52,440 nt of DNA from positions 1-52,440 of IMG/VR virus record IMGVR_UViG_3300032174_000009. One strand, 5' to 3'. The stretch is from a virus (lineage: Duplodnaviria > Caudoviricetes). The notes under the pieces were generated by a model that worked only from the letters and a program-made list of their open reading frames with translations, did not search any database and was not told the DNA's origin. The position numbers and the translations under genes are program-made. Of the stretch, positions 1 to 52,440 are shown in pieces. Within the stretch, counting starts at the first letter, position 1; each line of letters begins with the position of its first letter.

Positions 1-152
1 TATTGATAATAGTAAGCTTTGTGATTATCTCATCAAATGCCGGATCTGTTCTATTTTCTTATTCGTTACGCCATACCCACCACCATCATATTTATCATCA
101 CGGCCTTCATCATTATCGTGCTCGCGCTCCGATTTCTCCACTGAAGTGATGC

Positions 153-1160
153 TTGATGCCTGAAGCCGAAACTGAGTTCGCTCCACCACCGGGTTTCGCA
201 TTGCAAAAGGTGACTGTTCAAACCGGTCCCGACGGTCGAGTCGAAAGGCAATGGCCGCGTTACGCGCCGAATGCCGATCTCGTCAATCTAGCAATTGAAT
301 CTCTAAAGCAGACCTTTGAAGAATATCAGGGAAGAGCAGAGCTAACGCCGCCACCAATGCATTTCACCGATGACCTAGCTATCGGCTTCATCATTGGCGA
401 CGCTCATTTCGGAGGATATGCAGATGCGTTTGAAACCAAGGTGGCAAACTGGGATACCAAGATCGCTGAACGCATGCATCTCGACGCAATGCGCGATTTG
501 GTCAATTCCATGCCCTCTACCAGACGGGCGTTCATACTTGGCCTTGGGGACTTCATCCATTTCGATACCGCCGCCGGGACGACTACCGCAGGCACACAAA
601 TAGACGTTGACTCTCGACGCTCGCGTGTATGCCGTGCAGCGTTGGTCTCCGCCCGCTCGATGATCGAACTTGCGCTGCAGAAATATCAAGAGATTGAGGT
701 TGAATTTCTCCCTGGCAATCACGATGAGTTTAGCGCTCCATGGCTTGCTTTGGGTCTTTGGTCGTGGTTTCATAATGAACCGCGCGTCAAGGTCAACTGC
801 GATCCCAGCTTCTTTTGGAAATGGACTTTCGGACGAAACTTTATCGTTTCCTACCATGGCAACAATGCTAGGCCGAAGAATGCCCCTGAGATAATGGCGC
901 GCGACTTCCCAAGAGAATGGGGAGGGTCAGACTATCGTTATGCGTTTGTTGGTCACACCCACCATATAGACAAGTTCCGAAAGGGCGGCGCGATTGTCGA
1001 GGCCTTTGAGACTCTATGCCCGCCGGATGCTTGGCATAAGCGCCAGGGATATGGTGCGGGACCGATCTGCGGCCGTAGCATGACGGCGATCGCATTTCAC
1101 AAAAACTACGGGGAACGTTACAGAACCACAGTCACGGCGCAGCAATTGGAGAGAAAATGA
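153..1160 (+). CDS. Calcineurin-like metallophosphoesterase
   Basis: Motifs GDAHFG, GDFIHFD, GNHD, HG and GHTHH in the canonical order. Confidence 0.85.
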   Translation: MMPEAETEFAPPPGFALQKVTVQTGPDGRVERQWPRYAPNADLVNLAIESLKQTFEEYQGRAELTPPPMHFTDDLAIGFIIGDAHFGGYADAFETKVANWDTKIAERMHLDAMRDLVNSMPSTRRAFILGLGDFIHFDTAAGTTTAGTQIDVDSRRSRVCRAALVSARSMIELALQKYQEIEVEFLPGNHDEFSAPWLALGLWSWFHNEPRVKVNCDPSFFWKWTFGRNFIVSYHGNNARPKNAPEIMARDFPREWGGSDYRYAFVGHTHHIDKFRKGGAIVEAFETLCPPDAWHKRQGYGAGPICGRSMTAIAFHKNYGERYRTTVTAQQLERK

Positions 1161-1726
1161 ACTTTCCCAATGTCATCGGTCTCAAAGGCAAGATCGGCGC
1201 AGGCAAATCGACGGCGGCCGAATATTTCATCGAGCGCGGCTACAAGCTCATAAAGGTTGCTGATCCATTAAAGAACATGCTCCGCGCGCTCGGACTTTCC
1301 GAAGAGCAAATAGAGGGTGAGCGCAAAGGTGAGCCCTCGATTCTCTTGTCCGGAGCAACGCCGCGCCATGCGATGCAAACGCTCGGAACGGAATGGGGCC
1401 GAGGCATTCATCCTGATTTCTGGGTCAATCTCTGGCGCCATGAAGCGATCAAGCACCCGCTCGTGGTCGTCGATGATTGCCGCTTTAAGAATGAAGCGCT
1501 GGCGATCCACGACCTCTGCGGAGTAGTGATAGAGATCCGGCGTCCGGCGCCCCCGGGTGCAGCTGATGCGCATATCTCCGAGGTTCAAGATTGGCGAGCA
1601 GATATGTGCGTTCTAAACGAAGGCTTCAACAAAGAAATCCTATTCGCTCGCCTTGAAGGTGTGATTGCGATCTGGGACGAAAGCAACACTTGCCACTGGA
1701 AGCGAGATGCAGCGCGCTTCGCATAG
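1157..1726 (+). CDS. Deoxynucleoside monophosphate kinase (phage dNMP kinase family)
   Basis: N-terminal P-loop GKIGAGKST, ADPLK, TPRHAMQTLGTEWGR, DDCRFKNE. Confidence 0.9.
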   Translation: MNFPNVIGLKGKIGAGKSTAAEYFIERGYKLIKVADPLKNMLRALGLSEEQIEGERKGEPSILLSGATPRHAMQTLGTEWGRGIHPDFWVNLWRHEAIKHPLVVVDDCRFKNEALAIHDLCGVVIEIRRPAPPGAADAHISEVQDWRADMCVLNEGFNKEILFARLEGVIAIWDESNTCHWKRDAARFA

Positions 1727-1943
1727 CCACGCCGAGTCGCTGGTGAACATGTTTGCCGGGTCCGCAATAAGCCAAGCAGTGTTGTGGGCTTTCGGAATAC
1801 CAATAGTGAGTGCTGCGTCGATAACCCTGATCATGATATTTCTGTCCTATTGGCGCCAGTATTTCATCCGACGCATTTTCAACAGGATTGCTAGCCATGG
1901 CAAACGCGAAGGTTCACGCATTTCGGAACAAGTTCGAGCGTGA
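1707..1943 (+). CDS. Small phage membrane protein
   Basis: MQRASHSHAESLVNMFAG followed by two hydrophobic segments and YFIRRIFN; start placed at ATG 1707. Confidence 0.6.
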   Translation: MQRASHSHAESLVNMFAGSAISQAVLWAFGIPIVSAASITLIMIFLSYWRQYFIRRIFNRIASHGKREGSRISEQVRA

Positions 1944-2130
1944 TCTGCGCAAAATCATTCCTGTCGCGTGCGCAATTGCCACATGCACGAATGACGGTGA
2001 CTCCGCTACCGAAGAGAATGAGATGAATGCGCTTGCGGCGATTGTTCTTGATATCGTCGAACGGGCGAAACGGGCGAGGAAAACGAGGGAGAATCAAACC
2101 GAGTCGAGCGTTACTATTTTGCGAGCTTAG
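1888..2130 (+). CDS. Hypothetical protein
   Basis: 80-aa ORF coupled to the upstream operon. Confidence 0.4.
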   Translation: MLAMANAKVHAFRNKFERDLRKIIPVACAIATCTNDGDSATEENEMNALAAIVLDIVERAKRARKTRENQTESSVTILRA

Positions 2131-2422
2131 ACTCTATGTGTTTACCGACTATACTCTCAAGCGCGGCGATGCGCTCTCCAAAATTATTCCAATGATCAAC
2201 TGCTTCAAGCGCGGCGATGCGGGCATTGAAGCCACCCAACACACCATCTTTTTCAAGATAATCAAAATAAGCTTCAAAGCGTTCAAGGGTTTCCTCAAGC
2301 ATGGCGACGCGCTGCTCATGTGTAGAAAGCTTGCTGTTTAAATAGAGTGCATCGATTTTTGCCTCAAGCGCGGCGATGCGCCGGTCAAAAGCATCCCAGC
2401 CATATTCAGTTTCCGTGTTCAA
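2114..2422 (-). CDS. Hypothetical coiled-coil protein with RIAALE repeats
   Basis: GGAG RBS upstream; four RIAALE/RVAMLE repeats. Confidence 0.6.
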   Translation of the reverse strand: MNTETEYGWDAFDRRIAALEAKIDALYLNSKLSTHEQRVAMLEETLERFEAYFDYLEKDGVLGGFNARIAALEAVDHWNNFGERIAALESIVGKHIESKLAK

Positions 2423-2442
2423 TTGAACACTCCTCCATTTGT

Positions 2443-2916
2443 CTAAGTGCAGTGCTGCGGCCCAGTTTCGAGGGGACTTGGCTGTACTGCAGCGGCACTG
2501 GAATGTGAGATAGCGGCCTCAAGCATTCTAATGAGCACCGGATCTATCCATGATTTTGTTTCTTCAATTTTCTGCGCGCCCAGCATCCATTGTAAAGCGC
2601 GAATCGCAGCATATTTAAGTTCGGCTTCCGCTTCTGTGTTCAATTTAACACTTTCGATTGCTGCACGTGCCTTGCAGCGCTTCATCTCATAAATCATGTC
2701 GGCGTTTGGCTTGCTAAGACTGTCCTCATTTTTGAATGGAGGACCGACAAACATTATTCTGTCGGTTCCATCATAGCAGAAAGTCCATACTATCTGCCAC
2801 ACCAGGCCATGAATGCCGCCAGTCATAAACTGGACATTATCCGTAGCTTTTACAACGGACTCAACTTGGTTAGTGTTCAATTGAACACCCTCGATATTCT
2901 CGCTCATTTCCATCAA
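2443..2916 (-). CDS. Hypothetical protein lying between two att-like cores
   Basis: 157-aa ORF with no recognisable motif. Confidence 0.4.
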   Translation of the reverse strand: MMEMSENIEGVQLNTNQVESVVKATDNVQFMTGGIHGLVWQIVWTFCYDGTDRIMFVGPPFKNEDSLSKPNADMIYEMKRCKARAAIESVKLNTEAEAELKYAAIRALQWMLGAQKIEETKSWIDPVLIRMLEAAISHSSAAAVQPSPLETGPQHCT

Positions 2917-2926
2917 CTTATTGATT
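2914..2926 (-). promoter_or_regulatory. IHF-like binding site beside attP
   Basis: AATCAATAAGTTG matches WATCAANNNNTTR. Confidence 0.55.
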
Positions 2927-2930
2927 TCAT

Positions 2931-2975
2931 TGGTGCTACGGCCCAGTTTCGAACTGGGGACCTCTCCCTTACCAA
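2931..2975 (-). other. attP core: 3' half of tRNA-Thr(GGT)
   Basis: Minus strand TTGGTAAGGGAGAGGTCCCCAGTTCGAAACTGGGCCGTAGCACCA runs from the anticodon loop through the T arm to CCA; the 5' half is absent; about 800 bp from a tyrosine integrase. Confidence 0.85.
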
Positions 2976-3164
2976 AATTGTGGTTCTATTGGAATCTAAG
3001 GGCTTTTGGTGTCGTCTGGTTCATTTCGTTGTGCATATGGTGCCGTTTTGTGCATCTGGTGTTCTGTGGTCGTGTTCATTTGAACACGGGAGCACTCCGC
3101 AATAGACTCATATTCCGCAAGGACTTCACGCAAGCGAGCAAGCTTTTTATAGATCTGATGGTGA

Positions 3165-3419
3165 TCAGCGCGGAGGCTCATCTCGAGCCTCGCTATCTCT
3201 GCTTTCATTTCCCACACTAGGCCGTATTGTATTGTCATTGCCTTGGCACTCCGCATTTTCGATTTCCCATCGGATATCGTCTAACGTCAAGCGTGCACAA
3301 ATCATTGAACATTCTCCCCAATCTTCAGTCAGGTTCCCGAGATTCTTCTGCTCGGCATAGTAAGCCAATTTCTCAACGTATTTTGCCTCGAGCCGGCGTA
3401 GCGCTGCCATTGCACTCAT
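3165..3419 (-). CDS. Hypothetical protein
   Basis: Coupled ORF (ATGA overlap) downstream of the integrase. Confidence 0.5.
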   Translation of the reverse strand: MSAMAALRRLEAKYVEKLAYYAEQKNLGNLTEDWGECSMICARLTLDDIRWEIENAECQGNDNTIRPSVGNESRDSEARDEPPR

Positions 3420-3784
3420 TTTTCCGCTTCCCTAAAACAATTGATAATTTTCCTAGACAATTTCATGCACCATTCGTCAGATTTTCCAATTCCGTGTTCC
3501 CAATAAGCGCCGCCAATTAAAGCCGCAATGCTTTCTTCACTAGGCCATGAGCGCTCCGCATCTTTTGACACAGGACTTTGTTCTGAATGCTCCGCAAAAA
3601 CTGTTGTCCTTATCGGTACGGAATTGCTATCTACGGCTTCATAGTCGATGTACAGGCGTCGTCCCTCGGTAGCGATAATTGGCTCAAAGCATGACGATAA
3701 AGTCAACTCTGCCGCTCCGTCTTCAACGCTAACAATTAGTGTCTGTTTACGATTGCTTGATATAGTGTCGAATACCTTGACCAT
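3416..3784 (-). CDS. Hypothetical protein
   Basis: 122-aa ORF directly after the integrase stop. Confidence 0.55.
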   Translation of the reverse strand: MVKVFDTISSNRKQTLIVSVEDGAAELTLSSCFEPIIATEGRRLYIDYEAVDSNSVPIRTTVFAEHSEQSPVSKDAERSWPSEESIAALIGGAYWEHGIGKSDEWCMKLSRKIINCFREAEK

Positions 3785-3786
3785 TT

Positions 3787-4788
3787 TTAACCTGTCTTAA
3801 TCTCCAGCGCTTCAGCCGCATCCCTCAGATAATCCGGCGAAAACTTAGCGTATACCCGCGAAGTGATCCGGCTGTCAGAGTGCCCGAGAAATGCGGCGAT
3901 ACGATCCATTCCGATTCCGGCCTCGGCCATCCAAGATGCGGCTGAATGACGGAATATATGGGCAGTGACCCATGGCAGCCCGCAGCGCCTTCCGGCGGCT
4001 TGTAGACCGGTCTTAATGCTTTTGACTGGTTTCCCATTCCACTCCACCACAAAGTCCGTCAGTGCTCCCATTTTGGCCTCTTGGAGAGCTGCCATCAAGG
4101 TCCGGTTAATCGGGACTACCGCTCGTCGCTTTTGTCCTGACTGACAAGGTAGGTTCAGATCTATTAAACGGGTCTCGAAATTCACTCTGCCCCACGTCAG
4201 GCCGAGCAAGGCACCAATACGTGCTCCTGTTGTCATGGCTGCAATAACGCAAAGTCGTATGTGCGGGGTGGAACACGATGAAAGGAACCGGTTCGCTTGT
4301 TCCCGTGTCAAACGCAAATCCCTCGGTGGCGATATAGCCGGGCGGGATATGTAAGGCGCCTTGGCTATCAGATTCTTTTTCTCTGCCCATCTTAGCGCGC
4401 TCCTGAGTCGTCCAAGTTCGGTCCAGATTGTGCCAGGTTTGCGACCTTCCATTTCCCGTCTAACGCGATAATCGAAGCAAGCTTGTTCGCTGAGCCCGTC
4501 GGCGGCCATATTGCCAAAGAAAGGAAGGACAGAGCGCCCTTCAAAGCCCATAGTCTGAAAAGCAGGTCGCCCTTTAAGCGTCTCACGATATCCATTCCAG
4601 ACAAGCTCCACCGTTATAGTTTTTGGCCGGTTGGCGATTTCGTATTGCACGGCAAAACTTCGTAGCCCTTGCTCGGCAATCTCATGATTTTGGGTCCGAA
4701 GTGAACATCGGCGGGTAGCACCGCGATCTCGCCATGCTGCGTAGTACCAACCTCGGAAGAGGACGACGCGGAATTTAGGAGGTGACAT
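3787..4788 (-). CDS. int: Tyrosine integrase
   Basis: Catalytic residues in TGARIG, HIFRHS, LGHS and VY. Confidence 0.95.
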   Translation of the reverse strand: MSPPKFRVVLFRGWYYAAWRDRGATRRCSLRTQNHEIAEQGLRSFAVQYEIANRPKTITVELVWNGYRETLKGRPAFQTMGFEGRSVLPFFGNMAADGLSEQACFDYRVRREMEGRKPGTIWTELGRLRSALRWAEKKNLIAKAPYISRPAISPPRDLRLTREQANRFLSSCSTPHIRLCVIAAMTTGARIGALLGLTWGRVNFETRLIDLNLPCQSGQKRRAVVPINRTLMAALQEAKMGALTDFVVEWNGKPVKSIKTGLQAAGRRCGLPWVTAHIFRHSAASWMAEAGIGMDRIAAFLGHSDSRITSRVYAKFSPDYLRDAAEALEIKTG

Positions 4789-4940
4789 TTCTCGTATGCC
4801 TCGACCGCCTCAAGCGGCACCCGAAGCAATTTGCCACCAAGTCGTATCGCTGGCAACTCCCCCTTCTGAATCAGGCGATGCACAAAGCGATCAGAGCATT
4901 GCCAGCGTATCGCAACTTCATCAGGACGCAACACGCTCAT
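4614..4940 (-). CDS. Excisionase-like helix-turn-helix protein overlapping the int 5' end
   Basis: MSVLRPDEVAIRWQCSDRFVHRLIQKGELPAIRLGGKLLRVP is a typical Xis winged HTH; ATGA overlap with the thyX stop. Confidence 0.85.
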   Translation of the reverse strand: MSVLRPDEVAIRWQCSDRFVHRLIQKGELPAIRLGGKLLRVPLEAVEAYEKCHLLNSASSSSEVGTTQHGEIAVLPADVHFGPKIMRLPSKGYEVLPCNTKSPTGQKL

Positions 4941-5641
4941 GCCATAGTTTCCCATGCGCGCATCGCGACCGGCGCGACGTGTTGGGCAATATCCTTCAAG
5001 GCATAAGCGTATTCTCGAATCTCATATTGCGAATGATCGTGACAGCGCAGTGTCAGGAACTTCATTAGGTTTAGCAGATTCACTGTCGCGAACATATGCG
5101 AGTAGGTCGAAACTGGTAGTACGCCGCGCGCTAGCTCTCGCGGCCAGCCGCAATTAAGTAATAGGCGATAATTTTTGAAAGCCTTCGCGCAGGCTTGTGC
5201 GTAGACATGACATTGGAACGATCGACCCTCGTCCGATCCTAATTCTGGGGCTAAATCGCGGGCCTGCTTATTGCTCTTAGATTGCTCACCTACATGCTCA
5301 GGCTTCGGTACATAGAACTCGTCCGGCAGCTCGCTATACCTTCCGCTTACCTCATTGAAGCTCCACGTTCTATGCCGGTGCCATTGCCTGAAAACGAAGA
5401 TCGGCGCCTTGACTTCGAAGGTTATCGTGACGTGCTCGAATGGCGAAGTGTGAGCGTGCTTCCATAAATAATTGATTAGGCGCTCGTCTAATCCTCCCAC
5501 TCCTCCGTCCTCGTCTGCACGCCATGGGGTGTTATATGAGACCCGCGCCGCGCGCGCTATTGAAAGATCGCTGCCCATGAAGTCTACTAGGCGGACGAAA
5601 CCGTGGTCGAGAACGTCTATTTTAGAGCCGAAAATATTCAT
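4937..5641 (-). CDS. thyX: FAD-dependent thymidylate synthase
   Basis: ThyX motif RHRTWSFNEVSGRY, plus AARVSY, HTSPFEH, ELARGVLP and SQYEIR. Confidence 0.97.
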   Translation of the reverse strand: MNIFGSKIDVLDHGFVRLVDFMGSDLSIARAARVSYNTPWRADEDGGVGGLDERLINYLWKHAHTSPFEHVTITFEVKAPIFVFRQWHRHRTWSFNEVSGRYSELPDEFYVPKPEHVGEQSKSNKQARDLAPELGSDEGRSFQCHVYAQACAKAFKNYRLLLNCGWPRELARGVLPVSTYSHMFATVNLLNLMKFLTLRCHDHSQYEIREYAYALKDIAQHVAPVAMRAWETMA

Positions 5642-5919
5642 GTTTCTTTCCTGCGCATAATCATCACATCGATGACAACAGAGTCGTCCCGATCATCAAT
5701 TGAAAGATTTCTAAGAACGACGGCGGTCGTCATGCCAACATCACGGCCGATAGAAACGAGAAGACGCTCGAATGACCGCATCATCCCGCCAACAAAAAGC
5801 GGCGAAAGCGCGCCCCCGGGGGTTGGCGTTATCTTAAACGAAAGATAGTGATCGCCGCGCATATCTGCGGCTAGTTCAAAATTGTGTTGAGCATTGCAGC
5901 TTGGACAAGTGATCTTCAT
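5638..5919 (-). CDS. Hypothetical protein with N-terminal CxxC
   Basis: MKITCPSCNA; coupled in the operon. Confidence 0.5.
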   Translation of the reverse strand: MKITCPSCNAQHNFELAADMRGDHYLSFKITPTPGGALSPLFVGGMMRSFERLLVSIGRDVGMTTAVVLRNLSIDDRDDSVVIDVMIMRRKET

Positions 5920-6182
5920 TCCTGCGGTTCCGTAAGGTCTGGCAAAGAGAACCCGTAAATGCTCTTTAAAAGCTCGAGCTCATGCCGATCCACCACAGCG
6001 GCGCCCATCCAACTGATGGCAGAGAGAGCCACTTTCGCGCGCTCCAACCACGGGGCATTATGACCAAGCTCTATCATTGTGCTCGCCATCACCCTAATGA
6101 TTTCTTCCCTGGTCACGTCACAATCTCCAAACAAATCATCGCCAGAAACAGTAATATGCCGCCTAGCAAAATGTTGATCCAA
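5916..6182 (-). CDS. Hypothetical protein
   Basis: Coupled ORF. Confidence 0.45.
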   Translation of the reverse strand: MDQHFARRHITVSGDDLFGDCDVTREEIIRVMASTMIELGHNAPWLERAKVALSAISWMGAAVVDRHELELLKSIYGFSLPDLTEPQE

Positions 6183-6249
6183 AAATCACGCCTGATTAGT
6201 TTTTCTTCATCTTTCCGTATGGATTCCAGCAATTTACGTAGTTCAGGAC

Positions 6250-6762
6250 TCATTTCGCTTCCTCATATCTCGCCTCTTGCGGGCCGCGCTCTTGATCGAA
6301 ATATTTCCCGCGGTAGGGATACAGCGTCGGTTCATCAAGTTCGCAGAATACGAATTGGCAAAGAGGATCGCCCGGCGCAAATATCACCGTCTCCGGACCA
6401 TGATTAATTACCTCGATTGTTGCAAAGCCCTCGAACCCGGGATCAAAATGCGTATTGAACACAGAGACGAATCGCCGCGCTAAACTCGATTTGTCACGAA
6501 CGTGACCGCAAACATCGTCCGGGAAAATGAAGCGCTCTATTGTGCTTGCAAGCGCACAACATTTTGGAAGAATGACAAGATCATGATCTATTCTGACATC
6601 ATACGAACATGCGGAAAGACCGTAGGATCGTCCGTTAGATATACCGCGCTCGACAAACGGCGATATTAGCGGCCGCAGATTGTACTCAAGATGGGTGCAA
6701 AGGGCTCGGATTGATTGGGCGCTCAAAACTGACATTTCGTCACCTTGGTAAATGCGTGACAA
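6250..6762 (-). CDS. dcd: dCTP deaminase / dUTPase superfamily protein
   Basis: SYGLSACSYDVR, DKSSLAR, DPGFEG and YRGKY motifs. Confidence 0.9.
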   Translation of the reverse strand: MSRIYQGDEMSVLSAQSIRALCTHLEYNLRPLISPFVERGISNGRSYGLSACSYDVRIDHDLVILPKCCALASTIERFIFPDDVCGHVRDKSSLARRFVSVFNTHFDPGFEGFATIEVINHGPETVIFAPGDPLCQFVFCELDEPTLYPYRGKYFDQERGPQEARYEEAK

Positions 6763-6868
6763 CGAAAATCAGGATTAAAAATCCTATGAACATCGCTATA
6801 CCAATAAAGAATCCACCAATTCCTTGAGCGTGCTTGTCTATAAAATCCCAAAAGCTCATTGTGCATCC

Positions 6869-7297
6869 TCAAAATGGCATGTCGTCGTCGACGATATCGG
6901 CTGCACGTCGCGTATCCGGAGCTGGCGATGAGCCAGACGATTCCTTTTTGCTGTCGAGTAGAACCATGGCGCCCTGGTAGCGCTGCAAGACGACCTCTGT
7001 AACCTTGCGAGTGACTCCGCTTTGGTCGGTATATCCGCGTGTCTGCAGCTGGCCCTCGAGGTAAACCTTCGAGCCCTTCTTGACATAAGCCTCGGCAACA
7101 TTCGTGAGCTGTTCGTTAAAGATGACAACATTGTGCCACTCGGTGCGCTCCTTGCGCTCTCCCGAAGCCTTATCTTTCCAAGACTCCGAAGTTGCAACCG
7201 AGAAGCTGACGATTGTATTTCCGCTGGCGGTTAGCCTGACTTCCGGATCGCGGCCGACGTTGCCGATCAAAAGCACCTTATTTAATGAGCCAGCCAT
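6869..7297 (-). CDS. ssb: Single-stranded DNA-binding protein
   Basis: LNKVLLIGNVGRDPE, TEWHNVV and the acidic tail DDDMPF. Confidence 0.97.
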   Translation of the reverse strand: MAGSLNKVLLIGNVGRDPEVRLTASGNTIVSFSVATSESWKDKASGERKERTEWHNVVIFNEQLTNVAEAYVKKGSKVYLEGQLQTRGYTDQSGVTRKVTEVVLQRYQGAMVLLDSKKESSGSSPAPDTRRAADIVDDDMPF

Positions 7298-7379
7298 CGA
7301 TTATCCTTTCATCCAATGAAGTGCCGGACGATGTTCGTTAAGGTGATACCAAGCAAAAACCATCCCATATTCTCAATAC

Positions 7380-7763
7380 TCATTCTTGTCGCTCCTGGTA
7401 GAGTGCCCTTGGTTCCAAAGGCTGTTTCGGTTCTCGTTTCTTAGCCTTCATAAAACCCCTTGATTTGATCTTCTGTTTCGGCCGGTCTGCACCGAGGTGC
7501 TTTGCCTCGACGCGTTTCGTTTTCGCCGCCTTCTTAGTATCAGACGGATTCTTAACCGAGTAGCAGCACCGTCCTAAGAGCTGCGCATTTTCTAAGGTTG
7601 CAGGGCCCCCTAATGCGGCTGGAACTATGTGGTCGATTTGGAATTCCCGCGTCCAACATCCGCATCCTTCGCAGTAGATGACGAAATCCTTAGTCGCCCG
7701 CTTGATAACAGCAACACGGACCTTCGTTGGAAACTCCTTACGCGACAATATCCCTCCTAGCAC
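7380..7763 (-). CDS. HNH endonuclease
   Basis: CEGC...DHIVP...GG...N...L...C motif. Confidence 0.8.
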   Translation of the reverse strand: MLGGILSRKEFPTKVRVAVIKRATKDFVIYCEGCGCWTREFQIDHIVPAALGGPATLENAQLLGRCCYSVKNPSDTKKAAKTKRVEAKHLGADRPKQKIKSRGFMKAKKREPKQPLEPRALYQERQE

Positions 7764-7886
7764 CCTTGATCGTTTCGATAATACAAGCGATACGTAGAAG
7801 CACCCACAGAGGAAGGCGGCTAACGCGCCAAAGATAAATTAGAGGCTCACGATAAAAGGGAGGCGTGGTATTATGTCCGTACATCA

Positions 7887-8102
7887 TCATGCACGTTGTT
7901 CGGCCCTCGCAATGGCCGCTTCGAGACGTCTATATGCACGTTCATGCTCTTCATCTTTAAGCCACCGCGTGGCGCGATAGACATCCTTCGCCGCCCAGAG
8001 CAGCTCATTGCGCTGCGCTTTGATGGCACGATATTCTTCTTCGAGCTTATAGAACGCCTCACGGTGATACTCGCTCATTCTTTCCACTCCCATGACTGTC
8101 AT
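7887..8102 (-). CDS. Hypothetical protein
   Basis: Short helical ORF in the operon. Confidence 0.45.
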   Translation of the reverse strand: MTVMGVERMSEYHREAFYKLEEEYRAIKAQRNELLWAAKDVYRATRWLKDEEHERAYRRLEAAIARAEQRA

Positions 8103-8475
8103 GCCAAACGATGCCGTTTTGATCGCCCCACGCCTGCATGAATGAAATTAGCTCGCTCATCTCTTCCTTCGATAAATCCGACGACCTAAAGCCCCATGGA
8201 AGGAATGTTAACCCGTCCAAAGTGGGGATGTACTGAAGCTCGGCGCCGCACGCGTCCATGAAAATTGCCTTCCATTGATCCGGCGTGTAGCGGCCTCCGA
8301 AGTGCTCCCTTTGCGTGGCTACGTCGGTTAGCATTGCCCACATGCGATCGTTTTGTGGTAGTGTGCGCTTTGCAGCCTTGAACTCAACACGTGTTCCCTT
8401 AGGCGATTCAGCAAGCCAGTGGAGCGCGCGCGCACGCGATAGTGGATCATTGAGAATTACGAGCGCACGGCTCAT
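8059..8475 (-). CDS. ninB: NinB/Orf family recombination protein
   Basis: KRTLPQNDRMWAMLTDVA, WKAIFM, RSSDLSKEEMSELI. Confidence 0.9.
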   Translation of the reverse strand: MSRALVILNDPLSRARALHWLAESPKGTRVEFKAAKRTLPQNDRMWAMLTDVATQREHFGGRYTPDQWKAIFMDACGAELQYIPTLDGLTFLPWGFRSSDLSKEEMSELISFMQAWGDQNGIVWHDSHGSGKNERVSP

Positions 8476-9095
8476 AACGAAAACTCGCCCCTTGCGACGA
8501 CCTTGCTAACTACCTCGTCAAGTTCTGCATTGAATGCATCGATCGCGTCCGACAGCTTTTTAATATATGGTTCGTCGCGTTCCGCGCGCATGATGATTGC
8601 CGGAAAGTCAGGCCAGTAAACAAATAGGTCGATCCATTCACGCTCCGCTATCAACAACTCGCCCTGACATTGCGCTTTGTGCATAGCTGGAAATTCATCC
8701 TTGAGCATGGTTTCGATCATGAGGTGCGGCAGCTTTGTCTTGATCTCAAGCAAGCCGTTCTCGCCAATAAGCGCATCCGGGCTGCATCCGGCTCGACCGT
8801 TGCGGATAAAGCCAACCCGCATCGGCTCCGTATCAGTCATGAAGGCATAGAGCCGGCGCGCGTCTGGCTCCATGGCATGCCCGCGCTCAGTATGAACGTT
8901 TGAAAATGATTCTGAAGGCTGCTTTCCGGTGATGATTTCTCCGGCCAGCTTGTAAAGATAGGTTTGCCGAGTTTTACTCGCCTCGCCGCCAACTCCCTTG
9001 GATAAAACCAATGGAAAGTTCGATGCTGTCGGGAGTCCAATGCGTCGCGCGAACCATTCGTCGGAACCCTGCTCGCAATCGAAAATTTCCATCAT
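8472..9095 (-). CDS. YqaJ/lambda-type exonuclease
   Basis: QGSDEWFARRIGLPTAS, RGHAMEP, CSPD, LEIK and QCQG. Confidence 0.93.
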   Translation of the reverse strand: MMEIFDCEQGSDEWFARRIGLPTASNFPLVLSKGVGGEASKTRQTYLYKLAGEIITGKQPSESFSNVHTERGHAMEPDARRLYAFMTDTEPMRVGFIRNGRAGCSPDALIGENGLLEIKTKLPHLMIETMLKDEFPAMHKAQCQGELLIAEREWIDLFVYWPDFPAIIMRAERDEPYIKKLSDAIDAFNAELDEVVSKVVARGEFSL

Positions 9096-9862
9096 CCGGA
9101 GCTCTTAGCCTTGAGCAGATTCATAGCCGTTCGGAATTGGCTAGCCCGAAGGTCGACAACTGATTCCACCTTGAAAAATGCGAGAAACTTAGTTAAATCC
9201 GCGCCGGTCGATATAAGCTTTTGTCGAATGAGCTCAGCCTGAGAACTGGTTATCGCGCTATCATTCTGGCCGCCCGCGCGATTGCCATCATCGTCCTCGC
9301 TATCGCCAACCGCAAGATTGAAAATCATCTTCAGCAAATAGCGCATGCCGTATGTGATAGCGCTGCCGATCGCATGAGTCTTCGTCATGACATCGCCGCC
9401 TTTGGCGCCCTTGCCATCGGCGGGAATTAACAGCTCAACATCTCGCGAGGCACCCCCCTTATGAGAAATTCGGCAGACAAGGTTTATGAAATTCTCAGTT
9501 AAGACTGGCATCGTGCGGAAGCTTAGAGAGAATCCTTGCTCGGTATAAATCGGCCTGATCGCGCCATCTAGGGCGGCATAGCTGGCATATTTACTTCGCG
9601 TTTGGCTGTTGTCTTTGTCTGCGGCCACGCTCTTCATAGTTGCTTGGGCGATCGCCATCGCTTCGTCGAACAGCCTTTCCTCATCGCGCTTCTGCATCGC
9701 CTGATACATAGCGAACAAGCGATCCATGCGGTCGAGATCATAGTTTGTATCGCCGGCGGCACGCGAGATGATATCCATAAGCACCGCCGCGTCGCGCGGT
9801 TGATCCGGCTGCTTGACTGGCGCGATTTGTTGAGTCTGTTCCTCAACTGGTGGTTTGCTCAT
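9092..9862 (-). CDS. ERF family single-strand annealing recombinase
   Basis: SKYA, GSAITYGMRYLL and EDDDGN motifs; adjacent to the exonuclease. Confidence 0.93.
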   Translation of the reverse strand: MSKPPVEEQTQQIAPVKQPDQPRDAAVLMDIISRAAGDTNYDLDRMDRLFAMYQAMQKRDEERLFDEAMAIAQATMKSVAADKDNSQTRSKYASYAALDGAIRPIYTEQGFSLSFRTMPVLTENFINLVCRISHKGGASRDVELLIPADGKGAKGGDVMTKTHAIGSAITYGMRYLLKMIFNLAVGDSEDDDGNRAGGQNDSAITSSQAELIRQKLISTGADLTKFLAFFKVESVVDLRASQFRTAMNLLKAKSSG

Positions 9863-10044
9863 TTGAGGATTCTTTCAATAGCTATATCGACTTGGAATTC
9901 TAGGTTTTTGCTCTCAATCAAAACACTGTGATCTCTCGTTTTAAAATATTCTTTTTGTCTTTCTCGCATTGCCTTCACAAGCTCTGCAAATGCCGGAGCG
10001 CACGTCGTTGCAAGCTCAATCGTAAGCTGCTCTAGTTTGTTCAC
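9859..10044 (-). CDS. Hypothetical protein
   Basis: Coupled small ORF. Confidence 0.5.
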   Translation of the reverse strand: MNKLEQLTIELATTCAPAFAELVKAMRERQKEYFKTRDHSVLIESKNLEFQVDIAIERILK

Positions 10045-10223
10045 AGATGTTCACCATTTTCTGGAATTTCGTGCATTTGGAACGACTCTGCATCCGGGTT
10101 TTGGCAACCGATAATTCGCATAGTGTCGAGCGCGTGCTTGTCGCCTTCGTGATAGCCCAAGAGGAATCCACACAGGTAGACGACCGCGCCACAGATGATA
10201 AAAATTAAACGTCGAAGTTTCAT
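10041..10223 (-). CDS. Small membrane protein
   Basis: N-terminal hydrophobic helix. Confidence 0.5.
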   Translation of the reverse strand: MKLRRLIFIICGAVVYLCGFLLGYHEGDKHALDTMRIIGCQNPDAESFQMHEIPENGEHL

Positions 10224-10370
10224 CGAAGCATCTCCTCAACTTCTTCTCCGCATTGCTTCACCGCTTCGATGAGCACGGACTTGATAAGCCGCGCGCGAAG
10301 TCCATAATCCCGATCGTCTACCGCTAGAACACAACGGATTGCCTTTAGCAGTATGCTAACTCTCTGTGCG

Positions 10371-10553
10371 TCAGTCATTGGCAAGCACTTCATGCTCCGC
10401 CATAACAGCGTCTATCGCGGCCAAGGCCAGCACCAGCATATCCTCAGAATCAAAATCGTCTGCGCTGAAGCCGCACTCCTCAAGAGCGTCAAGCAGGGCA
10501 GCCTTTATTCTCTTGATTGGTGCTATGGGTTTAATTTCGCTCGTGCCGGTCAT
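10371..10553 (-). CDS. Hypothetical acidic protein
   Basis: GAGG RBS; 60 aa. Confidence 0.5.
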   Translation of the reverse strand: MTGTSEIKPIAPIKRIKAALLDALEECGFSADDFDSEDMLVLALAAIDAVMAEHEVLAND

Positions 10554-11141
10554 TGCATCCTCTCAAATTAGTGAAGCGTCGTGGGCCCCGCTATCCGCGC
10601 ATTTTAGCCAACCGCCATGCCAGCCGCCACCGCCTAGCCCCATGAGCATGAGCAATGACTCCGAAAGCGAACATTGATGCGATTATGAAAATAAATGCGA
10701 TTACACGAACGATCATTTTTTTGCCTTCTTGTTTGAGAGCGAAGCGTCGAGCCTAAACTCGAAATTCACAACGTCTTCGAGGTTACTAATCGTAGGTTTG
10801 CTTGGCGCTTCGCACTGCTCACCGGGCTAGTAGTGAGCAGGCCGAACCGTCAGGCCTTTGATAATTTTCTCGGGCTGGCTTGATGGCAGCGACGCCAAAA
10901 ATGAGGCCAAATTGACATAACGTGGCCGTTTCATGATGGGAACCTTGAATGCTGGGAAGCCTATTCTGAGATGCGCTCATTAAGCAGCCGTCGCTTGATC
11001 GCAAGCCAACGTACAATCCAACGTTGCATTGTCTTACGTTCGGTCTCATTTATGACATGAAGACAAGCGCCGAGTTGATTAGCAAGCGAAACAGCTTCAT
11101 CAATCTTATCCGCTAAGCGACGATCTGATTCTTGCATTCTG

Positions 11142-11417
11142 TTACTGGCCGGGTGAGCAGGTATGTCCAAACACGGGATAAATCCCCTGAGTAATAAGGG
11201 TTGGTCTGGCGGCAATGATTCTTGCTCGCAGATCTGTTGACCATGACGCAAAGGCCGCTTCGCAGGCCGATGTGGTCTTGAAAGTTGCGATGTAGCTGGA
11301 CGATGGACCGTTCCAAACCATAGAAGCGAGCAAGACAGTATCGGTTTCCCACGCATAGCTAGGCGTTGCGGCGAGCATCCCTATTGATGCAGCGGCGGCT
11401 AGAAGATGATATCTCAT
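11142..11417 (-). CDS. Putative exported protein
   Basis: GGAG RBS; signal peptide MRYHLLAAAASIGMLAATPSYA. Confidence 0.65.
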   Translation of the reverse strand: MRYHLLAAAASIGMLAATPSYAWETDTVLLASMVWNGPSSSYIATFKTTSACEAAFASWSTDLRARIIAARPTLITQGIYPVFGHTCSPGQ

Positions 11418-11566
11418 AAAGTGCTCCGTGTTGGCTAAGAGAGTGAAGCGTCGCGGGCCTTCATTTGAAAATGGGGCGCGGACCGGGAGAGAAACAGTCA
11501 ACGCGCCCCACTCATCCGCCGGAAAGGACCCGGACAAGAACTAACCGGCGGGAACTGCCTTCGCTA

Positions 11567-12241
11567 TTACCAACCAGCGAAATCAGCGTAGACGGCTGCT
11601 TGGTTCGGAAAGTCTGTCGATGGTGCGTGTTGCCAGTTCCCAACAAACACATAGGTGTTCGACGTTGTGTTTGGCTGTGAATAGGCGTCGACAGTGCGCG
11701 CGCCAAGGGATACCTGCGTGCAGGCCTGCTCGCCAGTATCAACCTTGTACGCTAGCCATGCCGGCCCTGGAGGCACTACGCCAACGATATAGGGCGGAAA
11801 CTGATTCCACCCCTGAGTGAGCGAGTGGCATAGCTGATTTGTGCAGGGATCAGTTTCGCCGGACGCTTTTTGTTGCGGCGTGAGACCGGGCTCCTGCAAC
11901 GTCGCGCCCACCCATTGCCCGGGCTGATGATCGACAATTTTGCCGGTCGAATCCTTAATCGGGAAGTCGTTATAAAGCGCCACGTGCACGGTAGAATTCA
12001 GGCATAGCTTGGGAATATAAATGTGGAAAGTGTCTAGCCTAGCTCGCGTGATCGGAGACCCGTTGACCACGTTAGGGACATCGATCCTTTGCGCAAAGGA
12101 TTTTGTTGAATCGATGGTTGATGCGGTTGGCTGCACGGTCGTTATGCCGAGACTAAACCGACATGGAGATCCACTGACGCATGCTGCATTGGCACTTGCC
12201 GTTAAACTAAGAAACGTAGCTGCTAGGAGCAGAGCTTTCAT
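11567..12241 (-). CDS. Putative exported Cys-containing protein
   Basis: GAGG RBS; signal peptide MKALLLAATFLSLTASANA; six Cys in the mature region. Confidence 0.7.
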   Translation of the reverse strand: MKALLLAATFLSLTASANAACVSGSPCRFSLGITTVQPTASTIDSTKSFAQRIDVPNVVNGSPITRARLDTFHIYIPKLCLNSTVHVALYNDFPIKDSTGKIVDHQPGQWVGATLQEPGLTPQQKASGETDPCTNQLCHSLTQGWNQFPPYIVGVVPPGPAWLAYKVDTGEQACTQVSLGARTVDAYSQPNTTSNTYVFVGNWQHAPSTDFPNQAAVYADFAGW

Positions 12242-12469
12242 TTGACGTTTTTCCTCGTTGCTGGTTTGAAAAATCATAGCAAGGAGGCGTCATAATCCAA
12301 AAAAATACCTTTGGCAACAAAAAAATTCCTTAGGCGCCCAAATCCTTTTAAAGGTGTCTCGTTTATAAACTCTCAAATTTGTCATTTTTAACCCAGGTAA
12401 TGTTCATGTAATGATGCGCCGCAAAAATTGGATTGGGAGCAAAAAGAATGTTTCTTAAGCTCGGCATTG

Positions 12470-12916
12470 CTATTGTCGTCGTTTTGAATCAGCGAATTGC
12501 CGAGTTAGAAACTCAGCTATCACTTTGCCAGTATGCTTGGGAGTCGAGGTGTCTAAATGAGCGCCTGAAGGTGTGTCGAGGACTCTTAGGACAATTAACG
12601 AAAGCTCAGACGCCTCTTCGTGAGAAAAATCTAGGGCAAGCAACATCCCTTCTAGAGCACCCATAAGCAAATGGCGCCCGTGACCTGACGGAAACCCCAA
12701 AATGTCGTTGGGTTCGACGCCAAGGGCGTCAGCTAAATTGGAAAGTTTGGCAAATTGCAGTGTCCCTCGTCCGCTTAAAATTTGGGACACAGCGTTGCCG
12801 GTGACCCCAAGAACTTTGCCAAGCGCTTCCTGACTCAGCCCCTTGTGGCGCATAAACATACGGATGCGCTCGCCTATTTCCTCAGCCTTGCGATTCAAAT
12901 CAGCCTCGTCAGTCAT
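12470..12916 (-). CDS. CI-like XRE-family repressor
   Basis: IGERIRMFMRHKGLSQEALGKVLGVTGNAVSQILSG HTH, divergent from the rightward operon; no S24 peptidase domain evident. Confidence 0.85.
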   Translation of the reverse strand: MTDEADLNRKAEEIGERIRMFMRHKGLSQEALGKVLGVTGNAVSQILSGRGTLQFAKLSNLADALGVEPNDILGFPSGHGRHLLMGALEGMLLALDFSHEEASELSLIVLRVLDTPSGAHLDTSTPKHTGKVIAEFLTRQFADSKRRQ

Positions 12917-12965
12917 GCCGCGATTTTAAGTTGCGCCATGCTGGCGACCAAGTTTAAAAAAATTG

Positions 12966-12994
12966 TTGACATGCGTGTATCAAATTAATATTCT
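12966..12994 (+). promoter_or_regulatory. Sigma70-like rightward promoter (PR)
   Basis: TTGACA-N17-TATTCT. Confidence 0.7.
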
Positions 12995-13019
12995 TATAAA
13001 GTCACGAAGGGGAACTTTC

Positions 13020-13181
13020 ATGCCTGAAGCTTTTGAAAATTGGGCGCACGGCCTTTACGATTTCGTCCCTATCGGCGTCGCCATCGCCATTGTCGTGCTG
13101 ATCGTGGATGTCGGATGTCGCCGGAACGTTTCCAAGAAGACTTCTTCTTGGTGGTCACGCGATCATCGCCGGCGTTTTTGA
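13020..13181 (+). CDS. Small single-pass membrane protein at the cro position
   Basis: AAGGGG RBS; hydrophobic segment FVPIGVAIAIVVLIVDV. Confidence 0.45.
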   Translation: MPEAFENWAHGLYDFVPIGVAIAIVVLIVDVGCRRNVSKKTSSWWSRDHRRRF

Positions 13182-13296
13182 AAATCACAAGGCGCACCGC
13201 GGATAGTGGAATCCATAGGTCGCCATCGTCGTCTTCCTCGGGGGGTTGTTGAGTTGTGGTTTCCATGCCCGCAACTTGACATGGAGATTTTTGGAA

Positions 13297-13728
13297 ATGG
13301 CCAACAATGCGTTGGACAGGAAGGCTTTTGGTACACCACTTTCTGAAGCGTCGTTTTTGGTGCGTCAGTTAGGAAACTACCAAAACGTAAGAAGCAAAGA
13401 GGCGATCAATCTTGCGTACATGCGTCTTAGTCACTTCGGGATCTTTAGCCGAAACAGAGTCAAAGAGCTTTTCTATGGAGAAACCTACCCGCGCAACAAA
13501 GTATCGTCTGCGGAAATGGACGCTATTAGATACGCGGTCTCCAAACTAACGGCCGGTGTGGGCCGGAGGGAGCAAAACAGTGATATCACTATTGAGGATC
13601 TACGAAATGCCCTGGCCGCGCTGGCTAGGCAGATTAAGAAACTGGACCCTTCGTTTGATCATTCATTCGCTGAAGCGCTCAGCGCTGCGCCACTGGCTAA
13701 AGTCCTCTCAAAAGACAGTAGCCGCTGA
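13297..13728 (+). CDS. Putative phage transcriptional regulator (CII position)
   Basis: GGAG RBS; FSRNRVKELFYGE HTH-like segment; synteny. Confidence 0.55.
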   Translation: MANNALDRKAFGTPLSEASFLVRQLGNYQNVRSKEAINLAYMRLSHFGIFSRNRVKELFYGETYPRNKVSSAEMDAIRYAVSKLTAGVGRREQNSDITIEDLRNALAALARQIKKLDPSFDHSFAEALSAAPLAKVLSKDSSR

Positions 13729-13746
13729 AGAGTTTGAGCAATTGCT

Positions 13747-14097
13747 GTGAGCGGCGGCAAGACTCCGCGCGCAAAGGGTGATCGATTCGAGCGCGCGATT
13801 GTCCGCTTGCTTCAGGATCGCGGCATCGGCGCCGAGCGCGTCCCCTTATCTGGTAGCGCTGGTGGTCGATTTTCGGGTGATCTTTCTGTCCCATGTTTAG
13901 GTCGCGATCTTGTGGTTGAGGCTAAATCGCGTGGGGCTGGTTTTCGGCAATTGTACGCATGGCTGGACGGTCGAGACGTGCTTATCACGCGCTCAGATCG
14001 TCGCGAAGCGCTAGTCATTTTACGCCTCAACCTCGCCGCTGAGATTGCCGTCAAGGCGGAGGGAAAGAAAAGCATGTTCAGGAGTCTAAGCGAATGA
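13747..14097 (+). CDS. Holliday junction resolvase (Hjc-like PD-(D/E)XK)
   Basis: KGDRFER, RVPLSG, GDL and EAK motifs. Confidence 0.85.
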   Translation: MSGGKTPRAKGDRFERAIVRLLQDRGIGAERVPLSGSAGGRFSGDLSVPCLGRDLVVEAKSRGAGFRQLYAWLDGRDVLITRSDRREALVILRLNLAAEIAVKAEGKKSMFRSLSE

Positions 14098-14342
14098 GTA
14101 AGGACGAAAAAATCGCAAAGTTATATATGGATGGATACACCTATGTAGAAATTGCTGAACTCTGCAATGTGAGTCGTCATGTGGTTGGGATCAGTCTACG
14201 CAGATCAAGGGATGCCGGGCATGATTTGCGTAGGATAATAGATGATCTCAGCGTAAATACGCGTGAGAAAGCAATTTTTGAGAGACGCTGTAAGCAACAT
14301 CTTGAAGATCTTTATCATCATCACGGCAAGCTAGCCGCTTAG
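14094..14342 (+). CDS. HTH DNA-binding protein
   Basis: GYTYVEIAELCNVSRHVV. Confidence 0.7.
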   Translation: MSKDEKIAKLYMDGYTYVEIAELCNVSRHVVGISLRRSRDAGHDLRRIIDDLSVNTREKAIFERRCKQHLEDLYHHHGKLAA

Positions 14343-14364
14343 CAGATCACTCGCGGAATTCAAA

Positions 14365-14922
14365 ATGACCGGAACGCATCTTTGGCGGGCGGGAGTAACA
14401 TCGCCTGACGCGCGGCGAGAAAGGGATTTTTACCCTACCCCGTCTGCGGTAGTTCACGTCTTGATTCCATTCCTTGGAGACTTCCCTCGTTTCGTTTGGG
14501 ACCCCGCTTGCGGTGATGACTCACTCGCCAAGGCGCTCAATCAAGGATTCTTCATTATTGCCTGCACCGATATCGTGAACAACGAGGAACGGGATGCGTT
14601 AGATTTTCTTGCGACAACTGATCGAGTCGCCGATGCGATTATCACCAACCCGCCTTATTCTCTCGCGGAGGAATTCATTCGTCACGCGTTCAAAATAGGC
14701 GTGACTCATATGGCCTTATTGCTAAAGGCAAACTTCGAGAATGCTTACCGTGGCGGCCTGTTTGAAGAATTTCCCTATGCCCATCGCCTGCCGCTTACAT
14801 GGCGCCCAGACTTCACCGGCAAAGGTAGGCCGTTCCTTGATGTGACTTGGTATGTGTGGCAGCCGAATTGCTATCACATGACGACGACTCGACTTCTGCG
14901 ACCGGGCAAAGAGGCCGCGTAA
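14365..14922 (+). CDS. DNA amino-methyltransferase
   Basis: DFYPTP, SAM-binding WDPACGD and catalytic NPPY. Confidence 0.88.
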   Translation: MTGTHLWRAGVTSPDARRERDFYPTPSAVVHVLIPFLGDFPRFVWDPACGDDSLAKALNQGFFIIACTDIVNNEERDALDFLATTDRVADAIITNPPYSLAEEFIRHAFKIGVTHMALLLKANFENAYRGGLFEEFPYAHRLPLTWRPDFTGKGRPFLDVTWYVWQPNCYHMTTTRLLRPGKEAA

Positions 14923-15149
14923 TGGGAAAATGGTCTCTAGCCGAACTCGCTACTCATCTTGAGCTGATGGCCAAGGGCCAAGACATCATCGTGCGGTTTC
15001 TTTCTGAGAGCGGCGCAACTCTAGATGATAAAGAATCTTCACGCGAGAAAACCCTACAAGCCGCTCGCGCGCTCAAAGAACTTGCACCATTTCAAGAAAA
15101 ATTACGGGCCTTCTTAATCGAGCAAAAAAATCAACAAAAGGATTGGTGA
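14922..15149 (+). CDS. Hypothetical protein
   Basis: Coupled ORF (TAATG). Confidence 0.5.
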   Translation: MGKWSLAELATHLELMAKGQDIIVRFLSESGATLDDKESSREKTLQAARALKELAPFQEKLRAFLIEQKNQQKDW

Positions 15150-15152
15150 TTT

Positions 15153-15452
15153 ATGAAGGTGACTCCTTGGACTAATACCGAATTAAAGATCCTTCGCGAC
15201 GCGCGGGACAGGGGAATGACAGCTAAGGGCATTTCTTCACTTGTTCTCAAGCACCGGACGCCAAGTGCCATTAATCACACAATGCGCCGCAACGGAATTT
15301 CATTCCGCGATGACGATAACTCACTGAGAACAGTTCAGGTTTCCATTTCAGGAAATGTTTACGAGCATCTAAAATCTTTAGCTACCGAACAAGGCGTGAC
15401 GGTTGCAAGGGTTTGCAGAGGCATCCTTCAAAATGCTGCGAAGGAAGCCTAA
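15153..15452 (+). CDS. Putative DNA-binding protein (HTH plus RHH-like)
   Basis: WTNTELKILR...RTPSAI; C-terminal VQVSISGNVYEHLKSLA. Confidence 0.55.
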   Translation: MKVTPWTNTELKILRDARDRGMTAKGISSLVLKHRTPSAINHTMRRNGISFRDDDNSLRTVQVSISGNVYEHLKSLATEQGVTVARVCRGILQNAAKEA

Positions 15453-16096
15453 TGAGCGCTCGCCGTAAAATCAAGCTTGATACTCAAATCCTTGACGCCC
15501 TCGAGAGCGGATATGGAACCGTGAAAGAGATTTCCTCGCTCATTGGCATCCCGTCTGCGACATGCTCGGCTATTTTGTGCATCCTTCGCGACAGTGGACT
15601 CGTCAAGGTTGTCGGTAAGCGCGTCACCGGTACGCAAGGCCGGCCTTCAAACATTTACTCACTGATTGAGGGAATTTCTTCCATGACTCGAAAAGTATTG
15701 CCGACGCGGCGCCGCTGCGAGCATCTGTCAATGACCTGCGGAAACGGCAAATACACCGTCAGCGTCGGACGCTATTCTGATGGAGTGCCGGCCGAAGTTT
15801 TCGTTAGCTCGTCTCGTCCATCAAGCGAGATTTCTGACGTAGCTCGCGATGCCTCGATTCTGATCTCGATCGCGCTGCAATATGGAGTCCCTCTTAGGGC
15901 TATGCGTGATTCAATCACGCGCCTATCTGACAACAGCGCGGCAAGCATTATTGGTGCCGTTCTCGACTTGATTGCGCCGCCGGATAATGACGCGGCTGGT
16001 GCCCAGATTGATCCGCTATTGTCTCGGCCAAGGTACTTTGACTGCACGACATATACGAAGCCGAGCGCGAATAAGACAATGGTTGAGGCGCTTTGA
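15452..16096 (+). CDS. Winged-HTH domain fused to a TSCPD-like (class II ribonucleotide reductase C-terminal-like) domain
   Basis: N-terminal wHTH (TVKEIS...GLV...GRP...Y); C-terminal RKVLPTRR...EVFV...DASILISIALQYGVPL; internal RBS and ATG at 15683. Confidence 0.65.
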   Translation: MSARRKIKLDTQILDALESGYGTVKEISSLIGIPSATCSAILCILRDSGLVKVVGKRVTGTQGRPSNIYSLIEGISSMTRKVLPTRRRCEHLSMTCGNGKYTVSVGRYSDGVPAEVFVSSSRPSSEISDVARDASILISIALQYGVPLRAMRDSITRLSDNSAASIIGAVLDLIAPPDNDAAGAQIDPLLSRPRYFDCTTYTKPSANKTMVEAL

Positions 16097-17094
16097 TGAG
16101 CGAGCTTGTTCCAATTGGCGAACACGCCGAATCAGACGTGGTTGTGGCAAAACTACATGTTGCAAGACGTGCTCTCACGCAAGCACGCACCATACAAGAA
16201 TCAAAAAAAGTAGCCGACATTTCGAAGGCTTTGGGCATCTATTCCAGGCAACAGCAACTTGGAAAGGAGCTTGAGCAAGAAGCCAAGGCGATCTTTCTCG
16301 AAGCGATGCGCCGCTGCGGCGAAATGCTGCTCGAAACGGATAGGCACGAAGGCGGGCGGCCCAAAATAACTGGTTCCGATTTGGTACCAGTTTCAGCACC
16401 ACCCACGCTTAAAGACATGACCTTGAGCAAGAAAGAATCCGCTCTTGCTCAAAAGCTGGCGGCGCTTCCCAGCGAAATGTTTGAACAAATCAAGTCTGGG
16501 GCGATTAAAATTACTGAGGCGTTTAGGCGCATTCTCGCCAGCAAAACAGAAGAGCTTAGATTAGTCGAGCCTACCGGCAAATATCGTGTGATCTATGCTG
16601 ATCCGCCGTGGAGCTACGGCAACACAATGCCAGAAGGCACAACCGAGCAACGCGACCACTATCCGGTGATGAGCCTTGCTGACATTTGCGCAGAGCCGGT
16701 TAAGAACCAATACGCTGAAGACAACGCAGTTCTATTCCTCTGGGTAACATCACCAATCCTCGAGGAATCGTTTCAGGTGATCGAAGCTTGGGGGTTCAAA
16801 TACAAAGCATCATTTGTCTGGGACAAAATCAAGCACAACATGGGCCACTACAATTCGGTACGCCATGAATTGTTGCTGATCGCCACTCGCGGCTCCTGCC
16901 AGCCAGACCAGCGCAAGCTGTTTGATAGCGTCGTTAGCATAGAGCGGCAAGAGCATAGCCGCAAACCAGAGTTCTTCTATGAGATAATCGAGACGCTGTA
17001 TCCGATCGGTAAGCGCCTCGAGATGTATCGACGCGGAGCACCTCGAGCCGGATGGGACGCTTATGGTTACGAGGCAGAGTATGCCGCTGCTTGA
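16093..17094 (+). CDS. MT-A70 family N6-adenine methyltransferase
   Basis: YADPPW, LFLW, HELLLIA and HSRKP motifs. Confidence 0.92.
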   Translation: MMSELVPIGEHAESDVVVAKLHVARRALTQARTIQESKKVADISKALGIYSRQQQLGKELEQEAKAIFLEAMRRCGEMLLETDRHEGGRPKITGSDLVPVSAPPTLKDMTLSKKESALAQKLAALPSEMFEQIKSGAIKITEAFRRILASKTEELRLVEPTGKYRVIYADPPWSYGNTMPEGTTEQRDHYPVMSLADICAEPVKNQYAEDNAVLFLWVTSPILEESFQVIEAWGFKYKASFVWDKIKHNMGHYNSVRHELLLIATRGSCQPDQRKLFDSVVSIERQEHSRKPEFFYEIIETLYPIGKRLEMYRRGAPRAGWDAYGYEAEYAAA

Positions 17095-17554
17095 GCCAAC
17101 ATATCCTGACGCTAAGAGCCCTACGGCATATCAGGATGGCTTGGAATTCCAAGACTTCGTCTGTGACGTCCTCTCACAACATGGTGTAATCATACAGAAT
17201 TTCGGCAGTAAAAAGTTTCAATGGAATAAGGGGGAGAACCGCCAAAGCTGGGAAATTAAGTTAGACAAGCGATGTACCGAGACGGGAAGAATGTCAATAG
17301 AAGTTGCCGAGAAAAGCTCGCGCGACGTTTCATGTTGGACCAAAAGCGGCATTTTTTCCAAAGTCAATTCCTGGTTATACATTCAAGGAAATTACGAGTT
17401 TCTGGCAATCTTCTCTACTCGTTGGCTACGTCGGTATCATGACGAGATTAAGCCAGAAATTCATGAAAAACGCGGAACTATCAAAACATTCTACCTACCG
17501 CTTGAGACCGTCAAAAATTATGCAGAGAAAGTCATCGTATTGGTGCCCGCATGA
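17081..17554 (+). CDS. Hypothetical protein, possible PD-(D/E)XK nuclease fold
   Basis: GEN...WEIKLD...TGRMSIE; directly follows the MT-A70 gene. Confidence 0.5.
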   Translation: MPLLEPTYPDAKSPTAYQDGLEFQDFVCDVLSQHGVIIQNFGSKKFQWNKGENRQSWEIKLDKRCTETGRMSIEVAEKSSRDVSCWTKSGIFSKVNSWLYIQGNYEFLAIFSTRWLRRYHDEIKPEIHEKRGTIKTFYLPLETVKNYAEKVIVLVPA

Positions 17555-17799
17555 CCAATCCTTGGATGCCATTCCATGCCGTTGGCACAGCGTTTGCTAC
17601 GCGCGCGGTTATAGATACTATAATTAAGAAACAGTCACGTAAGGTTGTAATTAGCTCTTACTATACCGCACGCGCGAGGGCCTTAAGCATGGCTAACAAG
17701 GAGTGGAGATAAATGAGCTTGGAAATCGCTATGGTTCTTCAAACGGCTCTGATTATCATAACGATAATTGCCGTCCACTTTTGGCGGTGCTGAAACAGC

Positions 17800-19332
17800 G
17801 TGGCCTATGACCTTTTTGCGGCGCGAGCTTACTTTGACCCTGCCACGCTTAGGCCGCTTCGTTTGCGGCAATGGAAGGCTATTGCCGAGATTAAGCAGGC
17901 TGTGCGCGAAGGCCACAAGCGGATTATCCTGCAGGCTCCAACCGGCTTCGGCAAGACCTTGACTGCAGCTCACATAATCGGCGGCGCGCTTGCGAAGGGA
18001 CGAAGGCCGGTTTTTGTCTGTCCGGCGTTGACGATTCTCGAGAAAACGATTTCTGATTTTGAAGGCGAGGGAATACGAGACATTGGCGTCATTCAGGCAC
18101 AGCACGAGAGGACGGATTTTGAAGCGAGAGTGCAGATTGCAATGGCGCAAACGCTGGTGCGCCGTAAGCTGAAGGATGTTGGATTTTTTATTCGCGACGA
18201 GGCGCATGTCGGTTGCGCGGCATTGGATGAGATCATAGACCATTCTTATCCTGACTGTGTTGAAATCGGTCTTAGCGCTACGCCATGGCGCAAGGGAATG
18301 GGCCTTAGGTGGACTAAGCTAATTATTGCGGCGACAACGCGCGAGCTAATCGATGAGGGCTGGCTTTCTCCATACCGAGGCTACGGACCCGGGCTAGATC
18401 CTGATCTGACTGGTGTGCGCACGACCGCCGGCGACTACAACGAAGGAGATTTGTCTTGCGTAATGCAACGGCCTCAGCTTGTGGCAGACGTAGTTACAAC
18501 GTGGTCACAACGTGCTCACAATCGTCCAACATTTATGTTTGCAGTGGATCGGGCACACGCTGCGGCCCTTCAAGGGCAATTCCAAAAGGCTGGCTTATCG
18601 TGTGGATACATCGACGGTAACTCTACGCCTGATGAGCGCAAGGAAACCTTCCGCCGCTTTCGCAACGGCGACGACAAGATAATTTCGAGCGTCGGCTGCC
18701 TGACGATGGGAGTCGATGAGGACGTGCGTTGCATCATTATGGCGAGGCCGACGAAATCTGAAATCTTGTGGGTTCAAATGATCGGTCGCGGGCTGCGGAC
18801 GGCGCCGGGCAAGGATTATCTCCTGATTCTGGATCACGCCGGCAATGCCGAGCGGTTGGGCTTTCCTGACGAGATTCGTCACGAGCATCTAGATATTCGC
18901 AGGCCTGGCGAGAAGGGTGGCATCAACCCGCAAAATGGTGCGGAGCCTAGGAAGCCGACGAAATGCCAGTCTTGCGGCTTCCTCATGCCGCCTACTGCCC
19001 GCCAATGTTCGCAATGTGGCGCCGAGCGGCCGCGCCGTTTAAGCAGTGTTGAGAATGCTGACGGCGAGCTTGTTGAGTTTGGCATGGGCGCGAAGGTCGC
19101 GCCGACTAGGGCCAAAGAGCGGCTTGCGCGACAGGCTGGGCGAGAGATTTATCGGCAGTTGCTAAGCGCCTGTAAGAATCCCGGCGAGGCAGCGCACCGG
19201 TATCGGGATATCTACGGAATCTGGCCACATCACCCTGGCGCCGAGCCAAAGCAGGCTATGGATGACGTGATCGGATGGGTTAGGCATGCACGGTTGCGCT
19301 GGATTCACTCGAAAAGGCGGAAGGTGGCGTGA
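17800..19332 (+). CDS. Superfamily II DEAH helicase with C-terminal zinc finger
   Basis: APTGFGKT, DEAH, LSATP, QMIGRGLR and CxxC...CxxC. Confidence 0.93.
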   Translation: MAYDLFAARAYFDPATLRPLRLRQWKAIAEIKQAVREGHKRIILQAPTGFGKTLTAAHIIGGALAKGRRPVFVCPALTILEKTISDFEGEGIRDIGVIQAQHERTDFEARVQIAMAQTLVRRKLKDVGFFIRDEAHVGCAALDEIIDHSYPDCVEIGLSATPWRKGMGLRWTKLIIAATTRELIDEGWLSPYRGYGPGLDPDLTGVRTTAGDYNEGDLSCVMQRPQLVADVVTTWSQRAHNRPTFMFAVDRAHAAALQGQFQKAGLSCGYIDGNSTPDERKETFRRFRNGDDKIISSVGCLTMGVDEDVRCIIMARPTKSEILWVQMIGRGLRTAPGKDYLLILDHAGNAERLGFPDEIRHEHLDIRRPGEKGGINPQNGAEPRKPTKCQSCGFLMPPTARQCSQCGAERPRRLSSVENADGELVEFGMGAKVAPTRAKERLARQAGREIYRQLLSACKNPGEAAHRYRDIYGIWPHHPGAEPKQAMDDVIGWVRHARLRWIHSKRRKVA

Positions 19333-19694
19333 ATATTCATCGAATTGACATCCTACCTCGCTCGGATGGGCGCCGCTATGGTCCAGAGCCTTTCGCCTAT
19401 AACGGCAAGGAAATCGGCAAGTCTAAAGAGCCGATCCTCACAGCTGCGCGTTGGCTGCTTGATAACGGCGTGGCCTTTCCCGAGGACCTGATTGAAACTT
19501 ACCGGAACGGCTGTCTGTCGCTGTCTGGCATTGTAGGGCAATTGGCTAAGCTAACGGTGTCGGAAAGTGAAAACGGAAGGCCTTCACTTAGCTTGCGTAA
19601 ATGGAGGCCATTTCCCGATGTAACGGGTGCCTCAAAAACCGAGGAAACTGATTTTCCCGTATGCGGGTCAATCCAGGCCGATGGCGGCCTATAA
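19329..19694 (+). CDS. Hypothetical protein
   Basis: Coupled ORF between helicase and primase. Confidence 0.55.
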   Translation: MNIHRIDILPRSDGRRYGPEPFAYNGKEIGKSKEPILTAARWLLDNGVAFPEDLIETYRNGCLSLSGIVGQLAKLTVSESENGRPSLSLRKWRPFPDVTGASKTEETDFPVCGSIQADGGL

Positions 19695-20647
19695 TGGCGC
19701 CGACCGTACAGTACAAAGAAGCCTTCCGCAATCGCTGGAATGGAATCTTGCCGCAATTCGGTCTCGACCTGAAATTGCTTAACGGTAAGCACGGCCCATG
19801 TCCGTTTTGCGGCGGCAAGGACAGGTTTCGTTACACCGATTACCGCGGCCGCGGCGATTGGATTTGCAACCAATGCGGTTCCGGCGATGGATTCGAATTC
19901 GTCCAGCGCGCGCTGGGAGTGGATTTCAGGGAAGCCGTTAAGCGCATTGAGTCGGTCGCGAAAGACATACCTGTTGCCAAGCCGCTGCTTAAATCTGGTG
20001 AGCCCAATCGGCGCAATCTAAATTCCATTTGGTCAGCCGCTGAGATGGCAACTATAGGGTGCCCGGTAGGTGTGTATCTGGGACGCAGACTTGGGTACCT
20101 ACGGGCCATTTCCGGCCAATTACGCTACCATCGCAGGCTTGCCTATTTGCATGATGATGGGACCAAGACATTTCATCCGGCTATGATTGCGATTGTGTCG
20201 GACGCAGACGGCAATCCGGTCAACCTTCACCGTACATATTTGACGCCCGACGGACATAAGGCGGATGTGCCTTCGCCTAAAAAGATTTGCGCGGGCTCAC
20301 TGCCACAAGGTTCCGCGATCCGTCTGACTCCGCCGGCTCACGGTTGGCTTGGTATTGCCGAGGGGATTGAAACAGCGTTAGCCGTTACAGAGCTGACAGG
20401 AGCATTATGCTGGGCGGCGGTGAATTGCCATGGGCTAGAGACTTGGGAGGTTCCCGAGTCCGTCTGGCGCGTTACGATCTTCGGCGACAATGACTCGCAC
20501 TATGTTGGGCAAGGAGCGGCTTACGCGCTGGCCAAGAGGCTCTCTAGAGATCCTCGGCTGTCCGTTGATGTGAAGATTCCCCGCGAGCATGGTGATTGGT
20601 GCGACGTGCTGAGCGGAATGCGTGAGGAAAACAAAAATGCTGCGTGA
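19694..20647 (+). CDS. DNA primase (zinc-binding plus TOPRIM, P4-alpha-like)
   Basis: HGPCPFCGGKDRF, WICNQCG, AEGIETA and DND. Confidence 0.93.
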   Translation: MAPTVQYKEAFRNRWNGILPQFGLDLKLLNGKHGPCPFCGGKDRFRYTDYRGRGDWICNQCGSGDGFEFVQRALGVDFREAVKRIESVAKDIPVAKPLLKSGEPNRRNLNSIWSAAEMATIGCPVGVYLGRRLGYLRAISGQLRYHRRLAYLHDDGTKTFHPAMIAIVSDADGNPVNLHRTYLTPDGHKADVPSPKKICAGSLPQGSAIRLTPPAHGWLGIAEGIETALAVTELTGALCWAAVNCHGLETWEVPESVWRVTIFGDNDSHYVGQGAAYALAKRLSRDPRLSVDVKIPREHGDWCDVLSGMREENKNAA

Positions 20648-20822
20648 ACATCCGGCAGTTGACCTGATAAAGCTAATGCTTATGCGGCGGGGTGATATCG
20701 AAGCTGTTGCATATGGTATAGCTTTGGCTATCACGGAAGCGTTGATCAACACGAAGATGCTCAAGAAAAAGGGTGCTTTTCTTCCGTTCGATCATGCCAG
20801 GGGGATTATCAATGTTGCGTGA
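20637..20822 (+). CDS. Hypothetical protein
   Basis: GAGG RBS; overlaps the primase end. Confidence 0.4.
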   Translation: MLREHPAVDLIKLMLMRRGDIEAVAYGIALAITEALINTKMLKKKGAFLPFDHARGIINVA

Positions 20823-21342
20823 TGCAAATATGGTTTGCTCAGACAGCGCATGGCGCGCGCATCGCCCGCCTGGGGTAAGACGTAATCGGAATCGTATCGC
20901 CAGGACGTATTTGTATGAGTTTGTCGATGATTTGAGAAATCCCGCCATCCCGGAGGACTTCGAACGACGTATATGGACGGCTTGCATGACGGACCGCGCG
21001 CTTTCCGATCCTGATAGCCGTTTTCAGGGGAATCGGCCGTTACAGCATGCGATATGGCGCGAGGCCGTCAAGGAATGGACAGAATATGGCGCAGAAGAAG
21101 TTAAGGTTAGATTTAAGCCTAGTAGGGAGCAAATTGCCGATTGGGAAACAGTCATGGGTTGGTGTGCGGCGCTGGAAAAGAAGGATTTCAGAATCGTTTA
21201 TCTTCGAGCATGTGGTTACTTTTACACAGAAGTTGCCGATCGAATGCTCAAAGCATGGGGCACAAAGTTGTCTCACGACACTGCGAAAAGACGATATGAA
21301 AGTGCAATTTTGCAACTTCATAAGCTATCATTGAGAGTCTAA
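20773..21342 (+). CDS. Putative late-gene regulator (Q-position, C-terminal HTH)
   Basis: PSREQIADWETVMGW...IVYLRACG...EVAD...TAKRRY; last gene before an AT-rich gap. Confidence 0.6.
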   Translation: MLFFRSIMPGGLSMLRDANMVCSDSAWRAHRPPGVRRNRNRIARTYLYEFVDDLRNPAIPEDFERRIWTACMTDRALSDPDSRFQGNRPLQHAIWREAVKEWTEYGAEEVKVRFKPSREQIADWETVMGWCAALEKKDFRIVYLRACGYFYTEVADRMLKAWGTKLSHDTAKRRYESAILQLHKLSLRV

Positions 21343-21504
21343 CCTTTGAATTATTACGAATTTTTAATGAACTATTGCCGTTAATCGGCATTTATGCGTT
21401 GATTTTTCCATAAAAACATGGGATAATATTATGATAGGTGTTTTGTGCATAGAGCTACCGAGGACCAATTTCCGGCGCTCTTAAGCCCCCATCTATCAAC
21501 ACAA

Positions 21505-21572
21505 TTAGCCGCCAAGCCAGACGCTCGAGCGCCCCCAGTCACGAGACGGGTTAGGCTGGCGGCTAACTTTTT
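21505..21572 (+). terminator. Terminator-like hairpin after the late promoter region
   Basis: TTAGCCGCCA-AGCC pairs with GGCT-GGCGGCTAA, followed by a T run. Confidence 0.5.
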
Positions 21573-21620
21573 GAATTACCTAACAATTTAATTTTTAAAT
21601 CAGCCATTTGGATTCGGCCG

Positions 21621-21833
21621 ATGACTATTGCCAAGAAATTGAAGCCATCTTGGGTGGAGAGGTATTCTGCCGACGACAATATCAAGGATAAAATTGGAAG
21701 AGACGCAGGTCATTGCCTGTATCCAGATGAGGATCTTAATGGATACTGGGAAGATGGCACATATTTTGTGTACGATGCAAAGATCAACGATTGGATCCCA
21801 GAAGACGAAATATTTGAGCACGGCTACTACTAA
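21621..21833 (+). CDS. Hypothetical acidic protein
   Basis: 70-aa ORF. Confidence 0.5.
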   Translation: MTIAKKLKPSWVERYSADDNIKDKIGRDAGHCLYPDEDLNGYWEDGTYFVYDAKINDWIPEDEIFEHGYY

Positions 21834-22015
21834 TGTCTGATGACTGTGTAAGGAAAAAGCTTGAGCAATTCCTTAGCAAAGACGAGATTCGGGAATGGCT
21901 TGATCAACCTCATTTGCTGCTTAGCAATCAATCTCCAAGTGATTTTATTCGTGCTGGTCGCGACGATGATGTTTTGCGTCTCATTGACTTGGTATTTGAC
22001 AAAAATGTTTTTTAG
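21833..22015 (+). CDS. Small protein resembling the Xre/MbcA/ParS antitoxin C-terminal domain
   Basis: EWLDQPHLLLSNQSPSDFIRAGRDDDVLRLI. Confidence 0.55.
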   Translation: MSDDCVRKKLEQFLSKDEIREWLDQPHLLLSNQSPSDFIRAGRDDDVLRLIDLVFDKNVF

Positions 22016-22291
22016 AAAATGACAGCGCAGATAAACAGTATTGCCTCGATTAATGATGCGCGTCGCGCCGCCGCGAAGGTTTATGCAGCTTATTTCGCCG
22101 GCGCACCGGTTAATGGTATGCTACAAGATGTTGAACTTAGGTTGCTTGAGGCTCTGATGCGCTTATACAGGAAAAGGTGAAGCGTCGCGGGCCCTATCCG
22201 TGCATTGGCTGACCACTACGAGCCAGACGTTTGCTTCAATTTCTGGCGCTTCAGCATACCGCGCGAGCTAGTACGCGGCATGTTCGAAACG

Positions 22292-22588
22292 TCACTTCAA
22301 CAAAAGTTTCTGGGTACGACGGATAATGTCGTATATTTCAGATTCATATTTGTCTATATCGATGGCATTTGCAAAGAGGAAATCTTCGGGCTCTATGCCT
22401 TCTGACTGGTAGTACAGAGCCATGCACGCTAGCTCGACATACCGTGGTATCCGGTGCTCGCCGGCCTCATATGAGTCATAGGCGTGTTGTGATAGGCCAA
22501 GGGCTTTGGCAGCTCTTTCCTTGCTACGTGTGCCGTAGCCTATTCCGAACATGCGCTCACGCCATGCTTTGAGTGATGCGGGGGTCAC
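22292..22588 (-). CDS. XRE/Cro-type HTH regulator terminating the cassette array
   Basis: MTPASLKAWR...AAKALGLS...YEAG...IPRYVELAC. Confidence 0.8.
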   Translation of the reverse strand: MTPASLKAWRERMFGIGYGTRSKERAAKALGLSQHAYDSYEAGEHRIPRYVELACMALYYQSEGIEPEDFLFANAIDIDKYESEIYDIIRRTQKLLLK

Positions 22589-22719
22589 TTCTTGCCCCTC
22601 TTGGCGATCTTACGGCGCAAATTGTTTTTGCCGGTTCCGAAGCATGACGGGAAGCTATACCAATAGTCGCGGTTGAAAGTCTTGTGGCAAACCAAGCATT
22701 TGGCTTCGTTTGTGGTCAT
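22585..22719 (-). CDS. Array cargo: 44-aa protein with CxxC
   Basis: GGAGA RBS immediately after repeat copy 1. Confidence 0.6.
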   Translation of the reverse strand: MTTNEAKCLVCHKTFNRDYWYSFPSCFGTGKNNLRRKIAKRGKK

Positions 22720-22786
22720 TTTCTTTGTCTCCTTTTTATTCGAGCGGGCGCTCGTGTCTACGGCCCAAAGGCCGCAGAGGCTAGCG

Positions 22787-23095
22787 TCAGTAACGCGCCG
22801 TCGTGTACCAATGGGAATCTGCGCACAGGAATTTATTTGGGTCCCATGAATAGATTCCCATCGTGTCCGATGGTTCGTCGCCACCGAAAGTCGATAGATC
22901 GGTTATGTCGATATAGTCTTCGATAGAGCCATCAAGGCCAGTTAGTGTATTAAGTTCGGCGACACGCTCGTCGAGCCTATTTAGATAATCGCATAGCTGT
23001 TGGAGGCTATCTGCCACTATAACCGCCTTTGTATAGTGCGCTATCTCGGTCTCAAGCTGATCGATACGAGTTTGGTCTTCTTCGATATAGGTCAT
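22787..23095 (-). CDS. Array cargo: acidic 102-aa protein
   Basis: GGAGA RBS; stop codon is the repeat TGA. Confidence 0.75.
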   Translation of the reverse strand: MTYIEEDQTRIDQLETEIAHYTKAVIVADSLQQLCDYLNRLDERVAELNTLTGLDGSIEDYIDITDLSTFGGDEPSDTMGIYSWDPNKFLCADSHWYTTARY

Positions 23096-23159
23096 TTTAG
23101 TCTCTCCTTTGTTTCGAGCTGGCGCTCGTATCTGCCGCCAATGGCGGCAGAGGCTAGCG

Positions 23160-23258
23160 TCACTTTCGCACTAAATTCTTGTAGGTTTGAAATCCACACC
23201 TTGCCAAGAATTCGTAGATTTGTTGCAATTCCTCTTCCGTCAGTTTTTCTCTTTTCAT
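23160..23258 (-). CDS. Array cargo: 32-aa peptide
   Basis: MKREKLTEEELQQIYEFLARCGFQTYKNLVRK; RBS present; stop is the repeat TGA. Confidence 0.6.
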   Translation of the reverse strand: MKREKLTEEELQQIYEFLARCGFQTYKNLVRK

Positions 23259-23322
23259 TTTCGTCTCCTTTGATTTCGAGCAGGGCGCTCGTGTATGCCG
23301 CCATCGGCGGCATAGGCTAGCG

Positions 23323-23793
23323 TCAGTTTCCGAAATAGAAGCATCTCGCATACGCGAGCAATATCTCTTCGGTTGATGTGTAGTCTTTTGAGCCTAAGTC
23401 CTCATCACGCCGAGGCCAAAACTCCGTCCACGGGGTGAACCAATCTTGGACTTCGAGCCAAGCCTTTTCAGGCTCGCTATACTCGTTGAGCGTGCCGCGT
23501 ATGCGTACCGCTGGCCCACCAGTGCAGAGCAATATCTGAAACTCGTCAGGATCTTCGGCCTCGCGACCAGGCTCATGCCAGTCACTACGAACCAGCACAG
23601 ACAACGCGTCCTCATGGATCGCTTGCTCTGCGTCCTCAAGGGCCGTTGCCTCTAGGTCAGTTTGGCCTTCGTCTTTGTCCTCTGCGTTGCGCGCAACTTC
23701 GAGGGCCTCGACCATCTCTTTTATGCTGTTGAATTGAGCTTGGCCTTGCTCTTTGGCATTGGCCATTTTGTCTTCAGTCTGTACGTCGGTCAT
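23323..23793 (-). CDS. Array cargo: highly acidic 156-aa protein
   Basis: RBS; stop is the repeat TGA; LLCTGGPAVRI and QDWFTPW segments. Confidence 0.8.
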   Translation of the reverse strand: MTDVQTEDKMANAKEQGQAQFNSIKEMVEALEVARNAEDKDEGQTDLEATALEDAEQAIHEDALSVLVRSDWHEPGREAEDPDEFQILLCTGGPAVRIRGTLNEYSEPEKAWLEVQDWFTPWTEFWPRRDEDLGSKDYTSTEEILLAYARCFYFGN

Positions 23794-23858
23794 TTTCGTC
23801 TCCCTTTATTCGAGCATTGGCGCTCGTGTCTGCGGTCTGGGGACCGCAGAGGCTAGCG

Positions 23859-24095
23859 TCAGTCGTCGCTTCTACGCTGGTTTAACCGCTCCCAATTGCG
23901 CTTGTCATAATCGGCGGAACAGTTCCACACTGGCATTTTGTTTTCTTGTCGCATCATGTCCGTTGCGGTTCTCAGCGGATCGGTCTTTGCCCAAACAGCG
24001 TTTGGACTTGATGGGTATGAATAGCGGGTGCGCTTGGTTTCGGTATCGCCGGCCACGAATGAGCCATCTTTGCCGTAATGATAAACGATTGCCAT
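23859..24095 (-). CDS. Array cargo: 78-aa protein
   Basis: GGAGA RBS; stop is the repeat TGA. Confidence 0.7.
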   Translation of the reverse strand: MAIVYHYGKDGSFVAGDTETKRTRYSYPSSPNAVWAKTDPLRTATDMMRQENKMPVWNCSADYDKRNWERLNQRRSDD

Positions 24096-24270
24096 TTTCG
24101 TCTCTCCTATTTATGTTCCGGCGGCTCCGTGCTGGTCACGTGTGAGCACTAGCTGATACGTGATAGTTGGCACGGTCTGCCCAGCCGCCGTCTTTCGCTC
24201 GATTGGTTACGGGCTTTGTTTCGAGCTTTGGCGCTCGTGTCTACGGCCCCGGAGGCCGCAGAGGCTAGCG

Positions 24271-24453
24271 TCATAGGTAGCATTTAGAAACCCTAAAGCG
24301 GCATTCGTCACCGTTGCAATTCATGCGCTTGGCAATGCGTTGCAGCTCGCGGTGCGGATAGCCCTTAGAAGTTTCAATAACCCCGTCAGGCACACATGAG
24401 CCTCGCGGATATGAAAATATAGCCCAGACCTTGTCTTTTGCTTTCTTAGTCAT
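24271..24453 (-). CDS. Array cargo: 60-aa protein
   Basis: GGGAGA RBS; stop is the repeat TGA. Confidence 0.65.
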   Translation of the reverse strand: MTKKAKDKVWAIFSYPRGSCVPDGVIETSKGYPHRELQRIAKRMNCNGDECRFRVSKCYL

Positions 24454-24532
24454 TGTAGTCTCTCCCTTGTGGTTAGAAGCTTCGCTATGGGCCGCAACGC
24501 GCGGCCCATGCCGAAACTCAAACTTCGTAGCG

Positions 24533-24658
24533 TCAGTCATGTTTGATAAGTTTCGCCATTAAAAGGCCGTCGATGCGAAGAACTTCCGCAAGAACGTATC
24601 CCTGACGGATGAAATAGGCGAATTCTTTAGAGGCGAGGATCTCAAACCGTATTGTCAT
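24533..24658 (-). CDS. Array cargo: 41-aa peptide
   Basis: MTIRFEILASKEFAYFIRQGYVLAEVLRIDGLLMAKLIKHD; RBS; ends on TGACGCTA. Confidence 0.6.
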   Translation of the reverse strand: MTIRFEILASKEFAYFIRQGYVLAEVLRIDGLLMAKLIKHD

Positions 24659-24868
24659 TTTCGTCTCCTTTTGTTTCGAGCTGCGCGACCAGCCTCAAAT
24701 CCGCGTTGCCATGCCAAAACTATTTCACGGTTGAGCGTGGTTTGGCGCGGTTGGCGTATAGGCTTAGGGCGAAGCGCTTCTTGATATCCTTGGTCATAGG
24801 CGCGATTTAATCTAGCCAGATCAGTTTCCAGGCGCTCGTGTATGCCGCCATAGCGGCATAGGCTAGCG

Positions 24869-25132
24869 TCAGTTTAGCCCAACCCTTTCGCCGATCGTCG
24901 GGTCATCGCCCCAATGATATCGGTCATATTCTTGCCGCCCCGCCCAGAGGCCTCGGTCATACGCTTGGCCCCAAACGCCTGCCTTCTGCTCGTGAGTGGC
25001 GCGGCTTTCGTAGTCTTGCTTGTCGGTCAAACCGTCTGCGAAGCCTTCCTTGTAACCTGGCACATTTGACCAGCGCTCGGCTTCGGTTGGAAAATGTATT
25101 TTCGTCATCGTCTTGATTTTCCGATTTGTCAT
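24869..25132 (-). CDS. Array cargo: 87-aa protein with YxxG...AYDRG motifs
   Basis: GGAGA RBS; stop is the repeat TGA. Confidence 0.7.
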   Translation of the reverse strand: MTNRKIKTMTKIHFPTEAERWSNVPGYKEGFADGLTDKQDYESRATHEQKAGVWGQAYDRGLWAGRQEYDRYHWGDDPTIGERVGLN

Positions 25133-25398
25133 TGTCGTCTCCTTTTTTCTGCACCGTGAGTGCATTGCAGCGGGCTCCGGTAGCTTCTAGGCCGGCCGAG
25201 TTTTCAGTCTGTGCCACCTCGTGTCCATCTGTGCTGCGTTTGCTTCTTTGTATCTGGTGGCTGAGCTTCGTGATCTGGTAGCCGCCCGAAAGCCCGCTGC
25301 AATGCATTCTTCTTTCCGGACCGGGTCTGAGCCGGAGCCTTAGGAGGTGCTTTTGGGGGCCTTTTAGTCTTTCCCATTTCCCTACTGCCTATAATAGT

Positions 25399-25426
25399 AA
25401 TATAAGCAAATTTGCGGGAATGTCAA
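25399..25426 (-). promoter_or_regulatory. Sigma70-like promoter driving the cassette array
   Basis: TTGACA-N16-TATATT in an AT-rich intergenic region. Confidence 0.65.
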
Positions 25427-25555
25427 GCGAATAAGGGTGCCACGCAAGAATAATTTGCTTTTTCGATCACTAATTGTTACAAGAGGCGTGGCGTTGCTTG
25501 AATATTACTGGGCTAATCAGGACACCATAAACCCCGCTATTATTTCTTTGGTTGT

Positions 25556-25888
25556 GTGCGCGATTATCTTATTCAGGCCGATGTAATGCGATTTTGGTTA
25601 GTCGTCATTGTCCTGATTGTGTTTTTCATTCTGTTGCCGATCGGTTGGAGCATCTTTGAGTCTAAGATACAACAGGCGAGACCAGCACCATATGAATGGG
25701 AATTGCGACGCGAAAATGAGATTTGGCCAGGCTTAATTGCATATGTCCCAAGGCGTCACCACATGCGGCGCGCACACAAGTTACCGAGTCTCCCCTTGGT
25801 CTTGCTCAAGTGCTACGACCGCGAGGGCAAGCAGATCACGCCGATCCCCAAGGGATGCACGGATTTGTTTATCGAGCGGGATAAGTGA
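25556..25888 (+). CDS. Membrane-anchored hypothetical protein
   Basis: N-terminal transmembrane segment. Confidence 0.5.
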   Translation: MRDYLIQADVMRFWLVVIVLIVFFILLPIGWSIFESKIQQARPAPYEWELRRENEIWPGLIAYVPRRHHMRRAHKLPSLPLVLLKCYDREGKQITPIPKGCTDLFIERDK

Positions 25889-26728
25889 TGACTGAAGTTA
25901 TAGCTTGGGCGTTGGTTGTGTTCTTGGCCATTTGTGTGGCAGCGTTTCATTTTCATCCCATATGCCCCTAATGAGGAGGCGGGAAGTGAGCACCGCGGAT
26001 ATTGCCTGTCTGGGAGTAGCCTCGATTATGGGCATATTGTCGCCTAGGCTCGGCTTTACGATTTTATTCGCTCTTTGGCTCGTTCGCACAAATTCAGCAT
26101 GAGCCAATCAGTATCGCTTGATGATAAGCCAACCATAGAGGGATGGTATGGGCTTGTGTTCGTGGCTGATGATGGAGGCGGGCGTCTGGATATCTGGGCC
26201 GATACGGAATATTGGACTGGTACGAAATGGCGGTACGAGTTTACATGCGGTGGAGAGCGCTCGGTAGAAAGATTTGATACTGAGAGTCAGGCTAAAGCGT
26301 GGGCGAGAGAAGAAGCCGTGAAATTTTGACTGGGCGAGCTTTTGTTTCTCGCGAGGTTGTGATTAACGCGCGCGAGACAATAGTTGAGCTTTAGATTTCA
26401 GGTAAGCGCCCCAATTTGGCCCTACTAGGGCAAAGGTACATATTGAATTTGCTTGTGTTTCTGCGATTTATCTAATAACTCCTACGATATCGCTAGTAAA
26501 ATCGGCAGTAAGGCTTTAGCCTTAAGTGCTTGTTATAATTAGTGATATCACGATTTGTTACCTAAAGCGTTGCAGCCATTTCCTTTATCCTCTATGTGGT
26601 TGATATGGTTGACATTTCGATGCGCGATTTAAGCTCATGATTGATCCGTTGTATCGGCCGTACTCATTCACCATTGGATATGCGATTGGCGTAGCGGTCG
26701 CGATCGTATTTAGCGCGTTGTTCCACTA

Positions 26729-26974
26729 ATGATTACAGATCCGTTTCCCGACTTGCCGCGCCGAGTTCTCTTTGTGGACAAGGTTCGCAGCCCGAATCAA
26801 ATCGGCACTGTTCCAGCGTGGACAGTGAGCGATGTAACGAAACCTGTAACGAAACCTGTAACGAAACCTGTAACGAAACCTCGCGGCGGCCGTCCGGCTA
26901 AGGGCGATAAACCAATGACTGTCGCGCATCGTGTGAGGTTGCATCGCGCGGCTAAGAAGCTTGGAAGGGGTTAA
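26729..26974 (+). CDS. Small basic protein with (VTKP)4 repeat and GRP motif
   Basis: 12-bp unit TGTAACGAAACC repeated four times at 26833-26880; RGGRP AT-hook-like motif. Confidence 0.55.
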   Translation: MITDPFPDLPRRVLFVDKVRSPNQIGTVPAWTVSDVTKPVTKPVTKPVTKPRGGRPAKGDKPMTVAHRVRLHRAAKKLGRG

Positions 26975-26976
26975 AC

Positions 26977-27192
26977 ATGTCCACTCTGCGCACGCCGCTT
27001 CCGCCAAGCATGCTTGACGATCAGCCGTTCAATGAGGTTAGAATAGAACCCAAGCCTGAAGATGTTTGTCTGCAGGATGGCATGCTTGCTTATTTTCAAT
27101 CGCAGATTAAATTTACCGACGCGCATGAGGAAGGCCGGCTCGCGATGGAATATTTCGATTGCCGGGACATGCTGGGGACCGAGAAGAAGTGA
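26977..27192 (+). CDS. Hypothetical protein
   Basis: RBS and ATG. Confidence 0.45.
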   Translation: MSTLRTPLPPSMLDDQPFNEVRIEPKPEDVCLQDGMLAYFQSQIKFTDAHEEGRLAMEYFDCRDMLGTEKK

Positions 27193-27567
27193 TGGAGGGG
27201 TTGGTTTTCTTTTACCGGAAAGAATGACGAATTTTCCCCTGCGGTTGACAGTTATGAGGCCGCTTGCGAAATATTTTGCGATGGCTGGGGCGGATCAATT
27301 CTTTGTGTTGATGTGCCGCGTGCGGAGTATGTCTCTACTCTTGCTGAAGCGCATGAGTTTTTTTGCGTTGGGTTGGGGGCCGAGAAGAAGTGATGTGGTT
27401 CATTCTGTTTCTTGTTGCTATGGGAATATGTTGCTACTTCATGGGCTGGAAGGGCTGATGCTTACTCTCCGCGACGCATGGATTATCGTAGTTTCGGTTG
27501 CTGCTTGGGATGGACTCAAGGTTATGCTGCACGGGATAGGGGTTGTCACGGGGTTGAGGCATGACTA

Positions 27568-28029
27568 ATGCCAACTGACACTGAACGATTGCTCGTTGAG
27601 AACGCTGCGGCTTTTGGTATGACCCAGGCCGACATAGCCGCCCAGCTTAAGATTAGCGAACCTACTCTGCGCAAGCGTTTCCGCAAGGAGCTGAACAGCG
27701 GCAAATTCAAGGTTGCTATGACTGCCGGCAGAACCGTCATTGAGCTTTTGCGTGACCCTGACTCGCGAGTGAGGCTTGACGCGGCTAAATGGTACACTGC
27801 GCGCCGCATGGGATGGAAAGAAACCACTGTTACAGAACAAACCGGCAAGGACGGCGGTCCGATCGAAGTCTCAAACGTGAGCGCAATTGACGTGATTCGT
27901 GAACAAATTGCCAGCGCAACCGAGCGCCTCGAGGACAAAAGCGGCGAAATGGCACTCGGAACTATAGCTGAGTGGGCGAAAATTGGATCTAATAGCCATG
28001 AAAGCGCAGATAAAGGCACTGATTCTTAA
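27568..28029 (+). CDS. terS: Terminase small subunit
   Basis: HTH QADIAAQLKISEPTLRKRFRKEL, TGKDGGPI motif, upstream of terL. Confidence 0.8.
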   Translation: MPTDTERLLVENAAAFGMTQADIAAQLKISEPTLRKRFRKELNSGKFKVAMTAGRTVIELLRDPDSRVRLDAAKWYTARRMGWKETTVTEQTGKDGGPIEVSNVSAIDVIREQIASATERLEDKSGEMALGTIAEWAKIGSNSHESADKGTDS

Positions 28030-28241
28030 GGCAATACAGGAATCCGAACTAGATTGCGGTGCTATCTGGAGTGAGGAAGCTCAAGAAGAGCTTGCGGAAG
28101 AAATCACAAATGCATGGATTAAGGCGCTTGGGAGCGAAGACTGGTGACGTCTATCCTGATGAGGATGATCACTTAGAATTGTATATCTGGCTAGAGGGCG
28201 AGCGGCGCGCCCATTGGATTTACTATTGGGGCGCTTAGCTC

Positions 28242-28538
28242 TTGACATTATCTCTGCTCGAATCGCTGTTTATTGGCGTTAGGCCCATCGTTCATGATGG
28301 GAACCTTGAATGCTGGGAAGCCTATATCGAGCCGAATGGGCATTTTTGCCAAATAGGGTTTTTCTGTACTGCCATTGAGGCGGCGCACGCACATGATTAC
28401 GATGCTACTTTCATCTATGGTCCGGATGCTCGTTTGAATTTCCCACAATCGGAAGCAGTTCGTGACTCTATCTCTGCTAGAATCTCTGACTCGTCTGCCC
28501 GCCGAGCGGCAAGAGGCGATACTCGCTCTTCTGACTGA
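28242..28538 (+). CDS. Stand-alone AP2 DNA-binding domain fused to a copy of the TerL N-terminus
   Basis: GV...WEAYI..NG...IGFF.TAIEAAHAHD...YG..ARLNFP is an AP2 pattern; starts MTLSLLESL like TerL. Confidence 0.7.
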   Translation: MTLSLLESLFIGVRPIVHDGNLECWEAYIEPNGHFCQIGFFCTAIEAAHAHDYDATFIYGPDARLNFPQSEAVRDSISARISDSSARRAARGDTRSSD

Positions 28539-29790
28539 AAACCAAGCTGAGCAGCTCAAGTACGATTGGTCCTTCTATGCTCGACCAAACCAGCTCTTAC
28601 CGCCCGGAGAATGGCTTACATGGCTGTTGCTGGCCGGACGCGGATTCGGTAAGACGAGGGCTGCCGCCGAAGCAGTTCGCCAGCTGGTATGCGGAACAAC
28701 TCCGCTTGAGGGAACCGAATATGGACACATCGCAATCGTTGCCGAAACGGCAGCTGATGCGAGAGACGTCTGCGTTGAGGGTGAAAGCGGAATCCTTTCG
28801 GTCCATCCTAGAGACTTTAGACCACAATATGAGCCTTCTAAGAGACGACTTACTTGGCCGAATGGAGCGAGGGCCACTCTTTTTAACGCGACAGAACCTG
28901 ACCAGCTTAGAGGACCTCAACACTCACTTGCTTGGTGTGATGAGCTCGCTAAATGGCAGTACGCCGAAGCAACATGGGACCAGCTGCAATTCGGACTAAG
29001 ATTAGGAAAACATCCGCGGCAAATAGTCGCTACAACGCCGCGACCTATTGCAATAGTAAAGCGCATACTTGCCGATCCATCAACGGTTACGACGCGCGGT
29101 TCTACTCTGCAGAACAAAGCTAATCTAGCGCCGAGTTTCTTTAGCCAAGTTGTAAAGCGCTATGACGGCACGCGCCTCGGCCGACAGGAGCTGAACGCTG
29201 AGATTCTTGACGATGTGCCGGGCGCACTATGGACGCGTGACACTATCGATATAGCCCGCCGCAAGGTAACTTTTCCGGGAATGCAGCGTGTAGTTGTCGC
29301 GGTCGATCCGAGCGGCGCGAGGAGCATGGATGACGAAGCGGCAGATAGCATTGGCATCGTTGTCGCTGCTCTTGGTGTTGATGGCCGGGGTTATGTTCTG
29401 GCAGACCGAAGTTGCAAGCTATCCCCTGCAGGATGGGCTCGCGTTGCTGTTGATGCTTATCACGAGTTCAGGGCGGACCGGTTGATTGCAGAGCGCAATT
29501 TTGGTGGTGCACTCGTAGAGCACACTATTCGCACCGCGGACCCGAATATCGCATATCGTGAGGTTATCGCCTCGCGTGGAAAGGTTGCGCGTGCCGAGCC
29601 CGTCGCTGCGCTCTACGAACAAGGGCGCGTCTCGCACATCGGCGACTTGGCGGCGCTCGAAGATCAGATGTGCCAGATGTCAAGCACGGGGTTTTTAGGC
29701 GAAGGTTCGCCGGACGCTTGCGACGCGGCCGTGTGGGCATTAACTGACTTGATGGTCGCAGTGTATGCGCCGCAGTTCGTGTTTGCATGA
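28462..29790 (+). CDS. terL: Terminase large subunit
   Basis: Walker A AGRGFGKT, Walker B WCDE, TTP motif and nuclease VAVDP...D. Confidence 0.96.
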   Translation: MTLSLLESLTRLPAERQEAILALLTENQAEQLKYDWSFYARPNQLLPPGEWLTWLLLAGRGFGKTRAAAEAVRQLVCGTTPLEGTEYGHIAIVAETAADARDVCVEGESGILSVHPRDFRPQYEPSKRRLTWPNGARATLFNATEPDQLRGPQHSLAWCDELAKWQYAEATWDQLQFGLRLGKHPRQIVATTPRPIAIVKRILADPSTVTTRGSTLQNKANLAPSFFSQVVKRYDGTRLGRQELNAEILDDVPGALWTRDTIDIARRKVTFPGMQRVVVAVDPSGARSMDDEAADSIGIVVAALGVDGRGYVLADRSCKLSPAGWARVAVDAYHEFRADRLIAERNFGGALVEHTIRTADPNIAYREVIASRGKVARAEPVAALYEQGRVSHIGDLAALEDQMCQMSSTGFLGEGSPDACDAAVWALTDLMVAVYAPQFVFA

Positions 29791-29888
29791 CCCGGTGTTG
29801 ATACAGAGCCCATGATCATTGGCTTGAGTTACGCGTCAGGGGCCAATGAGAGGCCGAGCAGGAGGTTTGATTCCTCCGACCGGGGCCA
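29790..29888 (+). ncRNA. tRNA-like element (pseudo-tRNA or tRNA mimic)
   Basis: CCCGGT/ACCGGG acceptor-like stem, GGAGG-TTTGATT-CCTCC T arm, 3' GCCA, and a long hairpin in place of the anticodon arm. Confidence 0.5.
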
Positions 29889-30283
29889 GTATCGCAGTTC
29901 GTGTTTGCATAAGGGTGAATTTCCATGAGCGTAATCGTGCTTCTTGTCCTATCAGATGTTATTATCGCGGCGGTCGGATATCTGATTGGGCGTCGCTCCA
30001 TTGATGTTAGTGTTATCGGTGATATGATTGAGCGTCACCATCGCGAATCCATGGTTTTACCGACGGAGCCGACGGAGTCGGCTTGATGCGTTGCGCGTCT
30101 TGTCATGGCTATGGTGTTATGATGCGAACAGAAACAGTTCCCTGCCCTGACTGTGCTGGCAGCGGGATTGCGTATTGCTGTGAGGGCGATCGTCACGAGG
30201 GCGGTAGGCGCAATCCCATCGCTAAGGCTGTCAGGCGGTTGAGGCCCAAGGTTGTGCCATCTGGAAAAATTTATTCGCGGAAG

Positions 30284-30364
<81 letters not shown>

Positions 30365-30382
30365 TTATAAGGAGCTATTGAA

Positions 30383-30607
30383 ATGGGAGTTAAGACAACA
30401 CTGGCCGGGTTGACGATTTCGGCCGCGGGCTTGAATCAGGCCGAAATCATGGGTTGCGATATCACCGGCATGCTTGCGGAGTTGCAGTTGCACTGCACGG
30501 AAGTGATTACTCAGCTGACATATCTCAAAAATGATATTCTCACGCCGGGCGGCGGCGATGCTGGCAACATCACGACAATCAACACGCAGATCACGAATTT
30601 AGGCTGA
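30383..30607 (+). CDS. Small hypothetical protein, possibly virion-associated
   Basis: AGGAG RBS; C-terminus resembles that of 39210-39425. Confidence 0.6.
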   Translation: MGVKTTLAGLTISAAGLNQAEIMGCDITGMLAELQLHCTEVITQLTYLKNDILTPGGGDAGNITTINTQITNLG

Positions 30608-31309
30608 TGCGAATTGGCAATCCTTACGATGGGACTTTTATCCCCAACCTTCCCACGACCGTATGGGAACCGCCCTCGAGTATTCCGCAGCCAACTATTC
30701 CGCCGCCTGTTACCATATTCTCGGATGTTATGAGGGCCGATATCGAGGCTCTGCGTAGCGACCTAGCGGAATTGGAGGCTCTATGCAAAGAAATAAAAGA
30801 GCTTTTGATGGAACGGTCTAAGTGACCATGGCGCCCACTGCCCAGCAAATTGTAATGATATTTGACGAGCCTATGGTTGGGTTCCTTCAAGCCGCGGCAA
30901 AACTTCACGGTCTCTCGCTTGGGGACTTTACCATGATGGCCATCCTAGGCGCGACACGGCGCTCCCTGAGCAGTTCCAGTTCTAAGGAGGCATACGACGG
31001 CTTCTTGAAGGTGAGCGAGAATGAGCGGATTCGATTGGCGCTAATTCCGCTTCGAGGCTCTCAATGAGCGTTGCGGCTAGGCGCCGTGCTGGTAAGCGGA
31101 TTGAACTTCGATACCCGGCCGCTCGGCGTGCCGCTCTTGAAAAGGCCGCCCGAAAAGAAGCGGCGAAGGCTATTCCAAGAAAGTCGAAATAACGGCCCTG
31201 TAGTGTGAGCATGCACGGCGCGATAACAGCCTTTGCAGAAGCTAGGTGTCGTCATCACGCAAGCCCGGAGTCGCTAACCGGCGGGGTCGACCCAGAAGAG
31301 GTATGAATA

Positions 31310-31495
31310 ATGAACGCTTTAATAGCCTTGATCGTTCCTATTATTATAGTCGTTGTTGTGGCGCTGATTATTGTATGGGTTGCAGAGCGGTTTTCGCCAG
31401 ATCCTTTGGTTACCAAAATTGTCCATGTGATAGTTTTTGCGTGCGTGATGATTTTCCTAGTAACTAAGCTATTGCCGCTTTTGACGTCAGGTTAG
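31310..31495 (+). CDS. Two-helix membrane protein
   Basis: Two strongly hydrophobic segments. Confidence 0.6.
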   Translation: MNALIALIVPIIIVVVVALIIVWVAERFSPDPLVTKIVHVIVFACVMIFLVTKLLPLLTSG

Positions 31496-31502
31496 ATTTT
31501 TA

Positions 31503-31802
31503 ATGTGTGTGGTATCCGCAATAATTGAAGATTGGACCCAAAAAGGGCCTGGACGTTACCCTGACATCTGGCCGGCTCCGCAGATTGTCTTGCCTCAATC
31601 ACCAATTGTCATTTCAGAGGTGACAAAAGCCGAATTCGAGGCGCTGCGTAAGGAAGTCTTAGAATTGAAAGAACTTCTGAAGGCCGCCAATAAATTCGAC
31701 GCGGCTACCGGACAACCAAATTGTGAACACGAGGAGAAAATTGCTCTCGTTAAGCGCATAGCTGAATTTGTGGGCGTTGAAATTGCGGACGTTATTAAGT
31801 GA
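31503..31802 (+). CDS. Hypothetical protein
   Basis: MCVVSAI...YDAA-like FDAATGQPNCE coiled-coil ORF. Confidence 0.6.
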   Translation: MCVVSAIIEDWTQKGPGRYPDIWPAPQIVLPQSPIVISEVTKAEFEALRKEVLELKELLKAANKFDAATGQPNCEHEEKIALVKRIAEFVGVEIADVIK

Positions 31803-31815
31803 TTGGCTAAGATGA

Positions 31816-33171
31816 ATGGGCGTCCTAGATTTTTTCAAAGGCAAGCGGCCAGGACGCAACCCTAAGCAGCCGCAGCGCGATACGATCGCGTTTCCCAATC
31901 TTGTCCAAATGGGTCAGGTTGGTACGGCGCGCCGCATTGCATATAAGCCCACTCCGAGAAATCTGCGGTGGTTCGGTCAACAGCCTTATACGCGCCGCGC
32001 AATTAATACGATTAAGAACCCGATTGCCTTGCTGGAGTGGGAAATCGTCCCCATGCCAGACATTAAGATGAATTCCGAGCTGGAAAAGCAGGCTGAAATC
32101 GCCGCTTATTGCTTGGATCATCCGAATATCGATGACAGCTTTCGCACCTTCGCCGAGCAGGTCGTTGAAGACATGCTTATGGGTGCCGGCGCGGTTGAGA
32201 TGCAACTGTCGGGCGACGCGAATCGGCCTTTATGGATGTGGCCGGTTGATGGTCTGACGATACAGATTTACCCAGGCTGGGCGGGGAACACAAATGAAGC
32301 GCGTTATATCCAAATCGTTGGATACGGAAACTTTGTCGGAAGTGGAATCGGTCAGCAAGTTCTACTTCGAAATGATGAACTTATTTATATCAGACCCAAC
32401 CCAAGTTCCGCAACGCCATTTGGGCGAGGTCCGGTCGAGATTGCATTTAATACGATATCTAGAATTCTTGGCGTAGGCGAGTTTGCCGGCAACGTTGCGA
32501 CGAATGCGCGTCCATCGATTGCATTGGATTTAGGTTCTGGCGCATCGACAGAAATGCTGAATTCGTTCCGTCAGTATTGGCGGAATGAGGTTGAGGGCCA
32601 AGGCCTAATGCCCATGATGGGCATGACTGAATTCGATAGTATGGGGAAATCGCGCGGCCCGTCTGTGCTGAGGCTTTATCCGGAGGGTGATGATGGGCTG
32701 TATCTCAAATACCAGGAGTTTCTGCACCGAGAATTATGCGCCGCGTTCGATATCAGCCCTCAAAATCTCGGTGTTGAACGAGATCTCAATCGCAACACCT
32801 CTGAGACGGCAGAGGACCGCGACCGAGAGCAGGCCATCAAGCCTATTGCGCATTTGCTGGAATCGCATCTAACGCGCGAAGCAATTCACGCCAAGCTAGG
32901 TTTTTCGCAACTTAGATTCCAATTCGTCGGCATTGAGCAGGAAGACGAAGAGGCGATCGCGAAAACCTATGAGATGGAATACAAAAACAACGCGATAACT
33001 CCGAATGAGTATCGTGAACATCGTGGCATGCCGCCCATGGAAAACGATTGGGGCGACAAGACATTTGCCGATATGGAAATTGCTATCTCTGCAGCTCGCG
33101 GGTCGGCGAAGGTAGATGACCCGGATATAGATGACGGCAAGTCAACTACTAAACCCAAACCTAAAAAATAA
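31816..33171 (+). CDS. Portal protein
   Basis: Size and position; FGRGPVE, ELCAAFDISPQNLG and ITPNEYR motifs. Confidence 0.9.
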   Translation: MGVLDFFKGKRPGRNPKQPQRDTIAFPNLVQMGQVGTARRIAYKPTPRNLRWFGQQPYTRRAINTIKNPIALLEWEIVPMPDIKMNSELEKQAEIAAYCLDHPNIDDSFRTFAEQVVEDMLMGAGAVEMQLSGDANRPLWMWPVDGLTIQIYPGWAGNTNEARYIQIVGYGNFVGSGIGQQVLLRNDELIYIRPNPSSATPFGRGPVEIAFNTISRILGVGEFAGNVATNARPSIALDLGSGASTEMLNSFRQYWRNEVEGQGLMPMMGMTEFDSMGKSRGPSVLRLYPEGDDGLYLKYQEFLHRELCAAFDISPQNLGVERDLNRNTSETAEDRDREQAIKPIAHLLESHLTREAIHAKLGFSQLRFQFVGIEQEDEEAIAKTYEMEYKNNAITPNEYREHRGMPPMENDWGDKTFADMEIAISAARGSAKVDDPDIDDGKSTTKPKPKK

Positions 33172-33191
33172 TTGTTAAGGAGTTTATTTCA

Positions 33192-33674
33192 ATGGCTAAG
33201 TATGAAGTTAATAACCGTCTTGCTGGTACTCAGCAAAACATCAGCACGACCTTCGGCGCGACTTCCGTCGCTGTAGGCATCAATGCGACAACGGCCGCTT
33301 TGTGCCGTGGGAGATTGGTCGAGTTTGCCTTTGGCGCAGATGGTGCTCCAAACGCGTCTGACACGCAGATTATCTATGATGTTTCGCGAATGACGGCCGC
33401 AGGCACTGCGACTGCGGCAACGCCGCTGGCGCAAGATACTCTTAGTGGTGCTTGTCAAACGTCAGCATTTGTGAATTACACCGTGGCCCCGACTGTCACG
33501 GCCGCAAGCTCGTTGAAGACGTTCGCTTTAAACCAGCGCGCGACGCAGAGATGGGTTGCTGGTCCTGATGATAAGCTTTCGTGGCCTGCAACTGCCGCCT
33601 CTGGTCTTGTGTTCCGCGCACTATCTCCGATTTATGCCGCGCCCGTGCTATATCATGTGACGTTTGAGGAATGA
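33192..33674 (+). CDS. Putative virion structural protein
   Basis: AGGAG RBS; Ala/Thr-rich, beta-strand character. Confidence 0.6.
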   Translation: MAKYEVNNRLAGTQQNISTTFGATSVAVGINATTAALCRGRLVEFAFGADGAPNASDTQIIYDVSRMTAAGTATAATPLAQDTLSGACQTSAFVNYTVAPTVTAASSLKTFALNQRATQRWVAGPDDKLSWPATAASGLVFRALSPIYAAPVLYHVTFEE

Positions 33675-33806
33675 TTCGGCGTGGGTGTTATCGCCACTCT
33701 TGTCGTTACCGATATCGTGCTAGTTATAGCCGCATTCTTGCTTGGCGTTTTTACGCTAGTTGAAGTTGCCAAACGATCGGACAGCAATCCCAACCAGGAG
33801 TAATGT

Positions 33807-34064
33807 ATGCGTGGTACGCGTCACGGCGTCCTTATTACGTCAGGGCCAGAAGGTACAAAGGAAGAAGACACTTTCGTATGCGGGCATTGCTGTCGAATCG
33901 TGACTGTGAAGCCTATGTGCGATCCGGCCGAAATGGGCGGGCGCTGCACATGTTGCGACAGTCTAATCTGCAAGCATTGTGTCGGCAAGGGCTGCGATCC
34001 TATCGAAAGGAAGTTGGAACGAATGGAGAGGCGCGCGCGGATGCTTGAGGCCATGCACGCCTAA
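33807..34064 (+). CDS. Small Cys-rich (zinc-finger-like) protein
   Basis: CGHC, CTCC and CKHC. Confidence 0.6.
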   Translation: MRGTRHGVLITSGPEGTKEEDTFVCGHCCRIVTVKPMCDPAEMGGRCTCCDSLICKHCVGKGCDPIERKLERMERRARMLEAMHA

Positions 34065-34073
34065 GGGGCAACG

Positions 34074-34367
34074 ATGCAAGACACGTTCATTACCATGGGG
34101 CCGCTTACTAAAGGAAAGTTCGGCGGCACATACCAGGTAAGCGCGTCTGTGATCGGCGCTAGGGCCCTTGGGGCATCCGTGCCGGTATGGTCCGCAAAAG
34201 GCGCTATAGCTACGGTTCCAACCGATGCGGCGGGCGTCAATGCGACTATGTTAGTTCCAGCTACCGCAATCGGTGGCACTCATTTTCAATTGACCGTTAC
34301 TGCGACATTGCCTGGTAGCCCACCCATCATCGTGAGCGAATCACAATCGATTGACTTAACTCCCTAA
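34074..34367 (+). CDS. Ig-like small structural protein
   Basis: Beta-rich composition with a W-S motif. Confidence 0.5.
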   Translation: MQDTFITMGPLTKGKFGGTYQVSASVIGARALGASVPVWSAKGAIATVPTDAAGVNATMLVPATAIGGTHFQLTVTATLPGSPPIIVSESQSIDLTP

Positions 34368-34379
34368 AGGTAGCCTAAT

Positions 34380-37166
34380 GTGGCGATCGGTAATGTTGGT
34401 GACGGCGGCTATAATTCTGCGGCTGCGTCAGGAGGAACAGCTAGCCTAACCCTCGCGTTCCCAGCGAGTATTGCGACAGGGCATCTTGTCCTCGCATCGG
34501 TATGCGTTCAGGGTGTCACGATAGGCTCCCCTGTATGCGCAACACCGACAGGGTGGACTAAAGTTGGGAATATTGCCAGCACATCCACAGGTCTGAATCT
34601 TTATTTATTTGCTGCTATCTATGCGGGCGGCCTGACTGGTGTCTTCGCCGGCTCCGGCCTCGGCACCGGCGGTATGGACGGGGAGATTCGAGGGCTCTCC
34701 GGAACGGGTGCTACTGTAGGTGCAGCACTCGGTAATTTTACGTCTGTAGCATCAGGCATCGTTGCGGCGTGCGCCATTCCAGGCCCTTCTGGCTTTACCT
34801 CTGGGCAGTGGAACTACTGGTGCTCAATCAATAACAACAACCTGGCGGTAAACAGCACATCGCCGGTCCTAAGCAATGTCTATTACAACGCTGGAGCCGA
34901 CGAGGCTTTCGAGGTCGGCACCACAGCGCCCGGTTCTGCACCCGGTACGGAAACCATCACATGGGCATCGGCCGTTGGTGATGTTCTTGGTGTCGGTGTT
35001 ACGGTTAAACCAGCAGCGGCTGCGAATGCGCCACAGTCGGCATGGTGGCCAAACGAGGCAATACGTAGACCAAGACAGGTAGATAGATACCAATCTTGGG
35101 ATTTGCAGCCAGTTGCCTTACGCTCTTTCGGAACAATTGTTCCGACGATAGTTTTGCCACCGCCGTGGTTCGATCCTCCTAAAAGGTGGGTTGCGCCGCC
35201 TGGCTTCGAGCCTACTTGGACGCGGAATTATGGTATCCTCGTCCCTACGGTATTGCCGCCGCAACCGTGGTTTGATCCACCAAAGAGATGGATTGCGCCG
35301 CCGGGGTTTGATACTGGCGTAATACCGCAAGTCTTTGGAACGCCGGTTAAACCTTCGGAGCCGTGGTTTGATCCGCCGAAGCGTTGGAACGCGCCTCTTG
35401 GCTTTGAGGTTCATGTAATACCGCCGTTTGGCACTACTGTGCCGACCGCGAAGCCAAGCGAGCCCTGGTTTTACCCGCCGAAACGGTGGGTTGCTCCGCC
35501 TGGCTTTGAAGCACCGCCATGGCGTAATCTCGGAACAAACGTTCCGCAGGTTCTACTGCCGGAGCCTTTTTGGGTTAACCCATTAAGGCGATACTCGATT
35601 CCGGGTTGGACGCCGGACGTATTTGCGCCCGCTACCGTTACGTTCTCATCTGACGCTTGGTGGTCGCCTTATCGGCAGACTATCAAGCCTCAGGTTTGGG
35701 ATAGCCAACCGCTTACAATTCCCGTTGTACAGCCGGCGCCGGTCCTGTTTACTCAGACCGATTGGTGGTTTCAGGCCAGGCGTTCTTATTCGACGCTGAG
35801 CTGGGACGGGAATCTTGTCCCGCTTGCGGTTATATTATCGCCGCCCGATAATTGGTGGACGCTAAACCGGCAGTATAATCGTCCTGCGATAGTATGGGAT
35901 AGCCAGACACCGCAGCCTTTCGGGACAACGGTCCCAATTACTGACGGCTTAGCGCCTTGGTTTGATCCGCCTAAGAGATGGATCGCTCCGCCTGGCTTTG
36001 AGGCACCGCCATGGCGCAACCTCGGAACCGCAGTTCCAACAACTAAGCCTTCGGAACCATGGTTCGATCCGCCACAACGCTGGTCACCCCGGCCATGGTT
36101 TGAGGTAACCTGGTTTCAGAATTACGGGATTCCTGTCCCGACGGCGAAACCATCTGAGCCGTGGTTTGATCCGCCGAAGCGGTGGAATGCGCCTCCTGGC
36201 TTTGAGCCCCATACGCTCAAACCTATAATACCTGGGACGGCAACGCCATCTTCGGTATTGCCGACACCATGGTTCGATCCACCAAAGAGGTGGGTTGCGC
36301 CGCCTGGGTTTGAGCCAACTTGGACGCGAAATTACGGCATACTCGTCCCTACGGCGAAGCCGTCTGAGCCTTGGTTCGATCCACCGAAGAGATGGGTCGC
36401 GCCGCCTGGCTTCGAACCCACTTGGGTGCGGCCATTTGGAACTCAGGTTCCTACCTCGGTCCCGCCGCCGGAATGGTGGACGGCCCTTCGCCGCGCGCCA
36501 CCGGTTTCGACGTGGTCGCCAGATGTCTTTAGGCCGCTCGTTGCTGCGGTAGTCACGCCAAGCTTTGTTAGTGCGGAATGGTGGCTTCAGGTAAGGCGGC
36601 AGGCCTCTGTTCCTGTCTGGGATAGCTCTACACCGCTACTTCCGTCTGCCACGCCGCCGTTTTTCTCCGGCTCGGAGTGGTGGCAGAAGTCGGCTCCTCG
36701 CCGAAGCGCGGAATGGTGGGGGGATGTTCAACGTCCTATTCCGCCCGCTACGCCAGTTGCGCCGCCGTTTATCGGTGCAGAATGGTGGCATAAATCAGTT
36801 ACTCGCCGTCGCGCGGAATGGTGGGATTTCATCCCGCCTGGCGCGAGGCTTGTTCCGTTTATGGATCAAGCTTGGTGGGGACTTACGGCTCGAGGTCGCG
36901 CCGCTGATTGGTGGCGAGACTCGCCTCTTTCGCCGCCTGTAGGCGTTTCCAGCGGTTGGCAGACGGCTTTCTTCGATCCGAAGGGGCAAACAATCCGGGC
37001 GGTGCGAGATTGGGCTCTAGGGCCATTTTTTGCATATTCCGGGGTGGCAACCTTTATCCCGCCGCTCGAGATCGTGGCTGGGTCAACACAAGCCTTTATT
37101 GTGGAGTGCGAGCCAGCGGTTACGACTGTTTCGGTCGACAATATAGTTTCAATTGTGAAGGTTTAA
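34380..37166 (+). CDS. 928-aa Trp/Pro-repeat protein with a beta-rich N-terminal domain
   Basis: Nine WFDPPKRWxAPPGFE-type repeats plus EWW repeats. Confidence 0.8.
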   Translation: MAIGNVGDGGYNSAAASGGTASLTLAFPASIATGHLVLASVCVQGVTIGSPVCATPTGWTKVGNIASTSTGLNLYLFAAIYAGGLTGVFAGSGLGTGGMDGEIRGLSGTGATVGAALGNFTSVASGIVAACAIPGPSGFTSGQWNYWCSINNNNLAVNSTSPVLSNVYYNAGADEAFEVGTTAPGSAPGTETITWASAVGDVLGVGVTVKPAAAANAPQSAWWPNEAIRRPRQVDRYQSWDLQPVALRSFGTIVPTIVLPPPWFDPPKRWVAPPGFEPTWTRNYGILVPTVLPPQPWFDPPKRWIAPPGFDTGVIPQVFGTPVKPSEPWFDPPKRWNAPLGFEVHVIPPFGTTVPTAKPSEPWFYPPKRWVAPPGFEAPPWRNLGTNVPQVLLPEPFWVNPLRRYSIPGWTPDVFAPATVTFSSDAWWSPYRQTIKPQVWDSQPLTIPVVQPAPVLFTQTDWWFQARRSYSTLSWDGNLVPLAVILSPPDNWWTLNRQYNRPAIVWDSQTPQPFGTTVPITDGLAPWFDPPKRWIAPPGFEAPPWRNLGTAVPTTKPSEPWFDPPQRWSPRPWFEVTWFQNYGIPVPTAKPSEPWFDPPKRWNAPPGFEPHTLKPIIPGTATPSSVLPTPWFDPPKRWVAPPGFEPTWTRNYGILVPTAKPSEPWFDPPKRWVAPPGFEPTWVRPFGTQVPTSVPPPEWWTALRRAPPVSTWSPDVFRPLVAAVVTPSFVSAEWWLQVRRQASVPVWDSSTPLLPSATPPFFSGSEWWQKSAPRRSAEWWGDVQRPIPPATPVAPPFIGAEWWHKSVTRRRAEWWDFIPPGARLVPFMDQAWWGLTARGRAADWWRDSPLSPPVGVSSGWQTAFFDPKGQTIRAVRDWALGPFFAYSGVATFIPPLEIVAGSTQAFIVECEPAVTTVSVDNIVSIVKV

Positions 37167-37175
37167 CGGGACATT

Positions 37176-38009
37176 ATGCATGGTCAATGCCGTATTGGGT
37201 ATGTTAATAAAACTCAACTCAATCTTTTTCCCTATAATGGCAACCTTCTAACTATTGGAGGAATCGACTATACTCTTCCTGCGTCGACTATTTACGATAC
37301 TATAGGCAAGGGGCTAACGCCAAATACCACATATTATGTTTATGCATACTATGACTATGACAAATCCGTACAGATAGAATTTTCTACTACTAAGCGTGCT
37401 ACCGATCCGGCGACGGGATGGCCGATAAAAACAGGCGACTCGTCTCGCACCCTTTTGGGCATGGTTCGCATTGCCTTTAACGGCGATATTCTTCCAAGCA
37501 CCACCGCTTTTGTGGGCATCAAAAATTGGTTCAATAAGAAGCCGTTTCATTTGACGAATGGCGGCGGCGTAACTTACGCGAACTCTAGTTATCCGAATTA
37601 CGGATTCTGCAATCTTCTTTCCCAAATGTCGCAGTATCCAGTCGGCTACGGCGGAATGAATGCTGATGGCACCGCCAAATATGTAGTAGGAAACGGATTG
37701 CCTGGCCTAATTTGGGATTACACCGAAGAGAGTATCTTATTCGGCGAGCAGGGCGAGGCATCATGCTCTGTTTCTAATGGAACATGTCAGGTGACAGGAG
37801 GCACGGCCGCAGATGGTATTTTCAATAACAACTACTGGTCGCCGTGTCAGGTTACCACGCCCGCAAACGTTAATATGAATATTTCGTCAGCGCAACCCTT
37901 TATCGAAATCCCAAGCCGCGAGGGTTACCATGAATTCACCTTCTACGGGCAAACCTATCAGGGCACTGCGGCGTTCTATATTGTTCCTTGGCTTATGATG
38001 ACGGCATGA
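37176..38009 (+). CDS. Fibre or receptor-binding-like protein
   Basis: TTYYVYAY...SRTLLGMVR...NWFN pattern seen in phage fibre domains. Confidence 0.55.
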   Translation: MHGQCRIGYVNKTQLNLFPYNGNLLTIGGIDYTLPASTIYDTIGKGLTPNTTYYVYAYYDYDKSVQIEFSTTKRATDPATGWPIKTGDSSRTLLGMVRIAFNGDILPSTTAFVGIKNWFNKKPFHLTNGGGVTYANSSYPNYGFCNLLSQMSQYPVGYGGMNADGTAKYVVGNGLPGLIWDYTEESILFGEQGEASCSVSNGTCQVTGGTAADGIFNNNYWSPCQVTTPANVNMNISSAQPFIEIPSREGYHEFTFYGQTYQGTAAFYIVPWLMMTA

Positions 38010-38233
38010 TAAGCGAAACATGGATGTGGGCCGCTGGCCTAGTCGGAGCCGTTCTATTTTTTGCTGCAGTTGAGGGTTTGGCGTTGCGGCATCCAAAGCG
38101 GCAATGGACGCTTTCGAAGACGATTGCCTATATTGGCTCGACATGGCCGCTGTCGATTTGGATTTGCGGCGCATTTGCGGGCGGACTTGCTGTGCACTTC
38201 TTTATACCTTTTTGCCCGATATTTTTTGATTGA
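38006..38233 (+). CDS. Small membrane protein
   Basis: Two hydrophobic helices. Confidence 0.5.
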   Translation: MISETWMWAAGLVGAVLFFAAVEGLALRHPKRQWTLSKTIAYIGSTWPLSIWICGAFAGGLAVHFFIPFCPIFFD

Positions 38234-38241
38234 GGGCGGAC

Positions 38242-38565
38242 ATGCCGCAAGCTTCGACCGATTTTACACCAGTTGACCCAGCGCCATACTTTGTGGGAGC
38301 GCGCGGGTTTGATTTCACAACTCAACTAGCCGTTGGCGAGACGATAACGGGGCCTCCGAGCGTTACGATATCCGTTAAGAGCGGAACCGACCCGTCGCCA
38401 TCATCTCATTTGATTGGTGCGCCGTCTCTTAGCGGTAACGTCGTGTCGCAAGTAATTGGGACTTTGGTTGGTGGTGTGACCTATCTTTTGATTGCGACCG
38501 TTTCGACGAACATGGGTGGAACTCGAACGATAACCGCGCATCTTCCGTGCCGGAATATTTCGTGA
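38242..38565 (+). CDS. Putative fibre adaptor protein
   Basis: FDFTTQLAVGETI...GGVTY...T..G.T pattern. Confidence 0.55.
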   Translation: MPQASTDFTPVDPAPYFVGARGFDFTTQLAVGETITGPPSVTISVKSGTDPSPSSHLIGAPSLSGNVVSQVIGTLVGGVTYLLIATVSTNMGGTRTITAHLPCRNIS

Positions 38566-38607
38566 TGAGGGCCGGGGAACCTAACGGCTACCCGGCCAGC
38601 CCTTTGC

Positions 38608-38838
38608 TTATTCGCCTACTGTGATCTCAGCTAGCTTTGCGTGATACTCCTTGCGCATCTTGTCCCGTCTATCGCAGAACTCCTGATTAAGTGAGAACAG
38701 CTTAGCATCGTAGTCAAAACGAGCCTTTTCTAGCTCAGATTGAGTGTCGTTAAGTCCTATTGTTTCATTGACTTGCGTCATGAGAGTTTTGGACGTCTTC
38801 ATAAGTGTGATTGGTGACGACATATCTTCTCCTTTCAT
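38608..38838 (-). CDS. Counter-oriented moron with its own promoter
   Basis: Minus-strand TTGACA (38874-38879)-N17-TATTGT, GGAG RBS and a downstream hairpin. Confidence 0.6.
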   Translation of the reverse strand: MKGEDMSSPITLMKTSKTLMTQVNETIGLNDTQSELEKARFDYDAKLFSLNQEFCDRRDKMRKEYHAKLAEITVGE

Positions 38839-38904
38839 AGTACCGCAAACACAATATAGTAAAACTAATGACTTGTCAAGATATAATTTTTAGAAGGTAG
38901 TAAT

Positions 38905-39213
38905 ATGGCTATTGATAAACATACGATACAGGTGCTTGATGGCGGGCTGGGAGCTTTCACCGATCGCTCTATTGTCGGCGCCCAGACTGGCATTGCGACT
39001 GCCGTTGGCGGTGGCGCCGGTCAGGCAGTAACGACCGCAATTACATTCGCGGAGCCACTTCCTGCAAGTTATGCTGTTTTTGCAACGAGCAATCTAGCAG
39101 TTACGGTCAACGTAACGTCAAAGACCAATGCAGGATTTAACGTTGTAATTACGCCCGTACTCGTTGGGACTACGCTAGGTGCTGGCCTTCTTGACGTTTT
39201 GGTGCTCGCATGA
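38905..39213 (+). CDS. Small structural protein
   Basis: Gly/Ala/Thr-rich; SKTNAGF motif. Confidence 0.55.
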   Translation: MAIDKHTIQVLDGGLGAFTDRSIVGAQTGIATAVGGGAGQAVTTAITFAEPLPASYAVFATSNLAVTVNVTSKTNAGFNVVITPVLVGTTLGAGLLDVLVLA

Positions 39214-39425
39214 CTGCGCTCGTAGATGTGAAGGCGTTAGCGCCGAATGCCTCCGCGAAGGCTGCTCTTGCAGTCAAGGCTCAGGATTACGCTAGCTTGC
39301 AGAATGCCGCCATTCTTAAGGCCTCTGAGCTGAAAGTGATTGTGGCTCAAATGATAGCGCTCCATCCAACGAGTGGCGATGCAACAACTCTCACGAATCT
39401 CAATACTATCTTGGCCGAGCTATGA
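39210..39425 (+). CDS. Small hypothetical protein
   Basis: Coupled ORF; GDA...LNT motif shared with 30383-30607. Confidence 0.55.
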   Translation: MTALVDVKALAPNASAKAALAVKAQDYASLQNAAILKASELKVIVAQMIALHPTSGDATTLTNLNTILAEL

Positions 39426-39472
39426 TGGAAAGATCGCGTTCTTTTATAACCTCTCGAGAACGCGAGAGCGGC

Positions 39473-39643
39473 ATGAAGTTCGCTCCAATATTGCCTCTTC
39501 TTGGCGCTTATGGTGGCGCGCTTCACGCAATTGAAATTAGATTGCGAGAAATCAAGCCATTTCTACAAGATGCATTCGAGCAGTCTGCAGATGATCGGAT
39601 CGATGCCGCTCTGAAGATCCTGGCAGAACTTCTGAAGGAATGA
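39473..39643 (+). CDS. Small hypothetical protein, tandem paralogue 1
   Basis: FAPILP...RLREIK.FL...EQS...DAAL..LAE.LKE. Confidence 0.6.
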   Translation: MKFAPILPLLGAYGGALHAIEIRLREIKPFLQDAFEQSADDRIDAALKILAELLKE

Positions 39644-39646
39644 GGC

Positions 39647-39832
39647 GTGGAGTTTATACCCATACTGCCGATTTTAGCCAGTTACGATAATTTTTACGAC
39701 ACGACTGCTATCAAGGCACTGGAATTGAGATTGCGTGAAATCAAGACATTTCTACCACATGCGATTGAGCAATCACAAGATAGCAAGCTTGATGCTGCCT
39801 TGAGAGCGTTGGCAGAATTTCTGAAGGAATAA
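39647..39832 (+). CDS. Small hypothetical protein, tandem paralogue 2
   Basis: Same motif set as 39473-39643. Confidence 0.6.
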   Translation: MEFIPILPILASYDNFYDTTAIKALELRLREIKTFLPHAIEQSQDSKLDAALRALAEFLKE

Positions 39833-39841
39833 TCTAATCAA

Positions 39842-41272
39842 ATGTCCAAACTGAACAAGCCGGCGCGCGATGCGCTGCCGGATGAGCACTTTGCTGTGCC
39901 TGGCAAGCGCAAATTGCCGATCAATGATGAGCATCATACGCGCTTAGCATGGGACATGGTGGACCGCACGCAGGATCTGACTCCGGAAGAGAGATCGGCA
40001 GCTCGCTCGCGTATTATACAGCGTGCACATGAGCTTGGCGTCGATACTGCCGACTGGCACAAAATGAAGGCGATGCACCTCGCTCCAGAGTTGTGGCACT
40101 CCATCGCTGCTATGTCGCTCAACATCTCCAACGGAGACCATCCAAATAAGATGGCATTCTCCGGCATCCTGACAAGGGTAGACGAACCGTCAGATGAACC
40201 GCCGGGAGGTTCCAGCGGCCGCCGTATCATTGTCACGAGAGAGGCTGCCGAGAAGGCGCTAGGGTCGCTACTCGGCATGGGAATTGATTTTAGCCCGATG
40301 TTTTCCGGGCACGATACGCAAGCCAAGATCGGCATAATCACGTCAGCCAATATTGTCGGCAACGCGATTGAGATCGAAGGTTTCGTTTACGCCTCTGACT
40401 TTCCAGAGGTGGCCGCTAGCATCAAGTCGCTACAATCCGCGCTTGGCTTTTCATTCGAAGCTGAACGGATTCGCGTTGAAGATCCCACTGCGGACATCCT
40501 CAGAATTACTGAGATGGCATTCACGGGCGCCGCTATCCTTCGAAAGGACCAGGCAGCCTATCAAACAACGTCACTAGCGGCAGCGGCCGCAAAGGATGAA
40601 CATATGACCGAAGAGCTTAAGGGGCTCCTCGACGGCCTTGCTGCTCAGGTGACGAGCCTAGCCGCTTCCGTTGAAGAGCTAAAGAAGGCGCCCCCGTATA
40701 TTGACGCGTCGACGCCTGTTATCGACAAAGTAGAACCGCACGCAGCGACCTTAGAGGCCTGCCATGCTGCAATGGAAGCCGCCGGCATTGGCATGCATCC
40801 CCAGCAAGGGCATGTGATTACGCTCAAAAGAATGGTTGGGCATATGCGCGCTGCGGCTGCAATGGGCAAGATTCCGCATATTTTCCGCGATGAATCCTAC
40901 CCGATGGAAGCATCATTAGACGATATCACAAAATATTTTACTCAAAGATCAAAGGAACCCGACGACATGACGCCTGAGGACGTTACAAAAGCCGTCGAGG
41001 CCGCCATGAAACCGGTCCTCGATAAGCTAGCTTCCGCCGAAACGCAGATTGCTGATCTGAAAGCTTCTGCTCAGGCCGCTAGCCCGCCGCCTACGCGCAA
41101 GACCGTCAGCCCGATGATTACGACCCTCCTCGCCAGGGCCGGGATTACCGAGCCGGAAGGTGAAGAGAAACTTGCGCTCGCCAAGGTAGACGAAGCCTTG
41201 AGCAAGGGCAACTTTACAACCCAGCAAAAGATCATGCTTAAAAATGAGCTTGGTCGCGCTGGCGCACTATAA
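39842..41272 (+). CDS. Prohead protease/scaffold protein
   Basis: Immediately before the capsid gene; central H...GFS protease-like region; coiled-coil C-terminus. Confidence 0.75.
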   Translation: MSKLNKPARDALPDEHFAVPGKRKLPINDEHHTRLAWDMVDRTQDLTPEERSAARSRIIQRAHELGVDTADWHKMKAMHLAPELWHSIAAMSLNISNGDHPNKMAFSGILTRVDEPSDEPPGGSSGRRIIVTREAAEKALGSLLGMGIDFSPMFSGHDTQAKIGIITSANIVGNAIEIEGFVYASDFPEVAASIKSLQSALGFSFEAERIRVEDPTADILRITEMAFTGAAILRKDQAAYQTTSLAAAAAKDEHMTEELKGLLDGLAAQVTSLAASVEELKKAPPYIDASTPVIDKVEPHAATLEACHAAMEAAGIGMHPQQGHVITLKRMVGHMRAAAAMGKIPHIFRDESYPMEASLDDITKYFTQRSKEPDDMTPEDVTKAVEAAMKPVLDKLASAETQIADLKASAQAASPPPTRKTVSPMITTLLARAGITEPEGEEKLALAKVDEALSKGNFTTQQKIMLKNELGRAGAL

Positions 41273-41286
41273 GGGGAGGAACGAAC

Positions 41287-42324
41287 ATGGGATTATCACA
41301 ATCCGCTGGGTTCCTAGACCCGCATAGTGCTGAAGCCGCAATGTTGAAATTTACTGCGGCGGCAGATTTCCTTGGCAATGGCGCTATTGAAGTCAACAAG
41401 TATGAAACTGAGATTTTCGACATTATTCGTCGTACCTCAGTATTTCTGCAACGCGTTGATAGGCGTCCGGCAAATGGCCACCCGCATCGTTATTTCGAAC
41501 AAACGGCGATTGCATCGGCTACCTTTACGGACCCGCGCAATATCGTGCCGACTCCGACGGGACCAACCCGCCTTGAGAGATATGTGCCTATCAAGGCGCT
41601 TACCAACCAGACCAATCTGTCCTTGTTTGATGTCGATGTGACGCGCCAGCAAGGTCAGTTCGCTTATGTCGAGGCCAAGGATATTGAGGATATTATTTCC
41701 TCGGTTGTTGTTCTTTCGGCCAATGCGGTATGGACTGGTACCGATACATCGCTCACTACGCCAACGACCACTCAATATATGTCTGTTCTTTCGCAGATCA
41801 CGACTACCGGTTCGGTTGCGCAAGGGGCATCGATTATCGATGGTCTTAAAGCGCAAATTGCGCAGATGGCTGCCAACACGACTTACGTTATCAAGCCGAC
41901 CGCGATATATATCGATCCGATCCTCGGCGATTATATCGATCGTGAAGCAAAGGCATCGCAGATCACCTTCGATAAGATCGAGGTTACCGCCGGTGTATGG
42001 GTGCGCACCATCCAGACTCAAGTGGGGCCGATACCGCTAATTGCTGATCCGTTCCTGTCTGCGGCTATTACAGCGGCAACCGTGGTTGCTTATGGCTTCT
42101 CGGCAGTTCCGGCTGGCCAAAAAGGGTATTACGCGGTCATCGTCACCGAGAAGGACATCGAAATGCCGGTGATCCATGGCGGCGACGGCAACCTCAATCC
42201 GCGTCTATTCCAGCTTGGGTTGCTCAGCGGCTTGCAGGGCCAATATGTCGGCATCCTCTTTGACGCCATTGTTGTCAAAGGCTCGACTTATGCACATCGG
42301 CTGATTCAGGTTATCCGCCCATAA
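41287..42324 (+). CDS. Major capsid protein
   Basis: 345 aa, strong RBS, follows the scaffold and precedes a terminator. Confidence 0.85.
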   Translation: MGLSQSAGFLDPHSAEAAMLKFTAAADFLGNGAIEVNKYETEIFDIIRRTSVFLQRVDRRPANGHPHRYFEQTAIASATFTDPRNIVPTPTGPTRLERYVPIKALTNQTNLSLFDVDVTRQQGQFAYVEAKDIEDIISSVVVLSANAVWTGTDTSLTTPTTTQYMSVLSQITTTGSVAQGASIIDGLKAQIAQMAANTTYVIKPTAIYIDPILGDYIDREAKASQITFDKIEVTAGVWVRTIQTQVGPIPLIADPFLSAAITAATVVAYGFSAVPAGQKGYYAVIVTEKDIEMPVIHGGDGNLNPRLFQLGLLSGLQGQYVGILFDAIVVKGSTYAHRLIQVIRP

Positions 42325-42350
42325 GTATGAGTCATACATTATCGCTAATA

Positions 42351-42385
42351 GGGGCCGGTCTATTTGTGATCGGCTCCATTTTTTT
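42351..42385 (+). terminator. Rho-independent terminator
   Basis: GGGGCCGGTC/GATCGGCTCC stem plus T run. Confidence 0.7.
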
Positions 42386-42420
42386 ATTTATTGCAGAATT
42401 ATATCGATGATGAGGCTCCT

Positions 42421-42669
42421 ATGAAAATCTACAATAACGGCTCGAAGGCGGCGGCAATGCCGTCTTTTTTTATGTCCGTTTCTCCCGCGCGCCATCTGGA
42501 AGGTCAAGAAATGCCTAGCGAATGGGTGACAGACCAAAATTGGCCAATAGATTTTCAGGTCGAATTCAAATTTGGCAAGGCAGAAGTCGACAAGAATCTT
42601 GGCGAATACATGATCAAATATGGCCTCGCCTCAAGGTCGAAACTCATTATCCCTGCGAAGGCTGCTTGA
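42421..42669 (+). CDS. Hypothetical protein
   Basis: GAGG RBS. Confidence 0.55.
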   Translation: MKIYNNGSKAAAMPSFFMSVSPARHLEGQEMPSEWVTDQNWPIDFQVEFKFGKAEVDKNLGEYMIKYGLASRSKLIIPAKAA

Positions 42670-42670
42670 T

Positions 42671-43081
42671 ATGCCATTAGTTTCCCCAGAGCGCTCAGCC
42701 CAATATTGGGAGCCGGTTGCCAGTGGTCCCGTTGCGCAGGCTGATCTTTCTCTTGCCACGTATGCGTCACCTCAGGGAACCGTTCCGACTACTACACCAT
42801 GGTTCATAACATCGGCGATCAACGCTGACGGGTTCAAATTTATAACCGTCACTGCGACTTCATCTCAAGCCGGCGCAATCAATGTTCAGCTTTATGTCGA
42901 TGCGGCTGGAACAATCAAGCAGGGCGCCGTGCAGACCGTAGCGCTGGTTGCTGCCACTCCAAACATTCTTAATGTTAACGGAGCGCTTACGCCATTCCAA
43001 TCATTTACCGTGCAGATTACCAACACTGGTGGATCACCGGCGACCATTACCGGTTACGCTCTTCTCTTGACGGCGCAGTGA
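42671..43081 (+). CDS. Putative structural protein
   Basis: Beta-rich composition; synteny. Confidence 0.55.
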   Translation: MPLVSPERSAQYWEPVASGPVAQADLSLATYASPQGTVPTTTPWFITSAINADGFKFITVTATSSQAGAINVQLYVDAAGTIKQGAVQTVALVAATPNILNVNGALTPFQSFTVQITNTGGSPATITGYALLLTAQ

Positions 43082-43085
43082 TGGA

Positions 43086-43994
43086 ATGGCCTCAAACTAT
43101 CTCGCCGATGTCACGGATGGATATGGCATTACGCCACCTATCACTGTCAGCTTGGCGCTACAGGCCAGTGCGTTCGTCGACGCCTATTTGAAGCGGCCGG
43201 AGGGTCTCCTATATAATATCGATGCCAACGGCAATCCATGCTCGATGGCGTCCGCAACACCGGAGGTGACATACACGCTTTCCGGCTCGATATCGCCGGG
43301 TACGAATGTTGTCGCAACGGTAACGCCAGCGCTTATTAAGTCGTTTACTGTCGGCGAGGTGTTTGTTCTCGAGAATTCAAGCTCAACGCTTCGTGAAGCT
43401 TGCTTGGTAGTTTCAACTAATGGTAACAATCAGGTCACGCTAGGAAGCGTTCAATTCGCACATTCTGCAGGAGCTATTGCTCAGACAGGTTTAACGATTA
43501 CTGAAGATCGAAATTGCCCGAGCAAGCGTTCGATCATTAGGGTTGCCAAAGGGCCGATCGTGAACGTCCTCTCATTGCTCGGGCGCTATGCTTATGGTCG
43601 CCGCTCTGATCAGGTTGGCGGTCTGTACCAAGAGATGAATTTGTTGGCTGCCGTGCAGACGTTTGGCGGCCCTCCGCAATGGATACCGATCCCACTTGCT
43701 CAATGCGATTGGTCAAATCAGACTTCTGAGCTTTGGATTCCGGCTGGTCTGTTGCTGGCCTATTATTCAGATGTGCGTGTACGTTACGTTGCCGGATATG
43801 CAAAAGTCCCAGATCCGATTATTGCGGCAACAATTTCAGTAGCTTCTGGAATCTCTCAGGCTGGCGGCGCGCTGGCCGGGCAAATTAAGATGCTGGCCGC
43901 TGGAAACAGCAAAATCGAGCGGTTTGGCGCATCGGTGATTGATGATGAGACAAGGCGGCTGCTTGATCCGTTCAAGGCGAAGACGATGTTCTGA
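43086..43994 (+). CDS. Head-tail connector (adaptor)
   Basis: ASAFVDAYL...VRYVAGY..VPDPI...LLDPF. Confidence 0.7.
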   Translation: MASNYLADVTDGYGITPPITVSLALQASAFVDAYLKRPEGLLYNIDANGNPCSMASATPEVTYTLSGSISPGTNVVATVTPALIKSFTVGEVFVLENSSSTLREACLVVSTNGNNQVTLGSVQFAHSAGAIAQTGLTITEDRNCPSKRSIIRVAKGPIVNVLSLLGRYAYGRRSDQVGGLYQEMNLLAAVQTFGGPPQWIPIPLAQCDWSNQTSELWIPAGLLLAYYSDVRVRYVAGYAKVPDPIIAATISVASGISQAGGALAGQIKMLAAGNSKIERFGASVIDDETRRLLDPFKAKTMF

Positions 43995-44692
43995 AGGACA
44001 GAGATGTGGAAGTTCTTAGACGATAATTCTAATGGTATTTGGTGGTTAATTATTATTCTCGCGTTTATTATTTTAAATTCGAAGTGCTAATGATGGAGCA
44101 ATTCATGGGCGAGTATGCTCTAAATGTGGTATTCAAAACAAATTATCCCGGTCGCGATGGATTTCCCGATAGCATGACGGCTTCATGCTGCGGCCACACT
44201 TGCACAATAAAAATTATCAAGCCATGGTGGTTTACGTCGGTTATAAAGGCGTGTCTTTTTATTCGGTATACGATGGGAATTTATATTCCTCGTTTTGTGA
44301 CTCAATGTCTATATGATTCTATCCGATACGAAAGCGGCCTTTCGTGAAAACACATTTATGGATATTCTTAGGTGAGCGCTTACTTAAGATACGCATTCCC
44401 GTTATGACAGGACAGTTTCTGTCTCGATATCGAAAGACCATTTTCCCACGGTTGAGGCGCCTTGGCGTCTTGATGTTAATCTCTGATGCAGGATGACCTC
44501 ATGACCTATTGGGTAATCGCTCTTACGGTCGTTTGCGTGAATCCTACCGGAACGAAATATCCATGCGACATGCTCATGAATTCTTATTATGGCGACGGCG
44601 ATGGCGCCGTCTATTTAACGGAGCAAGAATGCTTGCATCAAATTGATGGTTCCAAAAGAATGACATGCATTCCTCAAGAGAGAAAATGATGC

Positions 44693-45079
44693 ATGTCCTC
44701 GTTTCTTTATCCGAACACAGTTGATATCCATCGCTCTGAAACTGTGGCCGACGGATCGCCAAATATTGGGTTGGTTGGCTATTCCGGAATGGCGCAGGGC
44801 GCAGGAAGCGGCACCCTCGGCGAAAAAGTCATCGCGACTGGAGTTCCATGCTCTATTCAGGCCAAGGGCATGGGTAGAGTAAAGGGTCAAGGATTGCTGC
44901 CGGGTGATGCCCCTGGGCCAGGACAATGGGCTATCTATATACCGTCGACCGCCGTAGCAAGAGGTACGATCAAGGATCGTGACATTCTGATCGATGAAAG
45001 TGGCTATAGATATTATGTGAGCATGTCTGTTTGGACTCCACTCGTTTGGGATCTTATAGCGATTAGACTGGAAGTGTGA
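44693..45079 (+). CDS. Head closure protein
   Basis: Synteny; IKDRDILIDESGYRY. Confidence 0.6.
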   Translation: MSSFLYPNTVDIHRSETVADGSPNIGLVGYSGMAQGAGSGTLGEKVIATGVPCSIQAKGMGRVKGQGLLPGDAPGPGQWAIYIPSTAVARGTIKDRDILIDESGYRYYVSMSVWTPLVWDLIAIRLEV

Positions 45080-45083
45080 TGCG

Positions 45084-45926
45084 ATGGCAGACATTGACGA
45101 CGTGTCGAACGCCATTGCGTCTCTTGTGACTACCGCGGTTTATCCGAACGGGATTAGCCAGCCTAGCATATCCGGTGGACAGGTTCGCATCTTTCCAGGC
45201 TGGCCTCTTCCGGCACAGCTCGACGCAGATATGAAGGCCGGTATATCGAATGTTTCAATCTTTCCGATGGCCGGCGCCACGGCAACACCGTTTCAGATTT
45301 TAGACGAATGGTACACCATTGTCCCGCCTGTTCATGGCATGGTGGTCTCGGTAGTTGGTAATGCTGTGACGCTAACTGGAACGCCAGGGTCTACTGAGTT
45401 TTGTGCGCTGGTTCTTGACAGGAAATTGGCATTTTCAGAAATCGGCTTGACGTCCGCCGCGATTCTTTCCGCACTGCTTGCGGATATTTTGACAAACTAT
45501 CCAAGCTCATCGATAACGGGCTCAACACTGACAATCCCAGGTGCGGCGTATGTGGTGGCCAGGGTTGGCGCCGCTGGTACTATAGGGCGCGTGGTGCATC
45601 GTCAACGCCAAGGTATTATGGTTAGCGTCTGGGCGCCAACGCCCGCCATTCGCACGTCACTGGCGAAAGCGGTGAGCGTAGTGCTATCGGCAAATGTCCG
45701 CGTGCCACTACCTGATACGACGCAAATGCTTTTAGTCTATAACCGCACCAACGTCATTGACACATGGGAAGCGATGACCGTTTACAGGCGAGATATGATT
45801 GTTGATGCTGAGTACGCTACCCTTGAGCAGCTCCCTGGCGTCGAAGTTACCGCGGTCGAAAATACATTATCAACAAAGGATATCGTAACCGGCAACGTAT
45901 CTGTTGCCCGTCAATTGGATAATTAA
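45084..45926 (+). CDS. Tail terminator / neck protein
   Basis: Position before the sheath; GWP...LDAD and YRRD...EY. Confidence 0.6.
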   Translation: MADIDDVSNAIASLVTTAVYPNGISQPSISGGQVRIFPGWPLPAQLDADMKAGISNVSIFPMAGATATPFQILDEWYTIVPPVHGMVVSVVGNAVTLTGTPGSTEFCALVLDRKLAFSEIGLTSAAILSALLADILTNYPSSSITGSTLTIPGAAYVVARVGAAGTIGRVVHRQRQGIMVSVWAPTPAIRTSLAKAVSVVLSANVRVPLPDTTQMLLVYNRTNVIDTWEAMTVYRRDMIVDAEYATLEQLPGVEVTAVENTLSTKDIVTGNVSVARQLDN

Positions 45927-45928
45927 TC

Positions 45929-46129
45929 ATGGCTATTCATCTAGTGGTTCAAGTTCCATTCTGGCATTATGAGCGTGGCTCGACGATTACCGATCCAACT
46001 GAGATTGCGAAAGTAATGGAGCACCACGCTCATTTTGTAACGCAGGTTACAGCGCCGGTATCGGCCGAAGAAAACGCCACTCCGGTCGATCTTCAAACAC
46101 GCCTTGGACCGGAAAAGTTCTCGAAATAA
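45929..46129 (+). CDS. Small hypothetical tail-region protein
   Basis: Coupled ORF. Confidence 0.5.
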   Translation: MAIHLVVQVPFWHYERGSTITDPTEIAKVMEHHAHFVTQVTAPVSAEENATPVDLQTRLGPEKFSK

Positions 46130-46153
46130 TAAATTATTACAATCGCAATGCAC

Positions 46154-46176
46154 AGGCGCCTCGTGGCGCCTTTTTT
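46154..46176 (+). terminator. Rho-independent terminator
   Basis: AGGCGCC-TCGT-GGCGCCT followed by T5. Confidence 0.75.
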
Positions 46177-46191
46177 ATTGGGAATTTTTAA

Positions 46192-47778
46192 ATGCCGACC
46201 TTTCTTGATGGGCAATATAATTTAGCTGCGCTAACTGTCCCTAACGTATATGTAGATGTTATTCCGCCCTCGCCCTTTCTTGCAGGCGTTCCAACAAATA
46301 TTGTTGGCCTTGTAGGGGTTGCGTCTTGGGGGCCTGTTGGAGCGGTAATCTCAGCCTCAAAGCCCAATGATGCCGCATTCGCGATTGGCGTTCCGACGAG
46401 TCGAGGTGCGCTAGGCTACAAATATGACATTGCCTCGTATATTTGGGCTTCTTCTCAAGTCGGCGGCGCGATCGGATACAATTGCATTCGGGTGACTGAC
46501 GGCACCGACGTCGCTGCATCTGTGGTGATACAATCCACATGTCTAACTGTCACCGCGAAATATACCGGTGCGCTTGGCAACGGCATTCAATACAACATGG
46601 TCTCTGGTACGGCCGCTAATTCGACCATGTTGATTGTGTCTATGCCTGGCCGCGCTCCGGAGCAATTCAACAACATAGTGGGTGCCGGTAACGCTTTTTG
46701 GGTTAACGCCGCTGCGGCAATTAATAATGGAAATTCGCAGCGCGGTCCTTCTGCGATTGTCACAGCGTCGGCCGGTGCCGGAGTTTCAGCGCCGACCCTT
46801 GGCAGCCCTGTTACTCTTGCTGGCGGAACGGATGGAGCTACAGGAGTTACAGATGCAACTCTTATTGGTCAGGACACTTCGCCCAGAAAGGGAATGTATG
46901 CTCTGCGTAGCTCTGGCGCTCGCGCTTTCACATGTTGCGACCTTACCGACGCTACCAAATATGCGGTGATTGATAGCTTTGCGCTGTCTGAAAATATGCT
47001 GGCAGTTCATGGAACTGTTTCAGGTGATACAATTCCTAGTGCCGTCGCAACTCGCGTCACGGGTGGCATAGACAGCTTCTCGAGTTGGCTAATTGTTGGC
47101 GATTATCCGACATTCAATGATACTCAGAATCAAATAGCCCGCCTTATAAATCCTTCAGCGTTCGGCCTTGGAATTATCGGCAATCAATCGCCTGAGCAAT
47201 CACCACTTAATAAGGTTCTACGAGGAATCGTTGCGACGCAGCGGTCTAATACAAGTCAGACATATTCTAATCAAGAGTTGTCGGTTGCGGAACTTGGAGG
47301 CGTTGACATAATCGTTGGTCCACCGACAACATTGGGCGGTAATTATTTCACCTTTATGACTGGCCGCAACACTTCTTCAAATACTGCGGCGAACGGTGTT
47401 GAATATTCGACAATGATCAATTTCCTTGCAGCTACCGCTCAATCAACTGCGGTTGGCGCGCTTGTTGGCCAGCTTCAATCTACAAGTCCAACTGATCCAA
47501 CCCGCGCCAGAGCGAAGGCGCTGTTCGACGGGCTGTCGGCGCAACTTGCCGCTCCGGAATCAGGCAGTAGCGGCCTAGGAATGATCGACGGGTGGGCTGT
47601 TCAGTGTGATCTCAACAACAACCCGCCTAATCTACAGGCCAGAGGATATCTGTTCATCTATTGGACTGTCGCTTTCTTGAATGTCATTCGGTACATCGTT
47701 GTGAAGCTTGCTGGCGGTCCCGCGGGAATTGTTACGGTCACAGTGCAATCAACTCCGCCATCGCCCGCTCAGTTTTAA
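46192..47778 (+). CDS. Contractile tail sheath protein
   Basis: VPNVYV, GVASWGP, TAKYTGALGN, LAGGTDG and CDLNNN. Confidence 0.9.
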   Translation: MPTFLDGQYNLAALTVPNVYVDVIPPSPFLAGVPTNIVGLVGVASWGPVGAVISASKPNDAAFAIGVPTSRGALGYKYDIASYIWASSQVGGAIGYNCIRVTDGTDVAASVVIQSTCLTVTAKYTGALGNGIQYNMVSGTAANSTMLIVSMPGRAPEQFNNIVGAGNAFWVNAAAAINNGNSQRGPSAIVTASAGAGVSAPTLGSPVTLAGGTDGATGVTDATLIGQDTSPRKGMYALRSSGARAFTCCDLTDATKYAVIDSFALSENMLAVHGTVSGDTIPSAVATRVTGGIDSFSSWLIVGDYPTFNDTQNQIARLINPSAFGLGIIGNQSPEQSPLNKVLRGIVATQRSNTSQTYSNQELSVAELGGVDIIVGPPTTLGGNYFTFMTGRNTSSNTAANGVEYSTMINFLAATAQSTAVGALVGQLQSTSPTDPTRARAKALFDGLSAQLAAPESGSSGLGMIDGWAVQCDLNNNPPNLQARGYLFIYWTVAFLNVIRYIVVKLAGGPAGIVTVTVQSTPPSPAQF

Positions 47779-47820
47779 TCCACTTCATTCATTCCCACGT
47801 AATTTATTTAGGAGCTGTAA

Positions 47821-48258
47821 ATGTCCGCCAACAACATGGGCGCTGGCGTCGATTATTCGTTCATCTATTATGATGGGAATACTGCGTCGACCGTCGATCT
47901 TGGTGATGTTCAGAATGTGAAGATTACCCCTCATTACACTACTATCCAAAGTGATCCATATAACGCCGTTCCGCGGTTTGACTATGTGCCTAATGGCTGG
48001 TCGATTTCTATGACTATCACGCGCACGAGTCCGGCGCTCGAGAATTTCATGATTGATCTTGATAAGAAATTCAATGCAGGAATTGCGCTGAAGCCCGGCT
48101 ACCTTAACGAGACGATTACCAATCCTGATGGGACAAAATCTAACTACCAATACACAAAATTCGTGTTCCGCATTACTGAACACGGTGACGTCGATCGTAA
48201 AAAGGCAGTTGTGATGACCATTATGGGAGCTGCTTCTGATAGAGTACAGATTGCATGA
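47821..48258 (+). CDS. Tail tube protein
   Basis: 145 aa directly after the sheath. Confidence 0.8.
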   Translation: MSANNMGAGVDYSFIYYDGNTASTVDLGDVQNVKITPHYTTIQSDPYNAVPRFDYVPNGWSISMTITRTSPALENFMIDLDKKFNAGIALKPGYLNETITNPDGTKSNYQYTKFVFRITEHGDVDRKKAVVMTIMGAASDRVQIA

Positions 48259-48740
48259 TTGAAACAAAGAGCGACGAAATTCTAGCGCGCGCAGCCCGCT
48301 ATCAGCAAAAGGAAAAAGTTTCCGACAAATGGGGCCGCATCATCAGCGTTCAGCGGCTAAAACAGTCGCAGATGGAAAGGATTCAGGGGTTTACTTCTGA
48401 CTTGCAGGGCGTGACGAAAGTTGAGGCTCCCGGAACCATTATTGACCCAGAGACCGGACAGGAAGTTACAAATCCTGATGCCGGAAAGGAATCATCAATC
48501 CCTCGCAACTGGCGCCTGATTCTTGCTGCGCATGTGCGAGAGATTAATGACAATCCGATACCATTTCCTAAAAACCGTGAAGAGTTGGATGCTATTCTCG
48601 ATCGGCTTGATGATGAGGGTATTGAAGCCGCTGCAACTGGGTTTTCGAAACTCATGACGCATGATGAGCCTCCAGCCGATGTGATTGAAGAAGCAAAAAA
48701 CGTAGTGAGGACACCGCGACCCGTCAGGCACTCGGCTTGA
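48255..48740 (+). CDS. Tail assembly chaperone; -1 frameshift extension to 48898
   Basis: Slippery A AAA AAC at 48695-48701; the -1 frame is open (GVPFDVA...GEFEGGQFDW) to TAG at 48896-48898. Confidence 0.8.
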   Translation: MIETKSDEILARAARYQQKEKVSDKWGRIISVQRLKQSQMERIQGFTSDLQGVTKVEAPGTIIDPETGQEVTNPDAGKESSIPRNWRLILAAHVREINDNPIPFPKNREELDAILDRLDDEGIEAAATGFSKLMTHDEPPADVIEEAKNVVRTPRPVRHSA

Positions 48741-48881
48741 TTAAGGGCGGTGTCCCATTTGACGTTGCGTGGGCTATGGTTGAATGCGGCATGAATATTG
48801 ATGTCATAGCTTGGACTGTTATTATGGGGGAATTCGAGGGCGGTCAATTCGATTGGCGCGGTCTCAGGTGGTTGGAGGCGG

Positions 48882-49343
48882 ATGAGCGTGGCCCATAGCT
48901 TAGGGGAATTTGCAGCTTCCTTGGCAGGGTTTGAAGCCGGCTATCTTCTGTGGGAGCATGAGGCGCTCGAGGGGGCTGGCAAGATCGTCGAGAAAGAAGC
49001 CAAGCGCGTTATTGGGACTTACGACTACGGCTGGCCGCAGCTTGCGGAGTCAACCCAAGTGGAACGGGAAAGGCGCGGCTACCCGGCCAATGAGCCCTTG
49101 CTGCGCGAAGGTGATCTTCGAGATTCGATTTCCCATACCGTTAAGGAGCACGAGCATGCTTGTTATGTCGGATCAAATAGCCTAATTGCGGTCTATCAGG
49201 AGCTTGGAACCAGCCGCATTCCGCCTAGGTCATTTCTCGGAGGCGCGGCTCGTGCGAAGGAGCATGAAGTACATGAAGAGCTAAGGCGTTCTCTTTATCT
49301 AAGATTCCTTGGTATGCTAGGTATCGGCGCCCTAAGAAAATAG
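48882..49343 (+). CDS. HK97 gp10-like tail completion protein
   Basis: WPQLAEST, PLLREGDLRDSI, YQELGTSRIPPRSFL. Confidence 0.8.
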   Translation: MSVAHSLGEFAASLAGFEAGYLLWEHEALEGAGKIVEKEAKRVIGTYDYGWPQLAESTQVERERRGYPANEPLLREGDLRDSISHTVKEHEHACYVGSNSLIAVYQELGTSRIPPRSFLGGAARAKEHEVHEELRRSLYLRFLGMLGIGALRK

Positions 49344-49688
49344 CCATAGGATCATCCGCCAAATTGCATACAAAATTATCACCCATATGACAAATACGAC
49401 CCACGGTGTCCATCGATCGGCGATTACTTTCGATTTTGCGTCGAGCACGGCATCTTCTATCGCACGCTTCTTCTGCTCTGCAGCTAATTGAACTCTATTA
49501 CGAAAATCAGCATCAGGCTCCCCCCAATAACGTTCGATATTCAGATCATCGCCAAGCTTATCTAGGCGGATTCCTCTTGCAGTTATTCGTTCTTTCTTAG
49601 CCTGAAATGCGCGGGCTATTTCTTGGTCCGAAACACTGATGCCTATTCTCGTCCGGCGCAGGAACGGCACGCTCAACCAGAAACGCAT
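49332..49688 (-). CDS. Moron membrane protein
   Basis: C-terminal transmembrane helix; TGATG coupling. Confidence 0.55.
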   Translation of the reverse strand: MRFWLSVPFLRRTRIGISVSDQEIARAFQAKKERITARGIRLDKLGDDLNIERYWGEPDADFRNRVQLAAEQKKRAIEDAVLDAKSKVIADRWTPWVVFVIWVIILYAIWRMILWLFS

Positions 49689-50020
49689 CAATCTGTACTC
49701 TCTTCTTGGACGTGTTTTGCAAAAGCGCAAAAGGCATCTCTGCCGCCGATTGTGTTGAGTTTGGATACAAGGCTATCAACTTTCTTGATTTTTGCAGAGA
49801 CCTGCTTATGACCGATTACATTTTCCATGTGGTTGATGAATAGTTCCCCGGCTTCAAGATCTATCGGAGACTTAAAATCAAGGCACATCGCAGATGCCCG
49901 GTTCGCAAATTCTATACCTGCAATAGCATCCAGCATGATCTTATCAGAGTCACCTTGTTTGGCGTAAGCACCGCTCGGCAAGATAGCCAAGCATAGCATG
50001 ATTGCGATAAACGTTTTCAT
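49688..50020 (-). CDS. Moron exported protein
   Basis: Signal peptide MKTFIAIMLCLAILPSGAYA. Confidence 0.65.
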   Translation of the reverse strand: MKTFIAIMLCLAILPSGAYAKQGDSDKIMLDAIAGIEFANRASAMCLDFKSPIDLEAGELFINHMENVIGHKQVSAKIKKVDSLVSKLNTIGGRDAFCAFAKHVQEESTD

Positions 50021-50166
50021 TTTGATTTTTCCTTCCGCTCGATATGGAAATCCACGATGCGTCGAACGGTTTCCGCAATCGTAATTCCAAGCCTGTCAGC
50101 CTCCCGCTCTATAAAGACAAGCTGTCGCTTGGTGAATGTTATCGAAAGTCTCGGGTTTTTAGTCAT
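50017..50166 (-). CDS. Ribbon-helix-helix (CopG/Arc-like) regulator
   Basis: RLSITFT...EREADRLGITIAETVRRIV. Confidence 0.75.
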   Translation of the reverse strand: MTKNPRLSITFTKRQLVFIEREADRLGITIAETVRRIVDFHIERKEKSK

Positions 50167-50172
50167 ATGGTG

Positions 50173-50201
50173 TATATAAGCACCACTTAACCGATTGTCA
50201 A
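50173..50201 (-). promoter_or_regulatory. Sigma70-like promoter of the moron operon
   Basis: TTGACA-N17-TATATA with a TGGTG/CACCA inverted repeat straddling the -10. Confidence 0.7.
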
Positions 50202-50210
50202 GGGTTGCCA

Positions 50211-52307
50211 ATGGCTAGCGTTTACGAGATCGAAGCCGCAATTAACCTTAAAAACATGGTGAGCCCGGCTCTCATAAGGATGATAACAGAGGTCGGTCAG
50301 CTGGAGAAGGGCTTCGAGAGCCTTGGCAAGAAGGCGGCTCTTGTATTCGGAGGTGCGGCAGCTGTTGCCGGGGGCGGGATTATAGGCGGCCTGGTTAAGG
50401 CGACGGAGCACGCATCGAAGCTTCTGCATGTTCAGAATCAGCTTGCTGCTTCCGGATACTCAGTGGCGGAACAGGCACAGGCAACCGCCAAAGCCTTGGA
50501 GATGCAACAAAAATATGGCGTGAAATATGCGGAAGCACTTAGTGATATACGTGAAATAGCTTTTCCGCTTGGCGGCATGAAGCATGCGCTTGCTTTCGCC
50601 GAGCCTCTAGAGCAGATGCGTGTAGTACTCAATGCGTTTAAGGAAGGCACCGGCGACAAGGCTAAAGAATCTCTTTATGCCGCTGCACGTTCAGGTGAAC
50701 TGAGAGGCCTGAAAACAAATGAAGACTTCCGCAATTTATTCGAGGCAGAGACGAAGGCAATTATTGCTACTGGCGGAAAATTAACTCCCGAGGGCTTCCT
50801 TGCTGCAGCGCAATATGGACGTGTGGCGACGCAGGGATGGACACCAGAATTTGTCGCAAAGTGGTTGCCTACGTTAATCCAAGAACAAAGGGGAATGCAG
50901 GCTGGCACGGGACTGATGTCCTTGTTCCGAAATATTGCGCAGGGTCACACTCCACTTGGTTCCGTCCAAGCATTGGATGAATACGGCCTACTCACAGATC
51001 CAAGCAAGATAGTTTATAATAAGAAGGGAGAAATCAAAGGCTTCCATTATGGTGCTATCGAAAAAAGCGACTTACTGGTTAAAGATCCGTACAAATGGGC
51101 TCAGGAAGTTCTGGCGCCTGCACTGCGTGCGAAGTTAGGCCCTGATATTACCCCAGATAATGCTAAGGTCATCGGCGCTATAGGGGATTTGATTAGCCAA
51201 CGTACAGCTGCACAGTCGGCGGCGATTATGACCCTGCAGCCACAGCGTTTTGAGAAAGACGCCGCGCTCATAGGCCAAACTATGGGACTTGGCGCGGCCG
51301 ACTTTTTGGTCAAGAACGATCCCTACGCCGCCATGAACCGCTTTACCGCAGCGTGGGACGCCCTTTTGACGAAGCTAGGTGGGCCACTTGTTAATCCGGC
51401 GATTAAGGCTCTCACCGGACTTGCTGATGCTATGAATAAGATTTCAGGTTTCGGCTACTTGACTGGGCTGGCGAGGGCACTCACGGAACTTGGCTCTGCT
51501 TCTCTTGTTGGCGGCATAGGTGCACTTATTGGCGGAGCTATAGGCGGACCGGCTGGCGCGGCCGTCGGCGGAGTACTTGGTGCGCTGATCGCCGCGTTGG
51601 GTGCGCTTGTGGCGCTCAATTGGGACGAGATAACGAAAGGTTTCGATACTGTTAAAGGAGCGATCACTGGATTTTGGGATTGGCTTAAAGAGGCTGGAGC
51701 TGGAATGTTGAAGTGGATCACCTCATTAGGTGGCCTGCTGAAGACAAGCCTTGGTGGTGGTGGTGATTGGACCGCCGGCGCAGGATTAATGAATATCCGT
51801 AATCCTGTGGGAGGATACTCAGACGCCATCCGCAAGGGATTCGCCGGCTCGCCTTATCTTAATGCGGCTTTGCTGACCTATTCGAAAGAGGGCGCAAGTG
51901 GTTATGTCGGCGATGGCGGGAGTAGCTTCGGACCGTTCCAATTGCACCGCGGCGGCCCCGGCTCGCAAGGATACTTATTCGAGCATGAGACCGGTCTGAA
52001 CCTCGCGGACCAATCGACGGTAGGCGCGCAGATCGCTTTTGTCAGGAGACATGTCGAGCGCGCTGGCGGATTTAGTTCCAATATTTGGCATGGTTTGCGG
52101 CACGTTCGCAGGCCAAGCGCCGCTCCATATAAAGGCCAGCAAACTGTCCAGGCTAACATTCATACCCCTGTCTATCTTGACGGCAAGATGATAGCGAATA
52201 ATACTGTGAACCATGTTTTGAAATCGAGTGAACATAGCCGAGGAGCCGCATATTTCGATGGGTATGGAACTTTTGCGGGCGCCGATCGCCAGACTGCTAC
52301 AGCTTAG
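50211..52307 (+). CDS. Tape measure protein with a lysozyme-like C-terminal domain
   Basis: Long Ala/Gly-rich helical protein; E...GDGGSSFGPFQL lysozyme-like motif. Confidence 0.85.
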   Translation: MASVYEIEAAINLKNMVSPALIRMITEVGQLEKGFESLGKKAALVFGGAAAVAGGGIIGGLVKATEHASKLLHVQNQLAASGYSVAEQAQATAKALEMQQKYGVKYAEALSDIREIAFPLGGMKHALAFAEPLEQMRVVLNAFKEGTGDKAKESLYAAARSGELRGLKTNEDFRNLFEAETKAIIATGGKLTPEGFLAAAQYGRVATQGWTPEFVAKWLPTLIQEQRGMQAGTGLMSLFRNIAQGHTPLGSVQALDEYGLLTDPSKIVYNKKGEIKGFHYGAIEKSDLLVKDPYKWAQEVLAPALRAKLGPDITPDNAKVIGAIGDLISQRTAAQSAAIMTLQPQRFEKDAALIGQTMGLGAADFLVKNDPYAAMNRFTAAWDALLTKLGGPLVNPAIKALTGLADAMNKISGFGYLTGLARALTELGSASLVGGIGALIGGAIGGPAGAAVGGVLGALIAALGALVALNWDEITKGFDTVKGAITGFWDWLKEAGAGMLKWITSLGGLLKTSLGGGGDWTAGAGLMNIRNPVGGYSDAIRKGFAGSPYLNAALLTYSKEGASGYVGDGGSSFGPFQLHRGGPGSQGYLFEHETGLNLADQSTVGAQIAFVRRHVERAGGFSSNIWHGLRHVRRPSAAPYKGQQTVQANIHTPVYLDGKMIANNTVNHVLKSSEHSRGAAYFDGYGTFAGADRQTATA

Positions 52308-52440
52308 CCTTATCTTAGCCTTATTGTTTGCGAGCACAGCCTTTGCTGGAACGTGCCATTATTATAGCTATGGCGGCCACGGCGTCAGCTCTTGCGAGAA
52401 TGGAAGCTTCCAAACCTGGAGCCACGGCCGGCATCGAGAG

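Follow-up and report, generated by a model that had tools for sequence, protein, structure and literature searches.

The ~55-nt repeat that punctuates an array of tiny genes in this phage genome is, with somewhat better than even confidence on our part, a cis-acting intercistronic RNA element that belongs to a family confined to one lineage of temperate-looking soil phages and sits in a hyperplastic ORFan operon. One short element here joins a covarying RNA structure, an alternative pairing tied to a stop codon, and the joints of complete gene turnover. Hyperplastic regions of tiny ORFans hold much of the antidefense and host-takeover biology of phages and, to our knowledge, gene turnover and the handling of polycistronic messages in such regions are understood in few model phages (the PeSLs of T4-like phages and the RNase III sites of T7 being examples).

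The array lies on the minus strand of the window (the whole 52,440-nt stretch of viral DNA that was analyzed), where one operon behind a single sigma-70-like promoter carries six exact copies of the repeat and two degenerate ones. A composite-pattern match placed the TGA codons of the exact copies at 24871, 24273, 23861, 23325, 23162, and 22789 on that strand; the chance expectation was 0 and none of 100 shuffled sequences gave any match, so the repeat reported in an earlier note on this DNA is real. That note counted six copies, to which two further, diverged ones (B at 24535 and H at 22294) must be added. Covariance-model matches across the 52.4-kb window comprised the six copies, the degenerate copy at 22294, reverse-strand echoes, and nothing else. 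Within 21800-25700, a consensus scan of the minus strand found one strong promoter only, TTGACA-16-TATATT at 25426-25399 (11/12 match; conserved at 81% in the related contig L149), as the earlier note had proposed, with a palindrome, GCAAATTTGC, in its spacer (25415-25406); inside the array, nothing resembling a promoter or a terminator (hairpin plus T run) was found. The eight ORFs of that note become ten when counted from the promoter (orf0 to orf9), while its observation that six end on the repeat TGA (ORFs of 87/98, 60, 78, 156, 32, and 102 aa) and another, orf2, on TGACGCTA stands.

Each copy forms a two-tier hairpin in which the lower stem comes right after the TGA stop and is followed by a small internal loop and a variable upper stem. 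Read 5' to 3', the element begins with UGA, after which X and X', the two strands of the lower stem (5' and 3', respectively), enclose a variable GC-rich upper hairpin; a loop of 4 to 6 nt then separates X' from X'', its alternative partner, and an A-rich spacer leads to the Shine-Dalgarno sequence (SD) and AUG. The helix is 14 to 17 bp long, and the flanks read TGACGCTAGCC ... CACGAGCGCC-N-GCTCGAA, with CACGAGCGCC following the stems. A register table gives a symmetric helix (partner index i-1 throughout) and a symmetric internal loop of 2x2 to 4x4, and the upper loop and stem range in size from 8 to >30 bp.

Selection acts on the structure of this two-tier hairpin, in the sense strand. The inner-stem variants originally quoted are correct and covary, and six of nine upper-stem pairs are compensatory among nine sequences. 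In 15 type-1 copies, 99.5% of 210 cells are paired and 8 of 14 pairs have changed on both sides; slid registers pair only 26 to 49%, and none of 500 shuffles reached the observed level, a test that overstates independence because the copies are related by descent. Among 38 distinct copies, a set biased to well-formed elements by search expressions that required the conserved flanks, 441 of 456 stem cells are paired, against 28 to 53% when slid. The mismatches in these stem cells are G.U in 28 cases and A.C in 4, an excess that favors folding of the sense-strand RNA. The lower stem varies in the same manner: level 9 is GC in 16 copies and CG in 22, an A/G mismatch at level 8 becomes U-A, a C>U change in copy 997 of the related contig L151 is matched by G>A, and copy 726 of that contig keeps its lower stem by means of U.G and A-U. 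One or a few ancestral events may account for the covariation seen when type 1 is compared with type 2.

The TGA at the base of the stem is a real stop codon in most copies. When the motif was searched without the TGA requirement, TGA stood just upstream in 41 of 42 matches, the sole exception being an antisense artifact. Eighteen of 24 copies close an ORF that has an SD-preceded start, and the other six lie on the stop of no recognizable ORF; in one such copy, in the relative L010, the gene ends 21 nt upstream. The leader copies of L010 and L149 have no TGA, which implies that the hairpin also works, or at least persists, without a terminating ribosome.

X' can also pair with X'', just downstream, in place of X. 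Both of the mutually exclusive flank pairings that the earlier note described exist, and both X:X' and X':X'' are conserved. All five X':X'' pairs are present in 17 of 19 short-form copies and four in the other two, and pairs 1 and 2 covary between flank types, with X':X'' making a mean of 4.89 pairs with its own partner versus 3.46 with that of the other type. In copy 726 of L151, X':X'' is weakened. The second flank type (type 2) occurs in about a dozen related viral contigs and has X, X', and X'' all altered together; the two types thus differ by concerted changes in the three strands.

The operon opens with orf0 (25204..25377; 57 aa, lysine/proline-rich), of which the first ~55 nt alone are conserved in L149; the ORF is absent from L010, and whether its 3' part codes for protein is doubtful. 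The stop of orf1 (24869..25132; 87 aa from an SD-preceded ATG, with a single distant homologue) is the TGA of copy A (24831..24871, type 1), which comprises stop codon, lower stem, upper hairpin, and 3' flank. The partner motif of copy A is displaced downstream to 24681-24675, and between its 3' flank and the displaced GCTCGAA/RBS lies an ORF-like stretch with neither start codon nor SD (24658..24830). This stretch weakly resembles orf1 (30% over 40 aa, E 0.004), a search for its relatives found none, and it is probably the relic of a paralogue. Next come orf2 (24533..24658; 41 aa) and the diverged copy B (24476..24535), in which TGACGCTA precedes a type-2-like two-tier hairpin (GTTTCGG ... 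GCGAAGC); the hairpins in the 5' leaders of L010 and L149 are homologues of this one. The stop of orf3 (24271..24453; 60 aa) is the TGA of copy C (24220..24273, type 1; core 24273-24230, partner motif 24226-24220), after which a second conserved noncoding element, E2 (24100..24216), forms a long irregular hairpin ahead of the orf4 RBS. E2 is 82 to 89% identical in L010, L149/L156, and L151, aligns with a consensus fold (z = -3.7), and matches nothing in Rfam.

The remainder of the array continues with orf4 (23859..24095; 78 aa), copy D (23809..23861; partner motif and RBS adjacent), orf5 (23323..23793; 156 aa), copy E (23275..23325), orf6 (23160..23258; 32 aa), copy F (23113..23162), orf7 (22787..23095; 102 aa), and copy G (22739..22789) in succession, all four copies being of type 1. 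An unrelated viral contig without the repeat has a homologue of orf5, 49% identical; orf7 has no relatives in viral contigs. The stop of the cysteine-rich orf8 (22585..22719; 44 aa; a weak zf-BED match below cutoff) overlaps the GTG start of orf9 (GTGA). The orf9 product (22292..22588; 98 aa) is weakly HTH-like (HTH_31, E 2.6e-4, below cutoff) and has PHROG matches to phrog_6962 and phrog_6499; otherwise no Pfam or PHROG family was found for the small ORFs of the array. Copy H (22177..22294; 22.9 bits with the covariance model) is a type-2 long form composed of TGACGTTTCGA, a hairpin, CTGAAGCGCC, and AGAAAT, with CCCGCGACGCTTCAC ~60 nt downstream, an architecture that recurs in L008, L157, and L176-L178. 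An RBS and ATG directly follow four of the six exact copies (D, E, F, and G), in keeping with what had been said of most copies; the distance from 3' flank to RBS is ~150 nt for copy A and ~120 nt for copy C. The RBS regions are A-rich and carry AGGAGA.

In blastn alignments to the related contigs L010, L146, L149/L156, and L151, matches (67 to 89% identity) were confined to the promoter, B hairpin, repeats, E2, orf9, and downstream DNA. Four relatives have the promoter, E2, and orf9 in common and none of the small ORFs, and a blastp comparison of 20 predicted ORFs of at least 20 aa found orf9 alone to be shared; no other protein of the operon is conserved in relatives, and over 58 aa the orf9 product is 76 to 81% identical in L156 and in L010. 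Where homology to the relatives breaks off, it does so at an ORF boundary. The expectation that relatives would carry different genes between conserved repeats was therefore borne out to the full, the genes being wholly different. One small ORF is common to L156 and L008, where it stands in different contexts. Type-2 copies form arrays of two to four in early small-gene operons of other contigs, and hairpins, besides separating cistrons, stand in the leader of relatives and behind the last gene.

The positions of the homology breaks suggest homologous recombination at the repeats. The invariant flanks of 20 to 50 nt between unrelated ORFs would serve as homology patches, as a consequence of the element and not its purpose, at which general recombination could swap, delete, or add ORFan genes; the window encodes an Erf-like SSAP and an exonuclease that might perform it. 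Recombination at such patches would account for a scaffold that relatives retain while their genes differ.

As for function, we propose that the element acts on the polycistronic mRNA by delimiting cistrons, either as a processing or 3'-stabilizer hairpin in the manner of a T7 RNase III site or as a switch between two conformations. When UGA occupies the A site, the ribosome would cover ~12 nt downstream, leaving X unwound and the upper hairpin intact, and X' would then be free to pair with X''. Processing or stabilizing of the RNase type is the most likely specific output of such an element.

A narrower reading, that the repeats are RNase III-type (or RNase E plus hairpin) processing or stabilizer sites only and that X':X'' is incidental, has an appreciable chance of being right, short of an even one. 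The hairpin would be cut, or would block 3' exonucleases, and every cistron would become its own stable mRNA. In the T7 early region, the hairpins that serve as RNase III sites have an internal loop, are conserved in part of their sequence, and lie in the leader and between the cistrons of a polycistronic early transcript; the upstream message is left with a hairpin at its 3' end. The repeat is likewise an irregular hairpin between the cistrons of one transcript, although cleavage here is only putative; its conserved internal loop and variable upper stem, its additional placement in leaders and after the last gene, the A-rich single-stranded stretch that comes next, and its folding on the sense strand all accord with this reading. 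So does the modeled accessibility of the SD: neither the SD nor the AUG changed consistently in accessibility between folding with a ribosome footprint on the stop and folding without one. In these models, the coupling switch suggested in the earlier note also finds no support as one that would hide the RBS. However, a classical RNase III substrate helix is roughly 20 bp, longer than that of the repeat, and neither the covariation of X'' with X' nor the stop codon fixed at the stem base is explained. The stop codon and the conserved alternative pairing also distinguish the repeat from the T7 sites.

More tentatively, the repeat may be a ribosome-toggled three-strand RNA switch that doubles as portable punctuation for ORFan exchange. 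With no ribosome present, X:X' would close the long two-tier hairpin; with a ribosome terminating on the stem-base UGA, X would melt, the upper hairpin would stay, and X' would snap onto X'', directly upstream of the next RBS. If this were true, the fate of a downstream cistron (reinitiation, cleavage, or decay) would be set by translation of its upstream neighbor. Because the whole device sits between stop and start codons, any ORF could be inserted, and phages could trade ORFan genes, possibly antidefense ones, through short-homology recombination.

It is improbable that the repeats are instead double-stranded DNA binding sites, with the CGAGC-N4-6-GCTCG palindrome or the whole inverted repeat acting as an operator or roadblock, for example for the HTH-like orf9 product. 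The features are inverted repeats at the DNA level, the flank sequence is invariant, and the operon's only conserved protein gene is HTH-like, but half-sites spaced 4 to 6 nt apart and so variable an upper loop and stem are unlike protein operators, the mismatches are G.U and on one strand only, and stem sequence is free to vary while pairing holds. No more credible is a nonautonomous mobile mini-element of the MITE or REP kind that inserts at stops or creates them, the array then recording insertions and not function. Near-identical copies do lie between unrelated genes, and a 7-nt direct repeat, AAACTGA, stands on either side of copy A, which is followed by the ORF-like relic. Against this, no terminal inverted repeats occur outside the hairpin, copy A alone has a flanking duplication, removing copy A restores no fused frame, copies occur in sense orientation only and in intergenic positions of small-gene operons only, and a search of 185,579 representative genomes gave only 4 chance-level flank matches (17 to 18 bits); membership in REP/MITE families was rejected on the last three of these grounds, orientation, position, and genome matches, such repeats being dispersed in many copies through phage or host genomes, oriented both ways, and accompanied by target duplications.

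The ends of integron attC sites carry inverse core sites R''/R' (RYYYAAC ... GTTRRRY), and attC recombines as a bottom strand, which when folded has extrahelical bases and an unpaired spacer that is asymmetric; nearby lie intI, the gene of an integron-type tyrosine recombinase, attI, and Pc. The repeat array resembles an integron in that behind each of its ORFs, all of the same orientation, comes an imperfect palindrome whose ends are conserved and whose center is variable but paired, in that gene content between repeats differs completely among relatives, and in that the window encodes an integrase, Erf, and an exonuclease. The soil-phage genes, unlike cassettes, have their own RBS inside the repeat unit. 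An integron-like site-specific system, with the hairpin as a single-stranded DNA site for a recombinase and the ORFs as mobile cassettes, is nonetheless the reading we credit least, and the integron analogy of the earlier note fails as membership and as mechanism, since the flanks TGACGCTAGCC ... CACGAGCGCC-N-GCTCGAA lack the GTT/AAC core, the internal loop is symmetric with no extrahelical bases, there is no attI, IntI, or adjacent intI (the sole integrase in the window, at 3790-4788 and 18 kb from the array, has the generic phage integrase phrog_1 as its best PHROG, and its score on the integron-integrase model TIGR02249 is 29 bits, where the cutoff is 265), the 28:4 ratio of G.U to A.C favors coding-strand folding, the same elements punctuate ordinary early operons elsewhere, irregular joints fall inside elements (copy A, a hairpin-less L156 copy, and a truncated L146 copy), and, as a weak point because the search covered contigs only, no excised cassette form was seen. 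The joints in those contigs come from co-occurring relatives and not from excision.

Rfam returned one tRNA only for the window at the gathering threshold and, for 22300-25600 at E up to 10, four chance-level matches of which none was on a repeat; the relatives gave none. No Rfam family therefore matches the repeat in the array or in relatives, and the self-cleaving ribozyme that had been suggested finds no support.

A close published parallel is the PeSL (promoter-early stem-loop) of T4-type phages, a repeated composite intergenic motif that extends from the stop codon of one gene to the SD and start codon of its downstream neighbor, contains a sigma-70 promoter, and has in between a stem-loop that acts as a transcription terminator or attenuator (PMC2839356, PMC4122927). 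PeSLs are concentrated around ORFans in hyperplastic regions, and exchange between copies explains indels and gene replacement between related phages (PMC2839356, PMC4122927). The soil-phage repeat is likewise a stop-to-start composite beside ORFans, with a scaffold but no ORFs shared by relatives. By comparison with these accounts, it differs in its stop-anchored two-tier stem, alternative 3' pairing, and invariant flanks, and its phage is temperate-looking and not T4-like; PeSL membership was rejected because the array is a single operon with no early sigma-70 promoter per repeat and no terminator-like stem-loop (21800-25700, minus strand).

Cluster K mycobacteriophages carry SAS/ESAS, RBS-linked repeats of unknown function upstream of some nonstructural genes; ahead of about half of them lie imperfect inverted repeats whose spacer varies, and SAS/ESAS are conserved across related phages (PMC3203893). 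The soil-phage element shares the link to the RBS, the inverted repeats, and retention in related phages, but the SAS 13-mer, as given in the available part of that report, is absent from the soil-phage RBS regions, ESAS are tied to start sites whereas the soil-phage element is tied to the preceding stop codon, and the alternative pairing has no counterpart in the description of ESAS there (PMC3203893).

The repeat constitutes a new RNA motif family that can be used in annotating uncultivated phages, and it offers a compact, plasmid-testable system for translation-linked mRNA switching between cistrons and for short-homology gene shuffling. In all contigs where they were found, the elements are confined to small-gene operons.

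An acr operon with a terminal aca gene has a strong promoter with an inverted repeat, variable tiny ORFans, and an HTH repressor gene at its end. Searches of Pfam, PHROG, and the PDB showed no acr or aca homology, orf9 having weak HTH matches only and none in the PDB. The plan of the present operon, as distinct from the repeat, would seem to resemble such antidefense loci in layout: a strong promoter with a spacer palindrome comes first, variable tiny ORFans follow, and the HTH-like gene conserved in relatives stands last.

The hairpin copies that punctuate the small leftward ORFs represent a real, selected, and previously uncatalogued family of intercistronic RNA elements. The composite repeat pattern described in an earlier note matched the minus strand of the window six times, against none expected by chance, and a covariance model derived from them recovered those six, one weaker copy (22294), and reverse-strand echoes, with nothing else found in the window. 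As the note had reported, the TGA of the repeat closes an ORF in all six cases, a seventh ORF terminates on TGACGCTA, and a consensus scan places a single strong sigma-70-like promoter (25426-25399, minus strand; 11/12 to consensus) in front of the array. The array behind one promoter is thus as described, except in its number: ten ORFs (orf0 to orf9), not eight, are counted from the promoter, and orf0 is doubtful as a gene. The same scan found no promoter-like or terminator-like sites inside the array on the minus strand. Comparison with Pfam and PHROG assigned no family to orf1 through orf8 and showed orf9 to be weakly HTH-like. The promoter spacer contains a 10-bp perfect palindrome, GCAAATTTGC (25406-25415, minus strand), which may be a candidate operator for this HTH-like last gene.

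Because the pairing register is constant, with base i (numbered from the T of TGA) facing the base that lies i-1 places in from the core's 3' end, each copy forms one symmetric helix in three parts. The lower stem occupies levels 4 to 7 and 9 in the first flank type (type 1; copies A and C to G) and levels 4 to 10 in the second, the internal loop between the stems ranges from 2x2 to 4x4, and the upper stem has 8 to more than 30 pairs; several copies have UNCG-type loops. The second flank type, recognized in related contigs, reads TGAC-G/T-T/C-TTCGG, followed by the hairpin and by GCGAAGCGCC. Other small-gene early operons have it in arrays of two to four, and window copies H and B belong to it. 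The lower-stem register is unchanged between the types, while level 9 passes from G-C to C-G and level 8 from an A/G mismatch to U-A; the split may reflect one ancestral event.

Selection on this structure, which the earlier note had proposed, is borne out by comparison. A set of 15 type-1 copies, drawn from 8 contigs, has 99.5% of its 210 cells paired, and both sides have changed in 8 of the 14 pairs; slid registers give only 26 to 49% pairing. None of 500 shuffles reached the observed pairing or compensation values, figures that overstate independence because the copies are related. When 38 distinct copies are taken together, 441 of 456 stem cells are paired. Window copy C and copy 997 of the related locus L151 are orthologous in position; they differ in three upper-stem pairs, all compensated, and the sole change over 21 flank positions is one compensated pair. 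The non-Watson-Crick stem cells in the 38 copies comprise 28 G.U and 4 A.C, so the fold is selected on the sense strand; the selected fold would be that of the mRNA or, less probably, of sense-strand single-stranded DNA.

The flanks also sustain a second pairing that excludes the first. If X and X' are the 5' and 3' strands of the lower stem, X' (CGAGC or GAAGC) can pair instead with a downstream motif, X'' (GCTCG or GCTTC), lying 4 to 6 nt away in short forms. All five pairs are present in 17 of 19 short-form copies and four of five in the other two, and the two X':X'' pairs that differ between types covary with flank type. Since both pairings are conserved, the bases of the central strand each have two alternative partners, which would explain why the upper stem is free to drift but the flanks are nearly invariant (X is identical in 15/16 type-1 copies and X' in 13/16). 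The partner motif of long forms lies 44 to 66 nt downstream, beyond a further conserved hairpin. A conserved extra module follows the core of long-form elements as AGAAATGGAGC, a variable hairpin, and AATGCGCGGAT ... CCCGCGACGCTTCAC (window 22177-22245, minus strand; L008 4900-5520; also L176, L177, and L178). An SD-like GGAG(G) and a mini-ORF of 5 to 12 codons lie inside the module in some copies. The long-form tail of copy H (22177-22294, minus strand) adjoins a convergent 53-aa ORF at its end (22019-22180, plus strand), and this element is therefore also a boundary between convergent transcription units.

The earlier note's modular-cassette reading was examined in four related operons (L010/G003, L146, L149/L156, and L151), and these do carry different ORFs between kept repeats. 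The promoter, the repeats, a leader hairpin of the copy B type, a second conserved noncoding element of ~115 nt (E2), and the downstream DNA are common to the window and these relatives, at 67 to 89% identity, as are the N-terminal two-thirds of orf9. No DNA matches to orf1 through orf8 were found in the four operons, and blastp among the 20 predicted ORFs compared, each 20 aa or longer, left orf9 as the only shared one. Homology begins at the TGA and stops just before the ATG. The window has 8 or 9 small genes, versus 1 to 4 in the visible parts of the relatives. One tiny ORF is common to L156 and L008 in different contexts, and a 49% identical homolog of orf5 lies in an unrelated high-GC contig without any repeat. 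Some joints inside the elements are irregular: copy A has a ~150-nt probable paralog relic between X' and X'', one L156 copy has no hairpin, and in L146 X'' is truncated. This is the pattern that recombination at short patches of conserved sequence, with occasional illegitimate events, would produce; a fixed-point site-specific system would predict another pattern. Among contigs of the window itself and short pieces from co-occurring relatives, two joints with sides of 22 to 24 nt match the L156-like arrangement, and neither is an excision product. Near-palindromes were also seen in L010 and L149 at the promoter-spacer position of GCAAATTTGC.

The relic at copy A is an open stretch of 58 codons with no start or SD (24658-24830, minus strand), between the copy A 3' flank and the displaced GCTCGAA/RBS. 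It shares with orf1 the motif pair (A/G)(Y/W)xxG(F/Y/L)xxG, at 30% over 40 aa, and a 7-nt direct repeat, AAACTGA, flanks the copy A 5' module on both sides. Neither a hop nor an in-frame fusion across copy A was upheld, as element removal or landing on the repeated AAC misses the downstream frame. We found no relatives of the relic or of orf7 and a single distant homolog of orf1, of which a longer fused form was not seen within the searched length range. E2 itself (24216-24100, minus strand) lies after copy C and before orf4 and folds as a long, irregular, four-tiered hairpin of ~24 pairs. Identity is 82 to 89% in L010, L149/L156, and L151, where E2 stands in or near the 5' leader; one pair has changed in a compensatory way and several changes are wobbles, and E2 has no match in Rfam.

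A search without the TGA requirement still found TGA just upstream in 41 of 42 matches, the lone exception being an antisense artifact. In 18 of 24 cases the copy closes an ORF whose own start is preceded by an SD, and in 6 it does not; in L010, for one, the end of the gene lies 21 nt upstream. The L010 and L149 5' leaders bear type-2-like hairpins without TGA. A ribosome covers ~12 nt on the 3' side of its A-site codon, and one on the UGA would be predicted to open the lower stem and halt where the upper hairpin begins.

The element most likely manages a polycistronic ORFan operon, and the comparisons suggest that it secondarily supplies homology for small-gene swaps among these phages; candidate molecular outputs are cleavage, stabilization, or a translation-linked switch. 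T7 RNase III sites are intercistronic hairpins of the same kind. The SAS/ESAS repeats of Cluster K mycobacteriophages, RBS-linked with inverted repeats and of unknown function (PMC3203893), are a close analog. PeSLs (PMC2839356) play the same part in gene shuffling around ORFans, but identity is rejected because the window repeats contain neither promoter nor terminator. The translational-coupling switch that the earlier note had suggested fared poorly in the form of RBS hiding: thermodynamic modelling did not indicate that such a ribosome exposes or hides the next RBS, and over 17 copies an 18-nt ribosome block made no consistent difference to the SD/AUG unpaired probabilities. The output of the toggle, if a toggle exists, would thus be other than simple RBS occlusion. 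A self-cleaving or already described element is disfavored by the lack of any Rfam match, all ribozyme classes there included. The integron analogy fails, as attC core sites, extrahelical bases, and IntI are all missing and strand asymmetry favors the wrong strand; the observations of modular cassettes and of two exclusive pairings stand.

Searches beyond the relatives returned little. Rfam gave nothing relevant for the window and relatives at the gathering threshold or at E up to 10, and no description was found in the open-access literature. Against GenBank phages, the 4-kb region had no blastn match, the 71-nt repeat one chance match (E = 7), and orf9 one weak tblastn match. A loose pattern of the 3' flank plus partner motif, too unspecific, revealed a real copy in L097 only, among the viral-contig matches listed (78 loci model-checked). 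A representative-genome scan gave four loci, all chance-level flank matches at 17 to 18 bits, and identified no prophage host. A PDB sequence search with orf9 found nothing. An orf9-based locus search yielded six viral loci, none with the repeat, in which its C-terminal 28 residues (69-96) alone matched, at 68 to 71% (L164 1628-1711 and L165 to L169; one of the six is a second place in L010's own record), and orf9 may therefore be a two-module protein.

The window, 52,440 bases, is a whole IMG/VR virus record with an estimated completeness of 55% by CheckV. Its gene content is that of a seemingly temperate tailed phage and includes a generic tyrosine integrase, an Erf-like annealing protein and exonuclease, a CI-like repressor, a helicase, a primase, and a methyltransferase. 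The large terminase most resembles those of Brevundimonas phages (53% identity), and an alphaproteobacterial host is only a guess. Downstream of the terminase gene, at 30284-30357 (plus strand), is a gene for a tRNA (Rfam RF00005, 61.6 bits). Elsewhere, glycine-rich proteins made up of GWHGGGG repeats are encoded directly upstream of type-2 elements in two related contigs, L178 (637-951, plus strand) and L157 (~5900-6190, plus strand).

Follow-up and report, generated by a model that had tools for sequence, protein, structure and literature searches.

A startless RMF-like reading frame splits one copy of a stop-hairpin-ribosome-site linker in the accessory operon of a temperate soil phage

The window, a 52,440-nt IMG/VR virus record, contains an operon of tiny genes connected by a repeated linker. 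In one linker copy, an open reading frame without a start codon stands where the other copies have a few variable nucleotides. What does this split copy represent? A sequence-only reading had described the insert as a startless coding fragment and proposed that it marks the point where foreign DNA is captured into the repeat. The split copy is real, and the earlier description of it was accurate apart from the word fragment. The capture proposal was not supported by a small survey of related arrays.

Pfam matches identified the record as a temperate tailed phage. It is a soil phage, and its small accessory genes are connected by a repeated stop-hairpin-ribosome-site linker. The lysogeny region encodes a tyrosine integrase (Phage_integrase; 3790-4788), which was the only integrase match, and a CI-like HTH repressor was found at 12473-12916. 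Erf (9095-9862), a YqaJ-type exonuclease (8475-9095) and NinB (8062-8475) were also detected, as were SSB, ThyX, a helicase, a primase, the large terminase and a portal protein. The accessory operon lies on the minus strand between the replication genes and the packaging genes. Its strong promoter is followed by a small, basic leader ORF, then by eight tiny genes (32-156 aa) and, at the end, by an HTH gene whose last position is 22292, so that a single upstream sigma-70-type promoter serves about ten tiny genes. The promoter scan placed this site at 25399..25426 on the minus strand (TTGACA, 16-nt spacer, TATATT; 11/12 matches).

The leader ORF (57 aa; 25204..25377, minus strand) shares its N-terminal approximately 19 aa with relatives, and its remainder is specific to the window (tblastn to the related contig L099, E 7e-7). 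The promoter/leader DNA at 25481-25321 is 81% identical to that of L099, and the homology stops at 25321. Gene 1 (87 aa; 24869..25132) has its own strong Shine-Dalgarno (SD) sequence, as judged from anti-SD pairing, and its own stop codon. It is followed on the same strand by gene 2 (41 aa; 24533..24658) and gene 3 (24271..24453), which encodes 60 aa from an SD-preceded ATG at 24453. The last gene of the operon is gene 9 (22292..22588), which was assigned to an HTH protein by profile search and is shared with relatives. Furthermore, a conserved, structured RNA-like element of about 120 nt is present on the minus strand at 24096..24216, between linker copy B and the SD of gene 4. In relatives, this element sits in the operon leader.

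Six linker repeats connect the cistrons of this operon from 25132 to 22295. Each is about 70 nt long, opens at the stop codon of one gene and closes at the ATG of the next. The order of the parts is TGACGCTAGCCT, a GC-rich hairpin of 7-9 bp, A(C/T)ACGAGCGCC, 1-3 variable nucleotides, GCTCGAA(A/T), an SD and ATG. The TGACGCTAGCCT part contains two in-frame stops (TGA, CGC, TAG), and the 3' portion is an A-rich stretch with the SD AAGGAGA in front of the ATG. The 12-mer TGACGCTAGCCT occurs six times, always on the minus strand (0.16 expected), and the 9-mer ACGAGCGCC occurs seven times (0.66 expected), six of the seven being inside the array. The 3' flank of the hairpin, ACACGAGCGCC, is invariant. 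The gap between GAGCGCC and GCTCG is 1-3 nt in five copies (AAA, AAT, CT, A and C), and CGAGC and GCTCG form a small 5-bp inverted repeat that encloses this variable spot. Copies C (23791..23861), D (23256..23325), E (23093..23162) and F (22717..22789) are intact on the minus strand. Copy B (24214..24273, minus strand) is intact across the variable spot, where it reads AAA, and is interrupted after GCTCGAAACAAAG.

The character of the linker was analyzed with alignment A1, in which five window copies and seven copies of relatives were combined (12 in all). In hairpin 1, both-side changes were observed in five of the nine pairs, and five cells contained G-U or U-G on the sense strand. The whole tested structure was 97.6% paired and hairpin 1 alone 99.1%, values that none of 500 shuffles reached. 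The second inverted repeat (CGAGC/GCTCG) was invariant in A1 and thus showed no covariation, which is evidence neither way. A covariance model built from the intact linker copies gave 71-74 bits for the five intact window copies on the sense strand versus 11.7-31 bits on the antisense strand. Scans detected no promoter-like site on the operon strand and no terminator-like site inside any linker, and no T-run follows the hairpin. A search of Rfam with 22000-25600 on both strands gave no match at E up to 1; a ribozyme or a nut-like element was considered and rejected for this reason. Because of the covariation, the sense-strand scores, the absence of promoter and terminator sites from the linkers and the lack of an Rfam match, we read the linker as a putative intercistronic RNA element of a polycistronic mRNA. 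The G-U pairs and the strand asymmetry point to action at the RNA level. The invariant single-stranded flanks suggest that an RNA-binding or processing factor may recognize the linker.

In the split copy, 149 nt (24830-24682) replace the usual 1-3 nt between GAGCGCC and GCTCG. The 5' half, H5 (24831..24871, minus strand), is complete and comprises the tandem stops TGA-CGC-TAG, a 7-bp hairpin and the invariant ACACGAGCGCC. The 3' half, H3 (24656..24681, minus strand), is also complete, with GCTCGAAA, the SD AAGGAGA and the ATG of gene 2. Thus, a repeat split at its variable position by a 149-nt insert, with the downstream half intact, was confirmed on the minus strand. The covariance model gave this copy 46.6 bits, versus 71-74 bits for the five intact window copies. 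Both halves were most like copy D, in keeping with the later splitting of a single linker that was once intact. Folding of the split copy as RNA gave a z-score of 0.05, and the insert is not unusually structured RNA. The right joint reads CGCGCA before GCTCG, close to GCGCCA before GCTCG in the copy at 23162. Over its first 18 nt, the insert looks like the end of gene 5 (last 9 nt) continued into the beginning of H5 of copy D. This resemblance was noticed post hoc, and its alignment score of 10 is reached by 0.7% of the 25-mers of the genome; it may hint at an extra scar.

Since the virus contig was assembled from a metagenome and contains six short repeats that are nearly identical, a chimeric join at the repeats during assembly was considered. 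A separately built public contig (run X1) spans 24300-25300 in one piece with no differences, and 0.99 of the sampled words were present in run X2 of a second study. Both runs may derive from the source material and are therefore not independent. All runs listed for this sequence were DNA runs. Furthermore, the split copy and copy D share only short sequence at each junction. An assembly artefact is thus very improbable. Among the reads, one joint that skips 149 nt had looked like an insert-free variant. Its loose ends show that it arose where copy D of this contig had been aligned to the split copy, and it was rejected.

The insert (24682..24830) is the body of an RMF-like ORF, as indicated by its minus-strand reading and by profile searches. 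Its frame is open for 72 codons, from TAA at 24876-24874, one nucleotide before the stop of gene 1, to TGA at 24657-24655; an alternative frame of the same stretch contains six stops. We refer to the 58 codons plus TGA that begin at CTG (24655..24831, minus strand; P0001) as ORF X. Its stop overlaps the ATG of gene 2 (ATGA), and the ribosome-site half of the linker supplies its last eight codons. ORF X passed the cut-off of Pfam PF04957 (RMF) marginally, with 28.2 versus 27.9 bits (E 2e-6), and this score is the sum of two half-motif stretches, each matching profile positions of about 4-26. With NCBIfam NF011162 (ribosome modulation factor, equivalog), the match covered profile positions 3-46 of 47 (E 1.8e-4) and stayed below the cut-off (21.3 versus 40 bits). 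Thus, by profile, ORF X is RMF-like, a marginal assignment, and is not an RMF equivalog. The loose likeness to ribosome modulation factors that had been noticed from the letters was backed by these searches. In contrast, the description as a fragment of a larger donor gene did not hold, because nearly the whole RMF-type domain is covered.

An aromatic-x-x-G-aromatic motif occurs twice in ORF X, and the profile match is nearly full length. A single-sequence AlphaFold model was a confident two-helix hairpin with a mean pLDDT of 84. Like the small proteins of the RMF or Rmf-CrpP type, ORF X is about 55 aa long, matches the profile over nearly its full length and is predicted to form two helices. 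It differs from that family in being below the NCBIfam cut-off, phage-borne, without a start codon and without a structural match. An exhaustive HMMER search of 1.84 billion representatives (E up to 0.001) gave one relative, P0002 (E 1.7e-5, 52% identity). P0002 has 145 aa with three RMF-like stretches in one chain, itself reaches 28.8 bits with PF04957 and comes from a 947-nt contig. The resemblance of the insert to the upstream cargo protein was real but weak: the gene 1 protein is a weak paralogue of ORF X (BLASTP E 0.001, 32% identity over 41 aa).

A tblastn search of the phage collection with ORF X (E up to 1) gave no match. A word-based protein search gave no candidate for ORF X, and none of the 59 pattern matches of a viral-contig search was confirmed. 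In the related records, a PF04957 scan of G001-G003 gave only a sub-threshold match containing a stop, in G001, and a search for ORF X in G001 and G002 gave only a weak match with two stops, in G002. No solved structure matched by sequence, Foldseek returned no match with the model, and the VIA wide structure search returned only generic coiled-coil rows (Z up to 4.4). A literature search on RMF/CrpP and prophages found nothing relevant. A protein atlas gave scores up to 0.84 for ORF X, and an RMF cluster ranked sixth, which is no more than a lead.

Is ORF X translated? As the sequence-only reading had noticed, the insert has no ATG and no ribosome-binding site. The 72 open codons contain no ATG, GTG or TTG and no usable SD, and the ORF listing gave no ORF of at least 25 aa with such a start in this frame. 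Only three near-cognate codons are in frame, namely ATA at 24843, CTG at 24831 and CTG at 24819. Their anti-SD pairing reached at best -3.3 to -4.8 kcal/mol, with spacings of 0, 12 and 6 nt. For the nine linker or coupled genes of the array (g1-g9), the values were -7.3 to -8.7 kcal/mol at 5-8 nt, and for the leader ORF -5.8 kcal/mol at a spacing of 0. Thus, neither the start codon nor the ribosome-binding site of an ordinary protein-coding gene was found. Because ATG, GTG and TTG and a usable SD are all absent, ORF X is probably untranslated, and would then be a young, still-intact relic and no working gene.

Unconventional expression of ORF X was weighed against this conclusion. Translation might begin at a CTG (24831 or 24819), of which the one at 24831 falls at the start-codon position expected from the profile alignment. 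Alternatively, a +1 shift at the AAC-TGA-C stop of gene 1 might read through the hairpin half of the linker and produce a gene 1-X fusion with several RMF-like motifs. Indeed, with respect to gene 1, the frame of ORF X is +1, and no stop interrupts it from one nucleotide ahead of the gene 1 stop to the end of H5. A multi-motif chain has a natural precedent in P0002, with gene 1 being a weak paralogue of ORF X. The ORF is intact and domain-complete, with its confident two-helix model, and if it were translated, the overlap of its stop with the ATG of gene 2 would couple gene 2 translation to it. The 58 intact codons, the complete domain trimmed near-exactly at both ends and the ATGA overlap would fit a functional coupled gene equally.

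Against a CTG start, no usable SD precedes any near-cognate codon. Against the fusion stands P0004, a 70-aa homologue of gene 1 on a 7,287-nt contig, which has the same C-terminal 15 residues and terminates at the same stop; for this reason the stop of gene 1 is considered native. In addition, AAC followed by TGA is expected to re-pair poorly in the +1 frame. We consider unconventional expression unlikely. The P0004 terminus also disposed of the idea that H5 had been inserted into a two-domain gene, for which the removal of 40 nt would fuse the frames. Bypassing between two AAACTGA copies 48 nt apart was rejected as well, since the landing meets the same TGA. A viral-contig search with P0004 gave no locus, and a cluster look-up gave no names.

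DNA pattern scans detected the linker in three other IMG/VR records, G001 (43 kb), G002 (42 kb) and G003 (71 kb), and in six metagenome contigs, L098, L099, L100, L101, L102 and L103. L099 and L101 are the same sequence over their common stretch, L102 matches G003, and L103 matches G001. By blastn, the linkers of the window are 75-94% identical to those of G001, G002, G003/L102, L098, L099/L101 and L100. Apart from the linkers, shared DNA was confined to the promoter/leader (25481-25321), 32 nt of leader sequence (24519-24488), the structured element of 120 nt (24216-24090), and gene 9 with the DNA that follows it. Real tblastn matches in the loci of the relatives were obtained for the leader ORF and gene 9 alone among the 11 array proteins. 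For ORF X, a single weak match was found there (tblastn E 0.01, 36% identity), in G002 and away from the linker. Each relative has its own, differing small ORFs between the linkers. Relative to L099 and L102, the leader of the window is enlarged by two inserted blocks, one at roughly 25320-24520 with gene 1, ORF X and gene 2, and the other at roughly 24487-24217 with gene 3 and copy B. A search of phage and plasmid collections with the DNA of 22200-25400 gave no match. Pattern matches in the alphaproteobacterial records L119-L121, with no hairpin and no second copy, look like chance, as does the match in L127.

By the covariance model, there are six sense copies of the linker in the window, nine good copies in relatives and one partial copy in L099. 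The nine come from G001, G002, G003/L102, L098, L099/L101 and L100, which has three. These copies were used to ask whether the variable spot is a dedicated capture site, that is, a crossover point for promoterless ORFs, comparable to the att site of an integron, at which ORF X was freshly captured. In this small sample of 15 copies, a split between GAGCGCC and GCTCG was found in one of the six window copies and in none of the nine relative copies. Rearrangement joints were found at other linker positions instead. After the stop of gene 2, an H5 breaks off at 8 nt (TGACGCTA) and leader-type sequence takes over. The copy at 24273 is joined after GCTCGAAACAAAG to the structured element, and copy b of L100 is likewise interrupted by this element after GCTCG(A/G)AA..AAG. 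In the last linker of L099, hairpin 1 is replaced, and the linker of L098 lacks 2 nt at the start of its 3' half. In L099, moreover, the 3' end of a gene has been left as a 10-codon remnant; L100 has this gene complete.

A capture site would account for the exact placement of the insert at the 1-3 nt variable spot, flanked by the 5-bp inverted repeat. The likeness of both halves to copy D is what a single insertion would give, and linker flanks that do not vary between G001 and G002, two phages otherwise unrelated, would be in keeping with a specific factor that recognizes them. However, besides the absence of such splits from the nine relative copies and their occurrence in only one of the six window copies, the other joints occupy four other linker positions. 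The spacer varies between 1 and 3 nt, unlike a fixed crossover spacer. By Pfam search, there is no recombinase gene in or beside the operon; the sole integrase belongs to the lysogeny module, at a distance of about 20 kb. No covariation was seen in the second inverted repeat, and the G-U pairs and strand asymmetry indicate an element that acts as RNA. With these 15 copies, a dedicated capture site is disfavoured and seems to us improbable. The insert is foreign to the repeat, protein-coding, RMF-like and startless and lies exactly at the variable spot, as had been proposed, and the part of that proposal in which it marks the point of foreign-DNA capture is not borne out. The variable spot is better read as the only place in the linker that appears unconstrained, where a rearrangement would spare both functional halves. 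The linker might also be a modular docking element with separable 3'-end (stop and hairpin) and 5'-start (ribosome site) modules. In that case, the loop of the CGAGC/GCTCG inverted repeat between the modules would be a preferred entry for signal-less ORFs, which would acquire punctuation at once, and ORF X would be expressed, for example as a +1 fusion with gene 1. This would amount to recombinase-independent, integron-like gene capture in temperate phages. We regard this as improbable.

We favor, at a probability of roughly 0.55, the reading that the linker array is a shuffling array of the PeSL (promoter-early stem-loop) type and that ORF X is stranded, probably untranslated cargo left by an untidy rearrangement at an unconstrained spot. 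In mRNA, the linker would serve as punctuation by supplying a stop, a 3' hairpin and a ribosome site. In DNA, it would offer a patch of homology at which ORF cassettes are exchanged, acquired and lost by general or relaxed recombination. The recombination functions could be the phage's own Erf, YqaJ and NinB or those of the host. The variable spacer, the scattered joints and the lack of a nearby recombinase fit recombination of a general or microhomology-level kind with subsequent selection, rather than a site-specific system. ORF X would then be the body of an RMF/CrpP-like gene without its own ribosome-site half and its own stop-hairpin half, stranded between the hairpin half of the gene 1 linker and the ribosome-site half of the gene 2 linker. 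Illegitimate, microhomology-level events may have removed both of its linker halves or inserted it directly.

Two routes to this arrangement may be envisaged. In route (a), ORF X would once have been a normal cassette, and a small deletion took its ribosome-site half, for which a 2-nt microhomology would have been available had the spacer been T, as it is in L099. In a second deletion, the C-terminal codons of ORF X and its stop-hairpin half would have been lost. In route (b), a linker that had been intact would have received a naked ORF in a single insertion. This second route is simpler, and both halves are nearest to copy D. Route (a) fits the many remnants among linker-bearing relatives, and it requires two independent events to have stopped at one and the same point within the linker; the single insertion is also what a capture site predicts. 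Untidy rearrangement is apparently common in linker-bearing phages, as seen in the remnant in L099, the truncated H5 behind gene 2 and the altered linkers of L099 and L098. The split arrangement likely survived because the upstream hairpin and the ribosome site of gene 2 were left intact.

If the stranded-cargo reading is right, the split copy represents no new mechanism but a snapshot of the assembly and decay of a phage accessory operon. A portable stop-hairpin-ribosome-site linker, kept across phages with unrelated cargo, would allow tiny ORFs to be exchanged with their expression retained. Stranded genes of this kind would be missed by gene callers for want of a start codon. Fast-turnover phage cargo genes in soil metagenomes can be sought with the covariance model of the linker as a probe. 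In addition, two RMF-like genes in one phage operon hint at a possible interference with host ribosome hibernation.

Among known systems, integrons are arrays of promoterless small ORFs with one upstream promoter, in which an imperfect inverted repeat (attC) follows each ORF and the cargo turns over fast. The operon of the window likewise has small promoterless ORFs, one upstream promoter and an inverted-repeat element after each ORF, but this likeness is superficial. Neither an integrase nor attI was found next to the operon, and a recurrent, fixed insertion point was not seen in the nine relative copies, a small sample. Moreover, the linker supplies a stop, a hairpin and an SD and reads as a sense-strand RNA element.

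In the Cluster K mycobacteriophages, the SAS is a conserved sequence directly upstream of many start codons, according to Pope et al. (2011, PMC3203893). About half of the sites (extended SAS, ESAS) also have an upstream inverted repeat at a variable spacing; a role in translation is suspected, and the sites are found throughout the genome in association with particular gene families (PMC3203893). The linker similarly joins a ribosome site to an upstream inverted repeat. It differs in its sequence and host group, in being arrayed between changing cargo and in including the stop codon of the preceding gene.

The closest comparison is provided by the PeSLs of T4-type phages, for which Arbiol et al. 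(2010, PMC2839356) describe a short, conserved intergenic motif with a stem-loop and a ribosome site that flanks tiny, mostly orphan ORFs. Relatives that bear PeSLs differ by whole ORFs between the motifs, and strong sigma-70-like promoter and terminator action makes each cassette its own transcription unit (Arbiol et al. 2010, PMC2839356). A PeSL motif split by an ORF without start and stop was not found in the passages of that paper that were consulted (PMC2839356). Mini-circles reportedly arise from PeSL cassettes when the flanking repeats recombine, and inverse PCR has been used to look for them. In the window, the linker stem-loop is present and covarying, no T-run follows it, and the terminator scan was negative in the linkers. 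A promoter inside each repeat was not found either; the only strong site (11/12) is upstream of the operon and serves all of it. The array therefore falls outside the PeSL definition, since neither a promoter nor a stem-loop of the terminator type was detected in its repeats. PeSL cassettes of T4-type phages were reportedly also treated by Comeau et al. (2014, PMC4122927). Compared with the PeSLs as so described, the linker is unrelated in sequence and purely intercistronic, with no promoter-like or terminator-like site, and it belongs to a temperate and much smaller phage. As with the PeSLs described there, the linkers flank small ORFs that differ between relatives, as modular shuffling would give. 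PeSL-like modular shuffling of cargo is already known in T4-type phages, and by this analysis the array of the window appears to follow the same pattern.

The linker, the intercistronic repeat of about 70 nt that combines a stop codon, a 5′ hairpin half and a 3′ ribosome-site half, also occurs, in conserved form, outside arrays, because two complete phage genomes from IMG/VR, G001 (L103:4976-5043) and G002 (L023:3001-3084), hold single copies of it without other DNA of the operon. In each genome one copy was detected, with identical flanks, and the hairpin of the G002 copy is enlarged. Besides the linker, neither G001 nor G002 has any DNA in common with the window's operon. At the end of the array, a degenerate 5′ half stands alone (22245-22294, minus strand) 3′ of the final operon gene, gene 9, without the ribosome-site half. 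It consists of TGACG, a hairpin of 9 bp that includes one G-U pair, and the ending GAAGCGCC, and was not detected by the linker covariance model at E values up to 5.

At 24096-24216 on the minus strand lies an element of some 120 nt that is conserved in relatives, at L099:417-539, L100:829-942 and L102:4673-4793. Identity is 82-89% in the blastn alignments that include the element. The predicted fold is a long irregular hairpin (z-score -3.67), with one compensatory pair among the four sequences compared; no match was found in Rfam. Relatives have the element in the operon leader, ahead of the first gene, but L100 and the window have it within a linker, immediately 5′ of the SD of a gene.

The leader ORF, the first after the promoter (25204-25377, minus strand), encodes a small, very basic peptide. 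About 19 N-terminal residues are kept in L099 and L101, the remainder is wholly divergent, and DNA homology between the window and L099 stops at 25321, within this ORF. The 3′ end of gene 1 (24869-24916, minus strand) was compared with P0004, its sole homologue, a 70-aa protein. Overall identity is 48%, yet the last 15 residues are identical. This suggests either an intragenic recombination joint in gene 1 or a constraint on the nucleotides right before the linker.

The window also encodes a phage recombination set of Erf, a YqaJ-type exonuclease and NinB (8062-9862), which bears on the way in which cassettes could be exchanged through short linkers. Elsewhere, a perfect tandem repeat of four 12-nt units (26833-26880) lies within an ORF (26729-26974), where it encodes a repeated four-residue motif.

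Directly 5′ of the full linker of L099, in the region 388-425 on the minus strand, there is a 10-codon ORF that has an SD and an ATG of its own. L100 carries an intact gene of 62 aa whose 3′ end is matched by the 3′ part of this ORF. The ORF is a deletion remnant that retains both expression signals. It is the mirror image of X, the RMF-like ORF without a start signal that splits one linker.
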